A DNA stretch of 64,000 nt from Octopus sinensis (taxonomy: Eukaryota). How positions within the stretch are numbered: the first letter of the stretch is position 1; every line of letters begins with the position of its first letter. The notes below the pieces were generated by a model. That model searched no databases, had not been told where the DNA came from, and saw only the letters and a list, made by a program, of their open reading frames with translations. The stretch spans positions 3,782,001 through 3,846,000 of the forward strand of contig NC_042997.1 in the NCBI RefSeq assembly GCF_006345805.1. Reading direction: 5' to 3'. Positions 1-64,000 of the stretch are shown here, piece after piece. Made by a program: the position numbers and the translations under genes.

Positions 1-788
1 TTAAGCAACGGCAGCTCGCCAATATGTCGCGTATGTCAACAACAAAATGAAACCGTCGATCATGTTGTCTCCAACTGCAGATTTCTTGTGCCTACAGAGT
101 ATCTCTACAGGTATGATAGAGCTGCACAATATAATCACTGGGTAATTTGCAAAAACTGGACTTGCCTCGTGATAAAAACTGCTGGGAACACAAGCCACCT
201 CCAGTGCTTGAAAATAGTTACATCTCACAGCTCTGGACCTTCACCATTCAAACTCAGAGAAAGATAGATGCAAATAGGCCAGGCATCATATTGAAAGACT
301 TCAGACAAAAACGACGCCTCGTCATTGATATGACTGTCCCGGCTGATATAAATGTATCTATCAGGAGCTACCAAAATCTGAGCAAGTATAAAGGTCTTGA
401 AATAGAAATTACCAAAATGTGGAACTTCAGGATTAAAACAATACCTGTTGTCATAGGTGACCAAGGAATAATGTCAAAAGGGTTTGATTGCTGCCTAGTT
501 CTGATACCAGGAAACCTGTAACGGCAGAAATTCAAAAGATAGTGCGCAAAAGAACTGCCCATATCCTACGTAAAATACTGTCTATGTAATCTCAAATTTT
601 AAAAACATAATTTTCTTATGGTTTCTTTAACATTCTCTAGAACATCACTATGTTCAAAACCCAATACATGGCACACTAGGAATAACACCAGCATGAACTT
701 CTAAATTGTCTCTTGAGGTCTCTGGGTGAGCCTTGTTGCCAACATGTAGAAATGCAAAGCAAAAGTCAAACATAAAATAGTAATAATC

Positions 789-842
<54 letters not shown>

Positions 843-848
843 TAATAA
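1..848 (+). mobile_element. 3' end of an R4/Dong-like non-LTR retrotransposon (CCHC zinc knuckle, restriction-like endonuclease, 3' UTR, (TAA)n tail); frameshifted
   Basis: Frame 1 reads CRVCQQQNETVDHVVSNC (zinc knuckle). ORF 147-521 reads LWTFTIQTQRKIDANRPGIILKD..LVIDMTVPAD..LSKYKGLEIEITKMW..TIPVVIG, a decayed PD-(D/E)xK RLE domain. The C-terminus TAHILRKILSM* ends near 589. A (TAA)n run at 778-848 fits Dong-type tails or targets. Confidence 0.85.
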
Positions 849-895
849 ATGCCCTTATGCCCAGTTCATATTCATTATTATGCCTAGCCTACTAT

Positions 896-1345
896 AGCGC
901 AGGCTTGGGTCTGTGGTAAGAAACTTCCTTCCAAGCCACATAGCTGTGTATTGAGTCCCACTATGTAGCACCTTGGAGAGGTGTCTTCCACTATAGGGTC
1001 GAGCCGACCAAAGCCTTGTGAATGGATTTGGTACACAGAACCTGAAAAAGCCCGTCGTATATATAGGTGTGCGCGAGTGAGTGTGCATAGATTTGTGTGG
1101 ATGTGTATGTATGTGTGCATGTGAGCGTATGTGTGTATGTGTCTTTGTGTGTGTGTTTGTTCCCCATAACCACTGGTGTATTTACGATCCAGTAAAATAG
1201 CGGTTCGGCAATAGAGACCGAGAGAATAAGTACTAAGCTTAAAAAGAAGTCATGGGGTCAATTCGTTCGACTGGAATTTCAAAGAAGTCGTACAGCATGG
1301 CCGCAGTCAAATGAATGAAACAAGTAAAAAATATAGGAGTAAAAG
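896..1345 (+). mobile_element. tRNA-derived SINE (family A) with internal (GT)-rich tract, diverged
   Basis: The head gcgcaggc..tgtggtaag..cttccaa.cacat..gagtcccact..gcaccttg..gtgtcttc..ctatag..ccgaccaaagccttgtg is shared with 49808-49975. The 3' part aataagtacta..ctta..gtc.tggggtc..cagcatggcc.cagtcaaatg..tgaaa is shared with 53830-53945. Confidence 0.8.
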
Positions 1346-3302
1346 AAAATGAATTCTATTGTCATGAAGTAAATATTCATTTGATTTATTAGAATTAATT
1401 GTTTAAAGCGTTTTATTATATACGATTCATAATTAAGCTATTGTTCTCATTCTAAACTACTGATAGGTATTTCAGTCTGGACCATTCTTTGAAATTACCT
1501 ATATGTTTTTTTTTAGGGGGGGGGGTTAATTGTATACGTAAGCAACAGCTTTCCATATTTCAAACACTGACATTCTGCCATCAATTTTAGATTGCCCATG
1601 AAAGCTTCATCCGATTCTCAAAATTTTTGTTTTATATTTTATTTGTAATTTTCTTTAGATTTCTTCTTAACTCGTTTTTGGGTGATTTTTCTGCTATGAG
1701 GCGATTTATTTTTGTCACAAAGACAAAATAAAAAAAAAAGAGAAATTATGTATCAAAACACTTTTGAATAATTCATTTGTGATTCGCTTTCACCATATTT
1801 GTAATATATGCAAAGCAACAAGGAGGGAAATCTGCTTAGCTATTTGAATTTGCATGATATTAGATTTGAGTACCGTTCAGCCAAATTGAAATACTTGTTA
1901 AAATTTCTTTTCAATAACAAAGGATCGTAAAATACATTGGTCACACGTTTCATTTCTCAGTAGTTTGAAAGTAAGAAAAATTTTCGGAAATACAGTGAGG
2001 AAAGAATATTTTTGTGAACAGTGAATCGTGAAGTAAAATGATATATTTTTTCTTTAAATTCACGTTCCTCGTAGTTATATTTTCAGTAAAATAAGACATA
2101 CCTGCATTGTACATATCTGCATTGGAATAGTTTTGAAAAGGTAAACAATTAAAAACTTCATATTTTATCTTGCAATCAAACATTGTATACTCTAATATTG
2201 CCTAAATATAGATTGGCATACGGATATTCTGCAAAAATTGTTTACTACTCCCTGGCTATCTACATACGGTGCACCTTCCTACTTTTTGCTTTCATCTTCG
2301 TTAAATTTCATTTACTATCTGCGTTTGTGTATGGGAAAAACCTGTTCAGGCGTGTATCATTAATTTTTAATTATATGTGTATGTATATATCTATACTATG
2401 TTAATTTGTATACGTACGTATCTTCGTCCGTTACTCAAAAAACTTGCTCAGTTCCAGATTCATCTGCATTTTATCTCATTGAGATATATTATGTGAATCA
2501 TTCTTTTGCTGAATATTATGGGAGCAATTATGGTTCAATAGTGCCACAAATGAAATAGACCGCATTCTCTTATATCCAACTTATATTCAGCTTCTCTTAT
2601 ATACATCTTCATCCATCGAGGTGACATTTCAATGTCAGTTTTCAAACAAGTAGAAAACCGAATCATTGTGGATAACCAATAAAATTCCATTTGCTGTTTG
2701 AGGAAGCACTAATTTAAATTTTCTTATTAACCTATATTACTATGACCAAGAATGTTTTAATAATTATTTGTGACCGCTCCCATGTAACAGATAATACTGT
2801 AAAATAAAACAGAAAATCAAAATATTTTTGCTTGAAACTTATATTTTGAACATGAGTTACGAAACTCTAACAAACATGCGGCCATGGATATGACATTTGA
2901 TAAGAATGATGAAGATGTGTAAGTAGACGTTAGCAAAAATATCGACTAATTAATGTACTTAACTTGAATACTTTATTACCATTATTCATAAATAGTGTTC
3001 ATTAAAAATTTAATATTTGTAATACATTTAAATAACCTGAATAGAATAGATTAATTCAGATACAAATACTCGTTTAATAGCATAATATACGAATGTATTA
3101 GATGGCTATACGTTGGTATAAACTCCATAATTTCATGCCTGTATACATATATATCTTTATGCTGACCACCCGCACGTCCATTTCGATATATATATAATTT
3201 ACGAGATATAGCGAAATATCTATATACATATATAAATATAAATATTTATGCATCATTCTTCCTCATCACCAGTCTCTGTCTCTCTATCTCTCTGTATATA
3301 TT

Positions 3303-3354
<52 letters not shown>

Positions 3355-3939
3355 ATCTTTTTCCGTTCTCTCACTTTACCACTCTCTCTCTCTCTGTATA
3401 TATATATATATATGAAGGTTGCTTGAAAATCCACTTATTTTTTCGGAAGTTATATACTTATTTTATTAATGAGTATCTGCGGTTCAAGTTTCCTAGCTAA
3501 TAATGTATGGTGGAACCAAAACTGCTGTTACTGTTAAACAAATTCGCAAAAACAAACATGCACACTCACATGCTCTGAAAAGTCAGAATTTTATATTTGG
3601 AAATGGGGGCAAGCGGATTCAGCAGCATTTTTGATACTAATGTTTCTAAAATAGATTAAACATTCCTCGAAATGTCAGCCTCGTTGTACCACGCGGACTA
3701 AGGGTCTAGACACGCGTTTCTGAACCGGGGTTCCGCAATAGGTTCTTAGAATTTCCGTAAGAAAATGTGATATAAGCTAATGCTAATTTCCTGATTGCAA
3801 AATTAGTATACATATATTACATATTATACGCAATTATAATATAGACATCATCCTATCTAAATTATTACGTTATGTATAGTAGCCATATATATATATATAT
3901 ATATATATATGTTTATATGTATATAATATGTGAATATAT

Positions 3940-4880
3940 ATATTTAATGAGACGGTGTTTGAAAGCTAAGTAAACCTTTTCTATTTAAGATATTTTATGG
4001 TATTTTAAGAAGTTTTATTTTATTGTATTGTATACTATATAACTACTGATTGTTAATTTGGTTCTAGGATTATTTAGTTTTTGATGATATGTATCTAATT
4101 ATTAGATTATAACTGTACGTAATTTGTACGATATTACTTAGTCGCTGAGTTATATAGATCATAAAATAGTTATACGGTTCTTTTAAGATAGGTTATACAT
4201 TTTAATGTATTTCATAACTATATTATATTGATATTTATAATATTTATGTCAGTAATAATCGACTAATTAATTAATTTATTTTTTATTATATGTCTATATA
4301 TTTATTGATAGAGTAAATTTTAGATTTTAATTACTATATTTGTTGATTATCATTTAGATACGTATTACTTAATATTTTATAATTATTAGATGTGAACTTA
4401 AATCTAAAAATATGAATAGTGATTATTTTGTTAAATAATTTGGTGATCAAATATTGGACTATAAATGAGTTAAAGGTATCCGAGAGTATATTATGTATAT
4501 TTAAAGCCATATTATATCTTCACAGATAAATACATATGTCTTTTTATTTCCTTTTACCTTAAAATAAATATTTAACATAATAAATGGGTTGTAAGAAATA
4601 ATCCTAAAGGTTTAAGTTTCTAATTTAGATAATGGATTTTTTTCTATAAGAAAAATTATTATTTTATTTGTTTCTTCGATAAATATTGTTTAAATCTATT
4701 TTCTTATTTATTTAACTATTATCATTAACCTGAAGATTGACTATAATTTTAGCTCGAATATATTTCATTTGAATTTAAAATTAATTGTAATTCGAATTTA
4801 ATTATAGACATGAACCTTACGTAGTGTTTTTACTTATATTTATCATTCATTTTATAATTTTGGGAACAAAATGTATATAT
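3940..4880. repeat. Very AT-rich block, probably a decayed relative of the 56.8-59.6 kb palindromic element
   Basis: 4081-4125 (tgatgatatgtatctaa..att..tacgtaatt) resembles the reverse complement of 57208-57250 (tgatgtaaagtatctaa..att..tacgtaaaatt). 4473 aggtatccgagagta resembles 59017 aggtatccagcgta. The block is flanked by (TA)n. Confidence 0.35.
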
Positions 4881-5250
4881 ATATATACATATATATTACA
4901 TATATTATATTAATTTTATATATTATTTGTTATTTATGTATTGGTTTATATATATCACTGTTTGAGTTGCATGATAGTGGTTTTATCTCTAATTCATATA
5001 TATATGATATTACGCAAACATTATTTGCTACATGTAATATTATATGGTAATATATTAACTTCACTATCTATTAACAGGGTTGCTTCCCACCCAGAATTTT
5101 CAGATCCAGTGGCACAGTATGCCATCATTTGTTAAATGTCTTCTATATATCTTCGTCCTGAGATATTGTAATCTTGAAATCTTGTTCATTTCAAGCGCAA
5201 TTAATTTTTGTAAAGATTCCTAGTTGAAATAAACTTTAAAGTTATAACTT

Positions 5251-5298
<48 letters not shown>

Positions 5299-7214
5299 CA
5301 CACACCCACTCACAAACACACACATTTTCTTACATGTTTTTTATGTAAGTTCTCTAGTGTGGTTAGACAACCAAATTCTACACGATTTAATTCGGAACTC
5401 TGATGGAAAATACGAAAGTGAGTACAGCGTTATAACGTTGTGTGCAAGTGTGATAGAGTTGAAGCTTTATCTATGCCAAACGACTTTACTGTGCGTACTC
5501 ATTCTCCGTGGACATAACAACAGTCCCCATAATTTTAGTCAGATGTCGTAAATGAATTATAAAGGCAAATTCTGCATGGGTATATTGCTTTAGTCAACTC
5601 CGAGTTTTACCAATAAAATTGAAATTATTTATGTGATTTATATAACGCCTCACATGTTCGAAATATTCCAGCAAATATCGACAAGTAAAGAAGACTATTT
5701 AAACGTATTTTTAAGTATTTCAATATATGCTAACGCGGATTTAGATTCGGTAATTTTAAAAAGTTACAGAATGAAGATGTTCAAGATATGACAAAATGTA
5801 TAAAATAATTTATTAATTAATGTCAGGTAACATCAGAATTAGATGATTTTAAAACATGAGGAAGGTTTCACATTAATTCTCGTTCGCTCATCTTTTGTCT
5901 CTCTCAATTATTTAGTTAGCAATTTTGTATTGCACAAATTTCCAACTGAAAAAAAATATATATATACGAATAGGAATCATATTTCTAAAATACGTCATGA
6001 TGCTTATTAATGATAATTTAATTCAACTGCCATCAGTATCCAGCTACGTAGCAAGAATTATCGTTTATTGAATCAGGCGGTAAGGAAATAAAATTCTTTG
6101 AAAATTAGACGCATACACATAATAACGATAATAACATATATATGATTCCCTTCAACACTCTGTCTGTGTGTCTGTCTATCCTTCTGTGTGCAGGAGACTA
6201 CTTGACACTGTACGTTGCCTTTCAGATAAATATGTACAGATAATTTAAGAAACTGGCTTTCTCAATTCATTGCGTATGTGTTCATGAGTTCAAGTGATTG
6301 AATTTGTGCGTGAAATCTCATCCAGCAGAATTAGTGCTGTCTTTATTTAATTCTACTATACAGCTTTTGATTTATTAGCAAATATAATGAAGGAGATGAC
6401 AAATGGAAGAAGAACATTCATTGTAAAGTATGCTGTGAAACAAAACGTGCTAAATTGTTTTCAAATTATAGGAAACAATATAATACCAAGGTAAAATACT
6501 ACCTGGGCCTCAGGGCTCCGATGTAAATTGAATCCATGTCTACCTAACCTCTATCAGTCTTCCAGTTATGGAAATGTCATGTCAATGACAAATTTTCTGT
6601 CTTCTAGTCAATATAGTGTTGCAGTGGGAATGGACATATTTTAAACCCCTGAGACGTTTTTCCCTAAGAGGTATGCTTTAAAATAAATGTATGTTTTCAA
6701 ATGGTTCTTTATACGAATATGTTTATTAATACAGCGCTTAAAATATTAGATGTATATGTACACACATACACACACATATATATATATATATATACATATA
6801 CTTATACATATATATTTATAGTGATATTGAACTTGCGATAATGAAGCTTCGAAGGTAAAGCGTAGCTACAATATACTCACGTTTTCTCCCCGGTGAGTTC
6901 TAAATTTACTGTCAATGGAATATCTGTCGAGTCATCTGTGATCCCACTCCGGTATGGGATTAAGTACGTTATTATGTGGTGCTTTACACTTTGGTAAATC
7001 TGGATACGGCTAAGTATCTAATTTTACTACCAGATTCAGAGTGATGCCAAGTGCAGCAACATGATTTTGAGCAAAGTCATATTACGTAATGTCGTTTCAA
7101 CCTGGGTTTAATTATTTGCTATCATATCAATTTTTAAAGCTAGAATACTAACCCGATTAGTCTTGAAACTTAACGCATTACAACAACCAATAATGCTTCA
7201 TATCTTCAGCAATT

Positions 7215-7400
7215 ATCAGTATTGGTTTCAAAGTTTGAAAGAAATCCAGCAATTTCGGCGGTGAGAGAAATCGATTATATTGATCTCAGTACTTACTTGG
7301 TACTTATTTCATCGACGCCAAAACGACAAATTAACCTCGGGGAAATTTAAACACAGAACGTAAAACGGATGCAATGCTGCTATTTCGTCCAGCAAAGTAC
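7215..7400 (-). mobile_element. tRNA-derived SINE (family B), diverged
   Basis: tcgattatattgatctcagt..tggtacttattt.atcgac..acctcggggaaattt.aac.cagaacgtaa matches the better-preserved copy at 55108-55327. Confidence 0.7.
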
Positions 7401-8279
7401 AGGGATTACCTAAATGAGATATATAAATTTCATGTTGTTCAACCTGAGTTTTCTTCTTCAAACTGTGACACAGCAACTACCTCTTGATTGTAAATTAAAT
7501 AGGTATAAACTACTGGGGAGTGTGGAAAATTCCACAAAACCGAGAAAGATTAAGGGAGCTATTAAAGAAAGAAAACATAATTTACATTTTATTTTTATTT
7601 TCCTCAGTTATTTCACTTCTAGTTACAATAATACCTTATACGATTTAAAAATTTAACTCTGCTAAGCACTTTATATTTTCATTTTCTAATTCCCTCTTCA
7701 AGAAACTTTTAACCATGTAATTTCCCTCATCATGCCTTTAACATTGCCCTTTTTCTCTTCATCTCTTACTTCCACTAACCACACGCGTTACAGCATAATG
7801 CATCGGCTGGTTATCAGTTCTATCACACACTCTCACATTCCCTCTTCCTATATATCACTCCACCTCGTCGTACTCTCTTACAAACTTCAGCGTAAAGTGT
7901 GAACGGACAGGTACTAGAATAATATAGATTTAGTTCAATGAAAAAATATATTTTCACTATCAACACGGCAGCAGCAACAAAACCACCACCACCACCACCA
8001 CCACTACCACTACCACCAACACCACCATGATTCAAGTTTTCGGTAACAAAGCTCTTTTATTTCAGTACATTTCAGCTGATTGTTTATATTTATTTGTTCT
8101 TGCTGTCAACTCTGACAATACAGACGCTATCTGCCTCTCTCTTTCTGAATGTAACTGCCTTTCCCGTCTAACTTTCTCCATTTGCCATTTTTAACATTTC
8201 ACTCTTCATTTTTTCTCTCGTCGTCGTTTACTCTCGCTCTACTCCTGTCTCTTCAACTAACCATGTGTCGCATTTAGCC

Positions 8280-11200
8280 TTAGGAGGAATTACAACCGTG
8301 TTTCGTGGCCTGCTACCACAATAGCTCCTTAATAGGATCCAGTTAGCTCAAGACATCATCAGGAGGAACCATGTCCGGTTTCGGCCTCAACTCCTCTACT
8401 GTTTTGACGTGGCGTGGCCCCCCTTTTCAGAGGTGTCTTCACCTCTGGAATTGGTTGCATGTCTTCTTTCTTCTTTCTTCTGTTCCCTGGCCTCTTTGAT
8501 GTATCCTTAGCGAGTGTCAGCCGGTGACTGACTGATTTGTCAAAATCTTCCCTTTAAACACCTGCCGCCAGATTCCATCAGGCTGCCCAAGCAAGTTCTC
8601 ACGTGACATTGTCTCACCTTAACTGACTAGGGAAGGCGCGTAGTTTTAGCCCGCGCATTCTCTAAACGACCGTCACCTGTCAATCAGCGAAGCTGATTCA
8701 GTGTCTGCTTGTCTCACGTAATGATGTTATCTCCCGCCGGCATGTTATGACTTTCAAGCCAATTTCGGTCTTCCCGCTTCAGCCATATATAGAAGCTGTT
8801 TTTTTCGACCGCCTTCTGTACTCTCCTTATTAGTTTTTGCAGCTCGGAGCTAGAAAAAAAATCTTTTCAAAAGCGTTGTCATTTTTCTTTCAATGAAGCA
8901 TCTAGTCCTCACTGTCAGGTGATAATATTCGACATTCCATCCCTCTTCTCTGCATTCTTCGATTAGCTTTTCGTACCTCTTCTCCTTTCATTCCTCTGCA
9001 TTGCCGATGTTCTCTTCCCAAGGTACAGTCAGTTCTAGTAAAATTCCTATTCTCCGGTCACTGTTTCATAGGACTAAATCCGGTCTGTTCCACCAGACTA
9101 AGTTGGCCGGTGAGAGTAGAACGTCGAAGGTAGACTTGATCAGGAAGGATGTTCTTGCTTGTTCCCAAGCCCAAAGTTCCTTCCATGATATTCTGCGGTT
9201 GATCACATATTCCTCCCATCTCAGGCACTGTCCCTGTTGATTGCATTGCACCAAATGTACGTTTCGCCTTTCTTCTTCCTCCTTTCTCACTTCGTATATC
9301 TCATTCATCTCTTTTACACTGCTCTTGCAAAATGGCCTGAAATTTTGCGACCCTAGGCGGTTCTTGCTTCTTCGGTCGCTCCGACTATATCTTCGTGCCT
9401 TAGTTTTCCGATCGCCTTGTTTACTGCCTCTTCCGCCTTCCATTTCTTTCCTGTTCGTACCTTTGGAGGGTTTTCCCGGATGTTCTGATCTTTTGAATAC
9501 CTTAGCATCATTACTGTCCATGACTTTCCAGCCTTACATTCTTCGACGATTGATGTTATTGGTAGTTGCAGCACGGGTTTTTCATATAGTGCATTTGTAT
9601 TCAGTGGTTTCGACAGACCAAGCCATTTTCTGATAAACACACTGCATCTTTGTTCCATCCTTTCTACTCTACTTGAGGCTAGTTCGTACATTTGCAATGG
9701 CCATATTATTCTTGGGTACAGCCCAAATTGCAGTATCCAACATTTGAATTTTCCCGGCAATTGCCTTTAATCCTTGTTCTACTAACTCGTGTGTTTCATT
9801 CCCTTGCTTATTATCATTTAATAAATCTCTATACCATCTGCCGAGACTCTTTACTGGTTGTTCTTTCACCGTTGGTATGTCTTCCCTTCCTATCCTGAAT
9901 TTCACTTCTTGCCTTCCTTTCACGAAAGCCCTGCTTCGAAATTTTTTGGCTTTGAATTTCATCCTTGCCCATCCAATCAGTGCTGCTTCTCTACTTTCTG
10001 ATAATATAGTTACGTCGCCCATAAAATCCCTTAATGGTGTCTTTGTAACAGCTTTCTCACATTTTATAGATTTAAGTAACCTTTCCATGACTAGCACGAA
10101 TAATATCGTGCATCCGGCTGCAATACCTATTTCAAGCCGTTGCCACTCCGTTGTAAACTTTCCTGCTGTAAATCTCATCCTCAGGTTGTCGTAGTACGAC
10201 ATGGGCATTTGTTGAACGTCTTTTGGAATCCAAAAGAAATCCATCGCTGTTTTTATTATTGCGTGCGGAACAGATCCATAAGTATTGGCAAGATCTAGCC
10301 AAAAATATACAGGTTTTTCCTCATTTGCTTTGCACAGGTGATTGTTTCCCAGATGGCAAATGCGTGTTCTATGCACCCAAGGATTCTGGGGATTCCTGAT
10401 TTTTGGATTGCTTCATTAACGTACCCGTTATGCTGTACGAATATTATGATTCGTCTAGCAATTATTCCAAACATGATTTTCCCGTCAGTATTTAATAATG
10501 AAATTGGTCTAACTTGACCTATTGTTTTTGCCTCTTTTTCTTTAGGTAGATAGATACCTTCAGCTATACACCATCGCTCCGCTACATCTTTCTTTTTTCA
10601 CATTTCTCTTATCAGTGCAAACAGCTACAAACGTAATTTCGAGCAATATTTATATACCTTGTAGCTCACTCCATCGTTCCCTGGTGAACTGTTTGCTCTT
10701 GCTTTTCTCATGAACTCATCCATTTCTTTCCGTTTGATGTTACTCAAATCAAATGGTACTCATGGTTCAGGTGGTTTCTTCAGCCCATGCATTTCTGGGA
10801 GTACTTCATTTCTGTCAGAGTCGCTGTATGTCCCTTTCAGATGTTGTTCGAGCTCTTCTTTCGTGCAATCCCATTTTCCGCTTTTACTTTCAGTGAATAG
10901 ATGTTTCGCATATTCATAGGGATTGTTCACAAAACTACGATAGTTTTTTTCTCTCTCCTTTATTCTGCTCCTCCTTCTTTGTTTTCTTAGCAAATCTCGA
11001 TGCCTCTTTTTTATCTCTTCATATAGCTGCTTTAGCCCTTCTCTTTCCTCCTCCTTTGCATCTCTTTGGTTCTGAGTTTTTTCTTCTCTTCTCGAATCTT
11101 TGAGATCCGTCTTTCTCTCCTCGATTGTGCGCTCTTTGCAGTTGATTCTACCTTCCCTGTTGTTTCCAGTCCAAATCTTTCCTCTCCTTCCTGGTAGATT

Positions 11201-11530
11201 GTATTAGCCAGGTTTTCGAGATTTTATTCTTCATCGCCTTTGAATTTGGTGGTCATTCTTTCTAACTCGTCGTCAAATTTTTGATAACTTGCTGCATCAT
11301 TTGCTTTCGGCCACTTAATCTTTGTCCTTTTCACGCCTATCAGTCTTTTTGGCTGTTCTAATTCAACTGGGGAATGAACCTCGCTATGGTTATTTTCCAT
11401 CGGGTTCTGGCCACACGTCTTATGGTTTATCAACCCACGTTGTTGAGGTTCTTTCTTCTTACACACCTATCTTTGGTAGATTGTCAGCCCGATGTAACTA
11501 GCAAACACCTTTCCGCAGCAGCTGAACTCC
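8280..11530 (-). mobile_element. Near full-length HERO-like (R2 group) non-LTR retrotransposon, pseudogenised: N-terminal zinc finger, RT, RLE endonuclease, ~450-bp 3' UTR
   Basis: The minus strand reads SCCGKVFASYIGLTIYQR*VC (decayed zinc finger, 11460-11525), IKWPKAND, FVNNPYEYAKHLF, WLDLANTYGSVPH, GIAAGCTI, FMGDVT (from AFMDD), PTVKEQPVKSLGRWY, PGKFKCWILQFGLYPRIIWPL, KSTFDVLLSPANL, RPDLVL and LELTVPWEEN. These motifs are characteristic of HERO. Multiple stops and frameshifts are present. Confidence 0.9.
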
Positions 11531-11814
11531 TCATCTATTACACATCATTTCTAATTCGTCTTCATTTCTCTCTTCTCAGCTCACACTCCTCCTCTCTCTT
11601 TCTCTCTTTCCCTTTTACTCTCCACCCCTCACTTACTCCGCGTCTACCTCTCTAACTTACTAAACTATAATGGATGAACGAACACGTCACTCATTATATA
11701 GGTAGGGAACACTTTCGCTGATAGCTTCCTTTAAACTGACCTCACAGTTGATTGAAAATCAATAATCATGGATTTGCAAATGAACCAATCTCAGTTTACT
11801 ATAATTAAATATCC

Positions 11815-12010
11815 GTTTAAAATTTTAGTACAAGCCCAGCTATTTTATGGATGTTGTTGATCGCCACCAGTGCCCAACTGTTACTTATTTTATTGACTCT
11901 GAAATAATAAATGGAAAAGTCACCCTGCGTGGAATTTGAACTCAGAACTTAACGACACGAGAAATGCCGTTAAGTAGTTTGCCCAGTTTACTCCTGATTC
12001 TGTAAGCTAG
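11815..12010 (-). mobile_element. tRNA-derived SINE (family B), diverged
   Basis: ccagtgcccaactgttacttattttattgac..ggaatttgaactcagaac..gaaatgccgttaag, as in 55108-55327. Confidence 0.7.
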
Positions 12011-12417
12011 TAATGTTACTGTGATTCAATATTCTCCATTTGACTTCAAAAATTATGCGCTATTCACAGCAATGTATTTTTGTTTTTTTCGGAAATCCAA
12101 AAGTCATATGTTATTGCATGTAGCTCGCCTTGTAATTGTTATTTAATGGGGTTTAGTCATGCGCAGATGAACATTTGCCAGTTTCCATTTTATTACTATG
12201 AAAAAAATTCCCTTTTTCCCCGTGCCTTGTGTGTTTAACATGCAGGCTGCTACACTGAATTATATACTCTCTGATGAGTAATCTCTCTCTCTCTCTCTCT
12301 CTCTTTATACATGCATATATATATATATATATATATAATATATATATATATACTAATACAATTGTTCGTTTGATTTCCACCTGCCTTCGTCTTTTGTCTA
12401 TTTTCATAAAGCTTCCG

Positions 12418-12462
<45 letters not shown>

Positions 12463-14218
12463 ATATATGGAGATATAGATGGATAGATAGATAGACAAAC
12501 AGATAGATAGATAGAGGGATAGATAGATATGTATATATGCAGGTGCGTATATATGTGTGTATGTGGGTATACAGGCATATTAACAAAATAGTGTTGTCAG
12601 AATTTCGAGAAATATTTATTGAGCGCTGTTATCCCTTTCAAGAATTTATCATGAATAATTGGCTATTGAAAATTGAACTATTTTATATGTGTCACTAAGC
12701 AGAAAACTTCAAGTGTTCAATCTGTTTTCTAGAGCATGGGGAAAAGTTTTGGTAGAGGTTACCTGAGATGTTTTTCTCATTTTGAATGCACATGTGTGTG
12801 CATATATATTTGCATGTATTTGTATCAATGTAGTTGTGAGTCGTGAATTTTTAAACGCTGTATACAAGAGAGCAATTTTAGAGGTCGGTGAGCGAAGGAA
12901 GAAAATGTAAAAAGAAAATTTTAAAAAATCAACTTTCTAGACTGGTGTTTTCTACAAAAGTTGATTTAATGGCTGGTTAAAAGAGGTCAAACACAAACAA
13001 TCATAATAAACTGTTGCTTTTTGTCATTGAAGAACTGCTAGTTCTTTTCTTCTTTTCTTCTTTTCCGTTACCCATTAGACTGCTTAGCTATAAGATTCAC
13101 CGAATTGTTTGGAAACACTGTTTAATGTGTTTGTATGTGCACATGTTTGCGTGTGAGTGTGTGTTTAAGAGATAAATTTTCCATCAATTTCACTAACAGT
13201 ACATAATTAATGATATCAAATTATTTTTTGATTTGGTACATCTAGAAAAGTATTGTCTGTTTATACAATTTTCTCATATTTGAAAGACAGTTATGCCTTT
13301 TACACGCTTAGTGTTGGTGAAAATGCCCTTTTGAATCAGCCATTGCGTGTTTATAGAATGGGAATATCTTGATCCTATTGTTTCCACATATTCCCAATGA
13401 AAATGAATGCAATTTCATATGTTTGATATATGGTACCTGTCGTTTTATAAAATATAGTGGTTGTTAATTTCGCATCGCATACGTAGATGTGAATTTCTAA
13501 GAATCGTACGTCACTATGATTGTTTCTTGCTGTGGATTTGAAATACTGATGAATGGTGTTCAGGATGTTATTGGATATTTGTAGTTCATCATTTGATTTA
13601 TGCCAATTTCTTTCTCATGCCATTTCTTATACATGAAACGCAACATTCTGTGTAATTCCGTATAGTATGGTAAGGTGTATTAGTGCAATATAGATTGATT
13701 AAACATTACTTCGAATGAACGCATTGTAAGCTTCTTACAACTCTGTAATTATTCCTTGAAATTTATAAACATTACAATTGAAAAGAAACATGAAATTAGA
13801 CATTGTACAATCAAGTATGCCTAGATAAGAAGCCACAACAATTCAGCATATGTCCTTTGAAACGCAAGTCCGCCACCGTACAAAGTGGCGGTGCTCTATC
13901 ACCATCGAATGCAAATACTACGAAGCCACCAAATCGGAGAAGGGTGAAATCAAGCGACAGGTAGATAGGTTCGACAAAATCAAACTCGCCCACCATGCGC
14001 CCAATGTCAACGATTCTTCTAGGCAATAATTAGCCTACAGCGGCATCAACGGCATCACCAGAAAGGCATCGTTCAGCAAACAAGTACATACATGAATACG
14101 AGATTTAGCATGATTTACTGTGAGTGTATAGTTGTGTATGCGAGTGTGTGCTTTCGTGTGTTTTTGTGTGCGTGAGTGGGCGCATGTGTATACACACACA
14201 TGCTCACACACACGCACA

Positions 14219-14270
<52 letters not shown>

Positions 14271-15411
14271 TATATCAGGCCGAGTAAAATGTAAGCAACA
14301 TTTTGAACCATGAAATTTATAACAATATGTTTCAACAATGCGGAAACTTTATTCATCGAAGTAAGTACCATTACAATGAACATGTTTTTGACAACGAGTT
14401 ACAAGTTTGTTTATTGCTTATAACATAAAATAAATGGAGTTCTGCACCTGATGAAATCTTTGAACGCACCTTCAGAAGAGGTTTGATTTTTAAACTCTTT
14501 CGCTCGCAAGAAACAATCAAGGTGCTTTAGAAAGTGGTAGTCGGTGGGAGAAAGATCTAGGGAATATTCTGTCTGGGGGAGAACTTCGTATTCAAGGTCC
14601 CTCAACTTATGGAGCGTCATTAGTGAAACATGTGGTTGAGCATTATCATGAGGAATGATTGGGCTTATTCTGTTGACCCGTCTGGGGAGTAGGTATAGCT
14701 GTTGTTTGTTCATTTTCGCAAACATATAGCATTATGTTTCTGCAGTAATGGTTTTTCTATGTTTTACGAAGTTATAGTCGCTGTTTCCAGCAGTACAAGG
14801 CCAAACCCACCAAAACCTTCTTTTTAAATAGTTCTGGTTTGGGGAAGGTTTTCTGTGCTTCATTGTAGTCTAATCACTACGAATAACGTATTATATTATT
14901 GTAACGAATCCACTTTTCATCGCAAGTTACAATACTTTCGAGAAATGGATCGTCTACTTACGGAGAAGAATTGATGAACAAATTTCATATTTGCGCTCTT
15001 TCTGATTTTCATTCGAATCATGTGGTACCCATTTGTCGAGCATGGGGTTCGGACAGTTTTGCAGACAGTTTTCTGGCTAACTTGAAGTTCTTTAACTAGT
15101 TCTCGAGTGGCTTTACCTGAAACTTTCTCAAAGAGGGTTTTTAATTGACCGTCATTGATGACAGATGGACGTCCACTGCTATCACGATCTTCAAGACTCA
15201 TGATTCCACAGCGAAATCGTTCAAACCCTTTTCGAGGTGACCACCCACTGGTCATTTCCTCCCAAAACATTTCGTTGATATCGCGAGCAGTTTCATCTAC
15301 TTTACATCTTATTTTGAAGTTGAATAGCACAATTGCTCGAATATCGCTCTTTGACAGTCCCATTTTTGATGATTCTAAGAGCGGTGAAAAAATATCAATG
15401 TCAAAATACTG

Positions 15412-15584
15412 CATTATTTACAATATTTACATTGGACGGATATGTATCCTCATCTTGTACGTTGTTACCGTAACGTTTCGGCTTTCGGCCTTCATCGGGT
15501 GTCCTCGTAGAATTTTGAACCGAACACTGGCTCTCATGCCTAAGGCATTTTTTGTTGATGTTATTATTATTATTATTATTATTA

Positions 15585-15633
<49 letters not shown>

Positions 15634-17437
15634 TATTCAAGTCACTGCCTAGAATTGAAGTCGCTTTCTTGGGGTTAGTAACAGAGCTTTTAACCATTAC
15701 GCTATATGCCTCTGTGCAATTATAGAGTGAATTTCATGGCTTATAAACCTAATAGTTCTTGTATCCTTCCTTAATACCGGGTCCCATATTCTACTCATAT
15801 CTATACTAGGTTTACTTATTTATAGCACTCACGAGATTATTTACCCTAGCTTATGTACTGCCTCTTCTAGTTTCCGTATTTTCCAGCGGTGTTCTCTATC
15901 TATTATTTTGACTTCATCCCACAGGGGAAGGTGGTCTCCGCTTTTCCATACATGATCAGCTATACCCGATTATTCATCATTTCCTTGTGTCACTGATTTA
16001 CTTATTTCGAGGGGATGGCATGTTTCGCCTTTGTATAACCTACTACAACTGCATGGGATGGAGCATACGTAGACAGTGGTCATATTCTCTTCTATTGGTG
16101 GTTTTACTCGAAAGAGATATTTACGAAGGGTTGTATTACTCTTGAAAACCGTCCTGATGTCATATGGACCGAATATCTATTGTATCTTTTCCGAGAGGCC
16201 TTTTACATAGGGTTGACCGATTATGGCTTCCAAACGCTGATGACACCTTTATACTCTGCTAGATCATGTGAACTCAATAAAACCCTCCATATAGTTCACA
16301 ACGGAAAAAGAAGAAGAATATCATCTAGGAATCATGGGTGTTTTAATAACACGCGCTAAAGATGGGTTCAAGACATCCGTATAGCGCAAGCCAACCATCA
16401 ATGGACGATACTACAACTTCAATTCCCGCCATTCATACATTGAAAGAGAGGGATTGTTCGGTGCTTAAAACACCGAGCAAAGAATATAAGTAGCGATCGT
16501 GAAGTAACAATCCGTTTAAGCCACAACTACCCTAAAACATACTACCCACTCCAAATAGGAAGAGGAAAGAGGAAGAGGAAGATATACATAAAATAAACAC
16601 AGTTTGAGTAAACTATGTGAAAGGCCTCTCGGAAAAGATACAAAAGATATGCGGTCCATATGATAACAGGGCGGTTTTCAAGAGTAATACACTTCGCAAA
16701 TATCTCCTTCGAGTTAAACCACTAATAGAAGAGAATATGACGAAGGTCTGCGTGTACTCCATCCCATGCAGCTGTGGTAGGTTAGACAATGGCAAAATAT
16801 GCCGCCCCTCAAAATAAGGGTAGAGAAACATCGGAGAAGCTGTAGCATGAGATGATGGAAAATGGGGTATAGCTGATCAAGTATGGAAAAGCGGATATGA
16901 ATTTAAAATAATAGACACAGAACGCAGATAATAATAGACAGAGAGCACATATGCTATGATTCCATAACCTACTAATTAGACCTAATATAGATATGAATAG
17001 AATATGGGACTCCACGAGGCACCGGCAGGGATGGTGGTGATCCCTGCTGTACTCTTTCACCACAACTTTCTCTCACTCTTATTTCCTGTTTCTGTTGTAC
17101 CCGTATTTCAAAGGGCCGGCCTTGTCACTCTCTGTGTCACGCTGAATATCCCCGAGAACTACGTTAAGGGTACACGTGTCTCTGGAGTGCTCAGCCACTT
17201 GCACGTTAATTTCACGAGCAGGCTGTTCCGTTGATCGGATCAACCGGAACCCTCGTCGTCGCAACCGACGGAGTGATTCCATCCAGAATATGGGAACCGG
17301 CATTAAGGAAGCATACAAAAACATTAGGTTTATAAGCCCTGAAATTCACTTTATAATTGCCACGGGCATACAGCATAATGTTTAAGAGTACGGGGTACTA
17401 AATCCAAGACTGCAAGTTCATTTTCAGTTACTGTTTT

Positions 17438-17474
<37 letters not shown>

Positions 17475-17645
17475 TAATAATAACAACAATAATAATAACA
17501 TCAGCAAAATAACACCTTAGGAATGAGAATCCAGGGTTGAATTCAAAATTCTACCAGGACCCCTGGAGAGCAAATCAGCCACAACTTTGGTGCAACAACA
17601 AAAAAGATGAGGACACATAACCGTCTAATGTAAATACCGTAGAAA
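15412..17645. mobile_element. Penelope-like element (Poseidon-type motifs) arranged as a ~2.2-kb imperfect palindrome
   Basis: The plus arm reads FTTEKEEE..GVLITRAKDGFKTSV*RKPTINGRYYNFNSRHS (RT thumb, 16295-16435), then YVKGLSEKIQKICGPYD.R.VFKS..CVYSIPCSCGR (GIY-YIG). The same GIY-YIG segment is inverted at 15840-16215. The outer segments 15412-15800 and 17285-17645 are reverse complements of each other. Confidence 0.85.
17010..17284 (+). mobile_element. Short retroposon (SINE-type 3' portion) with 11-bp TSD
   Basis: The insert is flanked by the direct repeat AGAATATGGGA (16999-17009 and 17285-17295). The opposite PLE arm near 15770-15810 shows the uninterrupted site with a single copy. Confidence 0.8.
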
Positions 17646-17809
17646 ACTCTTATAGAACGTGTATTTATTATGCAGTTAGGCAAGTTAATATATATCTTAT
17701 CAGATAATTGCAAAAATATGTTTTTAAAAAACTGCCAAAATCAAGTACAAACTCTTAATTGTGCAAAACGGTACTTAGTTTGTACTCAACCTGATATTTA
17801 TATATAATT

Positions 17810-18000
17810 TTTCTAACTTCAGTCATTAGTCTGCAGCTTTTCGGAGCCATCACAGTGAAAAGTCTTAGTCAAAGAATCGACCACAAGACTTATTTTTCAA
17901 AGACTATCACTCATCCTATCGGTTTATTTTGTCAAACCTAAACAGAAAATGGACATAAACATAACAATACCAGTTGTCAAATAGTGGTGTTGGGGAAACA
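17810..18000 (-). mobile_element. SINE family A 3' remnant
   Basis: ttcagtcatt..ctgc.gc..aatcgacc.caagacttatttt is a degenerate reverse complement of 1200-1325 and 53830-53930. Confidence 0.5.
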
Positions 18001-18217
18001 CAGACGGAAATACACATATACGTGGATGTATATAAACATGTGTGTGTGTGTGTGTCATCGACTTATTCTGTATTGTTGGTATTTTGTCCAGTACTTATCT
18101 AGTGTGTTTTCATATTTTTCCCTCGTTGGTAAAGTCCTGTACATAATGTGTAGTTTTTAAGTATTTTTAAATGAACGCCACTCAGCCTTGTTAACAGTAG
18201 GCTCTTACATTTATATG

Positions 18218-18937
18218 TAACTAGCTTAATGTGACCCGCTCTACGCGCCGGTAAGAGTGTGGTTGTTGCTGTCTGTAGCTTCCTTTCTGTTTTTTATCAC
18301 CACATTCTTCCTCTTTGCTTCTCTTTCCTTTCTCTCACACTTTCCCACTCTCTTACTCTTCCTTTCTATCGGACTCTCCCTCGCTTTCTCTTTCTCTCTA
18401 TCTATCTCTCTCCCATTTATATACAACAAAAGATCTCGAGTAAGTTCAGAGAAAAAAACATTTTGAAAGATCAATCATAAATATCAGGCAGTGACAACGG
18501 AAAGGTCTGCTTCAAGCCAGATAGCAAAACACTAACATTTAAAAGAGAGAGAGGAACTTGCGAGCTGAATAAAAAGTAAAAAATATTGGAAACCAAAGAC
18601 TGAAGGGATAGAATCTGAGGATAGTAGAGTCACCATGGCTGGCATTTCTTAATGACGGACAGCAACGTGGTGGCAGTTTAACGGCTGGGGTAAAGCTTTT
18701 AACTTGATGTAAAAGAAAATTCGTAAACGCCCGCTCCTGTAAATTTTAATCCCCGTCCAGCCACATTTAGACCCCTTTTCACATTTTGGTTAATATAACT
18801 TTACTTCATTCGGGTCTACTCGAGCCACATTTTATAAGATGAGGAATTTTGTCCAAGAGGTCACGACTTTCATTTGAGGAAAGCAAACTCGCCAGGTGTG
18901 CATATTTTCAGCTCAACCGACCACATAATGCACACAT

Positions 18938-18969
<32 letters not shown>

Positions 18970-19031
18970 ATATTTATATGTATTGTATTTATATATACGC
19001 ATTAAATATATATATGTACATATATACACAG

Positions 19032-19066
<35 letters not shown>

Positions 19067-19975
19067 ACGCATTATATATACAAATGCATACAAATTATAT
19101 ACATATATATAACATTATTAAATCTCAGAATGAGATGTAAACAGTAATCACTCGATATTGTAAAGTATAGAAGCCATCTTAATATGGCTAACCACAAAGA
19201 GGAGGGGGTGTTTATAGCCCCAGGCGATCATCGTCTCCATCTGGCTTTAGTTACCATTTCACTGCCCTTGAAGTAATTGCAAAGGGAGGCCATCCCTTTC
19301 TCGCAAGCCTGAGTGATACACACGGACTAGTTTCGAGATTATTGTCTTTTATCCACGGGCGGTAACCACCACGTCGCGATGAAAGACAAGGTTGCTTTGG
19401 AAATATATAAGTGTTTTCTAGTGACATATTTATATATAGAACACATACACATATATAAATTAACCCAATGATTATCACCACCACCACCACCACCACCACC
19501 ACCACCACACTATCATGAGAACAAATATTTGTTCTCATGATTGTGTGGTGGCGTGGTGGCGATAATAATTATCTCTATGAATGCAGACAGACGTAGAGAG
19601 AGAGGGGTGATTTGAGAGAAATTGTGAGAGAGCTGGTGAAGGCGGCGGGGGAAAGGTAGTTGATCTGTCACAAGTCGTTATAGAAAGAAAGTGAAGGAAA
19701 GAGAGGAAAGAGAGAGAGAGAGCGCTGGATGAAGACAGGCAGATAAGAGAATGAGAGTAACGAAAAAAGACTTGTCACAGTGTGGGGTTTTTGCCCAAGT
19801 AACCACAGCTTTTGAGATAGGGGTTTCTAACCTAGCCGACTCATATTCTCACCTCATTTTACATGTCCCTGTAAATTTCGGAGCGAATCCGACGGGATCC
19901 AGTAGCCTTTACCCCGTTCCAATGCCAAAACCAGACAAACAAACTTTTAGCATTTCAGATTTATAGATAGTTATA
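18218..19975 (+). mobile_element. Possible non-autonomous Helitron-like element with internal microsatellites
   Basis: It starts aactagc..gacccgctctacgcgccgg and ends ..gtaaatttcggagcgaatccg..cagacaaacaaac..tttatagatag. This terminal architecture recalls invertebrate non-autonomous Helitron/HINE families. There is no coding sequence, and continuity between the two ends is not proven. Confidence 0.4.
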
Positions 19976-20139
19976 GATATTGATCTCTGCGAGTCCACAC
20001 TCGGTTTTCTTTCTTTTTTCTATCCCTCTATGGATATATATATATATATATATATATATGATTTTGATTTTGATTTTTCCAGTTTCAGCTTATGAGCTGT
20101 GGCCATGCTGGAGCACCGCCATTTGGTGTTGCTACTTGG

Positions 20140-20514
20140 TTTCACTTCATGAAGGCTTTCTAGCAGCTGCTATTTGGTGCATGAGAGAGTTCGATGCAGC
20201 TGCCCTCATCTGCCCCTCCTGCCGTGAAATTGGTTCATATGGGACACCTGACAGGAAGAGATCCAGCTTCATTTTAAAGACATCTGTATCCACCCCATGC
20301 AGGTCTCTCAGGTTCTTCGGGAAGATATTGAAGAGCTGTGGGCCTCGGAGTCCCAGGCTATCACAGAATCTCCTCCTACATCTTGATGGCAAGTTTGGAG
20401 TCCTAGGCACCACGCAGTGGCGCCCAGTTCTGGCATTTGCGTAACTCTCGATGCCAAAGTTCAGGACACTTCCCTCCAGGATCTTCCAGATGTATATTAT
20501 GGCATATCTTTCCC

Positions 20515-20515
<1 letters not shown>
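20140..20515 (-). mobile_element. 3' fragment of a CR1-group LINE ORF2
   Basis: RERYAIIYIWKILEG..RTGRHC..GPQLFNIFPKNLRD..FKMKLDLFLSGVPYEP..AAASNSL is a typical CR1-group C-terminus. It is 5'-truncated at a (TA)n tract. Confidence 0.8.
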
Positions 20516-20556
<41 letters not shown>

Positions 20557-20559
<3 letters not shown>

Positions 20560-20741
20560 CGGGGTGGAGGTTCACGCCGCCATCTCTATAGTTATCCGAC
20601 CATCGGAAAAAATGCTATGAAAATGACCGTTAAACAACGGGAAGTTAGAGTAATTTCCCTTTGTTTAACGGTCATTTTCATAGCAGTTTCTCTGATGGCC
20701 GGATAAGTGAAGAGAGGGCGGCGTAGATTTCCACCCCGACA
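20557..20741. repeat. ~185-bp near-perfect hairpin (MITE-like)
   Basis: Ends are tgtcggggtgga...tccaccccgaca. The core is a perfect 25-bp stem, 20613-20637 with 20661-20685, and the loop is about 6 nt. Confidence 0.9.
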
Positions 20742-20909
20742 TCCGAAAGTCGGAGTTTTATCATGGCTACCGAATAAGTGTCACATATTACATTTACAGA
20801 TACATTTGTCTATTTACATAATATCGAGATATATTTCATTCTTTTGTTGTCTTTCTACCAATTTCTATCAATATACATACATACATGCGTACACACATAC
20901 ATACATACA

Positions 20910-20960
<51 letters not shown>

Positions 20961-21228
20961 TGTTCTGCCCTTACCTTCGAAACACGCATTGAGTTGAAAC
21001 AGGGGCAGCTGATGAAGGGGAATGTTCCTTGTGTTGTTTGTCTTGTACTCTGTATTTTCATTGTTAAAAAAGTCCGTTTCCTTCATTGGGGTTTTTGTTT
21101 TCGTTTCTCGTTGTGTTCTACGTTTATTTGTGGTGTTCTGTACTCATATATACATGTATATATACATATATATGTAGGCATGTACATATATGTATGTATG
21201 TATGCATTTCTTTTATTCATTAAATTGT

Positions 21229-21273
<45 letters not shown>

Positions 21274-23868
21274 CAACAATTGAGGGCAAAATTAATTAAT
21301 TATTAATCAATTTCATATATATATATATATATATATATACTACACTAGATATCAATTTGATAATTATTTGATCTACTGAAGAGAAACTCCTACCACCCTT
21401 TTCTTAGTTAATCGGTGCAGTACTAAAAATGTCAATTACAGATCAGTTTCTAATTTCAATTAATTCTTCAATCCCCAAAACGAAACTTAAATCATGTCGA
21501 AATTTATAATTTGTACACATATTTAAAATGCGTTTTCATATAGGTCATTGACCTCCTTCATTTGTTTTAGACCTGAGTGAAGCGTATATCATTTTCAGTA
21601 AATATTTCATGACGAAAACCAGGTAGTCGTTAATTAGCTTCCTAATATGTCACTGTTAATTTTCTGGATATTAGAATTATAAAATAGATATGCTTCGAAT
21701 ATGGTTTCTTTTCCTCCACTATACTATTAGTTTCACATTGTTGTGGCATTCTCATTCGAGAGACATTTCAAATATAGTGCTTCTATTCAGATTCAAAACT
21801 GAATTGAAATATTTCACGTCTTCTTATCGACATTCTTAAATTAAGTCTACATTAAATTTTAGAGCTGAACGAAATATTCATTTAATGTATTCGTGTTACA
21901 AGTCGTAGGCAAACGAATATAATCAATTTAACCCTGGAATCAATATTCCGTTTCTTACAAACTATATAGACGTTTAGCCTTTGTCTTAAATATGCCATTC
22001 GTATCCGTATACTGTTGAATCATGTTGTTTGGAAAATTTGCAAACTAAAAACTAACTTGAGGAAAATTATTCATAGATTTTTATGCTTACGTTGATATTT
22101 TTGGTACGTACTGGTAAATTTGAGCTAAATATCCCAATGCAATATTCACTTATACCAACGTAAGGTATGGCTGCATAAAGTGCCCTTTGTAACTATAAAT
22201 TTTAATGACCGGTTGTGAATATCTAGTGATCTGAAAGTGTAGGGTCTCTTTTTTTATTGTAGGGATCAGCGTAGATAACTTCTTTTTACGTGAATGAATC
22301 ATCTGCATTAGTTTTTCGCATTGCAGCCTAAAGCAATTCTATAAAAGAAAATCTGAACGAAAAACCTCTTCTAGATACTATTATGTGTGAATCTCGCTCT
22401 AATAAAATTCTATGCAAACTCTGTGAACCAAACAATTGCAGCAAATTTTCTATAACTGAAACTAAAATATCTAGCCTTGCATAAAGCAAAAATTAAAGAA
22501 TTTCACTCAATTTTCTCTGGCATTTGGTATATAATTCACGATAGGCTTGAAGTGAAGCAAAATCTCAATGAGATATTTTCAGATATGTTCAAATACGTGG
22601 TTTCTTTTTAAGTATAAGTGCCGCAAATTTAGCTTGTAGCTGAAAATATGCACCGATCTTTTCAAAACTTTAGATACGACATACATCTGAAGCTTGATGA
22701 TATCGATTCCCATCGTGATGTTAACTCACAAAATAACTGGTTAAAGTGAGGCAGCCAAATACTCAACTAGGGCAATAGTCCAAGAAGTCTGTGGAAAGTG
22801 TACCGTTAATATCAGGGAAACATTCATGGTCTCTATGTATAGCTATTTCAACCATCTTATATTTTAAAGCAGCTAAAATATTTTAGAAGGTAAATATTCC
22901 TTTTTCTCCTTATCTGCGGTGAATATTCAACTATAATAATTTTTTTGGAATGTCTTACCAAAGATATACAAAGAATTTACACATTTAATTTTCGGTAGGT
23001 ACAAAATTTGCATGGTGTTAAGAAAATATTAATAAAACAAAATTTAAATCAAAATAATTTTATAAGTGAAAAACTTTTGCTCATGTTTATAAAAGGAATA
23101 ATCATATATTTAATCATCAATCCAAAGCTCTAAAGTTCTGATGAAGTTTTCTCAAGTACACATTGTCATTTTGTTTTTGTAAATAATAACCCACACTATA
23201 AAAATAAATAAATGATAACAAAATATTAAATTTGAAATCGAATTTTCCACTGGGGAGAAAAGTGTCTAACATACATGCACATACATATATAAGCATAGCA
23301 GCAGCATTTTTTATGTATGCGTGAATGTGTCTACTTGAAACTATATTTTGCATTGAGAGAGACTCTTGAAAATATCATCGAATACCTTTGAAGGAATGAT
23401 GCTAGAGAAGTGAAATCTTGTCAGCATTTATTTCAACACGTGGCTGCTCCAAGAAGAATACAAAGGAAACTAGTAGCGAAGTTTCTTGCAAATAGGATAA
23501 CATTTTGCATCGTGATGTTATCAAGTACCTGCAGAATGAGCTTCTAGCCCCAAATGACATTCACCCTGAAAACTTTGTTAAATTAGGGGATGTAGCTCAA
23601 GTATTATCAGTATTGCATAAATAAGCAGCTGAATTAAGAAGTGGATGGGAGAGTTTTGAAAATAACCTAATTTCTGGACGTGCTACGCTTGTCTACAAAA
23701 TGATAAATGATATAAGATTGGCTATAAATCATATACTAAATACTACTAGCATAACCCGTGAGAGAGTTACAAAATAAGTATTATGTGTAACTAACTTCGC
23801 ATAACGAGTTTCGTTATGCGGTGTGTTCCTCGTCGTCTGACACCTGATCAAATACGCATGTATATATA

Positions 23869-23972
<104 letters not shown>

Positions 23973-24009
23973 GTATACACACATAAAGATAGGTATGTAT
24001 GTATATATA

Positions 24010-24210
24010 TGACCGCGTTTGTACCGTTGGCGATATTTTCCTTCATCTTCTCTTCCTTGGATCTTTCCTTTTCCTATGTTTCTGACGAAGAGCTCAGCTC
24101 GAAACGTTAAATCCTCCTTCTTTCTTTCCTTTCCTGGCCGTCCAATAACACTATACGTGTTCCACGTCCACGCGTTGTTGTTCTTTCTCTTTGTGTTTTC
24201 ATGTTTGGAT

Positions 24211-24215
<5 letters not shown>
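24010..24215 (+). mobile_element. ~205-bp Penelope-type terminal repeat carrying a minimal hammerhead-like motif
   Basis: It is the reverse complement of 50056-50260 and 63490-63692, contains GTTT-CTGACGA-A-GAGC-TCA-GCTC-GAAA-CGTT-AAAT, and abuts (TA)n. Confidence 0.7.
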
Positions 24216-24279
<64 letters not shown>

Positions 24280-24283
<4 letters not shown>

Positions 24284-24769
24284 TAGTAAATAAATGGCAC
24301 AACTAAGTATCGATATTTACTGGAAATAGCGAACGTAAAAATACGACGCTAATGTGTAGCTTCACCGCGTATGTATTAGCAAAAATGCGTGTGTGCAACA
24401 AATTAGAGAAAAAAAACCGTCTTACCTCCAGGGAGAACATCTGAAAGATGAAACACCCGGAAAAGGATAATGTGGTACCTGCAGGTTTCAAGTTTTACAA
24501 GATATGTCTCTCACCCATATTTTGTTTTACCTTCATCAGCCAAACATATACCAAGACGAAATCTACGATGTTACCACATTAATACTAACACACTCGACTG
24601 AAATGCGGAACGCTAACAGTACGAGAAACGGTGAAGAAGTTTCAAAATATCAGTAATGCAATACAAAGTATTGCCTTCCAGTAAAAAGTAGCCCATGAGG
24701 GAAAATACACAAATTAGTAAAGAAATGGCACAACTAAGTACCGATATTTACTGGAAATATCGGTACTTA
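24280..24769. repeat. ~490-bp unit bounded by 49-bp direct repeats with a terminal 15-bp hairpin, inside (TA)n
   Basis: aaattagtaaa(t/g)aaatggcacaactaagta(t/c)cgatatttactggaaata occurs at 24280-24328 and 24711-24759. A perfect stem pairs 24735-24749 with 24755-24769. Confidence 0.85.
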
Positions 24770-25899
24770 TATATATATATATGCGATTATATCAGGCGAA
24801 AATCTAACGTTGTTTGAAGGAACAAGGATAAATCTTGGCTTCATCATTCTGAACCACAGATAAAAAGACAATACATGCGGTACAAAAACTCCTCTTCACC
24901 TGCCCAAAAAGGCCAACGTCGTTTCTTCTACCAAGAAATTTTGGGGATTGTCAAATATATTGTGTTTACTGACTATCTTTTAAAGAGCTATGCTATCAAT
25001 GGAGAATACTATGCTAACTTGCAAACGCAGCTATGAAGGCTTTCAAAACCAAACTCCTAGGAAAACAGACAAGAAGTGTTCTGTTTCAAGACAACGATGC
25101 AGCGCAACAACATTCGGTTTAAATGGTTGCTGTATATGACTGTTGCTCTGAAGTGATTGATAACTCCCTTTATTCACCTGCTTTGATCGCACCTAACTAT
25201 CATCTATTCCCCAACACTTGGCTTGGAACCAAAACCGCAGTGGTGATGTCATGAATGCTGTTGATTGTACTTTTGTCAGAAGGGATGAAAGCTTCCTCGG
25301 TAATGGGATCCACGCACTGCAATAAAGATGCGAAAGTGGATATTACGTAGTAACTTAAAACTCAATTAGTCACATTCCATGCGAGCACCTTCATCAGCCT
25401 ATGAACATTTCTGGCGACACTCGTATATGATTTAACAACTAGGTTTACTTAATAAAATTAAAAATATGTTCGTAATTCATATGAGTAAGTGGCGTCTGAT
25501 ACATTAGAATTACTGTTGTTTATTATCAAATATTTTGAAACAGTGTACAGTTCATAAGGAAATATAATGATTTAGATAATAAGCGTAACGTAATACTGAC
25601 TTCGAAAGAAAACTAGTTAAATTTGTTTTTTACTAATTATTTTAAACAAATAATATGAGGGCAAGTTTATATTAGAAACATTACCTGGGACTTCGGATTT
25701 GATGTGAAACTTGACTCGGTTAACTTGACTTAATTCATCGAGGTATCGAAATGTCCAACGAATTAGTGAAATGTTGTTTTCCGTTCGATACAGCAAATGG
25801 CGGAATGAAGAGTGAAACTCGTTTAGTTCTATTTTGTTTTTACACAGGAATGCTCGAAATTAAGTGTATATTTGGTAACGGGTATCTATATTGCCAATG

Positions 25900-26340
25900 T
25901 TCTTATTATTATATTATTATTATTGTTTTCCTTCTCAGAAGGCTACTTTTTGTTTGCTCTGTTTGATTCTATGAGAGCGGACTGTACCCTGCTGTCAGAG
26001 GTGTCACGATGTCTCTTTCTTCATGTTATAAGATTGGTTACTTGGTTGAACATTTCATGTCCTAGCTCTCCCCAGCAGATGCGTTTCAGTGGCTTGTTCT
26101 GCTCACATGTCAATTCTGCTTTCTCTGACATCATTCTCTAACTTCGTTACTAGCGCTCCACGAGCCCATACAATTACTGGGATCACAAACACTCACCCCA
26201 TAGTCCACAGTCTTGCAATTTCGTATTTCGTGTTTCCGTAGTCTGTACTTTTCAACATTTTCTAGTTCTTTGTCATTTATGCGCGGATCCCCAGGTATCG
26301 CAATATATAATATCATGGTGTTCAGGGAGATCTTGGTCAG
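25900..26340 (-). mobile_element. Second R4/Dong-like RLE 3' fragment
   Basis: The minus strand reads ILYIAIPGDPRINDKELENVEKYRLRKHEI..VIPVIVWA.GAL, resembling IDIAIPGD..KE.EK.EKY..VIPVIVGALG. A (TAA)n tail lies at 25905-25925 on the minus strand. Confidence 0.7.
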
Positions 26341-26440
26341 TGGAATTCTTCGATGATCCCTAGACTTTATTCTGTATCCGGAGGATTATATCACTATTAC
26401 TCCTAATTTTCCACCCTGGTGACATAAATGAAATCATATT

Positions 26441-26461
26441 TTATTATTATTAATATTTATA

Positions 26462-26553
<92 letters not shown>

Positions 26554-26567
26554 TATAGTAGTAGTTA

Positions 26568-26604
<37 letters not shown>

Positions 26605-26634
26605 TATAGTAGTAGTAGTTGTAGTAGTATTAGC

Positions 26635-26682
<48 letters not shown>

Positions 26683-26712
26683 TGTTGTTGTTGTAGTAGT
26701 AATAGTAGTAAT
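26441..26712. repeat. Compound trinucleotide microsatellite (ATT)n(AGT)n
   Basis: Directly visible in the sequence. Confidence 0.98.
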
Positions 26713-27079
26713 GCGGTGAACTCACCGAATCGCAAGCGCCTCCGTCAAAATCTGACGAGCGCATATTACACTTCGCTTCGCTAGGCGTAACAGCACGGAA
26801 CGGCGCGAAAAATATTCGCGAATACGTATAACGGTTAACCTCCCCTCCCATCCAAATGATTTTTACCCCTGCGACATTAGTTTGGCTGGATAATCAGATA
26901 CTCTTTGAATTCACCTTGTCTGTCTATCTATCTGTCTCTATATCTTTCGGTATATCTATTTATCTATCTGTATAAATGTTTTTCGATCTATTTCTCTCGA
27001 TCCTTCTCTCTCTCCCCCCTCTCCATCTCTCTCTCTCTCTGTCTAACGAACCTCCATGTTTACGTTCGGTTTCCTTTAT

Positions 27080-27980
27080 ATGTTTCCACTGTCATGTTTC
27101 TGTTCTCAAATTTAACCCTCTATAAATCCTAAATTTCTTTTTAGAATTTATGGGAACGACTGTCTTTGAAGATCCACATTGTCGTTGAATGTACGAAGTG
27201 CAGAGTAGATAGACAACCGACTGCCGACGAAGGGTCCATTTTCTTTGTTTACATGCTTCCATTTTCCCTCGTTTACAAATTTAACGCGTTTGTTTGCGTA
27301 TTTCGTGTTATTTGTACCGTCGGTGACGTCCTGCACACATGTAAGCATGTATATATTTACACAGAAACACACACACTCACATTTATATATTATATACGTT
27401 ATTTACTATTTATTATTTAATCGAATGCGACGCATCCATTTCCAAGTAAGATCATGTTCATCTAATCTATACTGTTTCCTTCCCCCCATCCTTCACTATT
27501 TTCCTTTTCTCCTTTCCGTCTCTCACTGTTTTCTATCTGTCTCTCTCCCTCCTCTATTTCGCTCTCTCTCTCTCTCTCTCCCTCTCATTGCTCACAATTG
27601 ATCCTCTTTATTTTCCTTCAAGGACGTTGAGAAGAGTGGACGTTTTATTTTCTCTCTCCTCTATTTTTTTGTCTTTTAAAAAAGATGCTTCTCACAGCGT
27701 TCTCTATTTTCCACTCTTTCTTGTCTAACAACCCACCATGTTTGTTTTCTTTCGGATTCCTTGTTTTTCTCCACTGTCAAATTTGTCCCAAACTTTAACC
27801 CTGCCATATAAATCCTAAATTTTATCTTAGAAATTATAGGGGCAATTATAGAGTAGATAGAGGGGTCCTTTATCTGTGTTTACTTGTCTTGTTATACATT
27901 TGTTTCCTCGTTGTTCACGTATTTAACTATTTATTTGCGTTTTTTATGTGATTTGCAACGTTTGTGTCGTCCTGTTTTGT
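27080..27980. repeat. Degenerate direct duplication with ~690-bp spacing
   Basis: tccactgtca..tttaaccct..tataaatcctaaattt..ttagaa.ttat.ggg..gagtagatag..gggtcc.tt.tct.tgtttac..tttaac..tt..tttgcgt occurs at ~27085-27335 and ~27770-27975. Confidence 0.75.
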
Positions 27981-30720
27981 TGAACACATTGCTATCATTC
28001 AAATTTTGACTTCCTGCCAAACAATGTGAATGGATATTTCACCAAATGCTGATGGTTATTCAAAGTTTTTGCAAAGTATTTGTAAACTACATATTTTCGA
28101 TATGATTTTGTAAACTATATATTTTGGATATGTTTTGATAGAGAATTAATGCACAGGCTGTGTCATGGAGCGTTAAGGAATGTAATTCTCAATACACTTG
28201 AAATTACGCTAAGGCCTGTTATAGAATTTACTGTATTATATTGCCTCAATGGGCGTTGTGCTCCTTTCTAAATCTCAGTTGGTGTAAAACTACGTTTTTA
28301 CGACAAACGCGTACGCACGCTAAACATACAAATATATACCCGCAGGAGCTGAAAGAATTTCAAAACTACACTAGTAAGAATTTAAACGAGTAATTGGCAG
28401 ATACATTACGTACATAAAGGTGTTTCCAGTGCGGTATTTTTCCCTACATCAGTAGCTCCTATAGATATATCAATTTACAAAGTGTAAGAGGTATTGAACA
28501 ACGAAAATGAAAAGACATTGCAAAATTAAAGGATGTTTCAGCGGACGTTACTTTGGATTGTTTTGCACGCTGAATTTGACTCCCTGCATGAACCCACAGA
28601 TTGTCATTTGTGACTTTCTCGGGCATTTCTAGCTTTTTTTCATTTTCCTATTTACAACTTCTCATTTGTGGAGAATAAACTATTTGGGTGATGGCGGCAT
28701 TGATAGATATTATGTGGTAGGCAGTTAAGTAGCTAATTATTTCTGATGCTAGGCATATGCTATCAGAGTTCTCATAAAATTTGTGTACATTCTACCGGAC
28801 AGCTGATTTAGAGATCCATTTTCTTTTTGTTAATAGAGAGGGATTTTTACGTATTATAATTATGGAATTTTGAGTGAAATGAAGGATGTAATCTGATATC
28901 CCGAGAAGTTTAGTATTACTCATGGCACCGGAGATGTTGGTGCACAACAGAACTGAAACTACTTAGTTTTATACTAAATATTTTATAACACTTATAATGC
29001 TGAATCATGACTTTAATCTTAATACTTTAGTTACCTGAATGTGGATTATTCATTTTCCACGGAACGCTCATACAAATCAGGATACAGGAGACAATTAAAA
29101 TTAATCACTATTAAACATGTATTATCTATTCTACTGAAAAGAATCATGAATTGTTAAGAATTGATGTTTCAATACTCAGGGAAATTTGTTTCTGAAACGC
29201 TCCCGTCTGATTGATTATGTATTTGAACTGTTAAGTAATCTCTTTGAGCAATTTAGTAATCTCTTTGATATATGTCAAGCTAAATAAAAATAATTATTTT
29301 ATTTGCAATTATGCTTTAAATTTGTTAAGCTGATTATAAATACTTCTGTGTTCCATGATGGTATTCTAATCAATAGGTTGTGAGAATATAGGCGTTATAT
29401 TAAGTATATGCTGGTGAACTGTAAAGGAAGATGGTCAAATTAATCTATGATACTTTAAGGCATTCCGGATATTCTTTAATGAATTCAACCCTGTCTATAT
29501 CATCATAATAATGCAACGTAAATGTGACACCGTCTGATCACCTCTCATATTTTGGTAAAGAGCAACACGTGATGAAATTGTAGATTTAATCAATGGTTAG
29601 TGAGTGAAAATTACTTAGTATTTAGGTACTACATGGTGCTTGAAATTTAAATTATATCCTGGCAAAAGATTTGAAATGCAAATACAAAATTTCAAACGTT
29701 GTCCAAATAACGCAGAGATATTTAGTTGCAGATTCTCATATTACTTTCATCTTTCTTAGGAAATTTTACAATTGTAACCAGCTCAGAAATATCAGCTGTT
29801 CAGGTTCTCCAAAATAGAACAGTAGCGTTAAGTGCATAAGGTATAAATCTCTTCTGAAAGGAAATGCATACACATCATTAGAGTTTCTTCGTGCCGAAAT
29901 AGATAGTTTCACCTCTACAAGACAACATAACTCTCATAAATTCTATTAATAACAAAGCGTCGATGACTGCCTCGGGCCTATATAATGGGAGAGAATATTG
30001 AGGCAATGCTAAGCTGTCAAGAATACACAATGCTGTAATCATCCATTTCCAAACTGAGAAAGCATAACAGCACTATGTATGATGTATTTTGAAATATCGT
30101 TTGATTTATGTCTACATTATCGAATATGTTTGAAGCTGAGCTTGAAACATTGGTGAACTGATCAGAAAACTGCTGTATTTATGAGTTTCACTGTACAAAG
30201 TCAGAATTAAAAGCATATTTTCTTATAAATAATCCGTTCCCACGAAAGGCTTAACTCTCGTAATTTTGGGGTGAGAGTTAAAGTCGATTACTACACAAAA
30301 CTCTATTTTATTTTATAAATTAAAACTCTATTTTATTTTATCGATTACAAAAACAATTTAAGTCAAATTCAATATAATTGAGTACATTATTCAAATTTGG
30401 CAGGTGTTACTCATAGAATTTGAATGGTTTCTGGAAGCAGAAATTATATACGAATTAAATATAAATACGTATTAAATAATTATGAATCATATGATTGATA
30501 TTAAGTGAAAAAGGTGGAGCTAATAAGGTCAAGAGAATATGCCCATGGAAAAACCTCCCTGGATCCTCCCATGATTTAATTCGCAATAAATAATCCTCCC
30601 GAAAAACCCGCTGTGCACAAATACCAAAACCATGATATAAAAATTTGCCGATACCTAACCGACGCTGATTTTTATCTATTTATTTTCTTCTTGCCCAGAC
30701 ATTGACACATTACTAGTATA

Positions 30721-30793
<73 letters not shown>

Positions 30794-31479
30794 TATAGAG
30801 GGAGATTCAACTCCCAAACATCCATTTCGGCAAGCTGTTGCTCAAAATTTGTGGCGATTAAGTAAATTTGTCATTGATGTGTATTTATTGAATATATATG
30901 GTATAGATTAAGAATTAAGTAATCCATTCAACACTTTTCAAGGAAGAGGATATTTTGAAATTTGTCATTGCGTAGCTTCAATATTTTCAAAGTATAAGTT
31001 AGGCTACATGACATTAAAAATTCACCAGAAACCGATATCAATGTCAATAACTGGAAAATTATATAAGACCCGATACACCTATATGATTTTAAACATGAAT
31101 TTCTATTTAATCTGTTGGCTTCATGCTCTTTTTCCATCAGAATGATTAATATTTACATAGGAATATGTTTATATGTATACCCATAGATAAAATGTTAGTG
31201 CACTGACTTTCTGTTTCAGATGATTATTAATATGTTCCATTGCAATTAAATAAGTGTTTTTTTCTCTTATTTTGCATACTTTAAAATAATTTATTTACCA
31301 ATATGATATTTTCAGATTTCCTCCACCCGACGCAGTATAAAGGGTCCTGGTTATTTTCTTATGCAAGTAAACGGAAAATATAAAAGAAGGAAATTAACTT
31401 CGTACAGAAACAAACCCAGGATGTATATTTTATGTTGTAGATTCGTATGGCAAAAGTTTCTTATGAATTTACTTCAAAT

Positions 31480-31670
31480 TTTCGCCAAAGGCCAGCAGTC
31501 AAACGGGTTGGGATCGACTCTAGATTTTAACTGTTTCTTATTGTATCAACCGCATAAAGATGAAAGGCAAACTCGAGAAAGTCTAATTTTGAACTCAGAA
31601 CGTGAAGACCGACATGATGCCGCTAAGCATTATGCCTAGCGAGATGATAATTCTTGTCAGATCGCCGCTG
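31480..31670 (-). mobile_element. tRNA-derived SINE (family B), diverged
   Basis: aaggccagca..gatgaaaggcaaa.tcga..tttgaactcagaacgtgaagac..atgccgctaagcat. Confidence 0.7.
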
Positions 31671-31971
31671 ACTGAAAACGTAGTATATCCAGGAAAGTTG
31701 CGACATTATAAAGGGATTCCTACCCGGAATTTGTTGCTCTTCGATTACTATCGCAAACAGCAGTAGCTTTCCTCAGATAAATACACGTCGCTGATTCGTT
31801 AAAATTACACAAATACGACAACTTTAACACGATATATATTCTAAAATACGAAATTTTGTCGAAAATGTTGAAACCTTGTTCAGCGGGAGAAATTACACCA
31901 TTATACGAAGATTCAAACTTTTTAGCTAAAAAACAATAATTAATAAATTTGCGGACAAACTGAAGAGAACC

Positions 31972-32178
<207 letters not shown>

Positions 32179-34569
32179 AAATGTAGCATGTGAAGAGGAA
32201 TATTGTAGGTCAAGCCATCTAGACTCTTCGACTTGTACCGCATTCAATAAGTTGTTGCTTCCCCAATCTCATTAGTTGTCCAACATTCGTAAAAAATCTG
32301 ATCCTAACGCAAATTACCCGACAAGGTGTCGAATTAGACATCAAAACCTATCTGCGTTCCCTGTCCACCTTCTTGCTCCAAATAGTTGAACGAATGCTGT
32401 ACACCTGCGATTAGTTTCGACATCCTGGAGCCAATCAGGTCTCTTTGTATGAAACCTAGAGAAATCGATCGTACTGTTGAAATATATTACCGTTTGTGCA
32501 GCTGATCAACTAGTATTCTGGACAACCTATGTTATCCTTATCCGTTAGCTTACACATTATTCTATGCAGCTCCGGTCTGTTTGATCTGATGCTATTTAAC
32601 CATGTGCAAATCGGCGCATTCTGACAATAGTCTTGCCTCTCAATGTGTCGGAAATGACTTACAAGTTTTTGAGAATTTGGCACCTTTCTCTTGTCAAGTG
32701 GTCTCACACAATCAGGAGATGCACAAACGATAACATTCCAGTCGCCCACTCGCACTCAAGAAGCATAATTGTTGACAAAATATATCTTAAGTTAATCAAA
32801 GCTTAAAGGGATACGATATAAACCATGTGTTTGAATATATTGGCAAACTGATCATCCAGAATCACTGAAAAAACAGAAACAAAGACAACGGCCACACACA
32901 CACACACAAACACACACATACACAGATATAGACACAGACACTTTAATGAAACAAATATATGCAGGGAAAATCCCAGGCGTTGTCATTTGCCAATATTTCA
33001 CGGGCTACAGTGAAAAGTATACACTGGATATTACTTCATTCATGCTTTCTTAGTTGTGTAGAATGTCTTTTGTCGCCCATATGTAACAGAGTAACGGATA
33101 CGAGTCGGTAATAGCTAAGTAATAAATTAGATGTTTTGTTGTGTCGCTATTTGAAAACTTTTGTAACGCCAGAATAAATAGGTAAGCGAATATTATACAC
33201 ACTTCTTCAGAATGAAATTCGAATCTTATATTTGTTGCAGCTGCGTCCCTCTGTGAGGATAAATAATTCAATTATATCGTTCAGTATCTTTCAATATTAT
33301 CACAATATAAATTACAAAGTACCCCTATTTTTAAGTAATTGCACATGCTGCAAGTATTGCTATTTAATCAATATTGCTATTTTAAATTTCCTTAAGAAAT
33401 ATGTTACTACGAAAGTTATATAGTTTTGTTATATCTAGTCGTTTATTCTGAATAAGCTCTACTGTGCTTTTACTAACGTTATTACATTCATTTATATAAC
33501 CAATTTTGAAAATTTCTGATTTGCCAAAAATATATTCAGAAAGCATTTATAGTACACACCAGACAATAAAAGTTATGAATAAAACGCAGTCAGTTTAGCA
33601 CTCGTTACGTTATGCTATTCTTTCCTTTTAGCTCTCTTCAAGTTCGTTTTAGCCAATTTGACATTTTCTCATTATTTTTCTTTCGTCGAAAGTATGATGT
33701 TTGTAGCTATTCTTAGTACATTCTTGAGCATTATTTATATAAAACTTTCTTCTTTTTGTTCTTAGATACATAATCTCATTTGTTGTTTCACTGATCAACC
33801 GACTTCAAACATAATTGATTCGATTTTATTTCCAAATACTCTTTCAGTGTAACACAGTTCTTTACATTAAACAGCTTTACCCTTAAATTTCTATTTATGT
33901 CCTACGATGCAGAGTATAGAGCTTTACAAAATACGAGTAGCACATCTTTTGAAAGTAATTCGTCGTTACTTTTGGGATTAATTTTTCTAAAATTGAACTG
34001 TTTTACACCATTCATTGCTTGTGCTGAATATCTCTAAACTTGTAGCATTATTGTATTAATCAGCTCTGGAAATTTACATTGGAATGTTTGCTTCTACAAT
34101 AAAGAACTCTTGTTTTTGTTTTTTTTACCTTTTAAAATATTTTGTACTTCTGTTTTGTAAAATATATAATCGTCTTTAGAGAATACATCACACGTCCGTG
34201 CCTGTTTCACACCTAATACACATTACAACACGTCGCAAAAATGTTTACAATTCCATTATAAATTGAAAGAAAGCGATGGCTAGAGCAGAATATATTAGAA
34301 GAGGTATTAAATGTATTTTGTATTGACACACACTTTAAAAGTCTCGAAACAGTTGACAGCAACATTTACACACGCATGGAACAAGTAGAATATTTTACGT
34401 ATTTTATCTTCCCCCTACATAACTGTGCGTGTTTCTGATAATGTTTGCTTGTTTGCCTCTGTACGTATAACCACTTGCACTTATATACGCGTGTGTACAT
34501 TTATGTGTGAATATATATGTATGCATGAATGTATGTATGGATGTGTGTATGTATGTATGCATATATTTT

Positions 34570-34602
<33 letters not shown>

Positions 34603-34631
34603 GTATGTATGTATGTATGTATATATGCATG

Positions 34632-34681
<50 letters not shown>

Positions 34682-35479
34682 TATGTGTATATATGGACAT
34701 TATAGATAGATAGATATATATACATTCTTTTGTATTTGTATGTGCGTGTGTGCGTATTTGTGTCTGCATATTTAATGATAGAAGGCTTAAATACACTTGT
34801 ACGATTTGGTATTATAACGCTTCCTCTATCAGGAAAGTTGGCGGTAAGCTTTGTGTCATCCACAGAAGATTACAGGTTGCTTAAGGAGATAAATCTATTG
34901 ACAAGATCAATGTGGGTAGACAGAAGAAGATATTTAAAAAATGAAAACTATGCATTGGCAGAGGAATAACTTCGACCACTGACAGGTATCACAGCAAATA
35001 GATAACTTTATCTGGGTGTTCGGCGGAGATAATTCATATTCGAATAGCTTAAGGTGAGAAGATATTGGTAGATATTGATATCATGAAGTGTCTGTAAATT
35101 TGTTACCCCAGTAGTTGTCACTTGATTTGAATGAACGAAATGTGCACGTATCTGTTGGAATTTTTTGTGACCTTCTAATACATGCTTGTTCTCTATTAGG
35201 TTGTAAATGGTGAAAAGAGGACGTATCTTCCTCATCCGGAAACGAAACACTGCTCGATAGAATGGTGCTTCACCTTTGACTCAAATACTTAAGACGTCCG
35301 AATGTAATCAGAACAATTACGTTAGCAGTTGTTGAGGATCACAAAGACTCCATCTTGATCTTTAGCACAAGTCTCTATCGTTAACAGTGATGCAATAAGA
35401 TACTCAAAGAGCTTGGGGGAAGACATCTGGATGAACGGAGTGAACAAGTAAGTTAAACGAAATCATTTACCCATTTGAC

Positions 35480-35740
35480 AGCAAATCAGGTAATCGACGC
35501 ATTAGGTCGGGTATTTGTGGAATAATTCCCGTACAGTGTGGTTCTAGCGTCCTCCAACTATCGCCTGATATGTTCAGAACAAGATGTTTTTGGCAAACAA
35601 CTATTTAGTGGAAAAGAGCAAGTGAAATTAGCTGTGATGAAGTGGGGTAAAAAATGTGCAAACCTGAACCTTTTCAAGAAAGATTCGAGATCACACTTTG
35701 TTCTTAGCAAAAATGCACTCATAAAGATGGAAACTTTGAG
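35480..35740 (+). mobile_element. Very old mariner C-terminal remnant
   Basis: ccgtacagtgtggttctagcgtcctccaactatcgcctg translates to PYSVVLASSNYRL (PYSPDLAPSDYHL-like), followed by FSGKEQVKLAVMKW. Confidence 0.5.
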
Positions 35741-37204
35741 TAGTGCCTTTGTACGGGGAAACTATTATATTTTCAACTTATGGAATTTTAATTCCATTCA
35801 TCATTTAATAAAGTATCACTATTTTACATTATTTTCTATATAATCATCACACACAAGCACGCACATACAAACACAAGTTATGCCTGCATATATATATATA
35901 TATATATATATATACTAGAAACCACAATATCACTCTCACTACTTTCAACTCCTAACATATTTATCAAGTAATTAATATGTACAGGGATTACTATGAAAGA
36001 TGTAAATAATGTGGAGATATATATTTTACATAATGCCATTAGAGTATAGCTGAGTCCCAACTTTATAATACTGTATTAGCATGAGACGTCTAAGGGTCAT
36101 ATATGTCAGTTGAATGACATGGTGTGTGTGAACTTGACATTTCGTTACATTGTCCATGCATTTCTAGCAGTTTCGCCTACCGATATTATTTTGTGTCTGG
36201 GGCGTTTTGTGTCTTCGCTCGCATTGTCAATGAATTATTTTCAGAAATATCATGTTTCACTGGATCCTCAGATGAATTTTTCACTCGATAGTTCCGTCAC
36301 AATTTGAACAAGATTCTGTGATATTTGCTGTTAGATTTCAAAAGAGCATGCCGTCAAATATTTACCATGTTTCTGTGCTAATACAGTGGCGTTCATTTCG
36401 TATTGGATATGTATCTGTAAGATGTACCTTTTCACTTTGTATAACTTGTGTTATTAGTCTTTCTTGCTGAGAGCGGTTAGGTACAAACAACTATTATTCC
36501 TAAACCATCAAGTGAATATATCTGATCTGTTTGACCTAATTACCATAACAGTTACATCGCAAGAGCAGTTAAACATTATATGTATTTATGTATACTATAT
36601 ACTCTATGCTATATTTAATAAGTTCATCGTCAAAACTGTAGTCCAGGTTGTAGTATATTTGAATTACAAAATAGAATTCCCATGACTGGGTTGATTATAA
36701 TCATTGTATATTTGTTCAAGACTATTTTTGTTGCAAATAACAGCTCCTTGCATTATAGAAAACTCTCTCCCCTTACATCATTCATAGATACCATTCAATA
36801 TAAACTCCTACATTTTTACATCATGATATACTTAAACTCCGTAGCACATATTTTGGTAATGGTACCAAATCTCGATACAAACTTGTTTAATTGTATATAT
36901 AATAATACCTACATAAACCCTGGCACTTAGTTTAACTAAATGATATAGAATATATCCATACGATTCTCAGTCCGTACTTCTTTACCAAATTAATATCAGT
37001 TGGTTTAGTATGTTTAGATAGCAAAGTTTTCTAATACAAATAGTTAAACATTAATAAATTCATAGGAAGTAGTATAATTTGGAGCAGCATAGTGGTGGTA
37101 GAGAAATTTTTACCTGCTCCGTCAACATAGATAAGTATCTTTGTCGAACAACGTATGCGATCAAATCACTACAGATTTGGAAGTATTGTGCATAATTAAA
37201 ACGC

Positions 37205-37345
37205 TATGCTAGTTAAGTCGATTACATCGATCACGGTATTCAACCGGTACTTATTTTATCGACCCTGAAAGGATAAATAGCCCAGCTAAATTTGAACTCA
37301 GGACGTAAATACATTGAAATGCCGCATATTTCATCTCGCTGCCTT
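37205..37345 (-). mobile_element. SINE family B remnant
   Basis: taagtcgattacatcga..ggtacttattttatcgaccctgaaaggat..tttgaactcag. Confidence 0.7.
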
Positions 37346-38306
37346 TTCTTGTTATGAATATTGGTATATTCAAATAATATCATTCAATCTACAATTGGCT
37401 TCGTTTTCAGCTGAATTTACAACATTTCACCGTAATGGTTTTCTCGCAGTATATGCAACAGATGTATCTCAATATCATTGAAGTCATTCAAGCTTAAATG
37501 TTGTATTTTCAAAAGAGGACAATGTAACACCCAGTTAGGAAATTGAACATGGGACATTAAGATCCAGAGTCCAACAGGTTGACAATTTAGACAAATTCAT
37601 ATACAGGTTAACAATAGTAGCTTAAATCTCTGGTACTCAATAATATTTAAAATACATTTCAGATAGACATTAACCATTAACCATTTTTCCCTGTGACTAT
37701 TTTATTTTCACTTGAAAACATTTTCTTCCATACAAGATTAATTTGAATCGAAACGAATGACACATCCACGAATTCTATGCGTAAATGCAATTAATTTTAA
37801 CCTAACGTTATCGACACAATTGATTGTGTCAGTTTGTTCTAAAACATAATCTTTCATAGCCTTGCCAAACCTTACTTGTTGCAATATTTTAAACCAACTT
37901 TAAAGTTATCGATAGCAGAATAATCGAGTATATTCCTACATTTTGATTAATTATATTATAGCTAGAGTATATCATCCAAAGAATATAGAGACGACATGAC
38001 AATAGCTTTTCGTAAAATGAAATTATATAACTATATACTGGAAATTATATTCTTAATTTGATTATATTTACGACAAGGCCATTTTCTATTCAAAGGAAAA
38101 TATAATCTACGAAGATATAAATTGCTATTCATACTTGAACTGGAAATAAAATATATATGGTTAACGTACTATTACTCTGATTAATGAATGGGCAGTAGTC
38201 CCGAGTTATTGATAAGACTGTACTAAATTAAATAATGATATATTTATTAGCTACTGAACTGATTATATTCACAACGCTTTATATACATATATATATATAT
38301 GTATAC

Positions 38307-38344
<38 letters not shown>

Positions 38345-38349
38345 ATATG

Positions 38350-38402
<53 letters not shown>

Positions 38403-38844
38403 TATATATATGCAGACACACACACATTCATGCACGCATAAATACATATGTGTGCGTGGGCGCATGTGTATGGTAGCGTGTGTGTTCATATATATTGTTA
38501 GTGTGAGAGTGTATAGGTGTGTATGTATATTTCATTGTTGACATGATAGATCGAACTGAGAGAGCTGAATAATCTTCTAAAGCCTTAGAGGATTTAGTTG
38601 ATTTACAATTGACCGAAGTATATTGTCTTGGTTTATATAATTGCAGGAACTATAAACATAATTATACAATTCGTGACAATACTATACAATAAATAATATT
38701 TGTTGTTAGAAAATAAATGTATTTATTATTCAGAAGGTAATGAATATCATTTATTCTATAGTGAGCTTTCAAGATCACGTGGTGTACGCTCGGCAATTTG
38801 CATATATTTCGGTCTCTTCGTTTACGTTTTATTGCGGATATCTA

Positions 38845-39192
<348 letters not shown>

Positions 39193-39194
<2 letters not shown>

Positions 39195-39600
39195 ATTTCA
39201 CAAGAAAAAACAAAAGACGAAGACAGGTGGTGCAGACAGCAAACTGATGCATTAGTATAACGCTTAGGAAATGAAAATGTCTTTAACGTTTCGAGCCTAC
39301 GCTCTTCCACAGAAAGGAACAAGGAGAGAAAATAAAAAATGCGTAGTAGCTAGCGATCTATCATGGTGAATGCGGGACAGAAGGGCAACACAGAAGAGCT
39401 AGGGAGAAGTGGAGATAATAAATTAGTGGTGATCCCAAAAGGAAGGTGTGCATGTGTGTATATAAGAGTTTGTTTGTGCGTGCGGAAGAGGGCTGGATTC
39501 CATGACGTGTGCGTGTGTGCATGTGTAGGTGTAAAAAGGTGGGTCTGTGAAGTGGTCAGTGCTGAAATGTGCGTGGTTGTGTTGTGTGCTATGGAATTCT
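39193..39600 (-). mobile_element. Penelope-type terminal fragment with hammerhead-like motif, abutting (TA)n
   Basis: The minus strand at 39281-39316 reads CTTT-CTGTGGA-A-GAGC-GTAG-GCTC-GAAA-CGTT-AAAG. The layout parallels 50056-50340. Confidence 0.55.
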
Positions 39601-39604
39601 CCTT

Positions 39605-40499
39605 TTCTATTGACCAATGCTGCAGCTTATCAGACTTTCTTATGCATTTCATCCATATGCTCACAGTACTTCTCCGCCGTAATGTTTTCGGTTGGATTCA
39701 AAAAGTTGTGATAGATGAGACTAATCGCAGACCACCAAGCATTCACCATGACCAACTTATGGTGTAACGTTGGCTTCGCGAAGTGCCGTGGAGCTTCGTC
39801 GGCTTCTAACCACTGAGCTGAGCCTCGCCATTTGTCGTAAATAATCCAGTTTTTATCGCAAGTCACATTCCGGTCGAGAAACTGGTCGTTCTTCTTGCGT
39901 AAAAGAAGGGAAGCCGACACTTCAAAACGGCGTATTATTTGGTTGTCTTTCAATTCGTGAGGCCCCCGTTTCTCAAATAGTTTTGTTTTTACAATCACTT
40001 TCAAGTGGTTCGATATTGTCATAAATGTTACGTCTAATTCCGAAGCAAGCTCTCGAATAGTTGTGCGGGCATTGGCTTAGACTACGGCTCTTAGTTGATC
40101 GTTGTTAATATCCGATTGCCGACCCCTACGTTGATCATCTTGAGAAATCTCGTCACCGCTACGGAATTTCTGGAGCCACCATTGTGCTGTTCGTTTATTA
40201 GTGGTTCCTAGACAAAATGCATCGTTGATATCGCGAGTTGTTTCAGCAGCTTTTCGGCATAGCTTAGACTGGAAGTAGAAAATTGTGCAAATTTGAAGTT
40301 TTACCATCTTGTATTCAACGTTTCTCAATAAATGGCCTAAGTATTTAAAAAACAACAACAAGAACAACACGATTAGATAGAGCGAAAAACTTGCTTTAAA
40401 ATGATTTATAAGCCAAAGTAGTTTAACGGAATTTTATTTGAAAATGCATAATTTAAAACCAAAATTTGAAATTCCGCAAGAGCTTTCTTGACAACCTAA
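39605..40499 (-). mobile_element. Mariner transposon, 5' two-thirds, decayed
   Basis: It reads LQICTIFYFQSKLCRKAAETTRDINDAF..TAQWWLQKFRSGD..GRQS, FLDRNVTCDKNWIIYD and KLVMVNAWWS. The 5' TIR reads TA|ttaggttgtcaagaaag on the minus strand at ~40483-40501. Confidence 0.85.
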
Positions 40500-40639
40500 T
40501 ATTCAACTGACTTACCGACCTCTTTTATTCCAGAATTTGGGATATGTTCGAAGCAGTAATTTGAACATACTCTACTAAACAATTCTTGTTACAGCTTACA
40601 AACACCTATTATTACAATTCTATATTGTGTTACAATATG

Positions 40640-40870
40640 GAATTATTTGACACAAGAGGGTATTAGTTTTCTCCCTCACCTTTCTTATAGCCCAGACCTT
40701 TGCTCTTGTGTCATTTAGCTCCTCCACGCGATGAGAGAAAACCTTTGGAGAATCGGTTTGTAGACAATGAGAAGACTGAGACGGGTCCATTTTGGAAGAA
40801 TTTCACGAGGCCCTTAATGAAGTGGCAGGAACGTTACAAGTGCACTGAAATCAGAGGGTCCTGATTTAAA
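40640..40870 (+). mobile_element. Old mariner C-terminal remnant
   Basis: ctccctcacctttcttatagcccagacctt translates to LPHLSYSPDL. Downstream, aagtggcaggaacgttacaagtgcactgaaatcagaggg resembles W.ER..KCIE..G. Confidence 0.5.
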
Positions 40871-41904
40871 TGTCAAACGATACTAATTTAAATGAGAGTT
40901 TTGTATTTCTTTGAAATTAATAGAAGTCTTCCTTGTAAAACCTCAAAAGTTCAGAAATACACTTGAATTTAGTATCATGAAGCAGTGAAATATGAATGTT
41001 TTCTCGTGATCTTAATTCAGAAAGCTATCATAGTAGCAAGTAATACACCCCGAGTCTCTTCCATATTCTGCAATCAATTTTTATACATAATAAAAGGGTC
41101 ACATGATAAACTGAGTGCCGGGGAAAAATCATAAAAGATGCGCTTAAGTAGTCATGATGTCTTTCCTATGGGAATTTCTTAGAACTTCTATAATCAGTAT
41201 GTCTGCAACAATCTCAGTTGGAGCAAATGCATCAACAAAAAAGTTTATATGGTAGCAGCATCGCCTTGAAACCTCCGTGAGACCTGCGAGATGATGACAT
41301 TATTTGTTTCTTAACGTCTCTACGTCACATCTGAAGCTGTTGTATTGTCATACAACATCTGAATATCAAACACAGTTTTCTAAACAATTGAAACACAATA
41401 GAATACATACATAAAAATAAAAAGCAAAACGTTAGTAGATAACATTACAAGCCTTGGAATCATCTCAAGACAGGCATAATTCTATTCCTTCAAATGCCAT
41501 GAGAAATGCATCATAATTTGTACAATATTGCGTACAGAATGTTAGCATGAAGATTTAATGTACGATGGAATTTTTAAATGTATCTTCTAAAATAGAATGT
41601 GCAGAACGCCACTGTTTCCAAACATGTTATTAATTCACCTGGTCCACTTTATTTTAAATGATTGTTTATAGATTTTAGAGATACATTCTTAATGTTCTGT
41701 CTAAATTCTTTCAGGAAATGCCATATAGCTTTCTGATAGTCGACTAACTATATTTTCTGAAAACAAAAGATTCTAAATGGGGGAGGTATCATTTCTGTAA
41801 ATATTACGTCATTGTGACGTTACCGACTTCCTCGCAAGGTTTTCTGTGTATTTTCGCTTCCGATATTTTAATGACAATGTTGCTTCTACAGTCAGTTAAA
41901 ACAA

Positions 41905-41962
<58 letters not shown>

Positions 41963-41989
41963 TGTGTATGTGTGTGTATATGTATTTGG

Positions 41990-42440
41990 AGATAATGTGA
42001 ACAGTGCCTCCCTATGGAAATTACTTGGCAAACATAGATGCCCGAATTCACTTTTTTATCAATTATAGAATCATTTCATGGTGGGATGTAGGCTTGGGTC
42101 GATATTGGTGGTGGCAAGGCGGGACACATCCCTAAACAGAATGGTATCAAGCAGGGTGTCGTCCTTGCCCCAACTCTCTTTTCGCTGTAATTTGCTACTA
42201 CTCTCGCTCATGCTTTTGCTGTGGACTGCTCTGCTGGGATATATATGTTATATATAAATTCTCTTGAGTCTCGTGCCACGTCCCAATATGGATTCACAAG
42301 GCGAACAAAAATTACTGTGTACCGTGCATGTGTAGGGACATTGCTCATTTAAGCATGCGCAACGTGGACCCTTTACAAACGACATATACAGGACATTCAA
42401 AGATTCCATGAGAGATGTCTGAGACACATTCTGAAAATCA
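41990..42440 (+). mobile_element. RTE-clade LINE RT fragments with internal deletion
   Basis: It reads LWKLLGKHRCP..IIESFHGGM..NGIKQGVVLAPTLFSL, then KITVYRACVGTLL..TWTLYKRHIQDIQRFHERCLRHILKI. Confidence 0.85.
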
Positions 42441-42617
42441 TTTCATTTTGCTTTGCTCCATTATTCCTTTCGATTAGGGGTGGATGTTGACCTGCTCACC
42501 TAGATAGCGGGGTGGTATCATTTCAAAACTAAATCAATGTAAAAACGCATTGTGAGAAGCGATGTGTAACAGATCTGATAGCCTGGTCGGTTACGTGATC
42601 AAGCAATATATATGTGC

Positions 42618-43162
42618 ATATTTATTCATAAAGAGTGAACCGATTTCATTACGCAATATTTTAAAAAGGAAAAGCAATAGAAACTTCAACTAAGTCACAA
42701 GTATTTATTCACAATCAACTTTTATTTCCTGTCTTACGTGTGTTCAATTTGGCCACAACCTGCAGCACAGTCAACATCAATGCAATAAGAGAAATTCCTC
42801 CCAGACACGTTTCAACATATCAAAATCAAATTCATTATGGAACTAAAGAATAAATTTGCTTTGCTTAAGGCGATTTCAGGACATATGGACACAGAAGGGA
42901 AATTGAAAAACTTTGATAAAACATGCAACCTTTCAGCCAAAGACGTACTCAGTGGATCGTGATATGCTGACACGCATCTAGGAGGAATTCTCTTATTGCA
43001 TTGATGTTGCCCGTGCTGCAGGTGGTGGACAAATTGTACACTTCTAAGACAGGAAATAAAAGTTGATTGTGAGTAAATACTTGTGATTTAGTTGGATTTT
43101 TTTTTATAGCTGCCCCTTAATAAAATATTGTATATGATCAGTTCATTCGTTTTGAATAACTG
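42618..43162. mobile_element. MITE with ~200-bp terminal inverted repeats (Tc1/mariner type)
   Basis: 42688-42822 (aactaagtcacaagtattta.tcacaatcaacttttatttcctgtctta..cctgcagcac..caacatcaatgcaataagagaa.ttcctcc) is the reverse complement of 42960-43093. The right end is ..actg|TA. Confidence 0.85.
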
Positions 43163-43168
43163 TATATA

Positions 43169-44273
43169 CAGTGGTTAGACGAAATAATAAAAAAACACCT
43201 AGCATCATAAATTTGAAATATCTATAAAACTGTCAAAAGCTTGCTTATTTTTATGATTTTTGATTGATTATTATTGTTGCTTAATATGTTTTTGCTGAAA
43301 TTGCTGTTTCTTCACAAAATTTCTTAGCGAAAATTGCTGTTTCTTCACAAACTTGCTGTTCCATCACAAAAATGTACATAAAATTAAAATGACAGATCTA
43401 TCGGGCTTTCAAAGAGGTCAAATTGTTAGGGCTCATATGGCAGGTGCTAGCGCAAAGAAACGAGCCGAAATATTTGGTGTATCAAGAAGTATTCTCTCGA
43501 AAGTAATGACAGCCTTTGCGAAAGAGGGAAAAACCTCCTCGTCGAAAAAAACTTCGGAAGGAAACCAAAACTTTCAGGTAGGGACCGTTGGATGCTTACG
43601 CGAGTTATCAGAAAAGATCACAAATGCACTGCTTCCAAAATGACAGCAGAGATTAAGGACCATCCCCAGAATCCGCTTTCACAAAACCTGTTCGCTGGAC
43701 GCTACACATAGCTGGATTTAATGGGATGACAGCAATCAGAAAATTACTAATTTCAAAAAGAAACGTTTCAAAGCGTTTAGAATAGAATAGAATAGAATAG
43801 AATAGAATAGAATCATTTCGTGGCAGAATTAATTGTCAAGACACTTTAAGCATTTTATCTGATCAAATTCATCCTATGGTCGCGGCACTGTTTCCGAAGG
43901 GAAACGCAATCTTTCAGGATGATAATACACCAATTCATACCTCTAAAGCTGTTAATGAATAGCACTAGGAACATTTTAAGGAAGTTGAACATCTTATCTG
44001 CCCACCACAGTCACCAGATCTCAATATTATTGAACATTACGGTGCATTTTAGAATAACATGTAAGGTCTCGATATCCTCCACCATCATCATAACAAAGAC
44101 TGGAGACTTTTAGCTAAAGAATGGTCAAAAATTCCTTGGGAAACAATTCAAAATTTGTACTAGTCCATGCCTCGTAATATTCGAGCTGTAATTACTGCCA
44201 AAGAAGGTCATTCCGTATGAAAGTAAATTTGTTTTAAATTTTAAGACGTTTCCATTATTTTGTCCCATACCAG
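43169..44273 (+). mobile_element. Tc1-family transposon, internally deleted and decayed
   Basis: It reads MTDLSGFQRGQIVRAHMAGAS..AEIFGVSRS, IFQDDNTPIHTS and CPPQSPDLNIIEH. The TIRs are TA|cagtggttagacgaaataat and ttccattattttgtcccataccag|TA. Confidence 0.9.
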
Positions 44274-44285
44274 TATATATATATA

Positions 44286-44765
44286 CAGAGTGTACCAAAA
44301 GTTACTTATGAGTTTTAATTTTTAATAACTTCCTTTAATTTACAAGTAAATGAATGAAATCTTGATACAATATAAAGGAAGTAAATATGCACAAGTCAAA
44401 TTTTGCAACACCCCTACATTACATATGAAAAATGATATTTTCGGCTACGCACGCGCGTGCTCATTCTAAAAGCTGCACCATAACCCACTAAAGAGTTTCC
44501 GACTCCACTTCTTTGATTTCTCTCTTCATGTTCTCCTTCAGTTGCACTAGGGTTGTTGACGTAATAATATCGTTGCTCTTTAAGGATGTCATTTTTCATA
44601 TGTGATGTAGTGTTGTTGCAATGATGTAGTGATGTTGCAAAATTTGACTCGTGCATATTAATTTCCATTATGTCCTTTATATTGTATCAAACTTTCATGC
44701 ATTTTTTGGAACAGTTAAGGAAGGTTTTAAAAATTGGGACCTGTCAGTGAATTTGAGAAAGCCTG
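44286..44765. mobile_element. MITE with ~125-135-bp terminal inverted repeats
   Basis: ttgatacaatataaagga..aatatgcacaagtcaaattttgcaaca (44361-44410) pairs with tgttgcaaaatttgactcgtgcatatt..tcctttatattgtatcaa (44633-44690). Ends are TA|cag...ctg|TA. Confidence 0.85.
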
Positions 44766-45189
44766 TAAAATAATGCTAAAACTGTTCACTAAAGTTATTC
44801 CCAGTTTTGCAAATATGCTCAGTAGGGAATTCTCATCAGCAAGCTAAAATACAAACTAAAGCATAGGATCGAATTCTGGAGGCGGAGGATTTTTTAAAAT
44901 CACAATATGGTGAATGAGGACTGAAAAATAATAACGAGAAAATATTTGGAACACATTTCTTCATTAGTATCAAATGCAGAAAAAGTAGTGCGTCTAAAGA
45001 AAATGTATATGAAAAAGAATAAATGAAAGAAAAAATCTAATATAATAAGAAAAGCAGATACATTCTATATACATGGAGACATGCATACACGTACACATAC
45101 ATGTATGTATTATGTGCGTACGTATGCATGTATGTATGTATGTATATATGAATGTATATATGTATGTATGTATGAATGTGTGTATGTAG

Positions 45190-45832
45190 AATTCATGTTT
45201 GTTTCCATCCAAATGATTTTGGAAACAGCAGATTAACTGATATTCAGATGGGGCAATGTCTGGCAAATATGGTAGGTGGTGCATCGTTTCACATACAAAA
45301 AGCTCTAGCATTTGGAAAGTTATCCTCGCTGTATGTGGCCGAGCATTATTTTAGAAGAACATCTTTCATCCTGAAATGACCAAATTCTCAGCTAGTTCTT
45401 GAACAGTTACGAAGGGATTTTGTTTCAGCAGGGTTTGCAGGACGTCCTCATCGAGCTCCATCGTGGAGGCTATAGTTTCGGGCTTGGAATTCCTGTTACC
45501 ACCATTGACACTGACTTAAGCTTATTTCTGTCCTACATATACTACACTAATATTCCCCGCACTTTCGGATTCCTTGTAATCTTTATTGAACTCATAACAC
45601 AAAATATGCCGAATATGCTTCTTCGTCACTTCCACTACAGCATTGAACCAAAAGAAAAATAATAATAACTGTTAAAATTGAACTGCACTCTTTAAAACTT
45701 GCACTAAGTATAAGCACAAGAAAAATTACTAACTGCCTTTATAGGAAGTTGATCCAGGTAGTTTACACCGTCCCCCTCCGACTTTTAGCTCACGCATTCG
45801 AAAACAAAAGCATTATTTATGGGATGACCCAC
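45190..45832 (-). mobile_element. Internally deleted mariner remnant
   Basis: It reads HHLPYLPDIAPSEYQLICCFQNHLDG, with N-terminal EVTKKHIRHIL-like sequence and a TIR-like tgggtcatcccataaataatgc on the minus strand. Confidence 0.7.
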
Positions 45833-46189
45833 TACAGATGATGAAAAGCAAGTAAACATAATTTAATTTCGAAACGCGTATGTGGCTATTCGGAGCCGTC
45901 TGGATTCATTATTTTCCATTTTGCCTAAGTAAAAAAGTGTGTTACTGTCTGGGAGATTCTTACTGTTGTAGAAAAGGAATTTGTAACACCTATTTCTAAG
46001 TTCGGTATGTGGTGAAGCAATTAGCTGACCCAATTATAATTATGTTTATAATTATAAAATATTTGTTTAATTTTTCCTATAAATGTTATTTTAACTTACT
46101 TGGTAAAATTATTAATCGATTAATTGATTAATTAATTAATTAATTAATTAATTTTACCCTTTTATGATTAATATTGTATTAGATAGACA

Positions 46190-46297
46190 GATGGCTATAG
46201 ACAGAGAGATAGAGAGAGAGAGGTGGATAAAGAGATAGATAGATATCGAGATAGATAGAAAGATAGATAGATAGATTGATAGGTAGATAGATAGATT

Positions 46298-46383
<86 letters not shown>

Positions 46384-46385
46384 CA
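46190..46385. repeat. (GATA)n microsatellite
   Basis: Directly visible in the sequence. Confidence 0.98.
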
Positions 46386-49300
46386 GAAACTGAAAAGATG
46401 ATTTTCGAATTCTTTGGGGTGGGGTTATCATCAAAAGTTTCTACAGAACATGACTTCGGTTATATGCATGAGGTCATTAGGATATAGCAACACTTAGAAC
46501 ACGAAGATATTAGGATATAAGAACACTTAGATCCTTTCGTTTCCAAGTATAAATGGATGGCATTTTGCGACAAACCCCTGACAATAAAGCCGCCAATCTG
46601 TTTATATAATGAGGAAATGGTATAGCATCCTGAGGCATACCGTAAATGTTCAACACATTATTTATCAGCATCAGCCTCGTAGGAGAGACCGATATTCATA
46701 CAGTATCAAGGTATGATAGGCTATATGCACCGCATATTGTAGATATATAAACAGTATAAATTTAACCATAGTTTGAAAAATGACGAATATCTTTAATAGA
46801 CATTTTGAACCTTATTTGGACCTCATCAGTGGAGTCTACTAGAATTGGTTGTGCAATAATTCTGTAAGTACAGTGCATATCGTTTCAGAGAATATTACTC
46901 CTAGATTATCATAATAAATATTTCTTCGTTACTGTACAGTGTAAACTGAGTGAATTATAAATATATTCACACAACCAGCACGTGATGTATTATAATTATG
47001 AGTCTGTCTATATATACTGTTACCTGATTTGGTAGTCATTTGCTAGAAAGTAAAAAGCATCAAAGTGACATTGAACATAATTTTTAAAACTTATGTAGAC
47101 TTTAAATAACACAATATGTCATTCATGTATACTTGGAAACGAACGAATCTAAGTGGTATAATTATATTCCAATGTCCTCATACATATTAGCTAAGTCATA
47201 TGCTCTAAGCAAGAACAGATTACATCAAACACCATGTTTCATCACCAGATGAAGTACAAGAAACTAAATATGTGTGGGTGTGTGAGGCGTGCATGCGTGT
47301 GGGTGTGTGTGTGAGTATATGTGCGTGTTGTGTGTATGTACACAAATATTATGTTGCTCATGAACTGAAAATATGTGTGAATGTTCTGTTTATTATGAAC
47401 TGTTCATACAATACACTATCGTCGTTAAAAGCGTCGTATTTTAATTAGTCAAACATAATTGTCATAATTAGACGGCAAACTTATATATTAATTGGCTAAC
47501 AGCAATTACTGCGATCTAATTACAGTTGAGTTTCATTAAATCAGACAGAATTATTTTCATTGCCCCAACATAGAAACATAACAAAACGTAATTCAACTAC
47601 TAAGACTACAACAACTGTAAAACAACAGAGGCATTATCATCACGATCACGATCATGATAATTATCATTATTTTTATTAATATCTGATATAGGCCGCGTAT
47701 TGCTGGTGGTGTCATTAATGTTCCTGATGTTTTCTTTCACTGAAATAAAGCGACATATTTCTTTTCCTATCTCGAGGACGTTGCTGAGATTCCTTTCACT
47801 GCCAAGTAATGCTGTTCTTTAGAATGGCTTCACTTTGTTTTGTTTTTATTGCTATCTTTTCAAACAAACTTTCTTCTATTGTTCTAATGGTCGAATATAC
47901 TTGAATTCCATAAGCACACTACCTATAATGATATACATTTTATCATAGTACTCCATCAGTTATGAAGACGGGAATTCTAGATGATCTGATCAACTGGAGA
48001 GCCTCCTCGGGAAATAAACGTGCAAGCGAAACATGACACTATATACTCGAATGAAATTAACGTAGGTTTCAGGGACATTCTGCGAGACAAAGGATGTGAC
48101 AAGGATGGCTTTTTGAAATAGAGGCACACGCACTTTTGCCAGCTGGTTGGACAAGAGGAACGTGAATTGAAGTGTCTTGCTCAATGACACATATATACAT
48201 ATATGCATATATACATGCATACATGTACATACCCACATATATAGGTGTAGATGTATATATACATGAATATATGGGTAACTGACGTCAGAAAACATAAAAA
48301 AATAGAAAAGCAAGACAGGCAACATGAAGAACAATCCCTTCATCAGTTGTCCACTGATCTACTCAGCACTAGGACAAGCTGCGTCTTTGTCAAAACAGTA
48401 GCTCTCGCAAACCAGATTAAATAAAATTTGGGATTTGCGGAGGGAGCTTTCATAGCTGTTGTTCAAATCTACAACTTATTCAAAGTTACTAGCTGATTTT
48501 TTCATCACATCAAGAAACGATTGAGGAATAAGATATTCCTGGCTAGTGAGACAGAAGTGTTGAACTCATACAGTTTGAACTTTATTTTTGATTCCATATT
48601 AAATCTTAATAGCGTAGGACACACGTTTCTCCTGGTATACTGCTGTTTATAATGATTTGTTCTTTGTTACCAACAAGTTTTGCGTAGCTTGCAATGTATT
48701 AAAGTTGTGACACTTCAAGACATTCGAGAAATGAGAGCCGAGTTTGAATCAAGCATGGACACATTTGAATCTGTTTTATGGAATGATTTCGAATATATCA
48801 AATACCTCTAGTGTTTCGAAAATACTGATCGGTTAATTACATATTTCCCGCGGATGTAAAGTGCTATTAATAATACTGGTGTTGTAAGAGAGACAGATTC
48901 ATCACCAGTAATCGTACATTCTTTACGAGAACGGCCAGAGCCGAGTCTGTAGACAAATTTCAGAAAGCCGTGAACGAACCGGGTTATTTGAGATGGGTGG
49001 ATAGAAAGATGGGTGGATAGAAAGGTAGATAGATATATAGATAAATAGAGAGAGAGTAGGGAAGTGAGTTTTCTTTTCAGATTGCTGTGGTCAATCCATT
49101 GAGATTTCATTAAAAAGCAATTTTCTTTTTTTCTTTTCTTTCTTTTTTCTTCTTCTTTTCTTTTACTCCTATTTCCTTTCTCATTGTATATCTTTCCACA
49201 TATTTTTAAATAAACACATTTTCTCACAGTGGCTGGTGACCTTTCGTAATCTCAATTTGAAAATGCACAATGTGAAAGATAAGAAAAGATGAGAGGCTGA

Positions 49301-49807
49301 TCTCATCACTAAAAAATGAATGAGTTCAAAGTTCTATGAAAATCTATATTCGTTTACACTTGTATAGTCAAATCCCCTGTTCTGTGCAATCTCATGTTGT
49401 GCCCGAACAAACATTAAATATTAGAAAAATATTTATAAATTAGGAAAATAAAGTCAGAATAGGAAACAATAATTTCAGTTCGGGAATGTTTATAATTCAG
49501 TCTATTCTCTATGTACATTTAATCAAACATTATAAAAGGGTTTTCTAAAATCATATATACTGTGTTTTTAGATGGAAGCCACTCTTTACGATACATATAT
49601 GTAACAAAGCAGGTCCTGCTTAAATATATTTTTAAGCATCTTACATCTATTTGTAGGATTTATCTTTCTTTTACACGCTTGCTTCGGTAAGATAATTGAA
49701 AAGAGATTTTTGCGTCAAGTAGCTACATTAGATACCTTCCCTAATCAATGGGCAAAATGGTTCTAGTATTCTTTCTCGGATAAATGTAAATTTTAATAGA
49801 ACAGTCT

Positions 49808-49975
49808 AGGCGCAGGAGTGGCTGTGTGGTAAGTAGCTTACTTACCAACGACATGGTTCCGTGTTCATTCCCACTGCGTGGTACCTTGATCAAGTGTCTT
49901 CTATAGCCTCGGCCCGATTAAAAACGTGTGAGTGGATTTGGTAGACAGAAAATGAAAGAAGCCTGTCGCATATAT
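49808..49975 (+). mobile_element. tRNA-derived SINE (family A) 5' part with Pol III A/B-box-like motifs
   Basis: ggcgcaggagTGGCTGTGTGGtaag..ccgtGTTCATTCCcactgcgtgg; homologous to 896-1060. Confidence 0.85.
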
Positions 49976-49982
49976 GTATGTG

Positions 49983-50055
<73 letters not shown>

Positions 50056-50061
<6 letters not shown>

Positions 50062-50340
50062 ATCCAAACAAGAAAGCCCCAAAAAACACAACAACGCGAG
50101 GACGTGGAATAAATATAGTATTATTGGACGCTCAGGAAAGAAGGAAGGAAGGAGGGTTTAACGTTTAGAGCGGAGCTCTTCGTCGGAAACATAGGAGAAG
50201 GAAATATACAGAGAAAGGAGGACAGAGGGAAAAAAATCGCCAACGGTACACATGAGGTCACATTTTGAAAGACAGGAAGGAAAAGGGTGAAGAAAGTGTT
50301 TTCAAAGACGGAAGAGTAGTTCTGTCAAAGACAGGAGAAT
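50056..50340 (-). mobile_element. Penelope-type terminal repeat (same family as 24010-24215 and 63490-63700), followed by ~700 bp of degenerate (GT)-rich DNA
   Basis: Near-identical to 63490-63700. It starts at a (TA)n tract and has a mutated hammerhead-like motif at 50156-50190. Confidence 0.75.
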
Positions 50341-51280
50341 GTGTGTGTATGTGTGGATATGTGCGTGCGCGGAGGTCTGCGTGTGTGTATGTGTGTATGT
50401 GTGCAATGATGACACGTGTGTGTGTGCGCGTGTGTGTGTGTGCGCGTGTGTGTGTTTGCGCGCGTGTGTGTATGTGTGTGGTAGTGGCTGTTGAACAAAG
50501 CGTGTTTGTAGGGCTAGTAGTGTGAAGGTCGAAGAAGAAGGAGTGGTGTCTTTTGTCTCTGCCACGGATCAGTAGTGCTACTTTGAAGTATGCGTGTGTG
50601 TGCGTGTATGTATATGTATCGTGTGTGTGTTTTGTTTGTAGTGTGTGTGTATGTATGTATGTGTGTGTTCGTGTGTGTGTATGCGTAGAGTTTGAGTGTG
50701 TGGCGAATAACTGTGTTTTACTTAGTGTATGTGTGCGTCTGTGCTTGTACGTGCGTATGTGTGTATACATGTATGTATAATTGTGTGCGTGTAAAATTGT
50801 GTGTGTGTGCGTGCGTGTCGTATGTACGTGTAGTGTGTCTGCGTGTACATGTGCCTTTGTATGTATGTGTGTAAGCGTATATGGCTGTATATACGTGTAT
50901 CCGTGGGGTTGTGAGTTTTGGGTTTGTGCATTCGTGTGCGTGTGTGCGTGCGTACGTGTGCGCATGTTTTCGTGTGCGTGTGTGTGTCTGTGTCTATATG
51001 TGTATACGTAGATGTATGTGTGCGTGCGCGTGTAGGCATATATTGTATATATATATAATATATATATATATTATGTGAATAGAAGATGAATAATCTTGTA
51101 GTAGATTAATCAAAGTTTAACCGATACATTAGTAGCAAAAATCACAGCAGTAAACAGCACGGTTGGAGATACAACCATCTGGCGTTGCAACCGTGCGTTG
51201 GTGCGGATAATTGAAATTAAAACATTATTGGTGAATTGAAGAAATGGAGCTGAACGCAGATTGAACAGAAATCGTTTTAT

Positions 51281-51367
51281 TTCATTCCACACGTGTTTCG
51301 AAAGGCACAAATTACCAAAATCCGATTGAATAATGGGACCATATTGTGTCTTTCTCATCAGGAAGAA
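51281..51367 (-). ncRNA. Type I hammerhead ribozyme copy with GUG at the cleavage triplet (predicted inactive)
   Basis: Reverse complement of the 53498-53583 motif, with C at + strand 51288 giving GUG instead of GUA. Confidence 0.7.
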
Positions 51368-53497
51368 AAAAGGAAATCCGTTGGAAACACAAAAACAGAA
51401 CAGAGGCGGAGCAAAAAACAAATCGAACTGTGCTCCTAAGAGCCCATGGCGAAACTGTTTATCATTGTATGTTGAGAACCGGTGGCTGAAGAATTCAACG
51501 GGTCAGGCATCGGTCAATCATGTGGGTGAGGGTGTATAGATGTTCTTTGTGACCGAGAATAAAGTTCTGACTATTTAAGGAATATTGGATGTTTTATAAG
51601 GGGCGAGAAAAAATCTACTTAGAGACGTGTGTGTGTGTATACTGTTCTATATATGTGTGTGTTGGCGTAGGGGTAAAAACATTTTTTGTGTACGTGTGTG
51701 CGTTTGATCGTTCGGCTGTCAGTGGCTACTGCCGTGATAACCGTTGGGTGGCAGAAAGAAAAAAATAAAAAAAATATATATATATTATGTTTTAGTGTGT
51801 TGTGTGTTCATCTGAGCCTGCCTTGTCAAGGAAACCCCCCGCTGTGAGAAAACCAAGCCCCGTTTGTCTTACAGGAGTAATTCCCCTTGCAGTGGTTAAT
51901 CGTAGATATCTTAAAGGCTATTTCAGAATTTGTTACCAAGGCTATGAGTGCCGGTACTATTTATAAACGCTATTTAAAGGCCAGGTAAGTGTAACGCCGC
52001 CAATGGGGGCATCGAAAAGCCGACTGTAAGAGCCCGTTTACCATCCGGCCTCTGGCACACAAAATATGGAAGAGTTCGGAGACACGGTTGCACTGTCTTC
52101 TGCCCCTATCAAATGGGAGGGCCACCCAAAATTGACCATTCCAGCCTATAGCTTAAGTTCGCATCCTTCAGTCGCCATATTAGCTTACTGAGTCCCGTGG
52201 TCTGGCGCTTGTTCACGTCCCGAAAAGTTGCGTAATGGTTGGAGACACGCAAAGACAATCTTGAGGATGATGCCCCTACATAAGTGAAGGCATCTGAGTC
52301 CGTGTAAACCTTGCATTGGTAGACGGCGTTTTTGATCTTGGAGTTCGCCGACGTGAATCTTAATCTGCTAGGATTAGTTTCTGAAATTAGAACTGCGTTC
52401 CTGTCACTATATTCGTTCCGAGACCTGCAGCGAGCCGCTTACTACTCTATTTTCCACTACGTCACTATTAACTATAGGAATAACCCCTGATTCTCCACTA
52501 TCTATCAGAGTGCTGTCATTGCTACTGCCCGTGGTACTGCTATTGCGGGAAATGATGCTGGGGATGCTAATGGGGCTCTCTACCCTACTCCCATTATTAC
52601 CGTCAACCACAACACCCCTATTTATACTATACCCCTAGTGGGTACTCCCTGGCTGGAGCTGAGATTATGTGTCACTGTACTGGCTCTCATCTCATTATTA
52701 CTACTGTAATTATTCCTACTGAGCATTAAACCGGGAGCGGAAGAGGCTGTGCCTCCGGAAAAAGGTGATAGGGTCTTAGTAAGTAGCCTATTATTATGGG
52801 AGGCGATTATCTGGGCGAGGTTTTTAGTGTTGGAGAAAGCTATCCTAACTTTATGTAGTTAACCGTGGAGTAATATTTGGAATTCTGGGAATTATTGGCG
52901 ATGGCTTGTCTAAACATGAGGGGAGGTTAGTTCTAATCTGCTTACCAAAGGGGATTACAAACCATATATGCTTATTCCATCAGTGTGATGGGTCGGGACG
53001 CCAGCTCTCGCATTCGGGTGGGTGATTCTCGGATGAATAACGGGTCTTGGGTTAGTGTAAGACCTCCCGGACCGATAATTATCCTTGTTCGCTAAATTAA
53101 ATGCGGGAGCGACTACCCCGGCATCCGCCGCGCTCCCGTCCTTACTTAAAATGTTAATGTTATTATATACGGCCCTATCCTGATGACCGAATGATGGCAT
53201 CGGAAGGGCCGGATCAATATAAATTACCTTCTGCCTATAACCGGCCTTGGATAGTGCGGCGTTATAAAATTCCGCTTCTGCATAAAAATATCGGCACTGG
53301 CGGACAAGCCAGACAATCTTAGAGAGATGTTTTTAACCAAATTGTCTGTTACGGTTTTGGCATGATTTGAATTCTTCAGCCACCGGTTCTCAACATACAC
53401 TGATAAACAGTTTCGCCATGGGCTCTTAGGAGCACAGTTCGATTTGTTTTTTGCTCCGCCTCTGTTCTGTTTTTGTGTTTCCAACGGATTTCCTTTT

Positions 53498-53583
53498 TTC
53501 TTCCTGATGAGAAAGACACAATATGGTCCTTATTCAATCGGATTTTGGTAATTTTGTGCCTTTCGAAACACGTGTAGAATGAA
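53498..53583 (+). ncRNA. Type I hammerhead ribozyme with intact core and extended stem II
   Basis: Stem I 5' strand TTCTTC; core CTGATGA (53504-53510); stem II GAAAGACACAA with TTGTGCCTTTC (10 of 11 bp, G10.1-C11.1); GAAA (53565-53568); palindromic stem III ACACGTGT; triplet GUA (cut after 53576); stem I 3' strand GAA-T-GAA. Confidence 0.8.
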
Positions 53584-53759
53584 ATAAAACGATTTCTGTT
53601 CAATCTGCGTTCAGCTCCATTTCTTCAATTCACCAATAATGTTTTATATATATATATATATATATATTATGTGTTGTGTGGTGTGGGGTGTGTGTGTGTG
53701 TGTGTGTGTTTGTGTGTTGTGTGTGGTGTGTGTGTGTGTGTGTCTGTGTGGTGTGTGTT

Positions 53760-53945
53760 TGTGTGGATGTGTTTGTTCTCTAACATCGCATGACAACCGA
53801 TGGTGGTGTGTTTGCGTCCTCGTCAAACCTGATCGATAAAATAAGTACTAGACTTACAAAAATAAGTCCTGGTGTCGATTTTCTCGGCTAAAGGCGGTAC
53901 TCCAGCATGGCCACAGTCAAATGTCTGAAATAAGTAAAACAGAAT
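53760..53945 (+). mobile_element. SINE family A 3' part
   Basis: aataagtactagacttacaaaaataagtcctggtgtcgatt..ctaaaggcggtactccagcatggccacagtcaaatg; homologous to 1220-1330. Confidence 0.75.
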
Positions 53946-54006
53946 AGAGTAATGATATTTCAAATCCCCATGTTATATTTATATATATATATAAATATAC
54001 ATATAA

Positions 54007-54062
<56 letters not shown>

Positions 54063-54064
54063 CA

Positions 54065-55990
54065 TATGATCGTTTTTCGGGATAAGAATGACGCTATTAA
54101 CGTTGGATTCGCATTCAAAAACCACAATAACAATGTAATATATATGTTTTCTCTTCGCTCATCATTACTATTAAAATGGTAATAATAAAGTGGGGAAACA
54201 ACCAAGAAGCTTTCTGGAGAGACACCAAAACCACCTAGGATACATAGTCAGCAATATAGCGTTCATTGGATCTTTCGTTTGCATTATTTGTCCCTAGTCG
54301 TATTAACTTGCACAACGTTTCTGTGAGCTAACCATGTAATGTTTACAGTTTGTTTCATTTGGAGGGGTGTTCATGCATATTGTCTCTGTATCTCCTTACA
54401 GTCTTTTTGACAAAATGTAGTTCCTGTTCGTCTTTGAAACATTTAATTTTGGAGAGAATTTTTTCATGATGTGTAGCTCCATTGCTTTTCAGAACATTGG
54501 GGCATCACTTGAACATTTGTAAATGAGATTTTGAACTTTACTTCACCGCATATTCTAAATGCTTGCTTACTGGTATCTTGGGCAATTCCTTCTGTCGGAT
54601 GTGTTGTCTGTGGATTCGCACACGTTGGCAGAGGGAAGTATTTATTTCGCCAATGAACTCTTCCTTGAATTTGGTGAAAATAATGATATATAAGAGATTC
54701 TGTGCCTTCTAGTCCATATCTTCATTTGCTTTGAACGAAAATCCACTATTGAATTTCATGTGAGAACCACTTTCTAAATATTTGAAAATGATGTCGTTGC
54801 ATGTTTCATATCTGCTATCTCCACATCTTTGTACGGATAATTCTCTTTGATTCTCTGATGTGAATGGTGCTTGAGGTCCAGCAACTATTGGTCTCAGTTG
54901 GAGGTCAGTAGGTCTTAGTATTTTTATGTATCGGTTCATTTGTTCCTTTATGACTGTATTTTGGAGCTTTTGTGTATTTTGGGTAATCCGTAGACATGTC
55001 TATCTTTGATAAGATTCGCATAAATTTTCTTTCTCGTTGTCTGTTAAGGAATGTTGGGATTCATGAATTGGTGTTTTGACGTCAGTCAACATTTGTTTCA
55101 TTATTGCCCACAAAGGGGCTAAACATAGAGGGGAAATCAAGGACAGATGAATGGATTAAGTCGATTATATGAACCCCAGTGCGTAACTGGTACTTATTTA
55201 ATGAATACCGAGGGATGAATAGAAAAGTCGACCTCGATGGAATTTGACCTCAGAGCGTAACGGCAGACATAATACCGCACAGCATTTCGCCCGTGTACGA
55301 ATGGTTCTGCCAGCTCGCTGCCCTTCATTCATTATTGCTTTTTCCTGGTGTGTAGTTTCTTCCTTGCAGTAAGTTTGGTCTGGTTGAATTTCCAATATTT
55401 TATCTTTATAGTAGTATTTGTCAATGATTGCACCCCACCGTTACCGGCTTATTTTAGGATGATTGAATTGTCATTGTTCATTGTAAGAAAGGTTTCCTTT
55501 TATTTTTCACGAAGACTTTACGGTTACTGTGGTGTAATTTAGTAAATGCGTCTATATATGCATCTAATTGTATGTCATTTCCCTTGTAGGGGAAGAAATA
55601 GGATTTACTTCTGACATTTGATTCGTCATTTAAATCCTTATTGCCGAAAAATTCTCTAAGTGGTAGGTGGCGATTAATATATTCAATATCTGGTTTCACG
55701 TCAATGAGATTAGGGTTTGGTGTCGGAGTAAATTTGAAACATTTCAATAGGAGATTCATCGCATTCTTGTTGAGGTTTCTGTTTCACAAATTTATGATCT
55801 TTGTGTCTATATGTTCTGTGTGCTCATTAAAAATTTATGTTGTGTCGAGTCTGGTGTATAATTGAGTTATTTTATCCCTAAAAGAGGAATTCTATTATTG
55901 TGTGATCATTCTTCGTTTCCAGAGTTCTTGTTCCCTCATAGGTGAGAGGATGGTTCATGTACCTTGTACGTATTTCTTTGTCTATAAATT
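54065..55990 (-). mobile_element. Penelope-like element with the RT core deleted
   Basis: The minus strand reads LLLKCFKFTPTP..DI..INRHLPLREFF (N-terminal KGLKF-like motif), YGLPKIH and LRPIVAGPQAP, joined directly to QRCGDSRYETC..QNLLYIII..EEFIGE..RVRIHRQHIR..IPVSKHL (GIY-YIG). Confidence 0.85.
55108..55327 (-). mobile_element. Full-length tRNA-derived SINE (family B) with candidate 11-bp TSD
   Basis: The minus strand reads ggcagcgagctggcagaa..gcgaaatgctgtgcggtatt..ctgaggtcaaattcc..gaggtcgactttt..taagtaccagttacgcactgggg. It is flanked by TTCATTATTGC at 55097-55107 and 55328-55338. Confidence 0.85.
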
Positions 55991-56521
55991 ATATCTTATT
56001 TCCATCTTCTATGTTTATTGGGCCATTCAGGATGTATGGCCCAGAATGAAATTTCAGTTGAAAAGAAACCTTTGTCTGTCTGTTTCTCTTTCTCTTTCTC
56101 CATTTCTTTCTCGTTCCTACACACTCTCTCTCTCTCTATCTGTCTGTCTGTCTATCTGTTTATCTATCTCTATACCTTTCTATCTTCCTTTCTCTATCGT
56201 TTATTATTTCCCCTCTTCCTTGATTATCCTGACACCTTTCTCTCCTTGTATCTATTCTCCCCTTCTTTGCCTATTTCCACTTCCCCACCTCCCTTTCCCC
56301 AAAAAACAAAAGTATTTTCATCTTCTATAAACAAAGCTAAAAAAAGCTAAATGAACAACAAAACGTTCCGTTTTTGCAACTTTAATTTTCTCTTCACGAG
56401 TGCGATAAACGAACGAAAGCGCTGATGAAGAACAATCCAAAATAATGACTGCCTCATCTCTCCTTCTTCTTCTTCTTCTTCACTCTCTCTGTCTCTGTCT
56501 GTCACTCTCTCTTTCTCTCTC

Positions 56522-56552
<31 letters not shown>

Positions 56553-56674
56553 ATGTGTGTGTGCGTGTGCGTGTGTGCGTGTATGTAACATCCAATAATA
56601 CGTACGATGAAAATCATTTCTCAACTTTAGATAACACCTTAAAGATCCAACAACTGTTTCAATTAATTGAACAT

Positions 56675-56739
<65 letters not shown>

Positions 56740-56827
56740 TATATGCACACTAACACACACGCACACATGCACACGAACAATTACTCGCACACACGTACAC
56801 ACACACATTTATACATCATATACATAT

Positions 56828-59609
56828 ACACATTATCAAGCTAATCCAAATTAGTGAAATATTAAGTGAACATCTGGAAACCCTTTAGCTGTTAAAATGC
56901 GCTAACAAAAAGAAACCCCAAACTAAATTTACCTTTAGACATGCATACATTAAACCAAGGGTGTCATCATTGAATAACTAGTATATTCTATATGAATAAA
57001 ATATGAAAATGTCCATACTAATTCCATAGTTTTTGACGATTCGAAATTTACATAAAAAATCAACCCTGAAGCATAACGTAAAAAACGAGCAATTTATCTA
57101 TAGATATTGATGAAATCAATGGATATCTAAAGAACTAAAACAGCAGGCAAAAATTATTTTACTTTATGCCTAATAGATAAGATTAGAATAAAAATCTACA
57201 GATAATAATTTTACGTAATGCTTAATAGAACCTTAGATACTTTACATCACAATAATTAATCAGTTAATTATTTATTTAATATAATAAGCTCTTCTACAAG
57301 AATGAACATTATAATATGTAAACTGAAAGATTAGTACATTCAACAACATATACAACCATCGAGGACCTCACTGGATAATTAAAAAATGAAATTACAGAAA
57401 CGAAAACCAAATACCTATCCATTATAATAAACTCTTATATAGGAATTAATCTCCTCCTGTAATACTTGAAGAAGTATTATAATTAATAATGATATATACA
57501 ATTATTGATAACTACGCTGGATAACTAAAGAATAAACATAAATGATAAGATAATTAAATACGTATTTACTTATTGTATTAAACGCTTTTATAGGAATTAT
57601 GATTATATTATAATAATTGAAAGATTATAATCAATAATATTTACAATTCTTGATGATCCCGATAGTTAATTGAAGAATATAAATTAAAGAAATGAATACT
57701 ACGTTATGCTTAATCGAAGCTTAGGTAATTTACATAGCTATAATAAATTATTTACACATTATTCTAAACACCTTATATAATAATTAATTAAAATAATATT
57801 ATATTTAATACTTGAAATATTTGAATGGCTTTGTAAATGTTTGGCAACATCTTAAAGTTATGTGTCCATTAAAATTCAATAACAATTATTTGGAAGTAAT
57901 TATAAAATGTAATTATTCGGGGCAAATATCACAAGTAGAATTCCCAATATTACACGAGGGTGCATGATTAATAATGGATCACTTTAAATCATATTTAATA
58001 TTCTTATCCTTAAAATTTCGACTGTATTTACGAAGATTAGTGGACGATATCTAGTTATCTCACGTTGATATACTATATTCTTCGTTAAACATTGATATTC
58101 AAAATGGCAACGAGTTTTGTTTACGTAATTATACATGAGTTAGTTTACATGTAAATCGCCCTTATAAATATAGAAAATTCTTGAAGCACCAGTCTGTAAA
58201 ATAGGTGTTAATGTTGAATTATAATAAAAATTATTATTAGAATTAATTCTAATGCAAGGTAAAAACAAATCACTAACTGTATGTCGTCTGTGTTTTGATT
58301 AATATTAGAATCTAAACCTTTTTTCCCGAATTATTATCATTAACGTTAACTTCTCTTTACATATTATCAGTTCTATAACTACATTTAGATTTAGAAATTA
58401 GATATTCTCTAATTCTTTGTTTATTTTTTGCTGTAATAATCTAAGCAAAATTTCTAGTGTTTGAATACGAAAGCTTAAAACTGTGTCTATTAAATAATTT
58501 CCCATATCCACTTCATGTCGGGTAATACATATCTCATGCTGCAAAATTTTACGAGGGATATTTTAAGCTATTAACCATGAAAATGTTTGTATGTTACCAT
58601 GTAATATTTGTTGATCTATTCTTATTATGTCTATAAATATTTAATGAGCACTTACATTTAAGATGTTGCTGTAGATTTAGAAAGACATTCAAATATTTGA
58701 ATTGTTAATTATAATAATTATTTAATTCATTATTATATAATATGAGTAGTTCCCAATAGTATTATGAGTAGTTCCCAATAAGGCGTTTAATTTATTCAGT
58801 AAGTAATTAACGATAGCGATGTAAAGTATGAAAGCTTCGATTAAGCATAGTGTAGAATTCATATTATTTCTATTCTTTCATTTTCTCCCGAGATCATCGA
58901 GAATTGTATGTATTATAAATTTTCAATTATTATATACTAATCTCAATTCTTATGAAAGGGTACAATATAATAAATAAATAAGTATTTAATTATCTTATAT
59001 GATTTGTTTATTCTTTAGGTATCCAGCGTAAGTGTTTATTATAATGAACAAATAGTTATTTGGTTGTCTTTCTCTGAAATTTTATTTTTTAGACATCCTG
59101 TGATGTACTCAGTGGTTATACATGTTTTGAATAAAAGTTTATATGATTAGATTAATTCCTGTAGAATGGCTTATCAAACTAATAAATAGCTAAGTAGTCA
59201 CTATTATGTAAAGTATGTAAGTTCCTATTAAGAATTACGTAGAATTATTATGTGTAGTTGTTATTCTATAGTTATCTATTAAACATCAACGTAGAATTCT
59301 TGTCTGCATGTTTTGTTGTTCAGATAACCATTGACTTCATCAATAAACTGTAGATAATTATAATCGTTTCTACATCATCGTTTGGGTTTTTTTCTAGGAA
59401 CACTTCAAATTGTCAAAAACTATGAAATTAGTATGGTATTTTTTAATATTTTATAAAGTTAGTCAAGCACCTCTCTCTCGGTTGAATGAGTGAATGTGTA
59501 AAGTTAAATTTAGTTTGGCGTTTCTTTTCTTTAGCGTTTTTTAAACACATAATAGATTTTCAGATGTTCAGTTAAAATTTCACAACCTTGGATTACCTTG
59601 GTAATGTGT
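56828..59609. repeat. ~2.8-kb degenerate AT-rich palindrome with internal direct repeats (foldback-like element)
   Basis: The left end acacattatcaagctaatccaa..gtgaaat.ttaagtgaacatctg matches the reverse complement of the right end 59561-59609. Further collinear inverted matches are 57013/59435, 57200-57250/59200-59255, 57510-57565/58980-59030, 57700-57740/58820-58860, 57813-57855/58658-58702 and 58033/58415. Confidence 0.9.
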
Positions 59610-59642
59610 TAACATAATATTTGTTCATATTAATTTTAATAA

Positions 59643-59717
<75 letters not shown>

Positions 59718-59742
59718 TGTGTCTGGATGTGATTATATATAT

Positions 59743-59777
<35 letters not shown>

Positions 59778-60232
59778 TATATGAATGTATATGTTAGTGC
59801 AATTGAAGCATTTGTTGCATTTGTAATATGAATGTCTTAATTTTCTGCGTAGATATCATTGGATTACCCTTGTCATTCATGAAGATTTACCTGGGGTTTG
59901 TATTGTACATACACTTTTGAAGATTTAGATTCTTCACTACAACAATACACCCTGTCACCGTTTTAACAGCATAGACGAGGGCGGAAGTGACGAAAAGAAG
60001 GTGCTCACCTCGCTTCCGAAATCAGATAACCGGCGGGATATAAAAAACGGTGCACGAATGCTGCAATCCGTATATTGCTGCGCAAGAGGACTACGAAGCA
60101 AATGATTTTAAGATTTAGGAAAATAAGTTAATATTTAATAAAATTTACTGGTCCGGAAACGTTTTGACATCGCCAAGTTTATATATATAATATATATATA
60201 TATATAATATAATATATATATATATATATATA

Positions 60233-60272
<40 letters not shown>

Positions 60273-60390
60273 ATGTCTGTCTGTGTGTGTGTGTGTCTGT
60301 GTGTTTGTGTGTTTGTGCATGTATACATACATATATACATACGTACATGCATACATATGTGCATACATAAATACATACAGACAGAAATAA

Positions 60391-60420
<30 letters not shown>

Positions 60421-60421
<1 letters not shown>

Positions 60422-61342
60422 TTATTAGTGAATTTAAGAAATGGAGTTGAACGAAGATTGAACAGAAATCCTTTTATTGCATTCTACACGTGTTTCGAAA
60501 GGCACAATTTACCAAATTCCGATTGAATAAGGAGACCATATTGTGTCTTTCTCTTCAGGAAGAAATAGGAAATCCGTTGGAAAAAACAAAAACAGAACAG
60601 AGGCGGAGCAAAACAAGTCGAACGAGGCTCCTAAGAGCCCATGGCCAAACTGTTTATCAATGTATGTGGAAAACTGGTGGTGGGTGCGTTGAAGGTTTTA
60701 ACGGGTGAGGCAGCGGTCATTCCGGTGGGTGGGAGCATGGGGTGCTTAGATGTTCTTTGTGACCGAGACTAAAGTTCTGACTATTTAAAGAATATTAGGT
60801 GTATTATATGGGGCGGGAGAAATCTACTTAGAAACATGTGTGTGTGTACTGTTCTATGTGTTCGTATGTGCGTTTGATCACGTGGCCGTCAGTTGGTAAA
60901 CAGCCCTACACAATGGTCACTGCTGTAAAATCTGTCGGGTGGCAGAAACATTTTTTTATGTGTGCGTGTGTTCGTCTAAACCTGCCTTGTCAAAGAAACC
61001 CCCCGTCGTCAAGACAAACCACCATTCGTCTCCCAGGAGTAATTCCCCTTGCAATGGTGGTTTGTCTTGACGACGGGGGGTCTCCAAATCGGAATTTGGT
61101 AAATTGTGCCTTTCGAAACACGTGTAGAATGCAATAAAACGATTTCTGTTCAATCTTCGTTCAACTCCATTTCTTCAATTCACTATTAATATTAAAATTC
61201 AATTATCCGAACCAACGCACGGTTGCAACACCATATGGTGGTACCTCCGACCGTGCTATCTTCTGCTGTGATTTTTGCTACCAAGGTATCGGTTAAACAT
61301 TTGATTAATCTGCAACAAGATTATTCATCTTTCTATTTCACA
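60421..61342. mobile_element. Short non-coding derivative of the 51-53.6 kb PLE: pLTR plus 3' UTR, snap-back hairpin, then inverted partial pLTR and extension
   Basis: 60421-61052 parallels 51224-51890. 61086-61342 is the reverse complement of ~51075-51330. (TA)n flanks both sides. Confidence 0.9.
60481..60564 (-). ncRNA. Type I hammerhead ribozyme copy (core CUGAAGA, triplet GUA)
   Basis: The minus strand reads TTCTTC-CTGAAGA-GAAAGACACAA..TTGTGCCTTTC-GAAA-CACGTGTA-GAA. The only core difference is at variable position N7. Confidence 0.75.
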
Positions 61343-61359
61343 AAATATATATATATATG

Positions 61360-61437
<78 letters not shown>

Positions 61438-62612
61438 TATATTATATATATATCTGCATATATATATATATATATATATATATTCTGCATATATGCTTGT
61501 ACATATGCAATTTTCTTTTGAATACATATAAATACCTGTATCCATATTTAAATTGGTATATTGAAAACTACGTGCATCAATATATTTGTGTGTTTGTGTG
61601 TGTGTTCACTCATATATCACACCATATCACCACCTACGTATCTCTCTTAATTTGATACTTTACAGCATGGATCTAGCCTTCAACGGAAATTTCGAAGTTG
61701 AAGTTCAAATTATCTGAGCACTACAGTCTTCTTTATATACTGAGCTTCTATGGATCTCATCTCTTGACCGGATATATATATATATATATATATATGAAGG
61801 GAGAGAAAGAGAGATAAAAATATAAAGACTGACAGAGGGACTCAAACATGTATTCATGTTTTTATGTGTGTGCGCAATAAGGTTTAAAATTATATGTGTT
61901 AGCATTAAATTAAGGTTTGAACAACTCTGTATTTGGTTTACACCGTATCACTTTATGTCTATATGCACGCACTATACATTTATTATTGGACCCATTAGGC
62001 ACTAGGGAATGTATTACTATCGATTTATTTGATTAAAAGTTTTTCCTGGCTGTTGAAATGTGTGGTCGACGAGAAATGAAATTTTACTGACCTCCCACCT
62101 GCAATATATTAAAACGTGGCAAATGGGAATAATGATAAGAACGTTTGGGAAAAATATTCAATAAAATGATAACATAAATATATGTTATTTACATGAAGAC
62201 GGTTAATGCATTTAAATGCATTTCATAATGTGAAAGTTACATTATTTTTAATATTGACTGATATGTCAGAAGCAGAGTAATATATGGTATATATTAAGAA
62301 TATATTTATGGAAGATCAAATATGATATTAATATAACTTAATGTATATTTCATAGTAAAATTTCATAAATTAACTTCCGCTCTATAATGCACTGATAAAA
62401 TTATGTGTCCATAATCTTTTCCATAATCGCTAATGCACTATCAATTCGCAATATTCATATTAGATAGAATAGATAAAAAATAATAATAATAACGCACACA
62501 CACACAGTAATATTAGCGGTAACATATGTGCGCTTATATTGATGGATATATGCAATTAAGTACACTGATATCTCTATTTGTGTATGTTCTTCTGCGCATG
62601 TTGTCGGGGTCG

Positions 62613-62689
<77 letters not shown>

Positions 62690-63250
62690 AGTATGCATGT
62701 AAACTTGCATTATATCCAACTACCTAAATATATATGCATTGTGTGTGTATGTGTGGATGTGTGTGTATGTATATATGAGTGCATTTGTATATGTCGTGCG
62801 TATATATTTATTCACTTGTTCATTACTATACATTTCCTCAACCGACAGTTCTTTGTGTCCCAATATTCTTGCCGCGGGATATATATTCATATTTTGTGTC
62901 GATTGATAACTGCATGTAGCGAGAAATTTTGAGGATTAGTGCGCTCAATAACCAGATTTCAATAAATACATCATCTACAGTCTATATGCGGAGCACATTC
63001 TTGCCCGTAGCTGACCCAGAGACACATAAGCGCACAATCTGTGATGCAATAATCTTCTCACACACAGAACCATAGGCGCATATGAATACATTCATACATA
63101 CATAAATAAATACATACATACATACATACATACATACATACATACATACATACACACATACACACATACATATATACATATGTGTGTTTGTGTGTGCTTA
63201 TACAAACATATATATATACTTATGTATATACAATCACACACATGTATATC

Positions 63251-63304
<54 letters not shown>

Positions 63305-63489
63305 CTATATGTATTTTAATATATATGTATACAGAGAGAGTGAGAGAAAGAAAGATACAGTGAGAGAATGAGAGACAGACTGTGAAAGAGAACGCAAGGG
63401 AGATATATAAATGCACAATTACATACTGACATGCCTCTCTACACGTCTCTCTCTCTCTCTCTCTCCCTCTCTCTCTCTCTATATATATA

Positions 63490-63700
63490 TAGTTAATCCA
63501 AACAAGAAAGCAAATAAACAACACAAAGCGAGGACGTGGAACAAATATAGTATTATTGGACGCTCAGGAAAGAAGGAAAGAAGGAGGGTTTAACGTTTCG
63601 AGCGGAGCTCTTTGTCGGAAACATAGGAGAAGGAAACATCCAGAGAAGGGAAGACAGAGGAAAAAATCGCCAACGGTACACACGCGGTCACATTTTGAAT
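63490..63700 (-). mobile_element. Solo ~210-bp Penelope-type terminal repeat inside (TA)n
   Basis: Homologous to 50056-50268 and to the reverse complement of 24010-24215; (TA)n on both flanks. Confidence 0.8.
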
Positions 63701-64000
63701 ATATATATATATATATATATATCACAGATGCATGCTCGTTACACGAGGAAGGCCAGTACCAAGATTTACTGAAATGATTCATGATTGTTGCCATGTGATG
63801 CCTTTATATGACTTTTAAGCCCGACCAAGCTTTTACATATTTTATTACATACTAGACAACTGTGCTGGATGGCAGGATAAACAGGTCTCATCATATGCAC
63901 TCTCTTAGCATGTCTTTTTAGACCTCAATCTGAGAGTCACACCCTTCCCCATATTATACACGTACTGTTATGAATTTTAATAGCAACCTCATTGTTTATT

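Follow-up and report, generated by a model that had tools for sequence, protein, structure and literature searches.

How does a Penelope-like element (PLE) come to lie between two hammerhead ribozyme motifs that face in opposite directions? This arrangement is found in a window of 64,000 nucleotides from Octopus sinensis (contig NC_042997.1, positions 3,782,001 to 3,846,000; all coordinates below are window positions). How PLEs acquire their inverted and tandem structures is listed among the problems still to be solved by Craig et al. (2021, PMC8557442).

Two outward-facing arms form a single insertion

A first-pass annotation placed the element at 51218..53646, between inverted pLTRs of ~280 bp with few differences. 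The two repeats are indeed nearly identical (51218-51498 and 53367-53646; 98.2% identity over 282 columns, with 2 substitutions and 3 gap columns), and the limit at 53646 holds. On the other side, the minus-strand arm continues to 51069 and then enters (TA)n. The segment 51069-53646 is thus a single insertion of two outward-facing, 5'-truncated arms inside a (TA)n tract, which we read from the sequence at 51043..51070 (long end) and 53647..53668 (short end).

The long-terminus arm (51069..53370, minus strand) is a 5'-truncated copy of a Hydra-type PLE comprising an ORF remnant, 3' UTR, hammerhead and tail. Its 3' terminus (class L) is located ~220 nt beyond the predicted cleavage site, and it differs from the natural copy L080 by 21 substitutions in 2296 alignment columns. 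The broken ORF remnant (51970..53370, minus), which has intact relatives in P0001 and P0002, holds the end of the RT/thumb, a Ser/Asn-rich linker and the GIY-YIG endonuclease (EN). A type I hammerhead motif in the GUG form (51281..51368, minus; helix II of 55 nt) precedes a tail of ~150 nt (51069..51217, minus). This tail is present at a single end of inverted insertions only; in tandem copies, it continues for ~50 nt more, up to the start ATG. A hairpin is predicted within the tail (51157..51196, minus; +92 to +131, numbered from the predicted cleavage site), between the two termini used by the family. The short-terminus inverted arm (53367..53646, plus) is 5'-truncated at -210, has its 3' end at +70 and carries a type I hammerhead motif in the GUA form (53497..53584, plus). 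The two arms overlap by 4 nt at 53367-53370.

The element belongs to a Hydra-like PLE family

The description as a young Penelope element was correct: the insertion belongs to a Hydra-type PLE family with >3,300 copies and intact ORFs elsewhere in the genome. An intact unit measures ~3.6 kb (an ORF of 2.7 kb, 686 nt to the cleavage site, and the tail), exceeding the <3 kb of short Hydra elements. The window ORF begins near residue 431 of ~895 and carries 11 indels relative to an intact copy, of which 8 are single-base deletions and some are possibly assembly errors. Pfam and PDB sequence searches with the element protein returned nothing significant. The six best PDB fold matches of the modeled intact copy P0002 (pLDDT 80) are telomerase RTs (best E 3.5e-9), and YRDD is invariant in 111 aligned sequences. 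The endonuclease contains an AVY...YVG motif, with Tyr-782, Tyr-795 and Gly-797 invariant among aligned sequences; one of eight homologues tested passes the Pfam GIY-YIG model PF01541, and the query itself has no Pfam match.

Judged by motifs, with the named Hydra elements compared as supplement text, the window family appears to be Hydra-like. The Hydra N-terminal motif takes the form RIRW (RWL here; RWK/R in 109 of 122 proteins examined), SDKT is present in place of DKG and matches by eye the Hydra alignment in the supplement of PMC8557442, and the EN motifs CxxC and CxH surround the conserved Glu and Asn (CNLC...E...N...CPH). Copies L077, L080 and L088 show pLTRs formed by partial tandems, inverted pairs with a one-sided tail also occur, and nearly all listed termini enter (TA)n, the exceptions being internal tandems and a few rearranged copies. 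Of the CxCX5C linker, a single Cys is left (SGCRSRNEY in 65 of 77 translated reads); the motif is present in 116 of 122 proteins examined and retained by sister families of this genome. We therefore class the family as Hydra-like with a lost linker, outside the typical membership. As it targets (TA)n without the linker Cys motif, the suggested connection of this motif with microsatellite targeting becomes weaker. Hydra-1_Obim was rejected as an identity for the family, as hammerhead and protein both differ.

The hammerhead motifs contain a long helix II

In the plus copy, the CUGAUGA core (53504-53510) is followed by helix II (53511-53564; 11+32+11 nt), GAA (53565-53567), the palindrome ACACGUGU (53568-53575) and A17 (53576), and stem I is formed by UUC/GAA. 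This layout places the predicted cleavage site at 53576/53577. The minus copy has the same layout, in agreement with the earlier assignment of a type I hammerhead with CUGAUGA and GAAA cores to each arm, and it does carry GUG (G at 51288) opposed to GUA in the plus copy. Under the NUH rule, a NUG triplet is not cleaved, and the GUG form is predicted to be inactive. The plus copy combines a NUH triplet with CUGANGA/GAAA cores; the GUG copy and a half copy at 61.1 kb do not.

The half copy is part of a second, independent inverted insertion from a sister subfamily (60421..61347), with the short arm on the minus strand and the long arm on the plus strand from 61087. Both of its copies had been listed as GUA hammerheads. 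The short arm indeed contains a complete CUGAAGA/GUA hammerhead near 60478-60565; the long arm holds a half motif only and is not a hammerhead, because the CUGANGA half is missing.

Stem II had been described as 11 bp capped by a ~32-nt loop. The 11+32+11 layout is correct, but an A.C mismatch leaves 10 pairs in the stem, and the central 32 nt are predicted to fold into an internal loop plus apical hairpin instead of an open loop. Folding of the whole motif is no better than that of shuffled sequences (z +0.49 and -0.23). Helix II alone scores z -2.15 against shuffles in its commonest variant, and its apical part z -1.2 to -2.6 inside the window family, which hints at structure. For this region, the fold predictions favor an interrupted helix over an open loop. 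The palindrome had been described as an 8-nt stem III; within one molecule it is no such stem: a monomer would form 2 bp with a 4-nt loop at +2.4 kcal/mol, and an intermolecular duplex is predicted at -10.3 kcal/mol. A palindromic helix III would fit dimer or protein-assisted activity.

No Rfam hammerhead model matched the window at gathering score or at E<=10, likely because helix II is so long. Four weak Rfam matches (two microRNA-like on a microsatellite, twister-P1 with E=8, and U6atac) were put down to chance. A pyrimidine tract followed by AG inside the hammerhead core forms a candidate splice acceptor. Contigs of four runs, which we guess to be RNA, span the hammerhead region and contain no splice joint; as contigs they carry no information on ends, strand or editing, and we weigh them in neither direction.

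A 21-mer of the window motif in its GUA form occurs 3,323 times in the genome as an exact match, far more often than expected by chance, and its reversed control not once. With a search pattern that fixed only the cores, the G10.1-C11.1 pair and AC/GU, long-helix-II hammerheads dominate the genome (~6,700 matches, falling into at least 12 sequence groups, versus 1,313 short ones). As the families cannot be aligned in helix II, we used anchored pair counts over 12 groups in place of a covariance model. Helix II positions pair in 39 of 48 cases (19-21 in slid controls) and stem I positions in 33 of 36 (13-19), and the helix III palindrome is exact in 10 of 12 groups, or in all 12 if G-U is allowed. 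The hammerhead stems thus covary across families. In the 12 groups, the helix II region spans 42-69 nt and is predicted to form an internal loop and an apical hairpin. The idea of a large-loop hammerhead variant stands insofar as the published motifs of the Hydra clade have a far shorter helix II; the helix is likely interrupted, and it is common to at least 12 groups. It likely serves as an arm for binding or folding. Hammerheads in animals may have been undercounted, because long-helix-II forms are missed by Rfam and fall outside published short-spacer descriptors. The many natural variants provide ready-made test material.

Nearly all inverted insertions combine one long and one short terminus

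The termini of 112 arms fall into two classes, with 54 arms ending at +56 to +70 and 57 at +217 to +222. Among 46 inverted pairs of the window family, called by coordinates, 43 combine a long with a short terminus (p=5e-10 versus 50:50). Two of the exceptions are short+short, and the third, long+long, is a mis-paired internal tandem with short and long outer ends. The same rule holds in 113 of 117 pairs from further sets (2 long+long, 2 unclassified), from which duplicates were removed within these sets alone, so that a few insertions of the 46-pair set may recur; they derive from 199 loci, 67 without a pair inside the fetched stretch and 15 duplicates. Five other families contributed 12 inverted pairs, all long+short.

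Partner arms share a haplotype: they are discordant at 7 of 416 diagnostic sites, compared with 26% for random arms (0 of 16 in the window pair), and differ at a median of 0.6% of sites; gene conversion or assembly polishing could raise this concordance. Either arm may be the longer one. Of 43 pairs, 18 have a short-end arm that extends further 5' than its partner, 13 have a longer long-end arm, and in the remaining 12 the 5' reach is equal within 20 nt, as compared with 7% at random. In 9 of 43 pairs, the long arm stops at +89 to +175 without reaching the short start site. Six long arms have their 5' ends at +129 to +134, at the 3' base of the predicted tail hairpin (z -2.2 to -2.5 in three copies). 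A missed-adapter artefact was rejected as the source of the inversions, because the two ends and their flanks differ.

The 5' ends show no excess at the cleavage site: the pattern was counted 42, 30, 28 and 54 times at offsets -2, -1, 0 and +1, and inspection confirmed junctions in 16/30, 20/30, 19/28 and 14/30 of the matches examined (30 of 42 at -2 and 30 of 54 at +1 were inspected). The cleaved 3' product was consequently rejected as RT template. A circular, religated template would likewise leave no truncation peak.

One RNA may be copied from both sides of the cut

Going by these termini and haplotypes, we favor, with moderate confidence, a mechanism in which one element RNA, probably uncleaved, is reverse-transcribed twice, from both nicked strands and from two likely fixed start sites. 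These sites would be located ~65 and ~220 nt beyond the predicted type I hammerhead cleavage site. Two RT active sites, probably from a protein dimer, may be arranged around the tail hairpin, each using one start site. The long-end cDNA would then stall near the hairpin or displace the other cDNA, and the two cDNA ends could be joined via microhomology. The hammerhead is likely slow, dimer- or protein-dependent, and may act outside the integration step. That nearly all back-to-back insertions are long+short with matching variants is likely the result of copying a single RNA twice, starting at either side of the cut.

Alternatively, two RNAs from the same source locus, tethered by the palindromic helix III or by a protein dimer, might each prime one strand, with one long and one short start being used because the complex is asymmetric. 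We regard this as unlikely, although kilobase arm overlaps could then be explained without strand displacement, the palindrome, kept in 12/12 groups, is stable only between molecules, and RNAs of one locus or one tandem transcript would yield concordant arms. A symmetric RNA dimer offers no cause for one-of-each termini, the long arms that end before the short start site (9/43) argue against it, and, with several subfamilies present, inter-locus pairing should produce more than 7/416 discordant sites. One RNA and two RNAs from one source locus are incompletely separated by these data.

A single cDNA from the long start site could also fold back at a microhomology and be copied, with an EN cut or trimming at an AT-rich site creating the short end. 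Concordance would follow directly, the 12/43 junctions symmetric within 20 nt (some at near-palindromes) would be accounted for, and Craig et al. (PMC8557442) ascribe the tail to EN-mediated resolution. Fold-back is nevertheless improbable, as it cannot yield a short-end arm reaching further 5', sometimes by kilobases (18/43), unless later deletions are common. The short terminus itself could be a cut or trimming point and not a start site, since it is spread over 15 nt with TA-like letters.

Returning to the copying of one RNA from both nicks, a wider reading is more tentative, and we would not yet put it at even chances: obligate twin priming, by a dimeric RT-endonuclease on one RNA with two fixed sites flanking the tail hairpin, may be the normal PLE integration route, and the long-helix-II type I hammerheads may form an undescribed, Rfam-missed class whose 40-70-nt arm is a selected functional module. 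If true, obligate twin priming accounts at once for both the inverted repeats and the one-sided tail.

The GUG triplet and the inverted layout

The GUG letter had been considered a possible reverse-transcribed A-to-I edit. ADARs favor a UAG context, as present at the GUG site, and the raw count of G after the upstream 20-mer (21 matches) exceeded the raw counts at two control sites (3 and 10, without indel inspection). Inspection of the 21 matches revealed 18 indels or complex changes and 3 true A-to-G substitutions, so the raw excess is gone. True GUG thus occurs in 3 of ~3,340 copies, similar to control sites. Sense A>G changes (121/48,286, 2.5 per 1000) are below T>C changes (161/48,889, 3.3 per 1000), and TAG>TGG was counted in 8/2,717 cases versus 12/1,670 for its mirror; for this spectrum, flank-based, strand-blind de-duplication dropped 35 of 221 alignments, some wrongly. 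The haplotype-sharing partner arm retains GUA. An editing origin is largely refuted by these findings, and GUG is best read as a single event in one of the arms, arising in DNA, during RT or in the assembly.

The inversion had further been proposed to place ribozymes on both strands, able to process read-through transcripts. In the outward-facing layout, the antisense arm is transcribed first, and an arm-arm duplex is predicted at -498 kcal/mol versus -49 kcal/mol for a single-arm fold. As arm-arm pairing is far stabler, it would dominate folding, and the ribozyme is likely buried in read-through RNA. A design with active ribozymes on both strands and an edited GUG is thus very improbable. Inversions commonly arise as a by-product when PLEs integrate, 92/112 arms belonging to such pairs, and read-through of many inverted insertions would yield long double-stranded RNA.

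Comparison with known systems

In LINE-1 twin priming, one RNA is reportedly primed from both target nicks, giving an inversion joined by microhomology; the process is said to be occasional, with a variable internal primer site and segments that barely overlap. Unlike in LINE-1, twin priming would be the main outcome here (92/112 arms), with a second site that appears fixed and with arms that mostly contain the same stretch of the element twice.

The window family resembles the Hydra clade of C-terminal EN+ PLEs (PMC8557442) in its single ORF with RT followed by GIY-YIG, the RW(K/R)-type motif and DKT, CxxC and CxH in the EN, (TA)n targeting, inverted 5'-truncated copies and a type I hammerhead, often GUA, in the pLTR. 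A tail at one end is likewise shared and was already described there. It differs by its ORF of ~895 residues and unit of ~3.6 kb (<3 kb in the clade), two low-confidence insertions in the P0002 model (residues 492-560 and 637-766), the CxCX5C linker cut down to one Cys, a helix II of 54-55 nt (~11-24 nt in 30 Hydra rows of File S2) and a tail of ~150-160 nt instead of 30-40.

Minimal PLE hammerheads (Cervera and de la Pena 2014, PMC4209133) are also type I, with a short stem I, a G10.1-C11.1 pair, a palindromic helix III, a larger-than-usual helix II and opposite-strand pairs 100-700 bp apart. Their helix II comprises 6-8 bp, in contrast to the 42-69-nt region found here. Among the published motifs examined, the nearest precedent for a long helix II comes from two PLE-X motifs of spike mosses, which have loops of 29-35 nt and are labeled non-canonical.

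In vitro, the Poseidon PAc protein, a predicted dimer, cuts and extends both strands using two internal start sites on unprocessed RNA, with no start-site difference between strands (Frangieh et al. 2024, PMC11167929). Two internal RT start sites that define the tail, an AT-rich target and a stem-loop near the start sites are common to both systems. The absence of a start-site difference between strands in vitro speaks against the favored mechanism, as the long/short rule requires coupling. The long/short rule and the shared haplotypes make the question of PLE structure directly testable in an existing in vitro system. The PAc start sites are adjacent and not strand-linked, and its hammerhead extends across the start codon; in the octopus family, the start sites are ~155 nt apart and linked one-to-one per insertion, and the hammerhead is located in the 5' UTR, ~270 nt before the ATG.

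Results

The window element is bracketed by inverted arms (51218-51498 and 53367-53646) that are 98.2% alike in our alignment, as the first-pass annotation had described; the minus arm extends as far as 51069, and (TA)n is met at both ends of the insertion. The feature is real. The predicted type I hammerhead of the + arm carries CUGAUGA (53504-53510) and a helix II region of 54 nt, along with GAA, the palindromic ACACGUGU and an A17 located at 53576. This layout recurs on the minus arm with G at 51288, and the earlier reading of GUG on the minus copy and GUA on the + copy is thus borne out. Its 11-bp stem II with a 32-nt loop has to be redrawn: helix II is indeed long, but its basal part has 10 pairs and an A.C mismatch, and the predicted fold of the supposed loop is an internal loop plus an apical hairpin, the latter being weakly supported within the family. 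A Rfam search of the window, proposed as a check, matched no hammerhead. Folding of the motif as a whole does not exceed that of shuffled sequences, so the hammerhead is identified by its cores and by covariation. Of the two hammerheads expected in the second insertion (60.4-61.3 kb), one (CUGAAGA) is complete and the other is only half a motif. The window ORF is retained only downstream of roughly residue 431 and is interrupted by 11 indels; 8 of these are single-base deletions, and assembly errors may account for part of them. The two arms overlap by 4 nt.

The termini at 51069-51085 and 53630-53646 share a similar motif (TTCAC..ATAAT, sense strand) leading into (TA)n, which suggests priming via short TA complementarity. 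A pyrimidine tract at 53490-53512 (+) terminates at an AG within the hammerhead core and could be a splice acceptor, by analogy with the Drosophila virilis Penelope intron, which ends at helix I; no splice joint was seen there in contigs. Microsatellites are very abundant in the window, with long (ATT)n/(AGT)n and (CTA)n/(CTG)n triplet arrays at 26430-26740 and 31930-32180.

We searched the genome for related motifs. A 21-mer whose last three bases are the GUA triplet has 3,323 genomic matches (reversed control, 0). A helix II pattern that left out the window family's first pair returned 192 copies, mostly from one unrelated family with compensatory changes. Other helix III sequences with 40-70-nt spacers gave 3,213 further matches (control 26), and short 8-38-nt spacers gave 1,313 (control 58). 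Judging from these sequences, other elements share the long arm of the window element. Among fetched loci in 12 sequence groups, a crude clustering in which some groups are possibly related, pairing is kept in 39/48 cells for the first four pairs of helix II (19-21 with shifted pairing) and in 33/36 for stem I (13-19); the helix III palindrome is exact in 10/12 groups, or present in 12/12 counting G-U. Three of the other long-arm families have Hydra-type ORF matches. Helix III is predicted to be stable only when two molecules pair, and not within a monomer. The same holds for minimal PLE hammerheads, whose cleavage as dimers is weak according to the accessible text of PMC4209133 and PMC6765202. 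The basal helix II mismatch recurs: A.C occupies the sixth position in the window (53516 and 53559) and the fourth in the unrelated family (L153-L172), where some copies pair it. Tandem repeats of ~400 bp (L294-L300; G000:C1:2173411-2173877, 4297863-4299124, 46320175-46321443), in which every unit has a hammerhead with a 44-nt helix II and helix III ACUGCAGU, form a retrozyme-like array with the long-arm motif. A short hammerhead that is very abundant lies in ~350-bp tandem units (G000:C1:105634457-105636603 and many others); it resembles a classical non-LTR retrozyme and makes up most short-spacer matches listed.

The median nearest-neighbour difference is 0.28%, 44/91 arms have an identical neighbour, and by sequence divergence the copies are young. 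In natural copies, open frames run to 867 and 899 residues, and a structure model of one intact-ORF copy best matches telomerase RTs. The intact-ORF protein carries RIRW, SDKT, YRDD, a GIY-YIG-type domain, CNLC and CPH, resembling the Hydra clade as far as described in the accessible text of Craig et al. (PMC8557442), from which it differs in length and in loss of the CxCX5C linker. CxCX5C is present in 116/122 proteins examined; the window family keeps one Cys (65/77 reads) and inserts in (TA)n despite the loss. Other Hydra-type families (L301, G000:C1:7050500-7058000; L303; L304) retain the linker. Low-complexity expansion between thumb and linker recurs, since L301 and L303 carry long Asn-rich insertions there. 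At another locus (L302, G000:C1:64667000-64674500), a different non-LTR-type RT fragment (YADD motif) is flanked by two hammerhead copies.

Of the first 100 places listed, 91 are covered by the fetched loci, which yielded 112 arms; 92 of these form 46 outward-facing pairs. Arms end +56 to +70 (54 arms, short) or +217 to +222 (57 arms, long) past the cleavage site, and 43/46 pairs combine one long and one short end. Two pairs are short+short; the lone long+long pair was rejected as an exception, being a mis-pairing. At further loci 113/117 pairs follow the rule (2 long+long, 2 unclassified), as do 12/12 pairs from five other families, hand-picked as inverted pairs. Partner arms are discordant at 7/416 diagnostic sites, compared with 26% for random arms. 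In nine cases the long arm stops somewhere from +89 to +175, and in six (one an internal tandem) at +129 to +134; the region +92 to +131 is predicted to fold into a hairpin. The sister-subfamily insertion at 60421-61347, internally rearranged with a short inverted piece near 61000-61085, has a tail variant that keeps the hairpin. Element truncations are not concentrated at the cleavage site, and near-full-length copies start variably around the upstream hammerhead.

It had been suggested that GUG arose by A-to-I editing. The base following the 20-mer was G in 21 cases, T in 8 and C in none. With all 20 other G loci fetched, only two true A-to-G substitutions join the window copy; the others are indels or complex changes, and an additional GUG sits at a junction. 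Control sites gave 4 A>G of 10 variants and 2 T>C of 3, counted without indel inspection. Across 186/221 alignments, sense A>G (2.51 per 1000) is below T>C (3.29 per 1000), and TAG>TGG occurs at 8/2,717 vs 12/1,670 for its mirror. The window partner arm matches at 16/16 diagnostic sites, yet its triplet is GUA. Editing is unsupported. Host transcripts are likewise unlikely to be processed on both strands, because outside read-through RNA is predicted to form an arm-arm duplex of -498 kcal/mol, compared with -49 for an arm alone. The first-pass structure was mostly right, and these two ideas are not supported.

Discussion

PLE hammerheads, palindromic helix III and opposite-strand pairs (PMC4209133, PMC8557442), as well as inverted copies, a one-sided tail and TA targeting (PMC8557442), are described in the accessible text of these papers. 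There, Hydra motifs have a short helix II, and two spike-moss motifs have 29-35-nt loops (PMC8557442). The accessible portions of bioRxiv 10.64898/2026.07.22.740005 and PMC7229834 hold nothing on a long helix II. In the literature searched, the one-long/one-short rule with shared haplotypes is unstated and a genome-dominating long-helix-II class unreported; older Penelope papers, subscription journals, Lunse et al. and hammerhead-paper supplements may hold precedents. What makes these findings valuable is the long helix II seen across the family, together with the pairing rule; each can be tested directly.

The termini, pairing rule, arm concordance, arm lengths and lack of a truncation peak are direct observations. 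We propose that a single uncleaved RNA would be primed from both target nicks at two sites, with a protein dimer probably performing both primings, and that the two cDNAs would be joined through microhomology. The arms might instead derive from two RNAs of one locus, an origin we regard as unlikely, if worth keeping in mind. The short-end arm reaches further 5' in 18/43 pairs and the long-end arm in 13; the remaining 12 pairs are symmetric (7% at random). Fold-back of the cDNA is decidedly improbable, as it leaves 18/43 pairs unexplained unless later deletions occurred.

Priming of one RNA from both nicks is similar to L1 twin priming. For a Poseidon PLE in vitro, Frangieh et al. (PMC11167929) reported that both strands are cut and extended from two start sites, that a dimer is predicted, and that the protein-assisted hammerhead is dispensable for insertion. 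Start sites showed no strand difference there, which speaks against our proposal, whereas the cutting of both strands, the two start sites, the predicted dimer and the dispensable hammerhead fit it.
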